A stretch of DNA of 50,936 nt from Bacteroidales bacterium (GCA_040880545.1 JBBDIE010000180.1:13962-64897); one strand, 5' to 3'; positions 1 through 50,936 are shown, numbered from the stretch's first letter. A program made the numbers and translations. The notes: a model not told the origin generated them from the sequence alone.

Positions 1-288
1 CAGATTTACCATTGGAAATGTTTTCTCCTCCGCTATTGGTCCATGGGGCACCGCACCACCCTTCATCAAATTGTCCCAGTCGATGCCCGGGGTGTAATCC
101 AGCAACATAATTTCAGCTTCCGAAACCGGGAACCGAATGAATGGGAGAAGGAAGGAACATGCGAAGGCGAGCAGCATATAAAACCGGTTGAAATGAAAAA
201 AGGTAAACCGCAAAAATATAATCCTGTATATCATGTAAAATACCAGGATAGCGATGGAAACCTTGATCAAATAAATCGCAAAACTCAT
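1..288 (-). CDS. BlaR1/M56-family membrane peptidase/sensor, N-terminal part (runs off the window edge)
   Basis: Not in the ORF track. Manual translation from ATG at 288: MSFAIYLIKVSIAILVFYMIYRIIFLRFTFFHFNRFYMLLAFACSFLLPFI. The TFF..NRFYLL......LP pattern is typical of Bacteroidota M56 proteins. Its start overlaps the BlaI stop (ATGA). Confidence 0.85.
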   Translation of the reverse strand, partial: MSFAIYLIKVSIAILVFYMIYRIIFLRFTFFHFNRFYMLLAFACSFLLPFIRFPVSEAEIMLLDYTPGIDWDNLMKGGAVPHGPIAEEKTFPMVNL

Positions 289-668
289 TCCTCCTCCTTT
301 CTGATCTTTCGAATCTTTTGATCAATCAAACTGCGTATTTCTTCCAACTCAGTAAGATCAACTTCTTCGTTGCCGGTAAAAAATGAAGCAAAATCCACAA
401 CTGAACCTCCAAAATGGTCCGAGATCATGTTGTTTACATGTTTTCTAAAGTATTCCCCCTTTTTCACCTTTGGAAAATATTCATGTGTTTTCCCATAACT
501 GTGATATCCGATGTACCCTTTTTTCACCAGTACCCTGATCACCGTAGAGAGCGTAGTATAGGCAGGACGTGGTTCAGGGAATGCCTCAACGATATCCTTG
601 AGAAACCCCTTTTCCAGCTTCCATAAGTTCTGCATTACCTGCTCTTCAGCCTTTGTTAGTTCTTTCAT
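285..668 (-). CDS. BlaI/MecI/CopY family transcriptional repressor
   Basis: 127 aa; LTKAEEQVMQNLW...PAYTTLSTVIRVLVKKGY winged-helix pattern; coupled to an M56 gene. Confidence 0.93.
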   Translation of the reverse strand: MKELTKAEEQVMQNLWKLEKGFLKDIVEAFPEPRPAYTTLSTVIRVLVKKGYIGYHSYGKTHEYFPKVKKGEYFRKHVNNMISDHFGGSVVDFASFFTGNEEVDLTELEEIRSLIDQKIRKIRKEEE

Positions 669-672
669 GCAA

Positions 673-680
673 CAAATATA
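673..680 (-). promoter_or_regulatory. Bacteroidota sigmaA -7 element (TATATTTG) for blaI
   Basis: Exact TAnnTTTG match ending 4 nt before the ATG. Confidence 0.7.
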
Positions 681-740
681 TAACTATTTTTATAGTTGTG
701 CAACTATTTTTATAATCATATTACTATAAAAACAGTAACA
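681..740. promoter_or_regulatory. Three tandem 20-bp operator-like units (ACTA-N6-TAGT type), probable BlaI binding sites
   Basis: taactatttttatagttgtg / caactatttttataatcata / ttactataaaaacagtaaca. The first unit contains the inverted repeat AACTAT-N4-ATAGTT. Confidence 0.65.
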
Positions 741-1094
741 AATCTGTTTTTCCCTCATTTTTAATATATTAGTTGGCTTCATTCACCATTCCCACCCAAA
801 TCACTTCAATAAAACATATTATTGTTTTGCGATAAATATGAAATTGGTATACTAACAACCTGGTCCTTTTCGTTAAATTCACAAGCAGTTACATTACAAA
901 ACTCCTCGATTAATTGGCATCAAAAATTTAAGTTCAGGCAGCCTTTACTTATGTTCAACACAATCTTATAATTGCCAGAAAAAATACGCATAATATGTTG
1001 TCGTGCTTACTAAGAAAGTGTTCGTAGCAATGCTTAAGATTACTGTTTTGAAGTCGGGAATAAGGCAGCTATAGACGTTTTCCCCAATAATACC

Positions 1095-1102
1095 TACATT
1101 TG
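1095..1102 (+). promoter_or_regulatory. sigmaA -7 element (TACATTTG) for meaB
   Basis: Exact TAnnTTTG match 19 nt upstream of the ATG. Confidence 0.65.
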
Positions 1103-1121
1103 CTACAGCATATATATTTTC

Positions 1122-2225
1122 ATGGCTGCAAACAAAAAAAATTCGGCATTGAAGGTGCGTGAAGGGGTATCCCAACCCTCCTCGTTGAATGAACGTGCAA
1201 TTGAGCAGATAAGGCGCTCCATGAAACAGCCGGCAACAGCAGAAGTATTGATCAAGGAACTGCTTGCCGGAAACAGAACGGCACTGTCACAGGCGATCAC
1301 CCTGGTGGAGAGTGCCCTTCCCGGACACCTGGAAACAGCACGGGCTTTGATTAACATGGCGATGCCTTTTGCCGGCAAATCCCTTCGATTAGGCATTACC
1401 GGGGTCCCGGGTGCAGGAAAGAGCACATTCATCGATTTTTTTGGTAATTTCCTTGTGAAATCGGGCCACAGGCTCGCCGTGCTGGCTGTCGATCCAAGCA
1501 GTGAAAGGTCAGGGGGATCAATTCTTGGTGATAAAACCCGCATGGAGACACTTGCAGGCCTGGAACAGGCTTTCATCAGGCCTTCCCCTTCGGGAGGGAC
1601 ACTGGGCGGTGTAGCCAGAAAAACAAGGGAAACAATCATACTCTGCGAAGCTGCCGGCTATGATACCATCATTGTGGAAACCGTGGGAGTGGGGCAATCA
1701 GAAACGACTGTCCACTCCATGGTCGATTTTTTCCTGGTGTTGATGATCCCGGGTGCGGGAGACGAATTGCAGGGAATGAAACGGGGTATCATGGAATTGG
1801 CAGACGCAATTCTTATAAACAAATCCGACGGTGACAACATTGAACGGTCACAGCGGGCGAGGGCTCAGTTTGCCAATGCACTGCATCTGTTCCCCCCTCC
1901 CCCTTCAGGATGGACCCCACAGGTGTTAACCTGTTCATCCATTGAGGGAACTGGGGTTCCCGATGCATGGAGGTTGATCGGGGAATACAAAGCGCTGGTT
2001 ACAAAAAACGGGTATTTCGGAAAACGCAGAGCGGAACAAAGCACTTACTGGATGCACCAGGTCCTTAACGAGGGAGTAAAAAACCGGTTCTTCCAGGACC
2101 CGCAGGTAAAAAAAAGGATGAAAGATCTGGAAAAAATGCTGGAGAAAGATCAGATCAGTTCCTTCGAAGCCGCAACAGAATTGCTGGAAAAATTCTTTCC
2201 CGGAAATTCCGGCAAAGAAAAATAG
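1122..2225 (+). CDS. meaB: Methylmalonyl-CoA mutase-associated GTPase MeaB (ArgK family)
   Basis: GITGVPGAGKST P-loop, AVDPSS, GGSILGDKTRM, ETVGVGQSE, GDELQGMKRG, NKSD. Confidence 0.95.
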   Translation: MAANKKNSALKVREGVSQPSSLNERAIEQIRRSMKQPATAEVLIKELLAGNRTALSQAITLVESALPGHLETARALINMAMPFAGKSLRLGITGVPGAGKSTFIDFFGNFLVKSGHRLAVLAVDPSSERSGGSILGDKTRMETLAGLEQAFIRPSPSGGTLGGVARKTRETIILCEAAGYDTIIVETVGVGQSETTVHSMVDFFLVLMIPGAGDELQGMKRGIMELADAILINKSDGDNIERSQRARAQFANALHLFPPPPSGWTPQVLTCSSIEGTGVPDAWRLIGEYKALVTKNGYFGKRRAEQSTYWMHQVLNEGVKNRFFQDPQVKKRMKDLEKMLEKDQISSFEAATELLEKFFPGNSGKEK

Positions 2226-2408
2226 CGCTTATATAATTTTTACACCTGGCCTGTCCTAGTCAAACAAAAAGGTCGTATAATTGTACTAAATATTAACTTC
2301 AACAATTTCAAATTTTAAACTTCAGGAACTGTCCATGGATCAACTGCGGAAAAAAGCTAACTTTTAAACTGTTCCACAATGGTTCCGTCAACCAATCAAA
2401 CAAAAACC

Positions 2409-3506
2409 ATGATGAAAAAAATTCTTTTTCTGCTTGCTGCCATAGTCATGTTCGGCTGTGGTGATGACAAGGGCTATACGATCAACATCCAGCTTGAAGA
2501 GATGGCTGGAGCCAATATGGTCCTCAAACAAAATGTTTCCGGTGAACTGATATCTCTTGATTCGGTGATACTGGACGAGAATGGTGCCGGAGTGATATCC
2601 GGGGCAGCCACTGCACCGGAGCTGGTGTTCCTGGGTGAATCGGGCAAGCGTGAATCGCTGGCAATCTTTCTTGATAATTATAATTATACGATATCGGGGA
2701 CCCTGGAAGATGTAAATATAGTGGCCGATGGTGGCCCACAGGTGGAGTATAACAGCTATAAAGAGGGTATTGTACCATTCCAGGAAAAGCAAAAAGCCAT
2801 TACCGACAAGTATTACGCGGCACAGTCTGCAGAAGTGAGTGAAGACAGCATCAATGCCATACTGCAAAATTATTACGCGGTCAATGATGAGAAAAAGAGT
2901 TATGATTCAATCTACATCATCGAAAATTCCACATCCCCCGTCGCTGTCTACCTGCTTCGTGGCTTGTATCACCAGTTTGATGCAACAGAACTGGAAGCAT
3001 GGCTGGCCAGGTTGGATGAATCATTGCACAATACTTCCTATTACACTTTCATGGCAGATCATCTGCAGAGAATGAAAAATGTAATGGTCGGTAACCAATA
3101 CACAGAGCTGGAATTACCAGGTGTTGACGGAGAGTTGGTGAAACTGTCTGATATTGCCGGAAATGGTATTCTGCTCATCGATTTCTGGGCAGCATGGTGT
3201 GGCCCTTGCAGAGTGGCCAATCCGGGGATTGTTGAACTCTACAAGGAGTTCCACGAACAAGGATTCGATATTGTCGGGGTCTCGCTCGACCGAACGAAAG
3301 AGGAGTGGTTGCAGGCGATCGAAGATGATGGTTTAACCTGGCATCATATGTCGGATCTGAATTTCTGGCAATCGGAAGCCGCAAAAAAATATGCGGTCTC
3401 ATCTATACCTCACACGGTGTTGCTGGATGGAGAGGGAGTGATCATCGGTAAAAACCTTTCAAAGAAAGAGCTGAGAGAGAAACTGGTTGAACTTCTGGGA
3501 ACATAA
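2409..3506 (+). CDS. TlpA-type thiol-disulfide oxidoreductase lipoprotein (DUF4369 + AhpC/TSA thioredoxin domain)
   Basis: Lipobox MFGC; DFWAAWCGPCR active site; SIPHTVLLD. Start moved to MMKKILF (the ORF track starts at 2379). Confidence 0.9.
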   Translation: MMKKILFLLAAIVMFGCGDDKGYTINIQLEEMAGANMVLKQNVSGELISLDSVILDENGAGVISGAATAPELVFLGESGKRESLAIFLDNYNYTISGTLEDVNIVADGGPQVEYNSYKEGIVPFQEKQKAITDKYYAAQSAEVSEDSINAILQNYYAVNDEKKSYDSIYIIENSTSPVAVYLLRGLYHQFDATELEAWLARLDESLHNTSYYTFMADHLQRMKNVMVGNQYTELELPGVDGELVKLSDIAGNGILLIDFWAAWCGPCRVANPGIVELYKEFHEQGFDIVGVSLDRTKEEWLQAIEDDGLTWHHMSDLNFWQSEAAKKYAVSSIPHTVLLDGEGVIIGKNLSKKELREKLVELLGT

Positions 3507-3522
3507 ACCTTCAGCAATCCGG

Positions 3523-5598
3523 TCAGGAATTGTATTTCTGTTTGAAATACTCGTAGGTTGCAAGCTGTGACCTTAGAGCAGGCTGGTCATTTCTAATGCG
3601 GACATTCATCAGGTTCTCATCGATCATGCTTGCCTTGACATTGTCGGAAAGCTGGATATTCAGCACATCCATAATTTCATCCTTCAGTTCCGGTTCATAG
3701 ATGGGGAATACACACTCGATCCTTCGAGTCAGGTTGCGCTTCATCAAGTCAGCCGATCCCATATACACCTTAGGCTTTCCGTTGTTGTGAAATACAAACA
3801 CACGGGCATGTTCCAGGAACCTGTCGACGATCCTGATCAGCCGTATATTTTTACTGTACGGCTGATTAGGTTGCAGGATACAGATACCACGAATGATAAT
3901 ATCGATTTTAACACCGGCTTCACTGGCCCTGTATAATTCTTCCACCAGTGGGACATCCTGCAAACCGTTCATTTTAAGTAAAATATACGCCTCTTTTCCC
4001 TTTTTTATATTTTTCACCTCCTGCCGTATCAGTCTGGTGAACTGGTTTGACAGGTTGAAACCCGGAACCAGGAGGTGCTCAAATTTACACTTGTAATGCT
4101 GATCTTCCAGGTAGCGGTACAGATCTTTTACCTCATTGACGATTCCAATATGGGAGGTGAACAGGCCGTGATCTCCGTAAAGTTTTGCAGTTTTCTCGTT
4201 AAAATTTCCTGTTCCCAGGTATACCTGGTCCCCTATTTCACTTCCCTCTTCACGGATAACCAACGCCAGCTTGGCATGTACCTTCAGTTTGGGGATACTA
4301 TACAAAATCCTGATACCGGCTTTTTTCATCTCGGAGGCCCATTCCAGGTTTGCCTCCTCATCAAAGCGTGCCTTCAGCTCAACAAAAACAGTCACCTTTT
4401 TACCATTCTCTGCAGCATTGATCAACGTCTTGATAACAGTAGAGTTCTCCGCAACACGATACTGGGTGGTCTTTATCTCAACAACGGATCCATCCCTTGA
4501 CGCTTCACTAAGAAAGTCAATCAGGTAATCATAACGCTGATAGGGTACATTCAGAAGAAGGTCCCTCTCTTCGATCAGACTGGCCAGGCTCCCCTGGTAA
4601 TTTTCGATCACTGGGATGGGCATGGGGGGCCACTTATCAATCTCAAGTTCCGGACTGACCGGATTCGGAAAAGTAAAAAAGTCTCTGAAATTATGCCTGC
4701 TGCCTCCCTTAACAAGTGTATCATCTTCAAGAAAAAACGATTTTATCAGGTAGTTCAGTAATTTTTTGGGCATGGATCGATCGTACTGGAACCGGTTGGG
4801 TTTACCCAGGGAGCGATGCTTTTTAAGATCCTCAATCACATCCAGAAGATCTTCACCTTCGTAATCATCGTATTCCAGGTCTGCATCTCGGGTAAGTTTG
4901 ATGGAAAAGTAACGATTTACAATGAACCCAGGGAAAATTGCATCAGCGTGCCTCATGATCATATCCTCCAGGAACATAATCTTATGCTTGTCCCCTTCCG
5001 AAGGTAATTCAATGAAACGGGGCAGGTTCCTGTCCAGCGGAACCTTAATAATTCCATACTGTTCCCTTCGCTTTCCAGTTTTTTTGTCAAACCTGTCGCG
5101 GATAACCATCTCCAGTGCCAGGTAGATATTACCCGTCTGCAGAAATGGCCTGATCCTGTACTTCAGCAACAGCACCGGTTGTATCTGGGTAAGTACCTCA
5201 ATATAGAAAATGTCCTTGATGAATTTCTTATCTTCAGGCGACAACTCCTCCTTGGTATCCACAAAATAGATGTTGTTCTTTCTCAGTTCGGGAACGATCT
5301 CCTCTTCATATACCTTGTGAAATACTACTTGCTGTTCCGAAACAATCTCATTTATTTCATGGATCACCTTTTCCGGCTGCACTCGCCTGACCTGCTCCGG
5401 AAAGCGCTTTTCCTGCCGCATCAATTGTCTGTAGTAACTCATCCTTACCGAATAGAACTCCTCCATGTTGTTGGAATAAATGGCCAGGAACTTAATCCGC
5501 TCATACAGGGGGAGCGACCTGTCCATTGCCTCCTCCAGCACCCTGTAGTTAAAAGATAACCAACTGATATCCCTGTTGAAGAATTCGTATTTACCCAT
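3523..5598 (-). CDS. ppk1: Polyphosphate kinase 1
   Basis: FFNRDISWLSFNYRVL, ELKARFDEEAN, KVHAKL (phospho-His), RFLEHARV, GSADLMKRNL. Start set at MGKYEFF, downstream of the promoter at 5648-5655. Confidence 0.95.
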   Translation of the reverse strand: MGKYEFFNRDISWLSFNYRVLEEAMDRSLPLYERIKFLAIYSNNMEEFYSVRMSYYRQLMRQEKRFPEQVRRVQPEKVIHEINEIVSEQQVVFHKVYEEEIVPELRKNNIYFVDTKEELSPEDKKFIKDIFYIEVLTQIQPVLLLKYRIRPFLQTGNIYLALEMVIRDRFDKKTGKRREQYGIIKVPLDRNLPRFIELPSEGDKHKIMFLEDMIMRHADAIFPGFIVNRYFSIKLTRDADLEYDDYEGEDLLDVIEDLKKHRSLGKPNRFQYDRSMPKKLLNYLIKSFFLEDDTLVKGGSRHNFRDFFTFPNPVSPELEIDKWPPMPIPVIENYQGSLASLIEERDLLLNVPYQRYDYLIDFLSEASRDGSVVEIKTTQYRVAENSTVIKTLINAAENGKKVTVFVELKARFDEEANLEWASEMKKAGIRILYSIPKLKVHAKLALVIREEGSEIGDQVYLGTGNFNEKTAKLYGDHGLFTSHIGIVNEVKDLYRYLEDQHYKCKFEHLLVPGFNLSNQFTRLIRQEVKNIKKGKEAYILLKMNGLQDVPLVEELYRASEAGVKIDIIIRGICILQPNQPYSKNIRLIRIVDRFLEHARVFVFHNNGKPKVYMGSADLMKRNLTRRIECVFPIYEPELKDEIMDVLNIQLSDNVKASMIDENLMNVRIRNDQPALRSQLATYEYFKQKYNS

Positions 5599-5647
5599 TT
5601 CGTACCGTTTAGCAAGATGAAATAATGACAAGAAATTACCCGAAACA

Positions 5648-5655
5648 CAAAGATA
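5648..5655 (-). promoter_or_regulatory. sigmaA -7 element (TATCTTTG) for ppk1
   Basis: Exact TAnnTTTG match on the minus strand. Confidence 0.6.
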
Positions 5656-5724
5656 AAAAATTATGGGAGATGTGGATGACCAGGACAGCCGCTGATCCAC
5701 GGGTTTATGTAGCCCGGCACGTTC

Positions 5725-5769
5725 AATAAAAAACTGCCAGTCAGGCCAATGGCTTATGACTGACAGTTT
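5725..5769 (-). terminator. Intrinsic terminator after the DUF1573 gene
   Basis: Stem aaactgccagtca / tgactgacagttt (1 mismatch) followed by a T-run on the minus strand. Confidence 0.65.
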
Positions 5770-5787
5770 CCCCGCAAAAAAAATAGA

Positions 5788-6870
5788 TTAGCTGACCAGT
5801 ACTTCTCCCTTGATCCTCAGGATAAGGTTGCTGCGTTTGGGATCGTTGGTGATGACCGTTACATTCTTGTTCTGGTTTCCTCTTTTACCAGCAGGATTAA
5901 ATATGGTTTTGATCTTCACACTTTCACCAGGTTCGATCTGCTTTTTCTCCGGTTGAACTGCCGTACATCCGCACGATGATTTGATCTTCCTGATAAAGAG
6001 GGTCGATTTGCCGTTATTGGTCAGTATAAAATCATGTTCAAACTTTTCATTTTGCTTAAGTTGTCCGAAGTTGACCTCAGGTGTTTGTACAGACACCTGG
6101 GGGGCATTTGCCAGTTCCATTTCAGACAAATTGGTAAAATCTTCTGTTATGTTTGCAGAAATTACCAGGCTGTAACTCCTGTCAGAGACTCCGTCTACAG
6201 TCACATTCACCCTGTCCAGCAGCATGCCCCAGTCATCTTTCAGCTTGGCATCATAATTTGCAACAATAAATCCTTTTTCATGGGGTTTCAATATTTCCGG
6301 TACAAATTTTATGTCAAGATGCCTGGGAACCCGCTCCAGTCCGAGCTTGATCGCCTTATCGGAATCATTGATCACCTCCATGCTGTAGTCCTTCTGCTCC
6401 GTGTTATTTACGTTGCCGAATGCCAGATGGTTCGCTTTCAGCCGAAGTCCTCCCATGCTGTACCTGTAGTCATCGGCCACGGACTGAGGTTTGGGAGTAA
6501 CTTCTCCCCTGATGGTAAGCCTCACTGGCCCCTGATCCGTATTTGAATCCACGTACAGGAATTTCGTAAATGCATTGGGCCTGCCTGCCGGATCGAATGT
6601 GGCTGCTACAAAACCGCTCCCTCCAGGTGGTACTGGTTGTTTCGTCCAGTCCGGCGCCGTACATCCGCATGTTGCCCTTACGTTCTGGATAAGCAGCGGT
6701 GCGCCGCCATTGTTCACAAATGCAAATTTTTGTGTTACTTTGCCCCCCTCCTCGGAGATCCTGCCAAAATCATGGGTTACCTTTTCAAATGAGACCTGTG
6801 GCCCCTTCGTCTGAGAGATAACTGCAACTGAAATTGCCAACATACATATTCCTGCAAAAACCTTTTTCAT
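5788..6870 (-). CDS. DUF1573 domain-containing exported protein (tandem Ig-like domains)
   Basis: Signal peptide; two CGCT motifs (VRATCGCT, IKSSCGCT); HDFG/VNFG domain starts. Confidence 0.9.
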   Translation of the reverse strand: MKKVFAGICMLAISVAVISQTKGPQVSFEKVTHDFGRISEEGGKVTQKFAFVNNGGAPLLIQNVRATCGCTAPDWTKQPVPPGGSGFVAATFDPAGRPNAFTKFLYVDSNTDQGPVRLTIRGEVTPKPQSVADDYRYSMGGLRLKANHLAFGNVNNTEQKDYSMEVINDSDKAIKLGLERVPRHLDIKFVPEILKPHEKGFIVANYDAKLKDDWGMLLDRVNVTVDGVSDRSYSLVISANITEDFTNLSEMELANAPQVSVQTPEVNFGQLKQNEKFEHDFILTNNGKSTLFIRKIKSSCGCTAVQPEKKQIEPGESVKIKTIFNPAGKRGNQNKNVTVITNDPKRSNLILRIKGEVLVS

Positions 6871-7003
6871 TAATATATAATTTGATTAAACTTCTGTATT
6901 TCTATTATTTAGTGCTTGCAAGAAAACGTCAATAGCTTTCTTATCAAGCACGACAATATATATTTTTTGTTTGCTAATATTTTACTTTTCAAGTTAATGA
7001 TTA

Positions 7004-7011
7004 CAAATTTA
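7004..7011 (-). promoter_or_regulatory. sigmaA -7 element (TAAATTTG) for the DUF1573 gene
   Basis: Exact TAnnTTTG match; implies a leader of about 130 nt. Confidence 0.5.
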
Positions 7012-7136
7012 ACGTTTAAATCAGGTAAAAGGTTGTATTCATTCCTATTTCTTTTTTACTTCAATAATCAGACCAATTGATTGAACCTCATTGTCATGAA
7101 ATATGTTTATTTTTAAGGCCTCTTGAAGAATAAAAA

Positions 7137-10100
7137 GTGAAATTATACAAATTTATAAAATATTTCATTGCCATACTGGTTTCCCTGTCTGCCATTATTG
7201 AAGCTGAAGCACAGTTCTACAATGGCATGCAGATGACATTTGGGAAGAACAGGGTGCAGTTCAGCAGTAATTACTGGAAATTCTACAGGTTTGACCGGTT
7301 TGATGTATACTCCTATGAAGAGGGTACCGACCTGTCGCTGTATGTGGCTAATTTTGTAGAGAAGGAGTTGTCGGTTATCGAAAGGTTTTTTGATTACGAC
7401 ATAGAACAAAGGCTGATCTTTATCTGCTATAACAAGATGTCCGATTTCAGGCAGAGTAATATCGGCCTTTCTGCTGCCGATGAAGAATACAATATTGGGG
7501 GTACCACCCGGATCATTCAAAATAAGGTTGCATTGTACTTTGAAGGGGACCATGTGGAACTTGAGCGACAGATCCGGGCTGCTATTGCCGAGATACTGAT
7601 CAATGAATTTATGTTCGGTAACAGTCTGATCACCAACGTGGCCAACACTACCACGATCAATTTATCCGACTGGTACGTAAAGGGACTCATCTCTTTTGTC
7701 TCCAATCCCTGGGATTATGAAATTGAAAACCGGGTGAAGGATGGCATCATGTCAGGAGAATTCGACAAACTTGTGAAAATAAGCGATGAAGATGCAGTTT
7801 ACGCGGGCCATTCCCTATGGAAATATATTGCCGATCTGTATGGAGAGGCTATTATTCCAAATATTCTGTACATGACTAAAATAAATAAAAGTGCAGAAGA
7901 TGGTTTTCTCTATGTGATGGGGCAAAAGCTCAAAGAGATATCTTCAGACTGGTCAGGCTATTACCTGGGAATGTACACAAGTGCCGATGAAAAAGGGGAG
8001 TTTCCCAATAAGGAGTATAGCGTGATCAAACCAAAAAAGGAGACGGTGATACAGCGCCCGAAGATAAGCCCCGATGGCAAGTATCTCTCCTACGTCACCA
8101 ACCAGAAAGGGAAATTTAAACTCTGGATCCATGATACAGAGACCGGAAAGTCGAAGAAGATTTATCGAAAGGGACAGAAGCTTGACCAGGTCGTTGATTA
8201 TTCGCAGCCTGTTACAGCGTGGCACACCTCCAGTGAGATACTTGGTTTCATCACTGAGGAAAAGGGAATCCTGCTGCTCAATTTTTATAATATTACCGAG
8301 GAAGAACTGACCACAAGGACACTGTACATTTTCGAAAAGGTGCTGGATATGGATTTTTCTCCCGATCGTAGGAAACTTGTCTTTTCAGCTGTGTTCAACG
8401 GTCAGACAGATATCTATGTCTATGACCTGGCATCTGCAACCAACGAAAGGGTGACCAATGACCTTGCAGATGACTTCCATCCTCGTTTTATCAACGGCAT
8501 GGACAACATCTCCTTCACCTCAAACAGGAGATACGATACGCTGTACACCAGGTCCGATGAGCCTCCCAATAATACCACCACTGCCTTTTCAATCTATATC
8601 TACGATTACAAAACAAAGAATCCTGTACTGCGAAACATATCCGAAGGAGACTATATCAACCATATAAAGCCCGAATACATGGGGCAGGATCAGTTCATTT
8701 ACCTCAGCGACAAAAACGGAATTTACAACCAGTATTACGCGGAGTATGACAGTACCATTGCATTTATAGACACCTCGATCCATTACCGTCATTTTGCAAA
8801 CAGTTACCCCATTACAAATTACAACCGGAACATACTCGACATGGATGTCAACGCTGTTACAAATGACATCAGTAAAGTTATCTTCCACGATGGCCGGTAT
8901 AATTTATACAAATACCCTGCTGATTTCTCTAAGCGCTTTGGTGACCGGCTGGAAAATACCGAATACCGGAGCCGGCATGTTGAAAGGTTGCTGCAGGAAG
9001 ATTCACTCCATCATATTGAGCAGATGGTTATCTCCATGGATGATATTGAGGATCATCAGCTGATCATCAGGAACGATACAATCCAACTGCAGGAGTTTCC
9101 CATAAATATCAATAATTATATTTTTGAAACCGAAAAACTGAAATATTACAACGAACAGTTGAGGGACCGGGGAATATCGCTTGTACTCGATACGGACGTT
9201 GAAAAAGAGAAGGTATATATCGACTACAGACCAACCTTCTATCCTGACCAGCTAGTGAACCAGATAGATTACAGTTTTCTAAATGCCTCTTACCAGCCAT
9301 TTACAGGCAACGCGTTTTATTTCAATCCGGGTTTCAATATGCTTTTCAAAGTGGGTGCCAATGATCTGTTTGAAAATTACAGGCTGGTGGGCGGGGTCCG
9401 GTTCTCATCGGACCTGAATAGCAACGAATACTTGTTAAGCTTCGAAAATCTGAAACACAGACTTGACCAGCAGGTTATATTTCACAGACAGGCCTTGAAT
9501 AATCAGTTCGACAATGCCCTGGTAAAAACGTATACCCACGAACTCCTGGGCTCGGTTAAATATCCATTTAACCAGGTACTGGCACTAAAAGGGACGGCCT
9601 CTTTCAGGCACGACAATTCCATCTTCCTCTCAACAGACATTTCAAACCTGGCGCGGCCGGATATTCTGAAGGTCTGGAGCGGTGTAAAATTGGAATTGAT
9701 CTTTGACAATGTTAAGCCCCTGGGAACCAACCTGAACGAGGGTACACGTTTCAAAGTGTTTGGTGAAGCATACAGGCAGATCAATGCCAGGGAATCCGAT
9801 CTCTACGTTCTTGGAGTTGACTTCAGGCACTACATCAAAATTCACCGGACTCTCATCTGGGCCAACAGATTTGCAGCCAGCACCTCCTTTGGCCGGAGTC
9901 CGCTGATCTATTACCTCGGGGCAGTGGACAACTGGACCAATCTGTTCCAGTCAAGGATCCCGACTTTTGACCAGACAGTGGACATTGACTATACGAAAAA
10001 TTACTCCTACCAGGCCATAGCCACGAACTTGCGTGGATTTTCACAGAACATCCGGAATGGTAGTAACTTTGCATTGATCAATTCAGAGATCCGCTTGCCC

Positions 10101-10436
10101 ATATTCAGATATTTCGCTAATCATCCCCTAAGCTCAGCCTTTTTCAATGACTTTCAAATCGTTGGCTTTGGAGATATTGGCTCAGCATGGACAGGACTCC
10201 ATCCTTTTACAGGGCAGAATCCATGGAATTCGGAAGTAATACCACCAGATCCGGAACCCGGAACCCCCGTGGTGGTTACTATCAATTCCAACCGCTCACC
10301 CATTGTGGGTGGAATCGGTTTCGGGCTCAGATCTCAGATCTTCGGCTATTTTGTAAGACTCGACTGGGCATGGGGTGTGGAAAATATGGAAATCCAGCCC
10401 CGGATTTTCTACCTATCTTTAAGTCTCGATTTCTGA
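7137..10436 (+). CDS. Omp85-superfamily outer-membrane protein with a degenerate peptidase-like N-terminus, TolB/PD40 beta-propeller and C-terminal beta-barrel
   Basis: Signal peptide AEA|Q; PD40 repeats (PKISPDGKYLSY, FSPDRRKLVFS, ISFTSNR); barrel motifs LRGF, FGDIG and terminal YLSLSLDF. Confidence 0.75.
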   Translation: MKLYKFIKYFIAILVSLSAIIEAEAQFYNGMQMTFGKNRVQFSSNYWKFYRFDRFDVYSYEEGTDLSLYVANFVEKELSVIERFFDYDIEQRLIFICYNKMSDFRQSNIGLSAADEEYNIGGTTRIIQNKVALYFEGDHVELERQIRAAIAEILINEFMFGNSLITNVANTTTINLSDWYVKGLISFVSNPWDYEIENRVKDGIMSGEFDKLVKISDEDAVYAGHSLWKYIADLYGEAIIPNILYMTKINKSAEDGFLYVMGQKLKEISSDWSGYYLGMYTSADEKGEFPNKEYSVIKPKKETVIQRPKISPDGKYLSYVTNQKGKFKLWIHDTETGKSKKIYRKGQKLDQVVDYSQPVTAWHTSSEILGFITEEKGILLLNFYNITEEELTTRTLYIFEKVLDMDFSPDRRKLVFSAVFNGQTDIYVYDLASATNERVTNDLADDFHPRFINGMDNISFTSNRRYDTLYTRSDEPPNNTTTAFSIYIYDYKTKNPVLRNISEGDYINHIKPEYMGQDQFIYLSDKNGIYNQYYAEYDSTIAFIDTSIHYRHFANSYPITNYNRNILDMDVNAVTNDISKVIFHDGRYNLYKYPADFSKRFGDRLENTEYRSRHVERLLQEDSLHHIEQMVISMDDIEDHQLIIRNDTIQLQEFPININNYIFETEKLKYYNEQLRDRGISLVLDTDVEKEKVYIDYRPTFYPDQLVNQIDYSFLNASYQPFTGNAFYFNPGFNMLFKVGANDLFENYRLVGGVRFSSDLNSNEYLLSFENLKHRLDQQVIFHRQALNNQFDNALVKTYTHELLGSVKYPFNQVLALKGTASFRHDNSIFLSTDISNLARPDILKVWSGVKLELIFDNVKPLGTNLNEGTRFKVFGEAYRQINARESDLYVLGVDFRHYIKIHRTLIWANRFAASTSFGRSPLIYYLGAVDNWTNLFQSRIPTFDQTVDIDYTKNYSYQAIATNLRGFSQNIRNGSNFALINSEIRLPIFRYFANHPLSSAFFNDFQIVGFGDIGSAWTGLHPFTGQNPWNSEVIPPDPEPGTPVVVTINSNRSPIVGGIGFGLRSQIFGYFVRLDWAWGVENMEIQPRIFYLSLSLDF

Positions 10437-10441
10437 TCATT

Positions 10442-11632
10442 ATGGATATAAAAACAATCATAAAACAGCATACCGGTCAATATATGGATGAGGTCATCAG
10501 GATCCGCCGACACCTCCACCAATATCCGGAACTATCATTTAATGAAACTGAAACATCGGAATATATACGTGGACTGCTGGACCAGTGGAATGTGCCATAC
10601 AGTTATCCGTTCGTGAAGAATGGTATACTTGCCACTATTGAAGGGAATGGTAATGGCAGCAAGGTTATCGCACTTCGTTCAGACATGGATGCTTTGCCTG
10701 TTAATGAAGAGTCGGGACTGGAATTTGCATCTGTGAACCAAGGTGTGATGCATGCCTGCGGGCACGATATGCACATGGCCAGCCTGCTGGGCGCCATCAT
10801 GGTACTCAACGGGATGAAACAATATATTGATGGAAAAGTGCTGTGTGTTTTCCAACCGGGGGAGGAGATGCTGCCAGGAGGTGCCAAATTGATGATGGAA
10901 GAGGGGTTGTTCAACGATAACAAGCCCGATATGGTCATCGCCCAGCATGTATTGCCTGAGATGGAGGCCGGATCAGTAGGGTTCAGACCCGGAAATTACA
11001 TGGCTTCCGGCGATGAGATATTTATCACGGTGAAAGGAAGTGGCGGACATGCAGCGCTCCCTGAAAATATCAATGACCCAGTCCTGATGGCTTCCCATAT
11101 CCTCATCACACTGCAACAGGAGATCAACAGGAAGTCGCCCAAAGGTACCCCAACGGTACTCTCTTTTGGAAAGGTCACAGCAAATGGTGCAGTCAATGTG
11201 ATTCCCGATGAAGTTAAACTGGAAGGAACCTTCCGCACCATGAACGAATCATGGCGGCAAACGGCCCATGCCCTGATTGCGCAGATAGCCACAGGTATCG
11301 CTGCCAGCATGGGCGGGAAAATTGAACTGGAAATACGCCATGGGTACCCGGTGCTCGTAAATGATGAGGGAATAACGAGGAAATCCAGAGCCCTGGCAGT
11401 TGAATTTCTAGGGGAAGAACGAGTTACAGACATGGACATTAGAATGACAGCCGAGGACTTCGCGTGGTTCTCCCAGTCTTATCCCTCCATGATGTACAGA
11501 ATCGGTGTTAAATCTTCAGCCTCAAATGAAATTTATCCACTTCACACGGGCAGGTTTACTGCAGACGAGAATTCCCTGCAGACAGGCGTCTCCATGATGG
11601 CATGGCTGGCAATAAATTTACTTAAGTCATAA
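10442..11632 (+). CDS. M20D family amidohydrolase
   Basis: RRHLHQYPELSFNE, RSDMDALP, MHACGHDMH, FQPGEE, AEDF. Start set at MDIKT, 5 nt after the upstream stop. Confidence 0.92.
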   Translation: MDIKTIIKQHTGQYMDEVIRIRRHLHQYPELSFNETETSEYIRGLLDQWNVPYSYPFVKNGILATIEGNGNGSKVIALRSDMDALPVNEESGLEFASVNQGVMHACGHDMHMASLLGAIMVLNGMKQYIDGKVLCVFQPGEEMLPGGAKLMMEEGLFNDNKPDMVIAQHVLPEMEAGSVGFRPGNYMASGDEIFITVKGSGGHAALPENINDPVLMASHILITLQQEINRKSPKGTPTVLSFGKVTANGAVNVIPDEVKLEGTFRTMNESWRQTAHALIAQIATGIAASMGGKIELEIRHGYPVLVNDEGITRKSRALAVEFLGEERVTDMDIRMTAEDFAWFSQSYPSMMYRIGVKSSASNEIYPLHTGRFTADENSLQTGVSMMAWLAINLLKS

Positions 11633-11657
11633 TAGTTTATGGTAAATTCATTGTATA

Positions 11658-11672
11658 TTAGAACCGTTCTAA
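11658..11672. promoter_or_regulatory. 7-1-7 palindrome TTAGAAC-C-GTTCTAA, Fur-family box candidate
   Basis: Perfect 7-1-7 inverted repeat about 90 nt upstream of the ferredoxin gene. Confidence 0.55.
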
Positions 11673-11760
11673 ATAAAAATAATTAACCGATTCAATTACA
11701 GTTTTCTTAATATTGAAATTATTTTTGTACTATAGTTTAATGTATTAAAATTTTACGAAA

Positions 11761-11928
11761 ATGGCATATGTAATAAGTGACGATTGTACCGCATGTGGTT
11801 CCTGTGTCGATGAATGTCCGGTTGATGCAATCAGCGAAGGAGATATCTATGTAATCGATCCTGAACTATGTACAGACTGCGGTGCGTGCGCAGATGTTTG
11901 CCCGGTAGAAGCAATTTCACCAGAATAG
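11761..11928 (+). CDS. 2x[4Fe-4S] clostridial-type ferredoxin (55 aa)
   Basis: Not in the ORF track. MAYVISDDCTACGSCVDECPVDAISEGDIYVIDPELCTDCGACADVCPVEAISPE has two CxxCxxCxxxCP motifs. Confidence 0.96.
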   Translation: MAYVISDDCTACGSCVDECPVDAISEGDIYVIDPELCTDCGACADVCPVEAISPE

Positions 11929-11942
11929 ACAATCGGACCAAC

Positions 11943-11977
11943 AAAAAAACCATTTGCCATGCGGATGGTTTTTTTTT
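11943..11977. terminator. Bidirectional intrinsic terminator between the ferredoxin and cytochrome c genes
   Basis: aaaaaaaccatttgc-cat-gcggatggttttttttt, with an A-run before and a T-run after. Confidence 0.8.
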
Positions 11978-12038
11978 GCTTAAACTATCCCCCCTGTCAG
12001 TCAAATCATTGGATAACCACCAACAACTGGCTTTCCGG

Positions 12039-12470
12039 TTAATTGCCCGAAAACGTTCGTATGTAATTTACAACAAACCAGACATTTTCATCTTCACTGA
12101 TGATCTTTTTAAATGTGGGCATGTCATCCCTTCCCTCACGTGTTTTATAGAATATCTCACCATCGGTCTGTAATTGAAATTCTTCAGTTGTAAAATCTCC
12201 CGGAAATGTTTTTAACTCTTTCGAATTGGTTCCATCTCCCTTGCCGGATTTGCCGTGGCATGATTTGCAGTTCTTGGCATACAGGGATTTCCCCATAAAT
12301 AGCCCATCACCATCCGTGGGATCAGTCGGATTTTTCAAATTCTTTGCAAATGAAGGAACGATCCATTCATCCTGCACCTTCTCATATTTAGCTGATGTAA
12401 AAACAAAGGCGCATACAAATAAGCCGAATACGGTAACTGTGGCAACATTGCTCAATTTTAATTTTTTCAT
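12039..12470 (-). CDS. Monoheme class I cytochrome c (ActE-like)
   Basis: N-terminal signal/TM; KNP...G..LY..NCKSCHGKSGKGDG; TDGEIFYK..GR..MP (axial Met); W.VVNYIR. Confidence 0.88.
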   Translation of the reverse strand: MKKLKLSNVATVTVFGLFVCAFVFTSAKYEKVQDEWIVPSFAKNLKNPTDPTDGDGLFMGKSLYAKNCKSCHGKSGKGDGTNSKELKTFPGDFTTEEFQLQTDGEIFYKTREGRDDMPTFKKIISEDENVWFVVNYIRTFSGN

Positions 12471-12513
12471 AAAATACGTTTTTTATTATTATACATATTT
12501 GACATGGCAAAAT

Positions 12514-13431
12514 CTATTTCTCCTTACCTAATTTCCTGATCTTATATATCTGAAAAATCAGGTACAGGATAATCCCCCATACTCCCAGGATAATAAGATT
12601 AGAAATAATGATTAAAAAGATAGGAGCATTCCCCCGGTTCCCCCACAGGGCTCCTTTTTCAAAGCTGCTTTGACTTTCCATCGGAACTCCCCATCGTATC
12701 AGTTTGCTTTTTGTGACGGTACCAAATGGATCTTCACCCTCCACCTTCACGAAGATCTCCACATCCCCTTCACTGTTCCCTGTGATATCAGTTGGAAATT
12801 CAATACTGATCTCTCCCTCTTCATTGGTATATGTATAATCACCCCCGATGGGCAACATACCCAGCATTCTCCGGATATAAAAGTGTATTTTTACACTTTC
12901 CACGGGAATGATTTGCCCTAAAGTATCCACCATACCGAAAGCAGCGAACACATATTTCACAGAATCCTTCTCAATACATTCCATCTCCAAAATGGATTCT
13001 CTCACTGATAATCTGGCTGTATCAGTACTGTAATTTTCCTGCTCATGTAACATGGCCATGAATTCAAATTGTACCCTCCCGGCCATGTCAGCAGTAAAAT
13101 TGTGCTCTCCAGAATTTAATTTCCCCTGACCATTTTCATCTGTAATAACAAATCCGATAAATCCCTCCTCTGAAATTTCATTCAGGTACAGGTCTACAAT
13201 TTCACCCTGGAGATAAACTATCCTGCCATGTTCCCTTGTACTTAGTGTGGCTACCAGAGTTCTGGAATTGTTATTATTTTTGTAATAAGCAAGGTATAAA
13301 TTAGCTGCCGTGTTATCCTTCGTTTCACCCATACCAAAGGTATTGATCGGCAGTAAAATGCAGGCCAATATCAGTACCTGCCAGACATTGGGTTTACGAA
13401 TAATTATTTTGCTATTTTTCATCATCTTCAA
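12514..13431 (-). CDS. Hypothetical exported protein with two Ig-like repeats and a C-terminal TM anchor
   Basis: Signal peptide; repeated IG...TDENG / IG...TNEEG strands; hydrophobic IFLIIISNLIILGVWGIILYLIF followed by a basic tail. Overlaps the nrfD stop; start may be 13425 or 13422. Confidence 0.75.
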   Translation of the reverse strand: MKMMKNSKIIIRKPNVWQVLILACILLPINTFGMGETKDNTAANLYLAYYKNNNNSRTLVATLSTREHGRIVYLQGEIVDLYLNEISEEGFIGFVITDENGQGKLNSGEHNFTADMAGRVQFEFMAMLHEQENYSTDTARLSVRESILEMECIEKDSVKYVFAAFGMVDTLGQIIPVESVKIHFYIRRMLGMLPIGGDYTYTNEEGEISIEFPTDITGNSEGDVEIFVKVEGEDPFGTVTKSKLIRWGVPMESQSSFEKGALWGNRGNAPIFLIIISNLIILGVWGIILYLIFQIYKIRKLGKEK

Positions 13432-14797
13432 TATTAAGATTAGAATAATTATTCGCTGTCTTCCCGAGGTTCAAACCCCTCTGTGTGGCCACATCCCAGA
13501 TGGAAATAACCGGGAAATACCTTGCGAAAACAGTGATAAGTAAAATAGCACCTGCTAATGAACCTATGGTAATTGTCCACTCCTCCCAGGTGGGAATATA
13601 CCGCATATAGGAGGCGGGAACATCCTGCATGGGTAGAAAAGGGTGTAGTAGTGTAGGCACAACGATCAGAAAGCGCTTAAACCATGCACTTACCAAAACT
13701 ATTACAGCAATGATAAATACAGGTGTCGGTCTGCGACCTTTTCTGAATAAGAGTATTATTATCGGAATAACCATGCCTCCGATCTGTACCAGCCAGAACA
13801 TCACCGCATATTTACCTTTAAATAAATCAGCCAGGTGATGTGCCTCGGCGCTGGCCATTTTATAGGCAGGAACCAGATATTCATTTACATTGAAGTAGAG
13901 ATAGATCAGCAGTAGCAATACCAGTAGCTTTCCCATCTTATCGAAATGCATTGCTAAAATATATTTTTTATATGCAGGAAAATACCTGTGAAATACATAC
14001 ATAGCAATAAGTACAGCCGAGGCCCCTGCCACAAATGCACCGGCTACAAAATATGGACCCAGGTTTGTACTGTCCCAGCCGGGTCTGAGTGTAGTAGCAA
14101 AGAGCCATGATGTTACCGTATGAATTGCCAGTGCAACGGGGATAATGAGTATAGCCAGTATTCTGATACTTTTTTCAATGACCTTAAATTGTTCTCTGCT
14201 CCCTCTCCAGCCCAGAGCAAGGAAACGGTACATACGCTGTTGCCAGACCGGAACATCCTTTAAATTATCCCGGCACATAGCCAGCCCGGGAAGCATGGGG
14301 AAATAGAGCAGAAGCAAACTTATGACCATGTATGTGGTTACCACGATAATATCCCAGACAATGGGAGACTGTATTCTGCCATGGAATAAGATATTTAACA
14401 GCCTGTCGGGTCTTCCCATATCAACAATAATTATAGATGCCGCGCAAAATATGGATACTGCGGCAATCAATTCAGCAATCCTGGTAATCGGGGCCCTCCA
14501 TTCGATTTTTAGCAGATACAGGATTGCGGTTATCAGTGATCCCACCAGGCTCACCGCTACAAAAAATACAAAATTTGAAATGTAAATTCCCCAGGAGACA
14601 AAATCCCGCATGGCAGTTATACCTAAACCTTTATTCAACTGTTTGATGTATACAAGCAACGCGGCTGTGCAGATCAGGGAAAGCAAGATGACGAAAATTC
14701 TTCCTTGGCTGCTGAATTTCCGTGGCAGCAGATCATCCTGGTATTCCCTGAGAAGTAACGCATGATTTTCCATCCTGGTATTATGGGATTTATTCAT
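13412..14797 (-). CDS. nrfD: NrfD/PsrC-family quinol-interacting membrane subunit (ActC-like, about 10 TM)
   Basis: WGIYISNFVFFVAVS, RAPITRIAE, DMGRPDR, SPIVWD, AIHTVTSWLFA...PGW...PYFVAGA, WFKRFLIVVP, YIPTWEE. Confidence 0.9.
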   Translation of the reverse strand: MNKSHNTRMENHALLLREYQDDLLPRKFSSQGRIFVILLSLICTAALLVYIKQLNKGLGITAMRDFVSWGIYISNFVFFVAVSLVGSLITAILYLLKIEWRAPITRIAELIAAVSIFCAASIIIVDMGRPDRLLNILFHGRIQSPIVWDIIVVTTYMVISLLLLYFPMLPGLAMCRDNLKDVPVWQQRMYRFLALGWRGSREQFKVIEKSIRILAILIIPVALAIHTVTSWLFATTLRPGWDSTNLGPYFVAGAFVAGASAVLIAMYVFHRYFPAYKKYILAMHFDKMGKLLVLLLLIYLYFNVNEYLVPAYKMASAEAHHLADLFKGKYAVMFWLVQIGGMVIPIIILLFRKGRRPTPVFIIAVIVLVSAWFKRFLIVVPTLLHPFLPMQDVPASYMRYIPTWEEWTITIGSLAGAILLITVFARYFPVISIWDVATQRGLNLGKTANNYSNLNIEDDEK

Positions 14798-14812
14798 TAC
14801 AAATTCAGCTAT

Positions 14813-15766
14813 TTAATGTTTTTTATCATCTTCAAAAGGAAAAAGCCGGTTTGCCGGTGGCAGATAATATACACTGGGTTCGGTACCCAATCCTGCCAGA
14901 AACTGGTATCCTGCTTTTGACTCAATTAACTCACTGAACCGAATTGTTTCACTGGGATTCGATACCGTATCTTCATTCATATCTCCCATGTAAAACACTC
15001 CGTTCGGACATGATGTCACACATTTTGGAAATTCTCCGCGCTCCAGGTGACTCGTGCAAAAATCACATTTTTCAACAGTACCCATTTTCCTGGGTACACT
15101 GGCCGAACAATTCTCTTCACTTTCATGTATCTCTCCTTTAGTAACCGGTTCGGACCAGTTAAATGTCCTGGCAGAATAGGGACACCCGGCCATACAGAAC
15201 CTGCATCCTATACATCTTTCATTATCTATCAAAACGATTCCGTCTTCACGGATAAATGTTGCATCCACCGGACAGACTTTCACACAGGGCGGGTTGTCGC
15301 AGTGATAACAGGGTGATGGCATCCAGTAAGGGGCAGTGGATTCACCTTCCTGCATTTTAAATACTTTGAGCCAGTTTACATCATCAGGTAAAAAGTGCAT
15401 GCTTCTGCATCCCTCCTGGCACTTCCGCTCATTTTTACATTTAGAGAGGTCTATTACCATCACAAATTTTCTTCCCGGCACTCCTTTGCGCATAGATCGG
15501 TTGGTATGGGCATGCCCCATCTTCAGTCCGGCAGCCTGTACTTCATCCAGTTCAATTACATCTCCCCCGGGCGTTAACGCCCTTATTTTATTGACTATTT
15601 CATCGTCATGATCCCGTTTTTTCTGTACTCCGTTGTTAATGATCATTGCACTCCCAATGGCTGCTCCTCCTCCAATGGCTGCACTTCCTCCAAGAAGGAG
15701 ACCCTGTTTCAGAAATCTCCTCCTGTCCGGTTTTTCGACCATGTTCTCTTTTTTCTTCATAATCAT
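14813..15766 (-). CDS. Tat-exported 4Fe-4S dicluster protein (NrfC/DsrO/ActB2-like)
   Basis: DRRRFLK twin-arginine motif; Cys groups CKNERKCQEGC, CYHCDNPPCVKVCP, CIGCRFCMAGCPY, CDFC...CVTSCP; C-terminal GTEPSVYY. Confidence 0.92.
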   Translation of the reverse strand: MIMKKKENMVEKPDRRRFLKQGLLLGGSAAIGGGAAIGSAMIINNGVQKKRDHDDEIVNKIRALTPGGDVIELDEVQAAGLKMGHAHTNRSMRKGVPGRKFVMVIDLSKCKNERKCQEGCRSMHFLPDDVNWLKVFKMQEGESTAPYWMPSPCYHCDNPPCVKVCPVDATFIREDGIVLIDNERCIGCRFCMAGCPYSARTFNWSEPVTKGEIHESEENCSASVPRKMGTVEKCDFCTSHLERGEFPKCVTSCPNGVFYMGDMNEDTVSNPSETIRFSELIESKAGYQFLAGLGTEPSVYYLPPANRLFPFEDDKKH

Positions 15767-15771
15767 GTTGG

Positions 15772-16659
15772 TTAAAATTTCCAGAGCCTGTTGATATTAA
15801 ATCCCAACAGGATATCCATTTTGGTAAAGTCGTTCATGTTCAGTGTCATATTACTTTGCGGACTTATCTTACTATAGGATCCCAGGAATATCTGAAAAGA
15901 ATGTCCCAGCGTACTGATCTCAATTCCGAGATTCGCATTTGGCTTTATGATCTCCGGGGTTGTCAATGGCATATCGTACGCAAATATTACCCCCAGTTGC
16001 GGTGTGATTTTATATTTACCATTCAGTGAAACTCCCAGGTTATTGTGCTGCAATCCTGGAAAGGCAATGGTGTCGACCAGGTTGAAATGTGTAAACTGAA
16101 TGCTGGCTTGTACCGACAATCGCATGTTTATTTTTCTGGCAACAATCAGCTGGTGGAAGTACGATAGCCGGTGGGCAAAGGCATATTCCAAACCAAAATT
16201 TTCATTCTCCCTGACACTGGTCTCAACATTCCCATAGTAGGTTACCGCCACTGGAATCCGGTTGGAACGGGTTTGCCTCAAAATTCTCAATTTCCAGTTC
16301 ACATCCTGAAGCTTGTTGTTTTTGGTTGACCCCAGTCCAACCTGCAGGTAGTCTGTAAGACTGTAACTTAACCCGATTCTTATATTTGAAGGAGCGTAAA
16401 GTCCGGCAAGATCGAATGTGTTACTGTTTATTGTCCCGAAACGGTGCTGGATCATAAACTCCAGGGTATTGGCCGATGGCACCACGACAGTCTGATTATC
16501 TATCAGTATTCCAGCATCAAATGGCGGATTTATCGGACGATTATCCTTTTCTTGCTTCTCATCTGTTAATATATCCTGGGAATTTACATTTTCGGAAAAG
16601 ATCACCAGAACCATCATAAAAAATAAAAGCAGGTAGTTTTTGTTCTTCATAGCTTTCAA
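15772..16659 (-). CDS. DUF5777-family outer-membrane beta-barrel protein
   Basis: Signal peptide; LEFMIQHRFG, NIRIGLSY, RILRQT, RLSYFHQLIVARK, EISTLGHSFQIF, GFNINRLWKF (terminal Phe). Confidence 0.82.
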   Translation of the reverse strand: MKAMKNKNYLLLFFMMVLVIFSENVNSQDILTDEKQEKDNRPINPPFDAGILIDNQTVVVPSANTLEFMIQHRFGTINSNTFDLAGLYAPSNIRIGLSYSLTDYLQVGLGSTKNNKLQDVNWKLRILRQTRSNRIPVAVTYYGNVETSVRENENFGLEYAFAHRLSYFHQLIVARKINMRLSVQASIQFTHFNLVDTIAFPGLQHNNLGVSLNGKYKITPQLGVIFAYDMPLTTPEIIKPNANLGIEISTLGHSFQIFLGSYSKISPQSNMTLNMNDFTKMDILLGFNINRLWKF

Positions 16660-16680
16660 AGATTAGTCATTACATACCCT

Positions 16681-17070
16681 TTAATTATCCATGGCCCCCT
16701 GTCTGATCCATTTTAAAATTAACTCAGTTTTGTTTACAGGAAGGTTTCCGTCAGGAGGCATAGGATTATTTATCGAGGTCAACCGTGTGTATATGATACT
16801 TGACTCAGCATCAGAAACATCCACCATCCCATATACCATTAAATTCATGTAAGCATCAGATTCCGTAAGGTAAGGAGTATAGCCCCCCTGGGCATGACAC
16901 CCGCTGGTGTTACAACTTTCATTGAAAATAGGCTGAATATCCATTGAAAATTTTACTGTATCGGGAATGGGACTGTCATCATAAACAAGGTAGGCTGACT
17001 CGCAAGAACTGATGGCCAGGATTGCCAGACAAAAGGGGACTAACAGGATATATGTGAAATTTTTTATCAT
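16681..17070 (-). CDS. Cytochrome c lipoprotein (planctomycete cytochrome C-like domain, CX4CH)
   Basis: Lipobox ISSC; VKFSMDIQPIFNESCNTSGCH; MPP; LILKWIRQGA. Confidence 0.8.
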   Translation of the reverse strand: MIKNFTYILLVPFCLAILAISSCESAYLVYDDSPIPDTVKFSMDIQPIFNESCNTSGCHAQGGYTPYLTESDAYMNLMVYGMVDVSDAESSIIYTRLTSINNPMPPDGNLPVNKTELILKWIRQGAMDN

Positions 17071-18452
17071 TCTTCCATAAATATTAAGGTCTCATACAAT
17101 GTGCCAATATGATTCTTCCCATCACTGTCCATGATTGCAAGGCCAAACACGTAGGAATTGGATACAGAAAGATCAAATTTCACGTCATTTTCTTTCCCAG
17201 TATCCAATTTACGCTTAATGATTACCCTGTACTTATCGTGGTCTGTATCCAGCCTCGCCAGTAAGAGATTCGATGTTGTATGCAGATCCGTATATGTTGA
17301 ATCTGGTTTGCTTAAATAATACCCCGGCACACCGGCAAACCCCCTGATCCGGGCCAACAGATCGTCCCTTTGGTCCACACTGATTTTATTAAAATAGGTC
17401 TGCCCCGTATGGCTTACGTTACTGGCAGAATTTATCAGGTTCTCCCTGGAAAACCGGTTCATCCTCACATTTGTAAAAGCCGGGCCGGCGTCAATCTCAC
17501 CGTTCCCATCACCCAGCGTTCCGTGACATTTGTAACATCCCTTCTGGTCATCTAAATAGATTGCCTCACCCAGTACCGGATCTCCGGTAAATGGAGTCTT
17601 TTCTGTAAGGAAGTATCCCGGATCCAGTATGGCCATACTTTGATCCATCCTGGTAATCTCCTGGGTGATTCCGTCCCATTCAAATGCGGGCCCCGACCTG
17701 TTATTTCCACCGTGAACAACATTTCGTTCAAATGAAATCTGTCCCTGATCAAAAACCAACCCACTGTCCTGGTCGGCAAACATATCAAATGCAAACCCAA
17801 AAGGCTCCGACAATGCAGTACTCCAGTTCCATATATCAACGCTTCCTGTTTCAGGGGCCATGGTCCCATTATGACAAACAGTGGCACAACCCGCATTTGC
17901 AAATGTCCCCGCTTGCCCCGATATTGACTCAATCTCAAACACCAGGCTGATTTGATCATCATTGCGTTGTGAGGTCCAGCCAACCGTTGAATCTGGTTTC
18001 AACGGGTCAGGATCACCACCCCATAACCAGGAGGCACGTGATGCATCCAGATCTGAATCGTTCCATTCCAATAGAAGGTAGAGGTACATACTATCATACG
18101 CCGCCTTCATAACAACCTCAGGATTGATGCCGTCGTTAAAACTCTCCAAACCATTATAGGTACCTGTCATATTTAATAATCCATCCGCTTCATAAACTCC
18201 GTGAGTATTGAGATTCGTTAATGATACTTTCAAGTAGTCTGCCTCATTCCAGTATTTTGCATCTATACTGAATACAGGAGATGAAACCAGGGATGCCTCC
18301 AGATTTTCAGTTTCAACAGGCACCCTTGGTGTGGGTATGGGATAAGGAACATAATAATCATCCGTACAGGAAGAAATCACCAGCTGAGTAGCACTGACAA
18401 CCACTAGTAGTGCATTAAAATTTAACGTATTTATTTTTGTCTTGAAGTTCAT
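17067..18452 (-). CDS. Lipoprotein with an ethylbenzene-dehydrogenase gamma-like (DOMON) domain and an inserted cytochrome c domain
   Basis: Lipobox ISSC; MKAAYDSMYLYLLLEWND, DIWNW, KRKLDTG..DVKF, FGLAIMD; heme motifs CATVCH (17871-17888) and CYKCH (17523-17537). The ORF track starts at TTG 18461. Confidence 0.75.
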   Translation of the reverse strand: MNFKTKINTLNFNALLVVVSATQLVISSCTDDYYVPYPIPTPRVPVETENLEASLVSSPVFSIDAKYWNEADYLKVSLTNLNTHGVYEADGLLNMTGTYNGLESFNDGINPEVVMKAAYDSMYLYLLLEWNDSDLDASRASWLWGGDPDPLKPDSTVGWTSQRNDDQISLVFEIESISGQAGTFANAGCATVCHNGTMAPETGSVDIWNWSTALSEPFGFAFDMFADQDSGLVFDQGQISFERNVVHGGNNRSGPAFEWDGITQEITRMDQSMAILDPGYFLTEKTPFTGDPVLGEAIYLDDQKGCYKCHGTLGDGNGEIDAGPAFTNVRMNRFSRENLINSASNVSHTGQTYFNKISVDQRDDLLARIRGFAGVPGYYLSKPDSTYTDLHTTSNLLLARLDTDHDKYRVIIKRKLDTGKENDVKFDLSVSNSYVFGLAIMDSDGKNHIGTLYETLIFMEE

Positions 18453-18611
18453 CTTGAGCAATCATTTTTTTGAATTCAGACATCATCAGATTACCAGTTG
18501 AGAAATACAGCTTGACCGTTGAAATGATCTTATGCGGAACATATACCCGGTTAAAATCAGTGCATTTGAAACCTGCAATTTTCAGGATTTACAAACAATC
18601 ACATGTTCAGA

Positions 18612-19577
18612 TCAGTTTTTTCGGTAATTGGCATTTATGCTAACATTGATTTTATCAGAAATAGAAGTAGATGTCACCCCGTAATCTGAAATTGCATTGA
18701 ACTCAAATTCACCTTTGAAACTACCCCTGAAGTTTGATCCATCCCCAGCTGCTGAATAGTCTGCCTGGCCCAAATAATTGAAATAGAGATCCACCTCCTT
18801 GGTTATTCCCTTAAATATCAGATCCCCTGATGCTTTATATCCATCACCGAAACTGGTAACAGTGGTGCTTTTATAATAGGCTGTATCGGTATTTAGATCC
18901 GAAACATAATATGAACCGTCGGTCAGTGTATCCGTTTCAACTCCCAGGTATCCATTAAGACAATTTCCCAGGTTATCGCGCCCAGGTTCACCTGTATTAG
19001 CACTGCTTAGTTGAACCCATGCTCTTATTTTTATATTGGCCGGAACTGCTTCATCAAAATCTATATCAATCCCAAATGAGTTGAATTTGCCCGTTAACAA
19101 TGCATTATCGCCCATATAAGCGGTAGACCAGTTTACATTTGAATGTGCCTTGTCAAATCTCCAGCTTCCATCTTCCGAATTTACTTTATCGTTTCCCCCT
19201 GGTTCCGTTACAAGAGTAATATCCATTGTAATATCCTCCAAAACCTCCACCAATACCGGGGAAGCAGTTCTGAAATTGTATCCTGCTGATTTCAGGATGT
19301 TCACATTCTCTGTATTAAAATGTGAGGAGAGATAATAGGAACCCTCATTCAGCCCGGCAATGGAATAAAATCCCTCTGCATCTGAAACAACGCTATTCAA
19401 TATTGTACCAGCTGTTGAATCGGTACTGACTGATACAACTGCACCCCTGGCAGGTATCGCATCTCCATAGGTAACATTACCCGCGACCGTATAGGTATTA
19501 TCTTTTCCACACTGATACAACATCAAACCGGATAATAAAAACAGGAATAAGAATGATCTGTTAATTTTTGTTTTCAT
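18612..19577 (-). CDS. YceI-family lipoprotein with an N-terminal carboxypeptidase-regulatory-like domain
   Basis: Probable lipoprotein signal ending LYQC; VSDAEGFYSIAGLNEGSYYL; YceI motifs FDKAHSNVNW, GKFNSF, SANTGEPGRD, GDLIFKGITKEV. Start set at MKTKINR. Confidence 0.82.
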   Translation of the reverse strand: MKTKINRSFLFLFLLSGLMLYQCGKDNTYTVAGNVTYGDAIPARGAVVSVSTDSTAGTILNSVVSDAEGFYSIAGLNEGSYYLSSHFNTENVNILKSAGYNFRTASPVLVEVLEDITMDITLVTEPGGNDKVNSEDGSWRFDKAHSNVNWSTAYMGDNALLTGKFNSFGIDIDFDEAVPANIKIRAWVQLSSANTGEPGRDNLGNCLNGYLGVETDTLTDGSYYVSDLNTDTAYYKSTTVTSFGDGYKASGDLIFKGITKEVDLYFNYLGQADYSAAGDGSNFRGSFKGEFEFNAISDYGVTSTSISDKINVSINANYRKN

Positions 19578-19735
19578 AGCAATCGTTTTTGGTGGTTTAT
19601 ATCTGGTTAGTATTTTTTCACTCACTCCAATTTGCCGTATCGGTAAGATTCAGGGTTACATTATGCCGTGTAAAACAACAGAAGGTCAATCCTGAAATGA
19701 CTTGAAGTAAATTAACGGTGAATTCTTAAGATAGT

Positions 19736-19791
19736 AAATACCGGAAATTACGTAATACGCGTATTCTTACAGAAATACCAGAATATACGTA
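19736..19791. promoter_or_regulatory. Direct-repeat and palindrome cluster, probable LuxR/NarL-type operator of the redox operon
   Basis: AAATACCGGAAATTACGTA (19736-19754) and AAATACCAGAATATACGTA (19773-19791) are 16/19 identical. Palindromes ATTACGTAAT and AATACGCGTATT overlap the first copy and the spacer. Confidence 0.55.
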
Positions 19792-19941
19792 GGGTCTCAT
19801 GATGCATCCCTTTAAAGAATATGTCAATAAAGTAGCGTGGCTGGATCAGCATCTTTGAGATCATAACTTGTCCTGTATTAAACGGCAGCCTGCAGCGTGC
19901 TTAAACGAGGGTACGCAGGTATCGGACATTATGGACAGATA

Positions 19942-21324
19942 CTATATAATTCCGTTCTGTACAGCATAATGAACAAGATCAATAACGCTCTTACTGTGAA
20001 TTTTCTGCATTAGGTTACGTCGGTGGGTTTCTACTGTTCTTACACTGATAAACAACTTGGTGGCTATGTCCTGATTGCTGTTCCCTTCAGCAATTAATTT
20101 CATGATCTCCAATTCACGGGATGTTAACGGCACTTCTCCGATTGCCCTGATGTTTTTTTTATTTCCCTGATCAGTGTTCCCTGTGTACAATATATCTTGT
20201 TTCTGATCCTTCGTGACATTGCATGCTAAACAAATCATACCGCAGTAATTGTCTTTGGAATCATACATCACTGAATTTGAAAACAGTACAGGAATTGAAC
20301 GGCCTTCCCTGGAATAATAAGTGTTCAGAATGTTACTTTTGTTTTTTAATTCATCATTTATTTTTACAACCAGATCCAATGGTTGTCCTATTAGCTCCTC
20401 TTCTTCATAACCCAAAAGTTCCAGACATGATTGATTCACCACCCGGATCTTACCCTGGACACCTGTGATGATCAGAGAATCGACCATTCTTTTCAAAATG
20501 TTGTGGAAATAATCTTTAGAAACGGTTATTTTTTCCAACGAGCCGATCATATTATTAAAAGAGGTTACAAATTCTTCTAATTCATCCCCTGTTTTTGATT
20601 TCATCGGCGCTTTGGTGGAAAAATCACCCATGGAGATTTTAGTGGTTGCCGTTAACAGATGCTTGATCGGAACTGTGATTTCCCTGACATAAAAGTACCC
20701 TCCGATGAGCAAACTCAGTACAGTAATTAAAGCAACAAAAATGATTATTCTGTGGGCCCTTGTATTGGTTGACTGATTGAATTCAATATTTCCCTCTATC
20801 TCAAGTAGTGAAATTACCATGGATTCATCAATCATTTCAATGGTCCTGTCTGCAATCAGATCCATTCTTTCCATCATCACCGCAGCTTCGAAATTATGTA
20901 TGGGCACTTCAATGGCAAAGATCTTTTCCGCAAGACTCAGGATCTCTTTAAAATTCTTTTCAAAATCATTGATCGCTGCAATATGCCTTTGATCTTTTAT
21001 AACCTGGTAACATATTCGCAGTTGATTACTTACTTCTTCCCTTAATCTATGGTAATTTTCAACTTCAATTTTATTTCCATGGATCAGGTAATCGTTCACC
21101 GGCATTACTAATTGAGAAAGCTTTATTTTCAGGCTATGGATATTATAGTGTACAACCGATTCCTTGAATATTTCGTTTGAACCTCTTTCAAGATTATTAA
21201 TACTGGTCAATGAAACTATTGATATTATGAACACCAGGATCTGTACCGCGACAATTCCCACCAACAACTTTCCAAAGATGGACAACCTGATGGCAGGAAA
21301 CTTTATTTTTTTCTTCTCACCCAT
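19942..21324 (-). CDS. Membrane-bound one-component regulator: TM - periplasmic helical sensor - TM - HAMP - PAS - LuxR HTH
   Basis: Two TM segments; HAMP ITVPIKHL...GDF...DELEEFVTSFNNM; PAS MVDSLIITGVQGKIRVVNQSCLELLGY..EELIG; HTH LTSRELEIMKLIAEGNSNQDIATKLFISVRTVETHRRNLMQKI. Confidence 0.88.
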   Translation of the reverse strand: MGEKKKIKFPAIRLSIFGKLLVGIVAVQILVFIISIVSLTSINNLERGSNEIFKESVVHYNIHSLKIKLSQLVMPVNDYLIHGNKIEVENYHRLREEVSNQLRICYQVIKDQRHIAAINDFEKNFKEILSLAEKIFAIEVPIHNFEAAVMMERMDLIADRTIEMIDESMVISLLEIEGNIEFNQSTNTRAHRIIIFVALITVLSLLIGGYFYVREITVPIKHLLTATTKISMGDFSTKAPMKSKTGDELEEFVTSFNNMIGSLEKITVSKDYFHNILKRMVDSLIITGVQGKIRVVNQSCLELLGYEEEELIGQPLDLVVKINDELKNKSNILNTYYSREGRSIPVLFSNSVMYDSKDNYCGMICLACNVTKDQKQDILYTGNTDQGNKKNIRAIGEVPLTSRELEIMKLIAEGNSNQDIATKLFISVRTVETHRRNLMQKIHSKSVIDLVHYAVQNGII

Positions 21325-21366
21325 AGGTATATGTCAGGGATAATGCAGCTTTCAATCTCAATGTTA

Positions 21367-21374
21367 CAAAAATA
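21367..21374 (-). promoter_or_regulatory. sigmaA -7 element (TATTTTTG) for the LuxR regulator
   Basis: Exact TAnnTTTG match 42 nt upstream of the ATG. Confidence 0.6.
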
Positions 21375-21499
21375 ATCGAACTACAGCAATAACAAGATGT
21401 GATGTTTTGTCTTGATAATCTGATACTTGCAACATATCGTATTTTTTGGTTATCCTACCATTTTAGTAGGAAACACCGACGTTCCAGCGGATGTAGCAA

Positions 21500-21917
21500 G
21501 AAGGATTTGGACCCCTGGAAAGTCTGTGCATAACAGGTAATTTATACTCCGTCTGAATAAATAATCCGGAATCTGGAAGTTCATCATCGATCTGTTGGAA
21601 ACTGGTTACTATGATTACTGATACCAGCCACTGGACTCCCATCGCTTAACACCACTCAGAGACAGGTTAAACACCTGTATACTGAATTCCCTGGTAATAT
21701 TTCCTGTACTGATAAAATTGAAATCATCAGCTGTCAGACTCAACCTGGTAGTGGCAATCTGCCCATCTCCGTTGTCCAATACAATCACTCTTTTTATCAA
21801 TCCATTGTCCAGCGTTAAAACATTGTTCTCCAATGAACTGTATGGTCCGACCTGTCCCTGTAATATGGCAAACCCGGTGATTACCAACAAAGTGATTGTA
21901 GCCAGGTAACTTCTCAT
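21500..21917 (-). pseudogene. Truncated secreted-protein gene, resembling the N-terminus of Bacteroidota alpha-galactosidase-like glycoside hydrolases
   Basis: Good signal peptide, then LTLDNGLIKRVI...NFIS...EFSI...SG..W, stopping after 100 aa (21615). A shifted frame continues INYLLCTDFPGV. Family recalled by eye; the left end is approximate. Confidence 0.45.
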
Positions 21918-21974
21918 TTTTGTGATATTTTAATTATGGAATCAAGGTAACAGATTAATCCCACGCAACGACTG

Positions 21975-22997
21975 TTACCTGGGATTGTATTTAGCGATTC
22001 TCAGAATCTTCTGGTAGTCCTGTTCCGAAACGATTTCTGCAACAGAGAGTTCCGGATTTCTCCTGGCATATTCCCTGACTATCTGCCATCCGAGCCAAAC
22101 AGCTGCCCTGCCTGGTGACTCTCCGGGAAAATAATAGGTAGTAGGTGCGTCGTCGGTAAGCTTTCTGATCTCCAGGAGATCTGTGGAGAATAGTAATTTA
22201 TGTTCCACCAGGTAGGTCCACATCTCCTTTTCATGTTTCTGACAAAATCTCAACTGATCCGGTGAAAATCCTATTTTCAGGCTGTCGGCCATATCAGGCA
22301 ATAGTGCATCGGTAAAATATAGCAACAACCCATTGTATACCAACCGGTTCAATACATTGTCAATGGAATCGTTGTATGGAAATTTCGCCGTTCCCCATAC
22401 ATGGACCACATCGGAGGGAATTTTTCCCGGATGCATATTATACTGCATGTACCTGGGGGTACGGAGCATATCATAAAATTTACAGTTCCTGCCAAGGTAC
22501 TGGTCAAGTCCGAGTCCGATGTAATTTTCTACAGTAAATAATTTATGGTTGAAGCGACTTACATAACCAACTATTTCTGGCACGGCTGAATCGGGGAAAT
22601 GATAGTGGTACCGTTTAAAAGCCGCTGTTAATTCAACTTCCGAGTCCGTGAGATCCGGGAAAATCTCCTGGGTGTATTCATAAACAGAATAATTGTCCGG
22701 GTCATTCACAAACATCGAAAGGTACGATCCGTAATACTTTTGGGATGCTGGTCCTATATTAATCACGTGTACATTGTAAACGTCATAGAAATCACCATAT
22801 TTATCGTAAAATCCGGATATCGCCTGATCAATTTCGTCAAAATTAAGATTAAACACCTCACGGTCAAATCTTTGAATCTCAACCTGCAGGTCAGTATCAG
22901 AAATATCTACATGCAGTGGATCATTTTTGCATCCTGTGAACGTTACTAACAGTAGCAGGTTGAAAATGAAGAACCGAAAGGATCGAATCATAAGCAT
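21975..22997 (-). CDS. gldB: GldB-like lipoprotein
   Basis: Lipobox FTGC; VEIQRFD, IGLGLDQYLG, MWTYLVEHKLLFS, ESPGRAAVWLGWQIVREY, KYNP. Start placed at 22997 or 22991 because a promoter abuts 23021. Confidence 0.9.
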   Translation of the reverse strand: MLMIRSFRFFIFNLLLLVTFTGCKNDPLHVDISDTDLQVEIQRFDREVFNLNFDEIDQAISGFYDKYGDFYDVYNVHVINIGPASQKYYGSYLSMFVNDPDNYSVYEYTQEIFPDLTDSEVELTAAFKRYHYHFPDSAVPEIVGYVSRFNHKLFTVENYIGLGLDQYLGRNCKFYDMLRTPRYMQYNMHPGKIPSDVVHVWGTAKFPYNDSIDNVLNRLVYNGLLLYFTDALLPDMADSLKIGFSPDQLRFCQKHEKEMWTYLVEHKLLFSTDLLEIRKLTDDAPTTYYFPGESPGRAAVWLGWQIVREYARRNPELSVAEIVSEQDYQKILRIAKYNPR

Positions 22998-23005
22998 AGT
23001 TATTT

Positions 23006-23030
23006 TAACTTTGTACAACATGCAAAAATA
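23006..23030. promoter_or_regulatory. Face-to-face pair of sigmaA -7 elements: TAACTTTG (+, 23006-23013) and TATTTTTG (-, 23023-23030)
   Basis: Two exact TAnnTTTG matches on opposite strands between divergent genes. Confidence 0.6.
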
Positions 23031-23063
23031 ATAAAATCATTGGCTCAATTTAAAAACAAAAAA

Positions 23064-23717
23064 ATGAAACGAATAGTATTAATGATGGCCCTTATTTTAT
23101 CAGTGGCCGGAATACAGGGACAGGGACTGGAGATCGGTATACATATGGAGCCTCAGTTTGCATGGATATCTTCCGATGAAGGGGCTGTAATCAATGATGG
23201 TACAATTTTCAATCTGAACACAGGTGTTGAATTTGATCTCTTTTTCATGCCCAATTATGCTTTCACCTTTGGATTGGATTTTAATAACCAGGGGGGTAAA
23301 ATGATATATTCCGACTCTATCGCCTTTCAGCAGACAAATGGAACGCTTGAGGTTCCGGCCGGAATCAGCGTAAAGCACAACCTTCAATACCTGGGGGTGC
23401 CACTGGGACTGAAGCTGACAACAACAGAGCTGGGATATACAACTTTTTTTATTCATGGCGGACTGGCGCCCTTGTTCAATCTGAAAGCATCTACATCATC
23501 CGATGAATTGGGATATGTAAGGGAAAACATAAAACCGGAGATCCATGCTTTTACCATGAATTATTTCATCGCTGCAGGGATTGAATACAGGCTGGCAGGC
23601 AATACAGCCATCGTTACCGGAGTGAAGTGGTCCTCCGGATTTAATGATGTTACTGCCAACGATTTTGCAACCAACAACCTCAACAGTATTGGTCTGCAGC
23701 TTGGCCTCAAATTTTAA
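23064..23717 (+). CDS. Outer-membrane beta-barrel protein (PorT/OMP_b-brl_2-like)
   Basis: Signal peptide; alternating strands; LQYLGVPLGLKL; terminal GLQLGLKF. Confidence 0.8.
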   Translation: MKRIVLMMALILSVAGIQGQGLEIGIHMEPQFAWISSDEGAVINDGTIFNLNTGVEFDLFFMPNYAFTFGLDFNNQGGKMIYSDSIAFQQTNGTLEVPAGISVKHNLQYLGVPLGLKLTTTELGYTTFFIHGGLAPLFNLKASTSSDELGYVRENIKPEIHAFTMNYFIAAGIEYRLAGNTAIVTGVKWSSGFNDVTANDFATNNLNSIGLQLGLKF

Positions 23718-23729
23718 CCATTTCCTCTG

Positions 23730-25385
23730 ATGAAGATCGCCTTACAACAAATCAATTACCTGGTTGGTGACATCTCCGGGAATAAGGAGCGGATTTTGGG
23801 ACAAGTGCAGCGTGCCGCACAGGACCGGGCAGATCTGGTCGTGTTTTCAGAGCTGGCCATTTGTGGATATCCGCCGCTGGACCTCCTTGAAAGGGGATCA
23901 TTTGTTGAATCCTGTATCAGCGCCATTGAAGATATCGCCCGGGAAATCCCTGCCCATATCGGAGTGATTGTGGGAGGGCCTGAATTCAATTCTAATCCGG
24001 AAGGTAAATTACTGTATAACAGTGCATACTTTCTTCTTAACGGGAAAATTGAAAAGGTATTCAGGAAATCACTGCTTCCCACGTACGATATTTTTGATGA
24101 ATACCGGTATTTTGAACCCAACCGTGAGTTCAGCATTCTGGATTTTAAAGGCAGGAAGATTGCTGTAACCATTTGCGAGGATTTGTGGGACGACCAGCCC
24201 ATGGAGACCAGGTTCTCAAGAAGCAGACTCTATACCAGGCACCCCCTTGAGCAAACCCTGGCCTTCGACCCGGAATTGGTAATCAACATCGCTGCATCGC
24301 CATTCTCCGCTGGCCGGACAACGGTAAAACAGCAGATTTTCACCAACAAGGCCAAAAAACATAAGCTGCCTGTATTTATGGTAAACCAGGTGGGGGCCAA
24401 TACTGAATTGATCTTCGAAGGAGGCTCACTCATTGCGGCACCAAACGGAGAAGTGTATCATCAGATGTCGATGTTTGAAGAAGATTACCTGGTCGCCGAT
24501 CTGTCGGATGTGATCAATTATACGGGCAATTCCAAGGCGGGAAGTTATGACAGGATTGGGATGATATGTGAGGGGCTGTCACTGGGCGTCCGGGATTATT
24601 TCAGGAAGTCGGGATTTAAAAAGGCGACCTTGGGACTTTCAGGTGGAATAGATTCAGCCGTAACCCTGGTTATTGCGGCCAGGGCCCTTGGCGGTGAAAA
24701 TATCCATGTGCTGCTCATGCCTTCACCCTACTCTTCCGATCACAGTATTACCGATTCGGAGCAGCTGGCGAAAAACCTGGGCATAAGTTACCATATTGTA
24801 CCCATTGGCGCTACGTTTGAAAAATACAGGGAAACATTAAAACCGGTTTTTGGTGAGCTGCCTGAAGATCTGGCCGAAGAGAATATACAGTCGCGGATAC
24901 GGAGTACCCTGCTGATGGCCCTTTCCAATAAAAAAGGACACATCCTTTTGAATACCAGTAATAAGAGTGAAACGGCTGTTGGTTATGGAACACTCTATGG
25001 TGATATGGCCGGGGGATTATCGGTTTTGGGCGATGTTTACAAGGTAGATGTTTATGCGCTGGCGAACTGGTTTAACAGGGACAGGGAAATCATCCCCGAG
25101 AACATCATCAGGAAACCACCGTCCGCTGAACTCAGACCGGGCCAGTTGGATTCCGACTCCCTGCCCGACTACGATGTACTTGACAAAATCCTTGAATTAT
25201 ATATTGAAAAACAGTGCACTGTAGATCATATCACCGGTGAGGGATTTGACAGGAAACTGGCAGAAAAAATAGTTAATATGGTTGACAGAAGTGAATATAA
25301 GCGATACCAGACTCCTCCCATTCTCAGAATATCCTCCAAGTCATTTGGTGTTGGAAGAAGGATCCCGATAGTTGGGAAATACTAA
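23730..25385 (+). CDS. nadE: Glutamine-dependent NAD+ synthetase
   Basis: Nitrilase domain (FSELAICGYPP, KSLLPTYDIFDE, ICEDLW) plus GLSGGIDS, ENIQSR, SNKSE, PPSAEL. Confidence 0.96.
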   Translation: MKIALQQINYLVGDISGNKERILGQVQRAAQDRADLVVFSELAICGYPPLDLLERGSFVESCISAIEDIAREIPAHIGVIVGGPEFNSNPEGKLLYNSAYFLLNGKIEKVFRKSLLPTYDIFDEYRYFEPNREFSILDFKGRKIAVTICEDLWDDQPMETRFSRSRLYTRHPLEQTLAFDPELVINIAASPFSAGRTTVKQQIFTNKAKKHKLPVFMVNQVGANTELIFEGGSLIAAPNGEVYHQMSMFEEDYLVADLSDVINYTGNSKAGSYDRIGMICEGLSLGVRDYFRKSGFKKATLGLSGGIDSAVTLVIAARALGGENIHVLLMPSPYSSDHSITDSEQLAKNLGISYHIVPIGATFEKYRETLKPVFGELPEDLAEENIQSRIRSTLLMALSNKKGHILLNTSNKSETAVGYGTLYGDMAGGLSVLGDVYKVDVYALANWFNRDREIIPENIIRKPPSAELRPGQLDSDSLPDYDVLDKILELYIEKQCTVDHITGEGFDRKLAEKIVNMVDRSEYKRYQTPPILRISSKSFGVGRRIPIVGKY

Positions 25386-25473
25386 AAATTCTATTTACTT
25401 TACCTTTTTACTAAAGTTTAGCTAAAAAATAGCTAATTTAGCATGTTACTCAACACAAAACACTTATAAGGAT

Positions 25474-26175
25474 ATGCAGGAGAGGAGTTATAATGCTGAT
25501 AACTGCATTGACAATCCAAAGTCAGTTTTTATTGTTCTGACTGAAAAAGAGAAGGATTTTTTAAAACAAAACTACACCTGTGCTTTTTACAAGAAAGGCG
25601 AGATTATTTTCAAGGAGGGAGACAAACCCATGGGGCTGATGAGTCTTTCCGAGGGGAAAGTTAAGATTTTTAAAGAAGGAGTCGGTGGTAGGGAACAGAT
25701 TGTTCGGATGGCCAAACCAGTGGGATTTATTGGTTACAGGGCATTGTTTGCAGAGGAAAACCATACTGCCACAGGGGTTGCAATTGAAGATTCAGTAGCA
25801 TGTATTATAGACAAAGAGAGCCTTTACAAGGTAATGCGCAGCAACCCGGAACTGGCAATCAGTATCGTGAAATCATTTGCATCTGAGCTGGGATTCTCAA
25901 ATCACAGAACCGTCACCCTGACGCAAAAACATATACGCGGACGACTGGCTGAATCGTTGATATTCCTGAAGGATACCTATGGCTATGAGTCAGATGAAAA
26001 AACCATCAAGATATACCTCTCCAGGGAGGATGTGGCCAATTTATCCAATATGACTACCTCCAATGCCATCAGAACGCTGTCATCTTTTGCCCAGGAAGGA
26101 GTAATTTCCATCGATGGAAGGAAGATCAAAATCCTTGACTTGCAGAAGCTGGAAAGGATCAGTGACCTGGGATAA
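25474..26175 (+). CDS. Crp/Fnr family transcriptional regulator
   Basis: cNMP-binding fold (IFKEGD..GKVKI..FIGYRAL) and HTH LSREDVANLSNMTTSNAIRTLS. Confidence 0.92.
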   Translation: MQERSYNADNCIDNPKSVFIVLTEKEKDFLKQNYTCAFYKKGEIIFKEGDKPMGLMSLSEGKVKIFKEGVGGREQIVRMAKPVGFIGYRALFAEENHTATGVAIEDSVACIIDKESLYKVMRSNPELAISIVKSFASELGFSNHRTVTLTQKHIRGRLAESLIFLKDTYGYESDEKTIKIYLSREDVANLSNMTTSNAIRTLSSFAQEGVISIDGRKIKILDLQKLERISDLG

Positions 26176-26208
26176 AATCAGTTGTTACGGACCCACAGAT
26201 CTACCGGT

Positions 26209-27102
26209 ATGAAGTACATCGCTTATATCATTACCATTGCATTCCTGCGTCTGTTTGCTCTCCTGCCCCGCCCGATACTTTACCTGAAGTCGGACTTTCT
26301 ATGTTTCATCCTGTACAACATCATAGGGTATCGTAAAAAAATTACCACAACCAATTTACGTAATTCATTTCCCGAACTGTCCCAAAAAGAGATTGTATCC
26401 CTGAGGAAAAAATTCTACCACCACCTTACTGACCTGTTTATTGAAAATGCCGTTATGCTCTTTTATCCCAGGTCAAAAATGGAGAAGATGATTACATTTT
26501 CCAATCTTGAATTGCTTCACGAATATTATAACAGGGGTAGGGATCTGATAGTGCTCTCTGCACACTACAACAACTGGGAGTTATCTTCACTACTTGCACA
26601 CTCGCAGGATTACCTGGTAATTGCCGTATATAAACCATTGAAAAATAAATATTTTGACCAGCTCTACATAAAGGCTCGTACACGTTTTGGAGCAGCGGCT
26701 ATACCAATGAAACGGATTGGTAGAGAGTTATTCGATTATAAAAATAACAATATTCTGACCCTGACCGGGATGATCGGTGACCAGCGCCCCATGAGGCGGC
26801 ACATTCAGTACTGGACCAATTTTTTAAACCAGAAAACGGCGGTCTTAACCGGAACTGAAAAACTAGCCAGGAAATTCAATTCAGTAGTTATTTACATGAA
26901 AGTACACAAAATACAACGTGGTAAATACATAGCAGAGTTTGAACTGATCACGGATAATCCGTCTGAAACAGCTCCCAATGAGATCACTGAAAAATATACG
27001 AGGATCCTGGAGAAGATGATCATGGATGAACCTGCCTACTGGCTCTGGAGCCACAACAGGTGGAAGGTGAATTACGAAGAATGGATAAAGGAACACAATT
27101 GA
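26209..27102 (+). CDS. Lipid A acyltransferase (LpxL/HtrB family)
   Basis: AHYNNWE catalytic motif, YKPLKN, GDQRP, YWLWSHNRWK. Confidence 0.9.
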   Translation: MKYIAYIITIAFLRLFALLPRPILYLKSDFLCFILYNIIGYRKKITTTNLRNSFPELSQKEIVSLRKKFYHHLTDLFIENAVMLFYPRSKMEKMITFSNLELLHEYYNRGRDLIVLSAHYNNWELSSLLAHSQDYLVIAVYKPLKNKYFDQLYIKARTRFGAAAIPMKRIGRELFDYKNNNILTLTGMIGDQRPMRRHIQYWTNFLNQKTAVLTGTEKLARKFNSVVIYMKVHKIQRGKYIAEFELITDNPSETAPNEITEKYTRILEKMIMDEPAYWLWSHNRWKVNYEEWIKEHN

Positions 27103-27103
27103 T

Positions 27104-27880
27104 TCAGCCGCTTTCCTTCTCTGATTCACTTAGCCAAAGATCCCTGAGTTTCAGATACTTCAACCAGACCTCACGGGCACCAAGTTTGCTGATGATAAAA
27201 CCGGAGCGGCCATCAATAATGCCCAGCCTGAAAATATAATCATTTAAAAACCTCCATACAGTATGGATGTTCCGCTTGATCAGGTTTGTGCGGATTCCCA
27301 TCTTGTAATATGACCGGGCATGGATCGTTGAAAACCTGTCCAGTTGCTGAAGATGTTCTTCCACTGTATAATAGGAATAGTGCAACAGGTCACCGTGAAG
27401 ATGCTTTTTTCTCGCTTCCGGATCCATGATGAATTTATCGTGCGGATTTAGTCCTCCCCATTGCCCCTTCCTGGCATCCCATAACCGGAGCTTTCTTGAA
27501 GGATACCAAGTGGTGTGTTTGATCCATTTCCCACAATAATTTGTTAACCGGTTGAAATAATAACCATCCATCTCCCAGTCACTCTTCACCAACAGGATCG
27601 AACTCTTCAACTCTTCCGACAAAGCTTCATCCGCATCAAGGGAAAGAATGTGAGGATATTTGGCCTGGGTGATGGCCCAGTTTTTCTGTTCAATATGGCT
27701 ATGAAAAGTGTGCTCGATAAATCTTGCCCCCTGCGCTCTGCATATCTCACCCGTACGGTCGGTTGAATATGAATCTACCACCACGATATCATCGGCAACC
27801 GCTTTTACCGACTCCAGGCACTGCCCTATATTTTTCTCTTCGTTGTAGGTTATTACAACAACTGATAACTTAATCTGCAT
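27104..27880 (-). CDS. GT2 glycosyltransferase (KdtX/WaaE-like)
   Basis: SVVVITYNEE, VVDSYSTDRT, LSLDADE, LLHYSY. Confidence 0.9.
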   Translation of the reverse strand: MQIKLSVVVITYNEEKNIGQCLESVKAVADDIVVVDSYSTDRTGEICRAQGARFIEHTFHSHIEQKNWAITQAKYPHILSLDADEALSEELKSSILLVKSDWEMDGYYFNRLTNYCGKWIKHTTWYPSRKLRLWDARKGQWGGLNPHDKFIMDPEARKKHLHGDLLHYSYYTVEEHLQQLDRFSTIHARSYYKMGIRTNLIKRNIHTVWRFLNDYIFRLGIIDGRSGFIISKLGAREVWLKYLKLRDLWLSESEKESG

Positions 27881-30337
27881 CTATTCTCTTATATACACCC
27901 GCTTTACTCTTTCGGGTATACCTGTTAATACTTCATATACAATGGTTCCCACCTGCTCCGCCATCTCAGACACCGGACAGTTCCTCCCGAATAACTCCAC
28001 ATGGTCACCTATGGTTGCTCCTGTACCGGTAATATCGAGCATGGTCATATCCATACAGATATGTCCTATGGTTGGTGCGTAACTTCCGTTAACATAAAAT
28101 GAATAGTTACCATTACCCAAATGACGGTTAATTCCATCTGCATATCCCACCGGCAGGGTCGCTATCAGAGAATCCCGCTTTACCTTCCCGCTTCTTCCAT
28201 AACCAATGGTCTCTCCCGATTTTACCCGGCGAATTTGTGAAATGATCGTCCTGAATGTGCTCACCGGCTCCAACCCCTTGCCCAATCCCTGTCCGTACAA
28301 ACCTATTCCCACCCGCACCATATCCATCTGATACTCTGGAAACCTCTCTATTCCTGCCGAATTCAACATGTGTAGTAACGTGCCTTCACCGGTAATTTCC
28401 TTCATTTGTCCGGCCATCTTTGTAAATTCATCCACTTGCTGCCGTGTAAAGTCGTCCAGCGACGGATCTTCACTGGCAGCCAGATGGGTAAAGATACTCC
28501 TTACCAATATTTCTCCGGTGGATAGTTTCTCCTTTAACCAGCTTACATCCCCGGCCTCAAAACCCAGCCGGTGCATTCCCGTATCAAGTTTGATATGTAC
28601 CGGTTGTCCTAATACTCCCATATAATTACACTCTCGCAAAAACCTCTCCAACCCTTCCCTGCTGTAAATTTCCGGCTCAAGATGGTTTTCCAGCAATGTC
28701 CGGTAATCGTCCATATCTGCATTCATTACCATCACCGGCAGTTGAACGCCCGACATCCTTAACCGCACACCCTCATCTGGAAATGCCACCGCCAGGTAAT
28801 CGACCTGCTCATGCTGCAGCGATTCAGCAATCTCATGGGCCCCTGATCCATACGACAACGCTTTGACCATTACCATCACTTTCGTGGAGGGTTTGAGCAA
28901 CGACCTGAAATAATTCAGGTTACCTACCATCTCATTCATATTGATCTCCAGCACCGTCTTGTGAACCTGCATCTGTAGAATCCTGGTAATCTCTTCAAAA
29001 TGAAATTTCCTTGCTCCTTTGATCAGTACCGCAAAATCTTCAATTTCCCTGGGGTCGAACTCCTGCAAAAAATTACCTGTATCGCTGTAAAACCTTGTAT
29101 TTTCAGGAAACCGGCTCCACTGTTCCGATATATTCTTCCCGATACAATATATTCTGTCGATCGCTTTAAACTTAAGTAATTCCGCTACCTCACCATACAA
29201 TACCCCATGGTCCATGCCACTCTGGAAAACATCCGACAGGATTACCGCTTTCTTACTGTGCTTCTTCTGTTGAATAAGCACATTCAATGCTACACTTAGT
29301 CCCGTAAGGTCCGAATTGTACACATCATTGACCAGGGTGCTGCCATAAATCCCCTTCAGGGTCTCCAAACGCATCTCCACAGGTTCGAGTCCGGCCAGTA
29401 ACTGGTTTATTTTCCCATGCTCCATCCCGAGTTCCGACAACGCGGTAATCACATGAAGCTGATTTTCAACCGAGGCTTCATCTGTAAAAGGCAATACAAA
29501 TTTTGAATGCTGTCCTTGCCGGTTCAGATCCACTACTTCCGGTTCCAGACCAGGTTCAGGAAAGGTATAGGTATACGCAGCCTCTTCTGAATACGACCAG
29601 GAAATCGGTTCACATTCCAGTTCTCTTAGAAATGAGGCTATACCCTTACCATCCACCAAAAGATCTGCCCTGTATATCAACTTCCTGCAATTCCTGAACA
29701 ATTTCAGTTTCTCCGTCAGCTTCTGACTCGCCGAATCGAAATTCTCACGATGCGCCGGGCCGATGTTTGTAAGAATACCCAGATCGGGCCTGATGATCCT
29801 TTCAAGCTTCTCCATCTCCCCCGGCAGGGAAATCCCTGCTTCAATTACAGCTGCTCTGTACCTGTCAGTTAACTGCCACAATGAGAGAGGAACACCTAGC
29901 TGGGAATTATAACTGCGTGGACTGCGCACCACACTCATCTCGTGCTGCAACAGCTGATAGATCCACTCCTTGACAATGGTTTTACCGTTGCTGCCAGTAA
30001 TGGCCATCACAACACCACTGAATGAATTTCTTCGCGCTCCAGCCAGTTTCTGAAGGGCAGAAAGGGTGTCGTTAACCACACAGAAAGTTGCCCCGGGAAG
30101 CTCACTGAATGCCGGTTCCTTATCTGTGAGAAAACTCTGTACCCCCTGCTTATAAACATCCGGTATATAGCTGTTACCATCATGATGATCTCCCCTTATG
30201 GCAACAAACAAAACCTTGTCTATACCAGGTAATGATCTGCTGTCCGTAGCGATCTGGCTAACCAAACGATCGGGATCACCGTAAATCTTTCCACCGGTAA
30301 CTGTTGCTATCTGATGCAAGTGAAGGGATTCACTCAT
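27881..30337 (-). CDS. alr: Bifunctional MurF-like ligase / alanine racemase
   Basis: MurF part: [22 protein letters not shown]. Racemase part: [10 protein letters not shown] (PLP Lys), [19 protein letters not shown]. Confidence 0.93.
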
Positions 30338-30935
30338 GATGCTTCAATCCTTTAGTATTGTTTAAAAAATCATCCTGATAACATTTTCTGCACAACGGTT
30401 CATAAATGTTGGTTTCTCCCAGAACCACCAGGTCATCCTGCTCTGATGTCCTGTGGGAATGATTTGCCAGGCTACCGCACCTGACACAAATGGCATGTAC
30501 CTTTGTAACATACTCTGCCGTGGCAAGCAAAGCGGGAATCGGACCAAAGGGTTTTCCACGAAAATCCATGTCAAGCCCTGCAACAATAACCCGCAATCCG
30601 CTGTTTGCAAGTTTATTACAAACCTCCACCAGCCCGTTATCGAAAAATTGTGCTTCATCAATACCCACCACATCCACTTCGTTTGTAAGCAACAGAATGT
30701 TCTGGGAAGAATCAACCGGCGTGGAACGAATGCTGTTCTCGTCATGGGATACAACCTCCTCCTCCGAATAGCGGATATCAACCTTCGGCTTAAATATCTC
30801 CACACGTAACCTGGCAAATTCAGCCCGCCTGAGCCGGCGGATCAATTCTTCTGTCTTTCCTGAAAACATGGAACCGCAAATTACCTCTATCCAGCCGCCC
30901 TTTTTTGAATTCTTTATTGTGTCTTCAAGAAACAT
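30330..30935 (-). CDS. tdk: Thymidine kinase
   Basis: [26 protein letters not shown], zinc Cys pairs CVRC and CRKC. Confidence 0.96.
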
Positions 30936-30984
30936 GATCGCGAAAATCTTAATAACTCTTAAATATCTTCAACGGTTATTATTG

Positions 30985-30992
30985 TAACTTTG
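30985..30992 (+). promoter_or_regulatory. sigmaA -7 element (TAACTTTG)
   Basis: Exact match about 100 nt upstream of the 31091 ORF. Confidence 0.55.
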
Positions 30993-31090
30993 TCATCAAA
31001 TCAACAGGTTATATTGTAATTTTAACCTGTCCTCAGCAATGTGAACGACAACCTTTCGTTTAATTATAGATGCCTAAATGATCAATTATT

Positions 31091-31927
31091 ATGGAAATCA
31101 AACATACCATTGAAATATTGACTAAAGATATACAAGATATAGAAAAACTTGTCCGAAACCTGAATAATTATCCAACCCCTCCACAAATTGAACTAGACCT
31201 CGCAATGTCTAAGCTCAGGCATGTTTACGACCTGCTTCTGATGATCTCCAAAGACAGCAAAGAGGAAAGGGAAAGTAAATTGGGCGAAGGAAAATCAACC
31301 CAGGAGAAAGTGGCTGAATTGAAAAATCAGGAGGATTTTCACAATGTGACAGGAGGAAATGGACAGTCACTCGAGCAAAACACCGGAACAGATCCGTCCG
31401 TTTCAGAAGATGAGAGGAGTACCCCCCCCGCAGAACAAAAAGATCCGGCAACTGAAAAGGTTGACCAATCAGCAGATTCTGCTGCCCCTGCCGGGGAAAC
31501 TGAACATCCAAAATTATCCGGGGAGGAGAAAGCCCCGGAAAGTGGATCTAACGATCCTGCCCGGGAAAAAAAGAGTGAAGAAATAAAAAAGTCCTCCATA
31601 CTAGCTGAAAAATTCGCAGCCGATAGGAGTATCAACGAAAAAATTTCCTCCGGTTCCGCCAGGGATATGTCCTCCAGGTTGAAGGAAGAACCCATTGATT
31701 CCATAAAACGAAACATCGGTATCAACGACCGCTTCCTGATCATCCGCGAACTGATGGACGGAGACAACGAACGATTTAACCAGTTGGTTGTAAAACTCGA
31801 CTCCTGTACAAATTTCAATGAGGCTTACCAATTGATCGAAACAACATTTCCGGGCAAAACTGACCACGAAGGTATTACCATTTTGGTGAGATTAGCAAGG
31901 CGAAGGTTTATGAGCAGGGATGTCTAA
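31091..31927 (+). CDS. Conserved hypothetical protein (helical N-terminus, charged disordered linker, IGINDRF C-terminal domain)
   Basis: 278 aa ORF overlapping the rsmI start; C-terminal IGINDRFLIIRELMDGD...RRRF. Confidence 0.8.
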   Translation: MEIKHTIEILTKDIQDIEKLVRNLNNYPTPPQIELDLAMSKLRHVYDLLLMISKDSKEERESKLGEGKSTQEKVAELKNQEDFHNVTGGNGQSLEQNTGTDPSVSEDERSTPPAEQKDPATEKVDQSADSAAPAGETEHPKLSGEEKAPESGSNDPAREKKSEEIKKSSILAEKFAADRSINEKISSGSARDMSSRLKEEPIDSIKRNIGINDRFLIIRELMDGDNERFNQLVVKLDSCTNFNEAYQLIETTFPGKTDHEGITILVRLARRRFMSRDV

Positions 31928-32588
31928 ACTATATCTCATACCAACTCCCATTGGAAATCTGGAAGACATTACCCTCAGGGCAATTCGTATCCTGGGGGAA
32001 GTTGATCTTGTACTTGCTGAAGATACAAGGAAAACCGGCTTCCTGCTGAAACATCTTGAGATATCCAAACCAATACGCTCCCACCATAAATTCAATGAAC
32101 ACAAAGCTTTACAGTCTGTCATTGAACAGTTAATAGCAGGAACTAATATCGGGCTTGTCACAGATGCAGGTACACCCGGTATTTCCGATCCCGGGTTCCT
32201 GATAATCCGCGAGTGCCTGAGGAACAATATTGAAGTGGAGAGCCTCCCGGGCGCCACTGCTTTTATCCCTGCACTGGTGAATTCCGGACTACCATCTGAC
32301 CGGTTTACTTTTGAAGGGTTTCTCCCTCCCAAAAAAGGCAGGCAGAAACGCCTTGATTCCCTGGAACTTGAACCCAGGACTATGATCTTCTATGAATCAC
32401 CTTACCGCATTCTGAAAACCCTGGAGAAATTTAAAATCCATTTTGGAGTCGAACGTCAGGCCTCCGTTTCCAGAGAGTTGACAAAGATGCATGAGGAAAA
32501 TGTCAGGGGTACGTTGGGAGAACTGATCGAACATTTTAAAAAAAGCACCACCAAAGGTGAATTTGTGATTGTGGTTGCCGGAAAATAA
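31920..32588 (+). CDS. rsmI: 16S rRNA (cytidine1402-2'-O)-methyltransferase
   Basis: LYLIPTPIGNLEDIT, AEDTR, DAGTPGISDPG, FYESPYR, RELTKMHEE. Confidence 0.96.
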   Translation: MSKLYLIPTPIGNLEDITLRAIRILGEVDLVLAEDTRKTGFLLKHLEISKPIRSHHKFNEHKALQSVIEQLIAGTNIGLVTDAGTPGISDPGFLIIRECLRNNIEVESLPGATAFIPALVNSGLPSDRFTFEGFLPPKKGRQKRLDSLELEPRTMIFYESPYRILKTLEKFKIHFGVERQASVSRELTKMHEENVRGTLGELIEHFKKSTTKGEFVIVVAGK

Positions 32589-33066
32589 CGTCAATCCAAT
32601 CATTAACCCGAACATAACATAACTAATAATCTTTTTCATTACTAGAGAATCAGGTTAAACCTTTTGATATTCTATTATTGATCCATGATAAAAATGGCCA
32701 TTCCGATATCAATGCCATGGAACACGCATCTGCTTTCATTGGCTTTCGCAAAAGATTTTGTATGGCTGTTTCATTACCATTTTTTTCAATTATACATATA
32801 AAGACATACGCTGATTTTAAAAGATGCATCTTACCGGATAAAAAATATAAACCCACAAGGAACATCCCATCCCCGGACAGCCGGGCCATAATAAAAGAGT
32901 TGCCGGTATTATTTTGTCCGGTTCCGTACACCAATGATTCGATTTCGTTCGCTTCCATGCAAGTACCTTTTAATCAATAATCCTTATATCTATCTGTTTT
33001 TTAACTATTTATAATCTTTGGCATATTTTATGTAAATGAACATATCAAACGCAAAAAGATTAAGAA

Positions 33067-33789
33067 ATGAAAACAAGTATCAACACAAGAGTATCAAACA
33101 GGATTATTACATCCATCATTGTGCTTACCATGGTAACAGCCACAGGTTACGCACAGGGACTTCTAATTGAAGGTATCACAAACCTGTTTAACAGTTTCAG
33201 GAATGCAGAAAACAATGAAGAATTTGTAGTTATAACAGCAGACTACAAACATGCAGATGCACAGAAAAATTACCACAATGCATTTCAAACGACTGTTTCT
33301 TTTGGCCAGCATATCGCTAAAGAAATGAATGAAGTAACATTATTTGTGGATACACAAATCAATCCGGTTGTGGTAAGGCGATTCAGTGTTAACGCCATTG
33401 AGCTTTCCTACGAGAACCAGTTGGAAACAGAACCATGGATGACTGAATCATTCAGTAACGAATTGGAAACCATTCCTGAGGTTGAGAACTGGATGACCGA
33501 ATCTCTTTCAGTCAACCTGGAGGAAGATGTTGTCGTTGAAGATTGGATGACAACCTCTTTCGGGCAAAACTTTGAGGAAAAATTGAACTCAGAATCCTGG
33601 ATGACAGAATCATTTTATCAGGGAATTGAAGCAGAAATGGAAGTGGAAGAGTGGATGACCGAACCGTTGATCTCCAACATGGATGAGGAAGAGCTACAGG
33701 TCGAAGAATGGATGACTGAACCGGTATATTCCGGATCTGATGAGGATGAATTGATTTTAGAAAACTGGATGACTAAGTTGTTAATCTGA
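33067..33789 (+). CDS. Secreted acidic protein with seven ExWMT tandem repeats, function unknown
   Basis: Signal peptide ending GYA|Q; Trp at residues 124, 142, 160, 178, 196, 215 and 234; followed by a terminator. Confidence 0.85.
   Translation: MKTSINTRVSNRIITSIIVLTMVTATGYAQGLLIEGITNLFNSFRNAENNEEFVVITADYKHADAQKNYHNAFQTTVSFGQHIAKEMNEVTLFVDTQINPVVVRRFSVNAIELSYENQLETEPWMTESFSNELETIPEVENWMTESLSVNLEEDVVVEDWMTTSFGQNFEEKLNSESWMTESFYQGIEAEMEVEEWMTEPLISNMDEEELQVEEWMTEPVYSGSDEDELILENWMTKLLI
33409..33786 (+). repeat. Coding tandem repeat, 7 units of 54-57 bp around TGGATGAC
   Basis: TGGATGAC recurs at 54,54,54,54,57,57-bp spacing. Confidence 0.9.
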
Positions 33790-33849
33790 TAAGAAATATT
33801 TTTGCGTAGGTTCGACCACCTCTGTTTACTTTACACACCCATATATTTC

Positions 33850-33888
33850 ACGGCCGGATGATATTTTAATCCGGCCGTTTATTTTTTT
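33850..33888 (+). terminator. Intrinsic terminator
   Basis: ACGGCCGGAT-N9-ATCCGGCCGT followed by ttattttttt. Confidence 0.85.
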
Positions 33889-33911
33889 AAATTTGTCCGA
33901 AATTATTTTCC

Positions 33912-34604
33912 GTGAATTATAAATATCTGTTTTTTGACCTTGATCGTACATTATGGGATTATGATGCAAATTCTTCCAGTGCTTTGTCCATGGTATATGA
34001 TGAGTTTAAACTGGACAGGCACTTCTCATCCAGGGAGGATTTCCTTAAAATTTATAACCGGAACAACGATATCCTGTGGGAAGATTATCGCAACGGGAAG
34101 GTAATGAAGGAAGATCTCCGGATAAAGAGGTTTGAAGACACCCTGCAGGCGGGGGAAATATACAACAGGGCCTTCTCCGAGGAGATAGGTGAACGATATA
34201 TGTATATTACTCCCCGGTTAAACACACTTACACCACACGCTGTGGAAACCCTGGAATATCTCACAAGGCAAAATTACAGGTTATATATTCTTACCAACGG
34301 GTTCCTGGAAACACAAAAGAAAAAGATGACCCACAGTTCCATTGACAATTACTTTATTCGCATCTTTTCATCGGAAGAGCTGGGAGTAAATAAACCGCGT
34401 CGGGAGATTTTTCACTGGGCAGTGTCCAGTATCCATGCACGAAAAAAAGAGTGCCTGATGATCGGCGACGACGCTGACGTAGACATCAGGGGGGCCATAA
34501 ACTATGGCATGGACAATGTCTGGTTTAACCCCGGTAAAGTACGAACCGAATTAAGGCCCACCTATATCATTCAGGATATTGGTGAACTCACATCGATCTT
34601 GTAG
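33912..34604 (+). CDS. yjjG: YjjG-family HAD pyrimidine nucleotidase
   Basis: FFDLDRTLWD, ILTNGF, NKP...IF, MIGDD..VDI.GA. GTG start preceded by TAAATTTG at 33888-33895. Confidence 0.88.
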   Translation: MNYKYLFFDLDRTLWDYDANSSSALSMVYDEFKLDRHFSSREDFLKIYNRNNDILWEDYRNGKVMKEDLRIKRFEDTLQAGEIYNRAFSEEIGERYMYITPRLNTLTPHAVETLEYLTRQNYRLYILTNGFLETQKKKMTHSSIDNYFIRIFSSEELGVNKPRREIFHWAVSSIHARKKECLMIGDDADVDIRGAINYGMDNVWFNPGKVRTELRPTYIIQDIGELTSIL

Positions 34605-34612
34605 TTCCCTAA

Positions 34613-36124
34613 CTAAAAAGGCACATCCCCGTTGTTTGCATTCAACAGATCGGAATTGTCATCAATTTCCTTGTTGAGCCTGGATTGGAATGTAGCAGTT
34701 GGAGTCCCATCCTCATCTTCAAAGACATTCACGGCATCTTCAAGGTCGGAGAATTTGGCAAAATCACGAGCAAACTTTAGCTGAATATCGCCAATGGGAC
34801 CATTTCTGTGTTTCGCTACAATTATCTCGGCGATACCTTTTAGAGAATTACCCTCCTCATCGGTATCCATCCCATAGTATTCAGGTCTGTGTATGAAAAT
34901 AACCAGGTCAGCATCCTGCTCAATGGCTCCCGATTCCCGTAAGTCAGACAACTGTGGTCGTTTATTCCCCGATCGCATCTCCACGCTTCTGTTTAGCTGC
35001 GACAGGGCAATAATAGGAACATCCAGCTCTTTGGCAATACTTTTTAATGAACGGCTGATAGTACTCACCTCCTGCTCCCTGCTCCCGGAATTGAATTTCT
35101 GTCCGGAAGTCATGAGCTGAAGGTAGTCGATCACCACTGCCTGGATATCATATTTCTGTTTCAGTCTCCGGCACTTGGCCCTGAATTCGAAAATGGAAAT
35201 GGCCGGTGTATCATCAATATAAATGGGGGCCTGTTCCAGGTCTTTTATCTTGTATTCCAGCTGTTCCCATTGGTAATTTTCCAGCCGGCCGTTCCTGATC
35301 TTATCAGAAGGGAGCTGGGTTTCGGCAATTATCAGCCTGTTTACCAACTGTAGTGATGACATCTCCAGGGAAAAAAATGCAATCGGCCGTTTATGTTCTA
35401 CCGCTACATTCCGGGCCATGGACAAAACAAAGGCCGTTTTACCCATGGATGGTCGTGCTGCTACGATAATGAGATCAGAACGTTGCCACCCTGAAGTTAG
35501 CCTGTCAAGCATGGAAAATCCCGAAGGCACTCCGCTCAGACTATCCTCCCGTTTTCCTGCCTCCTCTATCTGATGCAGTGCATCGGCTATCAGCTTATTG
35601 ATCTTTATCGTCTCCTTCTTGATGTTTCCTTCTGCAATGTTCAGTAGTTCCCTTTCAGAAAAATCCAACAGATCATCCACGTCAATGGTTTCGTCGTATG
35701 ATCTGCTCTGAATTTCTGAAGATACCCGGATAAGTTCCCGTTGAATATACTTTTGCGCAACGATCCTTGCATGGTACTCCAGGTGTGCGGCGGATCCCAC
35801 TCTGCTGGTCAGCTGTGATATATACGTGGCTCCTCCCACCTCTTCCAACTGCTCCCGCTTGCGAAGTTCTTCCGTAATTGTCAGTAGGTCAATTGGATGC
35901 TCCCTGGTGGAGAGATCCATCGCGACAGTATAAATTTTTTGATGTGCTTCCTGGTAAAAACATTCAGGCAACAGGATATCCAGCACCGAGAGTATGGCAT
36001 CTTTCTCAAGCATGATCGCGCCAAGTACCGCAGCCTCCAGGTCAAGCGCCTGAGGTGGTATCTTTCCATGATCTGCAGCTATTACACTGATCTTCTTTCC
36101 AGGTGAATTTTGTTTGTTTGCCAT
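34613..36124 (-). CDS. dnaB: Replicative DNA helicase
   Basis: PPQALDLE, AARPSMGKT, FSLEMS, IDYLQLM, LSQLNR, DLRESGAIEQDAD, KHRNG; no intein. Start set at MANKQ, downstream of TACCTTTG (36146-36153). Confidence 0.97.
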   Translation of the reverse strand: MANKQNSPGKKISVIAADHGKIPPQALDLEAAVLGAIMLEKDAILSVLDILLPECFYQEAHQKIYTVAMDLSTREHPIDLLTITEELRKREQLEEVGGATYISQLTSRVGSAAHLEYHARIVAQKYIQRELIRVSSEIQSRSYDETIDVDDLLDFSERELLNIAEGNIKKETIKINKLIADALHQIEEAGKREDSLSGVPSGFSMLDRLTSGWQRSDLIIVAARPSMGKTAFVLSMARNVAVEHKRPIAFFSLEMSSLQLVNRLIIAETQLPSDKIRNGRLENYQWEQLEYKIKDLEQAPIYIDDTPAISIFEFRAKCRRLKQKYDIQAVVIDYLQLMTSGQKFNSGSREQEVSTISRSLKSIAKELDVPIIALSQLNRSVEMRSGNKRPQLSDLRESGAIEQDADLVIFIHRPEYYGMDTDEEGNSLKGIAEIIVAKHRNGPIGDIQLKFARDFAKFSDLEDAVNVFEDEDGTPTATFQSRLNKEIDDNSDLLNANNGDVPF

Positions 36125-36245
36125 ACCAATAATTATTAGAGAGCTCAAAGGTAGAAAAGATGAACTGATCCATAAAAGTACCGGCAAGGGAATTGTGAAC
36201 AGCCTCTGTTAAGTTATAATTAACAATTGTTGAAAAACGCTGTGT

Positions 36246-37976
36246 TTAAGGACTGGTAACGGTTTTGTTGTCAAAATGCTTTTCAATAATAATTAATAGC
36301 TCATTCAATCTGATGGGTTTAACAATATAGTCATCACATCCGGATTTCAACATTTTGTCGGCATCCCCCTCCATGGCCAGTGCCGATTGGGCGATTACAG
36401 GCAAATTTGGATGCATTTGCTTAATCAGTCTTGCCGCCTCGTATCCATCCATTACAGGCATCATGATATCCATTAGCACCATGTTCACATCCTTGTTCTC
36501 TGCGACCATATCAACCGCCTCCTTGCCGTTCCATGCATGTATTACCGTAGCACCGGTCTGCTCAATTAGCCTGAGTAAAAACTCAAAATTCATTTTTTCA
36601 TCTTCAGCAACCAGAATAACTTTGCCTTTCAGATTCATCTCTCCCAGATTGCTGAATCTCACCTTAGCCTCCTTTTCCATACTTGGCGGAGCAGGATTAT
36701 TCGGAATGGTGAAGTTAAACTCTGAACCACTTCCGTATTCGGAAACCACGCCAATCTCTCCGCCCATCAGTTGCACCAAATTCCTCGAAATAGATAAACC
36801 GATTCCTGTTCCCGGCTGTACGTTATAGGAGCCCTGTGTTTCAATCTTTCTGAACCTGTCGAATATTTCCAGAAGATGCTCCTCTTTAATCCCTGTCCCG
36901 GTGTCACGTACATAAAACTTTACAAAATCACCTTCAAGTTCACAACCGATGACGATTTCTCCCTTTTCCGTATACTTCAACGAATTTGACAGCAGGTTAA
37001 TCAGCACCTGCCTGAGCCGCGTCTTGTCAACCATCAGGTGCAAATCCTTTTCCGGATATCTGATAATTACATCGATCTTCTTGTCAGGATATTTAGCCAA
37101 CGACTGTTTTATGGTAGCTCCAACCTCTTTCATGACCGCCTGGATATCTGTGGAAGATTCCCTCAGGGTGAGTTCTCCTGCCTCTATTTTGGAAACATCA
37201 ATAATATCCTCAAGTAGCCTGAGCAAGCTCCTGCTGTTTTCGTCGATCACCCGAAGGTAATTTTCCTTTCGCTCTTTGGTAAGATCCCTGTATAACAATT
37301 GGTTAAAACCCAAAATCGCATTCATCGGAGTCCTGATCTCATGGGACATATTGGCAAGAAAGGCTGTTTTTAGCCGATCCGATTTCTCTGCTTTTTTCTT
37401 TTCTGAGATATAGCTGTTTTTTGCAAACATCAAAATGGCTCCCACCAGGGCCAGGTACATAAAGTAGGAGAAGTAAACATCCTTGAGCCTGGTTGCCTCT
37501 TCAGCATAAGGCTGTACAGCATTCGGAAACTTCATTTCAATAAAGAAAAAGGCGGCGATATTCAGAAGAAACAACATAATAAAAAATAACCTCTCTTTAC
37601 CGTTCCATACAAACAAAATCAGGGGAAAAAAGGCCATGTACAGGTACAATAGCGGCCCCCTTGAGCCATTATTAATAAAGAAAAAAAAGGCAAATATCCC
37701 GAAGGCTGCAAGGGTCAGGAGCCATTTGGCCGGCCCGAACTTATTCCTGAACCTGGAAAAATAGAAAAGGGTAATACTGAATACCATCGCAAACATTCCA
37801 AATAATAGCTGAAGTACCGGGGCACCGATTCCAATATTAATAATTGTGGTACCCAAGCCGATAAATCCACCCGAAAATGCGATGATGTTTATCAAACGAT
37901 GCTCTACACAAAAATCAGCCTCAGCACCTGTATGTATGGATTTGAACTTATTTAAAAGCAGGTAAAATTTTTTCAT
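36246..37976 (-). CDS. Hybrid sensor histidine kinase/response regulator with a multi-TM input domain
   Basis: 5-6 TM helices; FLANMSHEIRTPMN; NLLSNSLKYT, DTGTGI, GTGIGL; receiver domain MDIMMPVMDG. Promoter TATCTTTG at 37998-38005. Confidence 0.92.
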   Translation of the reverse strand: MKKFYLLLNKFKSIHTGAEADFCVEHRLINIIAFSGGFIGLGTTIINIGIGAPVLQLLFGMFAMVFSITLFYFSRFRNKFGPAKWLLTLAAFGIFAFFFFINNGSRGPLLYLYMAFFPLILFVWNGKERLFFIMLFLLNIAAFFFIEMKFPNAVQPYAEEATRLKDVYFSYFMYLALVGAILMFAKNSYISEKKKAEKSDRLKTAFLANMSHEIRTPMNAILGFNQLLYRDLTKERKENYLRVIDENSRSLLRLLEDIIDVSKIEAGELTLRESSTDIQAVMKEVGATIKQSLAKYPDKKIDVIIRYPEKDLHLMVDKTRLRQVLINLLSNSLKYTEKGEIVIGCELEGDFVKFYVRDTGTGIKEEHLLEIFDRFRKIETQGSYNVQPGTGIGLSISRNLVQLMGGEIGVVSEYGSGSEFNFTIPNNPAPPSMEKEAKVRFSNLGEMNLKGKVILVAEDEKMNFEFLLRLIEQTGATVIHAWNGKEAVDMVAENKDVNMVLMDIMMPVMDGYEAARLIKQMHPNLPVIAQSALAMEGDADKMLKSGCDDYIVKPIRLNELLIIIEKHFDNKTVTSP

Positions 37977-38131
37977 CTAAGATTTTCAAACATTCGTCAA
38001 AGATAATTATTATTTTAAAGAAATTTTGAGTGAATATTTTAAGCTTCTGTTATTTACAATAATTCAATTTAAAGCACGATTCAACAGCCATAAAAAATAG
38101 TTTTGATTACTTTTGTTGAAAACAGGTAAAT

Positions 38132-38950
38132 GTGATTCTGTACGCCCAGGCTAAGATCAATATCGGTTTGCAAATTCTCAGAAAGCGGGAAGATGGCTTT
38201 CATGATATATCGACTGTGATGAACGCGATACCATTGCGGGACATTATTGAGTTGAAGTTGGCAAACAGGAAATCTGCAGGATTTACAATGGACCAAACGG
38301 GCATAGTCGTTCCCGGAGAGATCGAATCCAACCTCTGCTACAAAAGCTGGCAAATTTTCTGCAAAACACACAATGCAGTACCCGTGAAGATTCATCTCCA
38401 CAAGTCCATCCCCCCAGGTGCCGGTTTAGGTGGAGGATCCTCCAATGCAACGGCCATTTTAAAAGGATTGAATGAACTCACTGGCAACCCGTTACAAAAC
38501 CGGCAGATTATCCGGCTTGCCGCTGAACTTGGAAGTGACTGCAGCTTTTTTATTAAAAATGAGCCGGTCATAGTCGAAGGGAGGGGTGAAATACTTCGTT
38601 CCTTTCCGGCAAAATTGAATGGTTTATATATGGTACTGCTGCATCCCGGCATTGGGGTAAATACGGCATGGGCATACCAACATGCTTCCCCGGATGATCA
38701 ACGAGACGACCTGCGTACAATCCTATCTGCGCCTGTTGAGAACTGGAGGGATACCCTGGTCAACGATTTTGAATCTACGGTTTTCCTATCCTATCCTGAA
38801 ATTGCACAGCTAAAGACAGCGCTTTACAGATCCGGAGCTGTGTATGCTTCCATGTCGGGTAGTGGTTCGGCTGTTTACGGCCTGTTTCATGAACCTCCCG
38901 TTATCCTTCCTGAAATTAAAAAACACCTTCTATGGAAAGGGAGACTTTAA
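38132..38950 (+). CDS. ispE: 4-diphosphocytidyl-2-C-methyl-D-erythritol kinase
   Basis: AKINIGL, KSIPPGAGLGGGSSNA, GSDCSFF, NDFE, MSGSGSAV. Promoter TACTTTTG at 38108-38115. Confidence 0.95.
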   Translation: MILYAQAKINIGLQILRKREDGFHDISTVMNAIPLRDIIELKLANRKSAGFTMDQTGIVVPGEIESNLCYKSWQIFCKTHNAVPVKIHLHKSIPPGAGLGGGSSNATAILKGLNELTGNPLQNRQIIRLAAELGSDCSFFIKNEPVIVEGRGEILRSFPAKLNGLYMVLLHPGIGVNTAWAYQHASPDDQRDDLRTILSAPVENWRDTLVNDFESTVFLSYPEIAQLKTALYRSGAVYASMSGSGSAVYGLFHEPPVILPEIKKHLLWKGRL

Positions 38951-39312
38951 TCCAGTTCCAGTTCAAATACCACCATGGATCTGGGAACACGGTCACCTTC
39001 CGACACATGAATCTTCTTAATCACTCCAGGCCTGCCGGATGAAACAATATTCTTCATCTTCATTGCCTCCAGGATCATCAGTTGCTCCCCCTCCTCAACA
39101 TGCTGTCCGACTTTCACGAAAATTTTGGTGATCGTTCCTGGAATAAAAGAGAGTACTTTACTCTCATCTTTCGGCACCCATGGCTTCCTGTCCAGAAATT
39201 TTCTGTTCAGCTCTGTCTTATACTTTCTGAATTCCACAACAAATTCATGTAATTCAGCTTCCGGTTTCTCCTTCATCTTCGTATCCTGTTTATGTTGGAT
39301 TTTCTTAGTCAT
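38947..39312 (-). CDS. Biotin carboxyl carrier protein
   Basis: IPGTI...VKVGQ.V..G..L.ILEAMKMKN. Start set at MTKKIQ, 10 nt after the upstream stop. Confidence 0.9.
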   Translation of the reverse strand: MTKKIQHKQDTKMKEKPEAELHEFVVEFRKYKTELNRKFLDRKPWVPKDESKVLSFIPGTITKIFVKVGQHVEEGEQLMILEAMKMKNIVSSGRPGVIKKIHVSEGDRVPRSMVVFELELD

Positions 39313-39322
39313 CGGTAATCCG

Positions 39323-40867
39323 TTAAAATGGAGGGATTCCATGTTTTTTCCTGGGCATCCCGATTTCCTTGTTGCCACTCACCTCAAGCGCGTGTTTTAA
39401 TACCTTGCGTGTCTCTGCAGGTTCAATTACAGAATCTATGAATCCCTTGGCAGCTGCAACATATGGGTTGGCAAACTTTGCAATATATTCTGCCACCTTC
39501 TCCTTCCTTACCTTATCCGGGTCCTCAGCGCTGGTAATCTCTTTTCTGAAAATTATATTTGCAGCCCCTTCAGGCCCCATCACTGCAACCTCCGCATCCG
39601 GCCATGCAAACACAAAATCTGCCCTTAAATGTCTGGAATTCATTGCAATATAGCCTCCACCATACGCCTTTCTTAAAATCACAGTGATCTTGGGAACAGT
39701 TGCCTCACTGTAGGCATACAATAATTTCGCCCCGTGCCGGATCACACCGGCATGTTCCTGGTCAACCCCGGGAAGGTATCCCGGCAGGTCAACCAATGTG
39801 ATGATCGGAATATTGAATGCATCGCAGAACCTGATAAACCTGGCAGACTTGTCGGATGAATCCACGTCCAGCACTCCCGCCAGTACTTTGGGTTGATTAG
39901 CCACAAATCCTACTGTTGTTCCTTCAATCCTCCCAAAACCGATAATAATATTGGCGGCCCAGTTTTCCTGTACCTCCAGAAAATCAGAATTATCGCTGAT
40001 GGACCTGATCACGTCACGCACATCATAAGGCATTGATTTGTCGGATGGTACGATTTTATTTATATTATACTCCTGCTTTGGTTCCACCACCGTTTTTCGT
40101 TCCGAAGGGGTGCTGTTCGACCAGGGCAGGTAGTTTAGTAATGCCTTGATCTGTGCAAAACACTCAGCTTCCGATTGGGCAAAGAAGTGTGCATTCCCGG
40201 TCATCTCACTATGTACCCTTGCACCGCCAAGCTCTTCCATGCTAATATCCTCACCAAGTACAGTCTTGATTACTTCCGGGCCTGTGATAAACATTTTGGA
40301 TATATTCTCCACCACAAAAACAAAATCTGTCAGTGCAGGTGAATAAACAGCCCCTCCGGCACAGGGTCCAAGGATCACGGAAATTTGCGGAATCACACCA
40401 CTGGCAAGTGTATTCCTGAAAAAGATCTCACCGTATCCTGCCAAAGAACTCACCCCCTCCTGGATTCTTGCTCCCCCCGAATCGTTGATGCCAATCAATG
40501 GCATCCGCATTTTCAGAGAGTGATCCATGATCTTGGTTATCTTTCGCGCATGCATGGATCCCAATGATCCACCCGCCACGGTAAAATCCTGGGCAAAGAT
40601 ACAAATTGGCTTTCCGCCTACGGTACCGGTACCGGTCACAACACCATCGCCGTGCAAAATTTTCTGCTCCATCCCAAAATCGCGTGCGTCATGCTCCACA
40701 AACAGATCATATTCATTAAATGTTCCTTCATCCAGGATCTGGATGATTCTCTCACGGGCTGTTAATTTACCCATGGCTACCTGCTTCTGAATTGCCTGCT
40801 CGCCACCACCCAACTGGATCTGGTCACGACGTTTTTGCAATTCACTCACTTTTTTTGTTGATGCCAT
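39323..40867 (-). CDS. Acyl-CoA carboxyltransferase (PccB/MmdA family)
   Basis: GKLTARERI, QDFTVAGGSLG, DSGGARIQEG, GPCAGGAVYSPA, RKAYGG, KKHGIPPF. Confidence 0.94.
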   Translation of the reverse strand: MASTKKVSELQKRRDQIQLGGGEQAIQKQVAMGKLTARERIIQILDEGTFNEYDLFVEHDARDFGMEQKILHGDGVVTGTGTVGGKPICIFAQDFTVAGGSLGSMHARKITKIMDHSLKMRMPLIGINDSGGARIQEGVSSLAGYGEIFFRNTLASGVIPQISVILGPCAGGAVYSPALTDFVFVVENISKMFITGPEVIKTVLGEDISMEELGGARVHSEMTGNAHFFAQSEAECFAQIKALLNYLPWSNSTPSERKTVVEPKQEYNINKIVPSDKSMPYDVRDVIRSISDNSDFLEVQENWAANIIIGFGRIEGTTVGFVANQPKVLAGVLDVDSSDKSARFIRFCDAFNIPIITLVDLPGYLPGVDQEHAGVIRHGAKLLYAYSEATVPKITVILRKAYGGGYIAMNSRHLRADFVFAWPDAEVAVMGPEGAANIIFRKEITSAEDPDKVRKEKVAEYIAKFANPYVAAAKGFIDSVIEPAETRKVLKHALEVSGNKEIGMPRKKHGIPPF

Positions 40868-41050
40868 AATAATATAATTGATTACTAAATAGTTACATTG
40901 ATATTTCCACAGGTTTTCCTGAAATTAAAAATACAATCTTAATAAATCTTTGCATGCAGAGAAACAGTATCCTCCCCTATCCCTTCCATTGAGCAATATA
41001 AATAATTCTTTATCAGGTATATGCCTAATTCAGGTTATACAACACAACGG

Positions 41051-42184
41051 CTACTTTGGTGCCAGTCTAAATAACCACAATGCCACAATAATAAACATGA
41101 TATTGGGAAGCCAGACGGCCAGTTCAACAGAAAGAAGTCCTCCAATGGCAAATTGAGATGAAAACTGCACAAAAAGTATGTACGTAAAACTAATGATCAC
41201 CCCGATGGCGATCTGCAGTCCAATTCCTCCCCTGACTTTCCTGGAAGATACCGCTACCCCGATAAAGGTGAGGATAAATGTGGAAAAAGGGAAAGATATT
41301 CGTTTATGTCGTTCGATCTGGTATGCCTTCACATTGGTTTCACCCTGCATCTTCTGCTGATTAATAAATTCATCCAGATCCTTCAAATTCATCGTCTCAA
41401 CAAAATTTACCCTCCGCTCAAAATCGGAAGGAAGAATGTTGATGGTGGTATCCTTTATACGCCCGGATGTAATAGTTTCATGCAACCCATCAATGTCCCG
41501 CTGGTAATATCTCCGAAGCGACCATTTGTCAACAGCAGTGTCCCACCGGATCTGATCCGCCATCAATTTTGAAACCAGTTGGGTACCCTCAAATTTTTCC
41601 AAAGAAAAATTGTATCCTGTTTTTGAAATCGTACTGTAATTTTCCAGGTAAACGTAAATACCAGGTTCGATTTGCCGATGGAAATTCTTTGAATTGAAAC
41701 GCATGGGCCGGTTGTGAATATACTTCTCCTCAAACTTTAACTTCACCGCATTTGACTTTGGAATTACCTTATCATTCAGAAAAAAGGAGAGCCCTGCAAT
41801 GATGATGGAAGAGATCAGGTAAGGCCTCAGTAACCTTCTAAAACTCATGCCACTGTTCAAAATGGCAATAATTTCAGTATTATATGCCATCCGGGATGTG
41901 AAATAAATTACCGCGATAAAAGTAAACAGTGAACTGAAAAGCACACCAAAATAGGGAATGAAATTCATGTAGTATTCGAATATGATCTCCTTCAGCTTTG
42001 CACCGTTTTCGATAAAATCATCAATTTTTTCAGATATATCAAAAACAACGGCAATGGCAAGGATCAATGAGATCGCCAGAAAGAACGTACCAAGGAATTT
42101 CCTGATAATATAAATATCGATGATCTTCAGCCTGAGCAGCCTTATAATCTTGTGCTTAATTCTTTCACCATATTTATTTTCCAT
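41051..42184 (-). CDS. LptF/LptG family LPS export permease
   Basis: IDIYIIRKFLGTF, EIIAILNSGMS..RLLRPY, AVWLPNI. The true start may be the CTG at 42130. Confidence 0.9.
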   Translation of the reverse strand: MENKYGERIKHKIIRLLRLKIIDIYIIRKFLGTFFLAISLILAIAVVFDISEKIDDFIENGAKLKEIIFEYYMNFIPYFGVLFSSLFTFIAVIYFTSRMAYNTEIIAILNSGMSFRRLLRPYLISSIIIAGLSFFLNDKVIPKSNAVKLKFEEKYIHNRPMRFNSKNFHRQIEPGIYVYLENYSTISKTGYNFSLEKFEGTQLVSKLMADQIRWDTAVDKWSLRRYYQRDIDGLHETITSGRIKDTTINILPSDFERRVNFVETMNLKDLDEFINQQKMQGETNVKAYQIERHKRISFPFSTFILTFIGVAVSSRKVRGGIGLQIAIGVIISFTYILFVQFSSQFAIGGLLSVELAVWLPNIMFIIVALWLFRLAPK

Positions 42185-43272
42185 GGCGTAAATTCACCTT
42201 TCCTTATTTGATTAAACGCTTCCCTGACGAGCCATAAGTAAAATGCCAGGTTGTGCATGGTTGCAATTTGTGCCCCCAAAAGTTCTCCTGCTATGACTAG
42301 ATGACGTAAATAAGCTTTCGAATATTGCATGTCCACTACTGAATGGTTCATTTCATCCACCGGAGAGAAATCGTTCATCCACTTCCGGTTCCTGATATTG
42401 ATGATCCCCTTGCTTGTGAACAACATCCCGTTTCTGCCATTTCTGGTGGGCATAACACAGTCGAACATATCCACCCCCCTTTCAATGCTTTCCAGAATAT
42501 TTACCGGGGTTCCAACCCCCATCAGGTAACGCGGCCTGTCGTCGGGCAGTATCTCATTCACTATCTCAATCATGCCATACATATCTTCAACCGGTTCCCC
42601 AACCGATAACCCACCGATGGCATTTCCTTCGGCTCCGAGGGAAGCAATTTTTTCGGCTGACTTTTTCCTCAATTCCTTATAAACACTACCTTGTACAATG
42701 GGAATAAAAGCCTGTTCATGTCCATAAGCAGGGCCACTGTTCTTAAAGTGCTCCCAACCCCTGTCAAGCCAGTGATGTGTCAGGTTCAACGACTCGTCCG
42801 CATATTTCATGTCGCATGGCCAGGGGGTACATTCATCAAAGGCCATGATCAGATCAGCACCGATCGTCCGCTGTACATCCACCACGTTTTCAGGAGTAAA
42901 CAGATGCTTCGATCCATCAATATGTGACCGGAAACTTGCGCCTTCCCTGGTCAGTTTCCTGTTTTCAGAAAGTGAAAATACCTGATAACCGCCACTGTCC
43001 GTAAGGATCGAACGGTCCCAGTTCATAAATTTATGCAATCCTCCCACTTCAGACAATACCTCTGTTCCCGGTCGCAGGTATAGATGGTAGGTATTCCCAA
43101 GTATTATGGGAGCATTAATATCATTTTTCAAATCATGCTGATGAACCGATTTAACAGTTCCCTGGGTACCCACGGGCATAAAGATGGGCGTTTCAAAGGT
43201 AGAGTGGTCAGTTGTAATCCTTCCCGCCCTTGCACTGCTTTTTGTATCCTTATGTAATATTTCGAACTTCAT
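42142..43272 (-). CDS. tgt: tRNA-guanine transglycosylase
   Basis: TPIFMPVGT, NTYHL, TDSGGYQVFSL, GGLSVGE, YLMGVG, FDCVMPTRNGRNG. Promoter TATCTTTG at 43289-43296. Confidence 0.97.
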   Translation of the reverse strand: MKFEILHKDTKSSARAGRITTDHSTFETPIFMPVGTQGTVKSVHQHDLKNDINAPIILGNTYHLYLRPGTEVLSEVGGLHKFMNWDRSILTDSGGYQVFSLSENRKLTREGASFRSHIDGSKHLFTPENVVDVQRTIGADLIMAFDECTPWPCDMKYADESLNLTHHWLDRGWEHFKNSGPAYGHEQAFIPIVQGSVYKELRKKSAEKIASLGAEGNAIGGLSVGEPVEDMYGMIEIVNEILPDDRPRYLMGVGTPVNILESIERGVDMFDCVMPTRNGRNGMLFTSKGIINIRNRKWMNDFSPVDEMNHSVVDMQYSKAYLRHLVIAGELLGAQIATMHNLAFYLWLVREAFNQIRKGEFTPWKINMVKELSTRL

Positions 43273-43387
43273 CCGTAACTTCAGTCGGCAAAGATACGTA
43301 TTATGTTAATAAAAAAACGCCGCGTTTCAGGACCACTGGTTGTGGATGAACATAATCTTTCCTAACATTGCTGCTTAATTTGAAGGA

Positions 43388-44530
43388 ATGATTTTTGACC
43401 AACTTTATAATACTTCGGACCCTGTTATCTGGATCATTGCAGGAATGCTTGCATTTTCACTCCTGATACAATTCATCTATTATTTGTTCATCTATGCAAG
43501 GGTTCCTGGCCACCGGTCTCCTAAAACAGAAACTAAGCCTATACCGGTCTCTGTGGTAATCTGTGCCAGGAACGAAGCGGAGAACCTCTCTAAAAATCTG
43601 CCTCGTTTTCTTAGCCAGGAATATCCGGAATACGAAGTGGTGGTTGTCAATGACTGTTCCACAGATCATACCGAAGAGGTGCTGATGAATATGAAAGTGA
43701 AGTATCCGAATTTTAGGTATACCACCATCCCGCAGGACAATAAATTCACACATGGAAAAAAACTGGCCCTTACCGTGGGTATCAAATCGGCAAATCACGA
43801 ACATATGCTTCTCAGCGATGCTGATTGTTATCCATCCTCGGATCAATGGATCAGAAGTATGACGCGTCATTTTTCCAAAGAAACAGAACTGATCCTCGGG
43901 GTCGGCAAGTATGAAAGGAAAAGAGGGTTGTTAAACATCATTGTCCGATATGAAACCCTCTACACAGCCATGCAATACCTCTCATTTGCCATCAGAGGTA
44001 AAGCATATATGGGGGTGGGACGGAACATGGCATACAAAAAAGAGTTGTTTTACAGGCACAAAGGTTTTGCAAGTCACCTGAAAGTACTCTCGGGAGATGA
44101 CGACCTTTTTGTAAATGAAGCGACAACAAAGAAAAACACGGCTGTGGAGTTTTCACACGGTAGCCTGACCCTTTCCTCCCCTCCTGCATCTTTCAATGGC
44201 TGGTTCAAGCAGAAAAAAAGGCACCTGTCCAGCTCAAAATATTATCGTTTCTCTTCAAAATTCAGACTTGGAATGGAATACTTCACCCGGATACTTTTCT
44301 ATTCTTCTTCCATTTTTCTACTCTTCACGGAACACTGGAAATGGGTAGGTATTGGAGCGCTGGTTCTCCTGGCATTGGTAAGGATGCTGATTGTTAAATT
44401 GACCATGCAACGATTGGATGAAAGGGATTTATTGCTACCTTCGTTGTTGTTAGATCCACTTATGCCGCTTATCCTGGCAGCGGTTTGGATCGCAAACTAC
44501 ATCAGACCACGTGAACCTAAATGGAATTAA
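43388..44530 (+). CDS. Membrane GT2 glycosyltransferase
   Basis: N-terminal TM; SVVICARNE, NDCSTD, GKKLAL, DADC, SGDDDL, QKKRH; C-terminal TMs. Confidence 0.88.
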   Translation: MIFDQLYNTSDPVIWIIAGMLAFSLLIQFIYYLFIYARVPGHRSPKTETKPIPVSVVICARNEAENLSKNLPRFLSQEYPEYEVVVVNDCSTDHTEEVLMNMKVKYPNFRYTTIPQDNKFTHGKKLALTVGIKSANHEHMLLSDADCYPSSDQWIRSMTRHFSKETELILGVGKYERKRGLLNIIVRYETLYTAMQYLSFAIRGKAYMGVGRNMAYKKELFYRHKGFASHLKVLSGDDDLFVNEATTKKNTAVEFSHGSLTLSSPPASFNGWFKQKKRHLSSSKYYRFSSKFRLGMEYFTRILFYSSSIFLLFTEHWKWVGIGALVLLALVRMLIVKLTMQRLDERDLLLPSLLLDPLMPLILAAVWIANYIRPREPKWN

Positions 44531-45126
44531 ATAACAGCTTATCTGAAAAAGCACAGCAGGATATTGAGCTGGTAGATAGAGCAAAAAATGGTGATCAACA
44601 AGCCTACGCGCAACTGCTGGGGAAGTACCGTGATGCAATCTACTTTATGCTCCTAAAAATGGTAAGTAATCCTACAGATGCAGAGGATCTGACCATTGAA
44701 GCCTTTGGTAAGGCATTTAAGAATCTGAAACAGTATACTCCCAATTTTGCATTTAGTACATGGCTTTTTAAAATAGCCTCCAATAACTGTATCGACTATA
44801 TCAGGAAACAGCGTGGCAGTACCGTCTCCCTTGACCAATCGGTAGACGGTGAAGAAAACCTGAGCCCCTCCACCATGATCCAGTCTGATGCCCCCGATCC
44901 GGAAGCAAGCATGATCAATGAGCAGAAGATCAAAATGATGCACGAAGTGGTTGCCAAGTTAAAACCACGATACAGATCGCTGATCGAACTGCGTTATTTC
45001 AATGAATATTCATACGAAGAAATCTCCGACCACCTGGAATTACCCATCGGCACAGTAAAGGCCCAGCTGTTCAGGGCACGTGAGCTACTCCTGAACATCC
45101 TCAAAAATACGGATGCCAAAAGCTGA
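44521..45126 (+). CDS. ECF-type RNA polymerase sigma-70 factor
   Basis: DAEDLTIEAFGKAF, FSTWLFKIASNNCID, SYEEIS..LELPIGTVKAQLFRAR. Confidence 0.93.
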   Translation: MELNNSLSEKAQQDIELVDRAKNGDQQAYAQLLGKYRDAIYFMLLKMVSNPTDAEDLTIEAFGKAFKNLKQYTPNFAFSTWLFKIASNNCIDYIRKQRGSTVSLDQSVDGEENLSPSTMIQSDAPDPEASMINEQKIKMMHEVVAKLKPRYRSLIELRYFNEYSYEEISDHLELPIGTVKAQLFRARELLLNILKNTDAKS

Positions 45127-45132
45127 CCCCGT

Positions 45133-45753
45133 ATGGAGCTGATTAAAAAATACTTTCCGGAAATCACCCATAACCAGGTTTCACAATTCCAGGCACTTGG
45201 CAGTGCCCTGACAGAATGGAACGAAAAGATTAATGTGATTTCCCGCAAAGACACAGACAAGCTGGAAGAGAGGCATATTCTTCATTCACTGGCCATTGCA
45301 AAATTTACCGGATTCAATCCCGGTACCAGGATTATCGATGTGGGGACCGGAGGGGGCTTTCCCGGTTTACCACTGGCAATCATGTTCCCCAATTGTGAAT
45401 TTACCCTGGTGGACTCCATTGCAAAAAAAATAAAAGTGGTGAATGAAGTTGCTGAAGCTGCAGGAATAAAAAATGTACAGGCATACCAGGCCCGCGCCGA
45501 AACCATCAGGGATGAGTTCGACTTCGTTGTTAGCAGGGCTGTAACAGCATTCCCACAATTTTACAGGTGGTCATACAAAATGATCTCCAGGGTTTCATTC
45601 AATGAAACTCCCAATGGGATCATCGCTCTTAAAGGGGGAAATGTCAGCCCGGAGGTTTCGGGTTTTGGTAAAAGGTTGCACATTGTACCTGTCAGCACCT
45701 GGTTCGAAGAGGCGTGGTTTGCAGAAAAAAAAGTAATCCATCTGAAGATTTGA
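45133..45753 (+). CDS. rsmG: 16S rRNA (guanine527-N7)-methyltransferase
   Basis: WNEKINVISR, HILHSL, DVGTGGGFPG, SRAV, LKG. Confidence 0.96.
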   Translation: MELIKKYFPEITHNQVSQFQALGSALTEWNEKINVISRKDTDKLEERHILHSLAIAKFTGFNPGTRIIDVGTGGGFPGLPLAIMFPNCEFTLVDSIAKKIKVVNEVAEAAGIKNVQAYQARAETIRDEFDFVVSRAVTAFPQFYRWSYKMISRVSFNETPNGIIALKGGNVSPEVSGFGKRLHIVPVSTWFEEAWFAEKKVIHLKI

Positions 45754-45785
45754 CCTTAATTCTTTTTTCTTTAAAACTAAATCGC

Positions 45786-45793
45786 TATTTTTG
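45786..45793 (+). promoter_or_regulatory. sigmaA -7 element (TATTTTTG) for rpmH
   Basis: Exact match followed by CA. Confidence 0.7.
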
Positions 45794-45837
45794 CACCCCG
45801 AAAAGATTGAAAACAGAAATATCGTAAATTACCAGAT

Positions 45838-45999
45838 ATGCCAAAGAGAACATTTCAGCCATCGAACAGGAAGCGCAGGAACAAGCATGGCTTCAGGGAA
45901 AGAATGAGTACTGCCAGTGGCAGGAACATACTTAATCTGAGAAGAAGGAAAGGACGTAAGAAGCTTTCCGTTTCAGACGAAGCGCGTCATAAGAAATAA
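45838..45999 (+). CDS. rpmH: 50S ribosomal protein L34
   Basis: Not in the ORF track. [53 protein letters not shown]. Confidence 0.97.
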
Positions 46000-46022
46000 T
46001 AAATAAAGACCTGATTTATCAG

Positions 46023-46049
46023 AAAACCAGCCTGACGGTTGGTTTTTTT
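46023..46049 (+). terminator. Intrinsic terminator after rpmH
   Basis: aaaaccagcc-tgac-ggttggttttttt. Confidence 0.8.
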
Positions 46050-46190
46050 ATGCCCTGTTCTTTCCGCACCCTTTTCCTGTTTACCTCTCTTATTTTTCCT
46101 ACTTTTACCGATTCTAAACCCAGCAGATGAAACATTCGTGCAATTTTGTGGACAAATGGATATAAAAATGTTTAACTAAATAGTGTTGAA

Positions 46191-47630
46191 GTGAAAATTG
46201 CCATTATAGGAGGAGGTCCGGCAGGTCTAACTGCAGCATACCAGCTCTCCAAAGAGCTTGGGAATAAGGTAACAGCACTTGATGTGTTCGAAGCTGCCGA
46301 CACGGTGGGTGGAATGTCACGGTCTATTTCGCTCTGGGACCAGGTGGTTGACCTTGGCCCCCACAGATTCTTCAGCAAAGATAAAAAGATCAATGCCCTT
46401 TGGCTCGAAGTTGTGGGAGATGATTTTGACATTGTACGCAGAAAGACCCGGATCTACTATAATAAAACATTTTTCGACTATCCCATCCGTGCATTCAATG
46501 CTTTGAAAGGGCTGGGAATCTGGCAGGCCTCTCTTTGCCTTCTGAGTTACCTTCAGCAAAAGGTTTTCCCGGTAAAAGACACATCCACTTTTGAAGGCTG
46601 GGTGACCAGGAGATTTGGAAAACGGCTGTACAGGATCTTCTTCAAGACATATTCCGAAAAATTGTGGGGAATTAAATGTACCGAACTCGACAGCGATTTT
46701 GCCTCCCAGCGGATCAAGAAGCTCTCGCTCTTCGAAGCCATTAAAAATGCCATTGTAATTACAAATAAAAGCAAGCATGCCACCCTGGTGGATCAATTTG
46801 CGTACCCGGTGGGCGGAACAGGTTCCGTGTACCGGAAAATGATGGACCAGATCATTGCTAACGGAGGAGCAGTGCACCTTGATACACCCGTTGAAAAGGT
46901 GATTACAGAAAATAACAAGGTGGAAGCGCTGCTGCTGGAAAACGGTGAAAGAATCGAATACGACCATGTCATATCAACTATGCCATTGACACTGCTGGTG
47001 GAAAGACTCGGTAATGTATCTGAAGATCTTTCAGAAAAGGTAAGGTCCCTGAAATTCAGAAATACCATCCTTGTTTACCTGCAAGTGAACCAGAGAAACC
47101 TGTTTCCTGATCAATGGTTATATATCCACGATTCGGAGGTTGAGACCGGAAGGATCACAAATTTCCGCAACTGGGTACCCCAATTGTATGGCGATAAGGA
47201 CCAATCCATCCTTTGTATGGAATACTGGTGCAATTTTGAGGATGAGTTATGGAACAGTGATGACAATTATCTGAAGGAGCTGGCCACAGGTGAGATTGAT
47301 CATATCGGGCTTGCAGCAAAAGAGGATGTATTGGATGCCTCCATATTCAGAATTCCAAGGTGTTATCCGGTTTATTTCAGCGGATACCTGGAAAAACTGG
47401 AACCGGTACAGAAATTCCTTGACACCATCAGTCACCTGCATGTCATTGGAAGGTATGGAGCCTATAAATACAACAACCAGGATCACAGTATTCTTATGGG
47501 AATGATGGCAGCCGAAAATATCCTCCTGAATGAGGTCCATGACCTTTGGGGTATCAATACAGATTACGAAGTTTACCAGGAATCCGCGACCATAACAAAA
47601 ACAGGTCTGACCACTACAAAAGGCAATTAA
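46191..47630 (+). CDS. FAD-dependent oxidoreductase (HemY-like fold; UDP-galactopyranose-mutase-like C-terminus)
   Basis: IIGGGPAGLTAA, VGGMS, DLGPHRFFS, TYSEKLWG, GRYGAYKYNNQDHS. Confidence 0.85.
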   Translation: MKIAIIGGGPAGLTAAYQLSKELGNKVTALDVFEAADTVGGMSRSISLWDQVVDLGPHRFFSKDKKINALWLEVVGDDFDIVRRKTRIYYNKTFFDYPIRAFNALKGLGIWQASLCLLSYLQQKVFPVKDTSTFEGWVTRRFGKRLYRIFFKTYSEKLWGIKCTELDSDFASQRIKKLSLFEAIKNAIVITNKSKHATLVDQFAYPVGGTGSVYRKMMDQIIANGGAVHLDTPVEKVITENNKVEALLLENGERIEYDHVISTMPLTLLVERLGNVSEDLSEKVRSLKFRNTILVYLQVNQRNLFPDQWLYIHDSEVETGRITNFRNWVPQLYGDKDQSILCMEYWCNFEDELWNSDDNYLKELATGEIDHIGLAAKEDVLDASIFRIPRCYPVYFSGYLEKLEPVQKFLDTISHLHVIGRYGAYKYNNQDHSILMGMMAAENILLNEVHDLWGINTDYEVYQESATITKTGLTTTKGN

Positions 47631-47693
47631 TAGGCCGATATGTACGTTCAAATAAGTTGGTTGATTATATTTGCAAGACAGAAACCCAAATAA

Positions 47694-48491
47694 ATGGACT
47701 TTTTACGATTCCTGAAAACTAAAATATTTCTACGACATCTCCTGCTGGCTGTTTCCATCTCGGTTGTCATCCTTCTGATCACCTTGGTGTGGCTGAAAAT
47801 ATATACGCATCACGGGCAGGCAATCTCAGTACCAAACTTAACCGGATTAACCCTGGAAGAGGTGGAAGATGTTGTTACTTCCCGTAAATTAAATTACGAA
47901 GTACTCGATTCAATTTTTGCTACGGACATGCCCAGGGGCACAGTGGTCAAACAAGATCCGATACCCAACTCAAAAGTAAAGGTCAGGCGGCGTATTTTTG
48001 TAACAATGAACGCTATCAATCCGGAAAAGGTGGTGGTGCCCGACCTTGTATCCTTGTCGGACAGGCAAGCTATACTGGCCCTTGAAAATGCAGGACTTGA
48101 ACTGGGAGAACTCAGCTACAAACCAGATTTTGCTGAGAACAGTGTACTACAACAAAAACTAAATGGCTCCGTTATTAATGCAGGAACTATGATTGAAAAA
48201 GGCACAGCAATTGATCTTGTACTGGGTATGGGGCTAAGTAATGAATTAACCACTGTTCCCAACCTGCAAGGAATGGATCTGTCCATGGCCAAAGAAGCTA
48301 TTTCTGAAAGATACCTCAATTTCGGGGTAGCCATGTACGATGCATCGGTGCAGACAAAAGAGGACAGTATCCTTGCGCGTGTTTACAGCCAGAATCCGGA
48401 ATACGATGGATTTTCGAGGGTAAACAAAGGAGTGGAGGTATTTGTTTGGTTAACAGTCGACTCAACAATGCTCCAAATACAGGCGAGGTGA
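47694..48491 (+). CDS. PASTA domain-containing membrane protein
   Basis: N-terminal TM, YTHHG, three VP(N/D)L repeats. Promoter TATATTTG at 47666-47673. Confidence 0.9.
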   Translation: MDFLRFLKTKIFLRHLLLAVSISVVILLITLVWLKIYTHHGQAISVPNLTGLTLEEVEDVVTSRKLNYEVLDSIFATDMPRGTVVKQDPIPNSKVKVRRRIFVTMNAINPEKVVVPDLVSLSDRQAILALENAGLELGELSYKPDFAENSVLQQKLNGSVINAGTMIEKGTAIDLVLGMGLSNELTTVPNLQGMDLSMAKEAISERYLNFGVAMYDASVQTKEDSILARVYSQNPEYDGFSRVNKGVEVFVWLTVDSTMLQIQAR

Positions 48492-48503
48492 GTGCCCATT
48501 TAA

Positions 48504-50396
48504 ATGCAGATGCAGCTTTTGAAGATGAGACTGACTTTTAATACCGGCCCGCTGATTGCACTTCTTTTAGCAGGCACACAAGTAATAAGCGCACAGGAGT
48601 ATGTCGTGCCCCTTGAAAATAATCCGCAAATTAAGGATTATCCACAACCTGCAAAAAAAAACGCGGGTGCAGTCATGTTGGAACTGCCTGTAATTGACGA
48701 TTTTTCATATAATTCACCTTTTCCAGATACGGAAATCTGGGCTGATAATTATGCTTTTATCAATAACGGATTTGCTGTGAATCCTCCTACATTAGGGGTG
48801 GCAACACTGGATGCAATTAATCAGTATGGCTCAGTATATCCCGAAGCCACCATCAGTCCTCTCACATTTGATGCCGATTTCCTCACCTCCCATCCGGTGA
48901 ACCTGGCATTTCCGGCATCCGACAGTATTTACCTGAGCTTCTTTTACCAACCCATGGGAAATGGACTGATGCCAGGCTCATCAGACTCCCTATACCTTGA
49001 TTTTTTTGATCCCGTAACGGACGAATGGATTACTATATGGGGCTTACCTGGCGATACCTTAAGGGAATTCCGGCAAGTGATGATTCCTGTTACCGATGAT
49101 CGATTTCTTGTGGAGGGGTTCAGATTCGGTTTCAGGAACAGGGCCAGTCTTCCTAAAAACCCCGATTACATAGATAAACGGGGAAATGTGGATCACTGGA
49201 ATATTGACTATGTAAGGCTTGACAGGAACAGAAGTCACCGGGATACCATCATACGGGATGTGGCCTTCAACAAGCCGGTCCCCTCCATGCTTAAAAACCT
49301 GGAGTCCATTCCCTGGGACCATTTTGAGGTGGCTTACAACACCATTTACATTCCTTCAATCACATTTAATTATTTCAATAACGACAGCGCCATAAGAAAT
49401 GTAACCCGGAGCATGGTGACCCATGATGAAGTGTGGAACGAACTGTATAATCCTGCCAACCCAACAGCACAGGATATTTTACCCGGAACTTCGGTTACCC
49501 ATAATCTTCCAAATATCTATCCTTTCAATTTCAGCAGGGGAGATACTGCAAGTTACCTGGTAAAGGCCTGGCTCCGGACCGATGAATTCGACAATAAATC
49601 AAACGATACAATCTACAGGAGACAAATCTTCAAAGACTATTTTGCATACGACGACGGGACCGCTGAAAGGGGTTATGGCATACGTGGAAGCGGGACCAGT
49701 AACGGGTTGATAGCCGTCAGGTTCAATAGTTATATTGCTGACGAGTTGGGAGGTGTTGATGTCTATTTTACACAATTGATGGATTCACTCAACCTCGGTT
49801 ATTATTTTAAATTCATGGTATGGGATGATGTGGACGGACTTCCCGGTAATCTGATCTACGAAGATGATGTTGACCATACTGTGGTATATTCAGACATCCT
49901 GAATAAGTTTACCCGGTTTGAATTTAAGGAATCTGTAGGGATCTCAGGAACATTCTATGTGGGTCTGATGCAGTACAACCAATACCTCCTGAACATCGGA
50001 CTAGATGTCAATAAACCCTCCATCGGAAATTTGTTGTACAATATTGATGGTAACTGGACCCAGTCACTGGCGCCCGGAAGCCCGATGTTACGACCATTTG
50101 TTAAAAGATATTACTCCTCTGTTCCCAGGGAAGATGCCAGGGAAGAGACAGAAAGCAAAACATTGAAATTCTGGCCTAATCCCGTGCGGCAATATCTGCA
50201 TGTTGAACTGCCAGTTGATTTTTTAGATCAGGATTTCAGGTTGCAAATTTTTGACATTACGGGTAAAACTGTGGTTTCAAGGATTGCTTCCGGGCGTGAG
50301 ATATTTGTGGGTGATCTGCCTGACGGAATATACCTTCTTTCAGTTACCTCCGGTTCACATAATTTCAGAACTGAACGAATAATTATCCAAAGGTAA
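48504..50396 (+). CDS. T9SS type A C-terminal sorting domain protein
   Basis: Signal peptide ISA|Q; C-terminal WPNPV...IFDITGK...LPDGIYLL...RIIIQR; internal FAYDDGTAE. Confidence 0.88.
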   Translation: MQMQLLKMRLTFNTGPLIALLLAGTQVISAQEYVVPLENNPQIKDYPQPAKKNAGAVMLELPVIDDFSYNSPFPDTEIWADNYAFINNGFAVNPPTLGVATLDAINQYGSVYPEATISPLTFDADFLTSHPVNLAFPASDSIYLSFFYQPMGNGLMPGSSDSLYLDFFDPVTDEWITIWGLPGDTLREFRQVMIPVTDDRFLVEGFRFGFRNRASLPKNPDYIDKRGNVDHWNIDYVRLDRNRSHRDTIIRDVAFNKPVPSMLKNLESIPWDHFEVAYNTIYIPSITFNYFNNDSAIRNVTRSMVTHDEVWNELYNPANPTAQDILPGTSVTHNLPNIYPFNFSRGDTASYLVKAWLRTDEFDNKSNDTIYRRQIFKDYFAYDDGTAERGYGIRGSGTSNGLIAVRFNSYIADELGGVDVYFTQLMDSLNLGYYFKFMVWDDVDGLPGNLIYEDDVDHTVVYSDILNKFTRFEFKESVGISGTFYVGLMQYNQYLLNIGLDVNKPSIGNLLYNIDGNWTQSLAPGSPMLRPFVKRYYSSVPREDAREETESKTLKFWPNPVRQYLHVELPVDFLDQDFRLQIFDITGKTVVSRIASGREIFVGDLPDGIYLLSVTSGSHNFRTERIIIQR

Positions 50397-50398
50397 CC

Positions 50399-50936
50399 AT
50401 GAGTGAAGAAGCATTTGACAATAACGATCTGTACGAACATTTCAGGTTTGATTCCGATAAGGGACAGGCACCATTGCGTATTGATAAATTTCTCCAAAAC
50501 AAACTGGAAGCAACCTCCAGAAGCAGGATTCAGTCAGCTGCAGCCGCCGGCAGCATCCTCGTAAACAACGTTCCGGTAAAATCCAATTATAAAGTAAAAC
50601 CGCTGGATATAATATCCATTGTGCTTCCACATCCTCCCAGGAAACTTGAGCTCATAGCACAGGATATTCCGCTGAATATAGTCTTTGAAGATGATCATCT
50701 GATCGTGGTGAACAAGGACCCCGGTATGGTGGTCCATCCCGGTCATGGAAATTACACGGGTACCCTTGTGAATGCCCTGATGTTTCACCTGAAGGACAAT
50801 CCCCTCTTTCAGAGCGGCGAGGAGAGGCCCGGCCTGGTTCACAGAATCGATAAAAATACCTCCGGACTTCTGGTAGTGGCTAAAACAGAAATTGCCATGA
50901 CCAGCCTGGCCATGCAGTTTTTTAACAAGACCTCCA
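50399..50936 (+). CDS. rluD: RluA-family 23S rRNA pseudouridine synthase (partial, runs off the window)
   Basis: Not in the ORF track. S4 domain RIDKFL...SRSRIQ; VVNKDPGMVVHPGHG; catalytic RPGLVHRIDKNTSGL. Confidence 0.93.
   Translation, partial: MSEEAFDNNDLYEHFRFDSDKGQAPLRIDKFLQNKLEATSRSRIQSAAAAGSILVNNVPVKSNYKVKPLDIISIVLPHPPRKLELIAQDIPLNIVFEDDHLIVVNKDPGMVVHPGHGNYTGTLVNALMFHLKDNPLFQSGEERPGLVHRIDKNTSGLLVVAKTEIAMTSLAMQFFNKTS

Follow-up and report, generated by a model that had tools for sequence, protein, structure and literature searches.

What could nine neighbouring genes of a Bacteroidales bacterium do together, when their products are spread from the inner to the outer membrane? The question is raised by positions 12039-21324 of the 50,936-nt stretch of DNA analysed here (GCA_040880545.1, JBBDIE010000180.1:13962-64897; hereafter the window), where the original prediction had seen an undescribed trans-envelope electron conduit. 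Our answer is that the cluster is real, conserved and unstudied in Bacteroidota, and that it couples a quinol-oxidising complex of the inner membrane with a small outer-membrane barrel and the barrel's own haem lipoprotein, its probable task being to carry electrons between the quinone pool of the respiratory chain and the outer layer of the cell. All nine open reading frames (ORFs) were found on the minus strand, co-oriented as had been described, and are given below from the upstream to the downstream end.

19942-21324, minus strand: regulator, a membrane one-component protein with 4HB_MCP-like sensor, HAMP, PAS and LuxR-GerE HTH domains (Pfam GerE 4.3e-20, PAS_9 9.7e-09, HAMP 6.3e-07)
18612-19625, minus strand: YceI-family lipocalin with an N-terminal CarboxypepD_reg-like domain and a lipobox-like LYQC (Pfam YceI 64 bits, 2.3e-17)
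17067-18461, minus strand: EB_dh (DOMON-like haem) lipoprotein with one CX3CH and one CXXCH (Pfam EB_dh 50.5 bits, 3.7e-13)
16681-17070, minus strand: CX4CH monohaem lipoprotein cytochrome of 129 aa, without a family match (lipobox and CNTSGCH)
15772-16659, minus strand: DUF5777 (PF19089) outer-membrane beta-barrel (Pfam 230.6 bits, 2.2e-68)
14813-15766, minus strand: Tat-exported four-cluster Fer4 FeS protein of 317 aa, of the NrfC/PsrB/DsrO/ActB-C-terminal type (RRRFLK Tat motif and four Cys cluster motifs)
13412-14797, minus strand: NrfD-family integral membrane quinol-interacting subunit, ActC-like (Pfam NrfD 130.9 bits, 1e-37)
12514-13431, minus strand: U305, with a signal sequence, two Ig-like beta-sandwich domains and a C-terminal transmembrane helix (no Pfam or NCBIfam match)
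12039-12470, minus strand: monohaem class I cytochrome c with an N-terminal signal or anchor (Pfam Cytochrome_CBB3 5.1e-10, Cytochrom_C 3.1e-09)

The localisation proposed for each product was borne out by the model of the barrel, by the Ig domains and transmembrane helix of U305, and by the Tat motif and lipoboxes read from the sequence. The spacing is as tight as had been noted, with a 4-nt overlap at 17067-17070 and gaps of 21, 5, 15 and 43 nt, and the NrfD and U305 ORFs overlap by 20 nt if a TTG start is taken. Between the YceI gene and the EB_dh gene downstream of it there are 150 nt. That the cluster lacks a catalytic subunit was likewise upheld, as Pfam and NCBIfam searches of 12039-21324 detected neither a molybdopterin protein nor a hydrogenase, NrfA or any multihaem protein. 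The flanking genes, an M20 peptidase on the plus strand and GldB, are unrelated to the cluster. Scanning for promoters with a sigma-70 consensus, which is unsuited to Bacteroidota, gave 35 hits against 32.4 in shuffled sequences, and the terminator scan showed no excess over them (8 against 7.5). As for the regulator that the cluster was thought to own, the gene is indeed present and co-oriented, 316 nt upstream of the YceI gene, but it is not a conserved part, with a homologue in 1/80 and 0/49 related loci.

A YceI/cytochrome/barrel operon might simply have come to lie beside an orphan NrfCD-type operon, and the 150-nt gap before the EB_dh gene, the unconserved regulator and the lack of FeS-NrfD genes in most DUF5777 clusters would agree with such a coincidence. 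The co-occurrence of the two halves had been set beforehand as a test on which the prediction would stand or fall, and our surveys covered 80 related loci (85 barrels, 66 of them evaluable downstream), 300 sampled Bacteroidota genomes, and 49 loci including 40 from 40 genomes, the phylum sample. The halves do co-occur: U305 was found in nine of the 300 genomes, all nine with FeS-NrfD-U305 beside the CX4CH/barrel pair (on the same strand in eight), and FeS, NrfD and U305 lie downstream of 19 of the 66 evaluable barrels, in the same order. The gene order of the cluster recurs in other genomes (e.g., L009, L010 and L130-L136, with EB_dh added as in the window in L009, L010, L130-L132 and L136). 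The arrangement is far beyond chance, and with barrel and FeS genes only 5 nt apart we consider accidental adjacency extremely improbable.

The inner-membrane half is best understood from its NrfD subunit, whose matches in the PDB were four ActC chains of ACIII only (1.5e-48 to 5.3e-46, residues 35-438), and for that reason we regard this half as a reduced ACIII-like quinol:cytochrome c oxidoreductase. ACIII itself (ActABCDEF; PDB 6f0k, 6btm, 6lod and 8k9e) is a quinol:cytochrome c oxidoreductase with whose ActC the NrfD protein aligns over its full length, and the likeness extends to the four-cluster periplasmic FeS protein, the monohaem cytochrome c encoded alongside and the lack of a catalytic molybdopterin subunit. 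The FeS protein matched ArrB (1.8e-28), PsrB (5e-28) and ActB (8.1e-20), and it aligns with the C-terminal region of ActB only. The cluster has an ActC-type NrfD subunit, but a full ACIII was rejected, as pentahaem ActA, the second NrfD-like membrane subunit ActF and the molybdopterin-like half of a full-length ActB are all absent; it also differs in being linked to an outer-membrane barrel rather than to an oxidase, and in U305, which has no recognised ACIII counterpart. Two other assignments were discarded: DsrMKJOP, with 184.4 bits for DsrO (cut-off 200), 134 for DsrP (cut-off 350) and no DsrMKJ-like genes in the cluster, and a complex iron-sulfur molybdoenzyme of the NrfABCD/PsrABC type, with no NrfA or molybdopterin gene in 12039-21324 or in the labelled related loci.

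U305 is a specific companion of the FeS-NrfD pair, always following NrfD in the related loci. Its AF2 model (pLDDT 82) has two Ig-like domains and a C-terminal transmembrane helix; its sequence holds no cofactor motif, and the fold search gave only generic Ig/FN3 matches (TM 0.2-0.3) and no functional lead. A homologue of the monohaem cytochrome c flanks the FeS-NrfD-U305 module in most related loci, and this protein, 41% identical to the cytochrome c of a paralogous cluster on contig C76, likely accepts electrons from the FeS-NrfD module or donates them to it. Elsewhere the same genome carries a separate ACIII-like locus and two haem-copper oxidases, which could take electrons from this cytochrome.

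The outer-membrane half is far more widespread, DUF5777 being present in 126 of the 300 sampled genomes. The window's barrel scores 230.6 bits against a profile cut-off of 23.1 and covers positions 1-247 of 247, and its AF2 model (pLDDT 90.9) has 12 strands. Upstream of the barrel, within 1.5 kb and on the same strand, an ORF with a haem motif was found for 79 of 85 barrels, against a background of 5/302 distant ORFs; of the six exceptions, five stand at contig ends and one is a split ORF call. In the phylum sample, 34 of 40 loci have a haem ORF at most 2.5 kb from the barrel on the same strand and two more have one on the opposite strand, and of the barrels lacking one, three have a Rieske protein or cupredoxin instead and one has none. 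The CX4CH lipoprotein is the barrel's near-obligate partner. No variation was seen at its lipobox Cys, C53, C58 and H59 in a 45-sequence alignment, its homologues bear CXXCH or CX4CH at the equivalent position, and 50 of 53 family members have one such motif, the other three having two.

Modelling of the barrel with this lipoprotein gave a score of 0.62 (runs 0.62, 0.61 and 0.66) against 0.27 for the best control, with a partner pLDDT of at least 84 and at least 58% of contacts agreeing between runs; the mark applied is attained by 58/80 solved complexes and by 2/110 mismatched pairs. Only the N-terminal peptide of the lipoprotein, residues 23-31, is docked, onto barrel loops that the strand order and the periplasmic C-terminus, rather than coordinates, suggest to be extracellular.

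The barrel had been likened to porin-cytochrome conduits, and in genetic terms the resemblance is considerable: as in MtrCAB, PioAB/MtoAB, Geobacter Pcc and Cyc2, a barrel gene and a c-type cytochrome gene form an obligate pair, adjacent and co-conserved (79/85 and 34/40 for DUF5777), which has links to periplasmic cytochromes and to inner-membrane modules that oxidise quinol. Structurally, however, the analogy fails. In the relevant part of PMC8406198, Mtr is given 26 strands and Cyc2 16, the latter being a porin with a monohaem cytochrome fused at its N-terminal end and predicted to oxidise dissolved Fe2+. Since the DUF5777 barrel has only 12 strands, it is too small to sheathe a cytochrome and is not of the Mtr or Cyc2 type. 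An Mtr/Pcc-type barrel would have about 20 strands or more and a multihaem periplasmic partner, whereas the window's partner has one haem motif and is a separate lipoprotein, modelled as tethered by its N-terminal peptide and not inserted. Against a Cyc2-like fusion stand also the absence of a haem motif from all 90 barrels and, as weaker evidence, the absence at E <= 1e-5 of longer or fused DUF5777 proteins that would connect the barrel, Rosetta-stone fashion, with a cytochrome or YceI. A bis-His haem site formed by the invariant barrel residues H72 and H253 was not adopted either, since their strand positions would place them at different heights, both on the hydrophobic face.

The closest folds of the barrel are 12-14-strand channels, and its Foldseek matches (NanC, the COG4313 channel, OmpG, FapF and KdgM, TM about 0.5) include small solute channels. 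The barrel could thus admit a redox solute such as Fe2+, to be oxidised or reduced by the tethered cytochrome with no electron crossing the outer membrane; electrons would then pass via cytochrome c to oxidases, or be exchanged with the quinone pool via the ACIII-like module. Besides the folds of NanC, KdgM, OmpG and the COG4313 channel, the haem-copper oxidases of the genome and the precedent of Cyc2, as far as PMC8406198 describes it, speak for this. So does one paralogous cluster that pairs the barrel with a Rieske protein and a cupredoxin, an arrangement that we take to resemble acidophile iron-oxidation chains, although the cupredoxin has a T9SS sorting tail and would therefore be sent to the cell surface.

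Whether the haem of the lipoprotein would stay periplasmic, as the solute-channel scheme would have it, can be approached through the surface-lipoprotein export signal of Bacteroidota, which PMC5080379 gives in part as C-X-K-(D/E)2, or polar then acidic residues, after the lipidated Cys. The mature N-terminus of the EB_dh protein, C-T-D-D, fits this rule, and that of the CX4CH protein, C-E-S-A-Y, does not. Scored as two adjacent D/E at +2 to +6, the acidic signal occurs in 0/79 lipobox-bearing CX4 members and 4/14 EB_dh members. The evidence on the predicted surface exposure of the lipoproteins is thus contradictory, the docking model pointing outward and the CX4 family lacking the signal, a lack that would keep its haem periplasmic and speaks for the solute channel. 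With the N-terminus of the lipoprotein docked on putatively extracellular loops, and with no role left for YceI or the EB_dh lipoprotein, the solute-channel explanation seems to us rather unlikely.

These two lipoproteins also belong to the outer half here. The EB_dh protein has a CX3CH in its DOMON-like domain and an inserted class I cytochrome c segment (CYKCH), residues 286-376 weakly matching monohaem c proteins. CX3CH is kept in 6/6 and 8/9 homologues, the lone exception being a truncated ORF, and the EB_dh domain is the only one in the genome. The YceI protein is likely a polyisoprenoid or quinone binder; members of its family bind ubiquinone-8, according to portions of PMC8981238 and PMC9113575. 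The combination also recalls Cbp2D/Cbp2E of Cellvibrio japonicus and related secreted redox proteins, for which electron delivery to extracellular enzymes is proposed in parts of PMC8981238 and PMC10916295. These, however, are described there as single multi-domain secreted proteins with carbohydrate-binding modules serving LPMOs, whereas the window's domains are on separate lipoproteins, with a barrel and without a CBM; a supply of electrons to LPMOs was rejected, as the 98%-complete genome has no LPMO_10 match.

The reading that we favour, and hold to be somewhat better than evenly probable, is a two-module envelope electron-transfer chain between the quinone pool and outer-membrane haems. 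The first module, in the inner membrane, would be a reduced relative of ACIII made of the ActC-like NrfD, the FeS protein, U305 and the monohaem cytochrome c, in which NrfD would exchange electrons with menaquinol, the whole working as a quinol:cytochrome c oxidoreductase or in reverse. The second, phylum-wide, would consist of the 12-strand DUF5777 barrel and the one-haem lipoprotein cytochrome tethered to it by the peptide directly after the lipid anchor, to which the window would add the YceI lipocalin, a likely menaquinone carrier, and the DOMON/EB_dh-cytochrome c lipoprotein. Electrons would travel between the quinone pool and haems held at the outer membrane; the analysis shows the genes, their folds, conservation and co-occurrence and a docking model that withstands its controls, and from these we infer the flow along this route, its reach to the cell surface, its direction and its end acceptor or donor. 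With one haem per side, electrons could not tunnel directly across the outer membrane, the gap being too wide; a further cofactor or mobile carrier would have to intervene, and none was found. A relay of quinone, in our estimate quite unlikely, would have YceI ferry menaquinol to the barrel and the barrel present the carrier to the tethered one-haem lipoprotein, with no multihaem wire; quinol:cytochrome c modules (ACIII-like here, b561 with a 7-haem protein in relatives) would boost or reverse the flow, and, if this were true, the cluster would represent an outer-membrane redox station of a new class that extends across the phylum.

Against a chain also stand the small barrel, a docking contact confined to residues 23-31, the missing export signal of the CX4 family, and the ACIII and oxidases of the genome as other takers of electrons. 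Most DUF5777 clusters moreover lack the inner-membrane module (33 of the 66 evaluable barrels lack it, and 0/40 phylum-sample loci have it) and are common in families that look aerobic from their distribution; a housekeeping role in the envelope would agree with this as well as respiration does. Another explanation is an antioxidant role, in which electrons from quinol reach the outer membrane and there quench oxidants, lipid peroxyl radicals among them, the barrel-cytochrome pair being the outer-membrane station and YceI the menaquinol carrier. The cluster would then be an elaborated Bacteroidota counterpart of BcnA-LcoA (the E. coli yceI-yceJ type), a YceI-type lipocalin and a linked cytochrome b561, whose mutants accumulate lipid peroxidation and for which lipocalin-bound quinol is put forward as the quencher in part of PMC9113575. 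Both share, as far as that source goes, a YceI lipocalin with genetic ties to a membrane redox protein linked to quinone and a proposed chemistry of lipocalin-bound quinol in the periplasm. YceI is moreover the barrel's most constant partner across the phylum, within 2.5 kb in 39 of 40 phylum-sample loci, and each cluster has a stress-type regulator, e.g., an ECF sigma factor or a one-component sensor. DUF5777 occurs in 45/49 genomes of one coded family and in 0/63 of another, a contrast that would fit aerobic and gut-anaerobic lifestyles if the family identities, which are guesses, are right.

However, the window's cluster has YceI but no b561 gene, and BcnA-LcoA requires neither an outer-membrane barrel nor a c-type cytochrome; the cluster has NrfD/FeS proteins in place of b561, together with a barrel, haem lipoproteins of the c type and a DOMON-like haem protein. 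In some relatives EB_dh is replaced by cytochrome b561, a 7-haem protein and a 6-haem lipoprotein on a collagen-like stalk, typical components of extracellular electron transfer, and relatives also encode lipoprotein multihaem cytochromes with an MtrC/F-like domain match. In anaerobe-type relatives the 7-haem and stalked 6-haem cytochromes stand alongside Crp/Fnr regulators and look respiratory rather than protective. We therefore judge the antioxidant role unlikely, though with a real share of the probability.

Whichever way the electrons go, in almost every case DUF5777 is connected with haem, copper or iron-sulfur proteins. In this genome each of the four DUF5777 copies adjoins redox genes, the neighbours including a multihaem c with cytochrome b561, a Rieske protein with a T9SS-tailed cupredoxin, and a cytochrome c with YceI; the paralogous cluster on C76 has a cytochrome b561 and no YceI. 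As predicted, the system appears to be undescribed, since our literature search found no paper mentioning DUF5777 and no description of the cluster, although Figure S10 of the preprint by Peterson et al., as far as its barrel neighbourhoods in Bacteroidetes bins go, may already depict the multihaem variant.

If the DUF5777 module passes electrons to the outer membrane or takes them from it, it would be an unrecognised redox interface in a large part of a phylum dominant in soils, sediments and waters, where metals, humics, oxidants and extracellular enzymes are possible partners, and one that goes undetected by Mtr/Pcc/Cyc2 homology screens or haem counts. The version in the window is the most informative type, because its link to the quinone pool is visible, and it offers biochemistry two unstudied proteins, the DUF5777 barrel and U305, the Ig-like subunit of a putative minimal ACIII-like complex.

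All nine co-oriented genes of the original prediction were recovered as minus-strand ORFs (listed below), and its mostly tight intergenic spacing agreed with the ORF coordinates. Use of the TTG start would make the gene of U305, the 305-aa Ig-like anchor protein, overlap the NrfD gene. The gene distances from the regulator to YceI and from YceI to EB_dh are 316 and 150 nt, respectively. As had been read earlier, the cluster genes include none for a catalytic molybdopterin protein, NrfA, a hydrogenase or a multihaem protein, and the flanking genes (M20 peptidase, GldB, NadE) are unrelated. A 100-aa ORF without family match lies between the regulator and gldB (window 21615-21917, minus strand).

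Genes of the window cluster (window coordinates, strand, product; source of the family assignment in brackets)
19942-21324, minus: membrane one-component regulator with 4HB_MCP-like, HAMP, PAS and LuxR/GerE domains (Pfam/NCBIfam)
18612-19625, minus: YceI protein with an N-terminal CarboxypepD_reg-like domain (Pfam/NCBIfam)
17067-18461, minus: EB_dh (DOMON-like) protein with CX3CH and CXXCH motifs (Pfam/NCBIfam)
16681-17070, minus: CX4 lipoprotein, 129 aa, motif CNTSGCH, without family match (Pfam/NCBIfam)
15772-16659, minus: DUF5777 barrel, 230.6 bits (Pfam)
14813-15766, minus: four-cluster Fer4 (FeS) protein with Tat motif RRRFLK
13412-14797, minus: NrfD (Pfam/NCBIfam)
12514-13431, minus: U305, 305 aa, without family (Pfam/NCBIfam)
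12039-12470, minus: monohaem class I cytochrome c (Pfam/NCBIfam)

The window's genome (203 contigs, 98% complete) has four DUF5777 genes, every one of them adjoining redox genes. The cluster on contig C76 (L005:6600-10000) encodes a CX4-like lipoprotein, a barrel, a 7-haem cytochrome, a cytochrome b561 and a monohaem cytochrome c; that on C73 (L006:1938-6973) an ECF sigma factor, a 446-aa protein, YceI, a barrel, a Rieske protein and a cupredoxin with a T9SS sorting tail; and that on C79 (L007:274-4679) a small cytochrome c, a barrel, YceI and a Reg_prop/Y_Y_Y/SpoIIE regulator. Elsewhere, the genome encodes an ACIII-like (alternative complex III) locus, NrfHA-like cytochromes and two haem-copper oxidases, and the organism therefore respires oxygen; the direction of electron flow through the cluster is not readable from sequence.

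To collect relatives, an alignment of the four paralogues was searched against one genome per species, and the ORFs of the best 80 of the 516 loci found were labelled by phmmer with the proteins of the window cluster and the paralogous clusters. All 80 are labelled Bacteroidota, except for one Thalassomonas-labelled MAG, and they are biased toward the barrel subfamily of the window. In these loci, 85 barrels are 200 aa or longer, and 79 of them have a haem-motif ORF on the same strand within 1.5 kb upstream, against a background of 5/302 ORFs lying more than 7 kb from a barrel; of the remaining six, five have less than 1 kb of upstream sequence and one is the latter fragment of an ORF that was called in two parts. 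As a check on the bias, 40 further loci, one per genome, were chosen before their neighbors were viewed from the hit list of a 300-genome sample of the phylum, in which DUF5777 occurs in 126 of the 300 other genomes. YceI lies within 2.5 kb of the barrel in 39/40, and a haem ORF within 1.5 kb upstream in 31/40, with three more on the same strand within 2.5 kb; the other six comprise two with a haem ORF on the opposite strand, three with a Rieske protein or cupredoxin instead, and one with none. A small tRNA_anti-like (OB-fold) protein, which is not among the window cluster genes, recurs in cytochrome–YceI–barrel clusters of the phylum (L067:7385-7810, 11 other loci and many of L089-L105), and one 607-aa open frame (G001:C7:132016-133659) contains two DUF5777 matches and may be a tandem fused double barrel. 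Of the barrel cluster types distinguished (A to D), type C is found in cultured Flavobacteriia and Rufibacter and type A in Mucilaginibacter-like strains. In 7-9 of the 80 loci (L017:3499-8519 and seven other Bacteroidales loci), the barrel cluster is immediately preceded by genes for an electron-transfer flavoprotein, a CCG/Fer4 oxidoreductase and an acyl-CoA dehydrogenase; this arrangement may be inherited from a common ancestor of closely related genomes, or the genes may supply electrons to the quinone pool.

Separation of the two halves in other genomes had been named as a finding that would undo the prediction, and they proved to co-occur in both directions. In the best 80 of 516 loci, 66 barrels have 4.5 kb or more of sequence downstream of them; the FeS–NrfD–U305 set follows 19 of these, a 7-haem protein with a cytochrome b561 follows 20, both follow six and neither follows 33. 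Conversely, U305 occurs in 9 of the 300 other genomes, always within 8 kb of a DUF5777 match on the same contig, and all nine loci, once fetched, combine CX4–barrel with FeS–NrfD–U305, eight on the same strand and one divergently (L137); EB_dh is present in four and YceI in three. These two-way counts therefore make the cluster a conserved unit, found in about 3% of the sampled genomes and built on a far commoner outer-membrane core, and they contradict mere chance adjacency of the genes, which we regard as highly improbable. Three loci, L009 (a Sphingobacteriaceae MAG), L010 and L136, hold nearly the complete window set. Of the 19 loci with FeS and NrfD among the best 80, nine have EB_dh, eight the 7-haem/b561 pair and four YceI, and EB_dh and the pair are found together in none. 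The regulator, originally assigned to the system as its own, has a homologue in only 1 of the best 80 of 516 loci and in 0 of 49 related loci, and lies outside the conserved unit. In locus L131 (G219:C1:1158860-1174614), the FeS–NrfD–U305–cytochrome c set stands in tandem duplicate after a single EB_dh–CX4–barrel unit.

For the inner half, the only structure matches of NrfD (residues 35-438) are the ActC subunits of the four solved alternative complex III structures (1.5e-48 to 5.3e-46). The FeS protein is closest, among solved structures, to ArrB, PsrB and the C-terminal part of ActB, and falls under the DsrO equivalog cut-off of NCBIfam (184 vs 200). In the U305 model (pLDDT 82), a signal sequence is followed by two Ig-like sandwiches and, at the C-terminus, a TM helix; the protein has generic fold matches only and no conserved Cys or His. 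Since ACIII is a quinol:cytochrome c oxidoreductase, the likeness of NrfD to ActC suggests, by analogy, that the inner half is a reduced ACIII-like module exchanging electrons between menaquinol and the monohaem cytochrome c.

The barrel was modeled with 12 strands (pLDDT 90.9), and its closest solved folds are the small channels NanC, KdgM, OmpG, a COG4313 channel and FapF (TM ~0.5). Unlike the 26-strand barrel of Mtr, a 12-strand barrel cannot sheathe a cytochrome, and the porin–cytochrome analogy first drawn does not hold structurally; what stands of the proposed conduit is a real, conserved and undescribed envelope redox cluster with co-occurring halves. The barrel also differs from Cyc2, a 16-strand porin fused to a cytochrome in the available part of that report (PMC8406198). 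An alternative that we hold to be rather doubtful is that the barrel serves as a solute channel for an oxidase tethered on its periplasmic side, along the lines suggested for Cyc2 and Fe2+. Ten residues are invariant in 82 barrels, two of them His (H72, H253, N193, Q129, P136 and F47 are among the ten), and by alternation pattern both His lie on the hydrophobic strand face at different heights.

All 45 aligned CX4-family sequences share the lipobox Cys and the C...CH motif, and 53 members have CXXCH (25), CX4CH (25), both (1) or two CX4CH (2); the CX4CH of the window is therefore a variant form of a haem site whose position is conserved. Prediction of the barrel–CX4 complex with haem scored 0.62 (runs 0.62, 0.61 and 0.66) vs 0.27 for the best control, where the score mark is attained by 58/80 solved complexes and 2/110 mismatched pairs, a calibration that is only rough here given the custom alignments and ligand used; partner pLDDT was at least 84 and contact agreement between runs at least 58%. 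Confident placement in the model is limited to residues 23-31 of the lipoprotein, which directly follow the lipid Cys and contact barrel residues 153-167 and 191-205. The C-terminus of such barrels is, as a general rule, periplasmic, which together with strand order would make these segments extracellular loops 3 and 4. The export signal of Bacteroidota lipoproteins includes a pair of neighboring acidic residues, as described in the accessible text of PMC5080379, and this pair occurs in 0 of 79 lipobox-bearing CX4-family members and in 4 of 14 EB_dh proteins, the C-T-D-D of the window among them. The missing signal counts against surface exposure of the CX4 family, whereas docking on the putative extracellular loops points the other way; the two might be reconciled if the barrel let its own lipoprotein pass through it or took part in the assembly of that lipoprotein.

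A different arrangement is found in 16 of the best 80 of 516 loci, where a lipoprotein carries a collagen-like Gly-X-Y stretch directly after the lipid Cys, followed by six haem motifs, and also matches an MtrC/F domain of Pfam (L011:16544-17584, L017:13370-14569, L048:8314-9372 and 13 other loci). Such proteins are candidate surface cytochromes on a stalk, and our literature search found no published account of collagen-like multihaem lipoproteins. All 16 loci have the 7-haem/b561 pair; a divergent Crp/Fnr-type regulator is present in 14 of the 80, and both features look like extracellular respiration. The window has neither, and an EB_dh–cytochrome c lipoprotein stands in the corresponding place.

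On balance, we lean toward a role of the cluster in moving electrons between the menaquinone pool and outer-membrane-bound haems, in which the ACIII-like module and cytochrome c would connect to the barrel-tethered cytochrome, the EB_dh lipoprotein and YceI. With a single haem on either side of a 12-strand barrel, the distance is too great for direct tunneling, so that crossing the outer membrane would need a mobile carrier, for which menaquinone on YceI is the natural candidate, or a solute passing through the barrel. An envelope antioxidant system of the BcnA–LcoA type, which we consider unlikely, draws on the lipid peroxidation described for lipocalin and b561 mutants of that system in the accessible part of PMC9113575, where lipocalin-bound quinol is proposed as the quencher.

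The literature searched gave no mention of DUF5777 and no account of such a gene cluster, in line with its original designation as undescribed, and the available portion of one preprint (10.1101/2020.04.01.018762) mentions unverified porin–cytochrome operons in Bacteroidetes bins. A published functional analogue, as far as the accessible parts of PMC8981238 and PMC10916295 go, is the pair of secreted YceI-plus-cytochrome proteins Cbp2D/E of Cellvibrio, which are able to reduce LPMOs; the window's 98%-complete genome has no LPMO_10 match. What the cluster adds to the barrel–cytochrome–YceI module is an ACIII-like quinol module with an Ig-like subunit.
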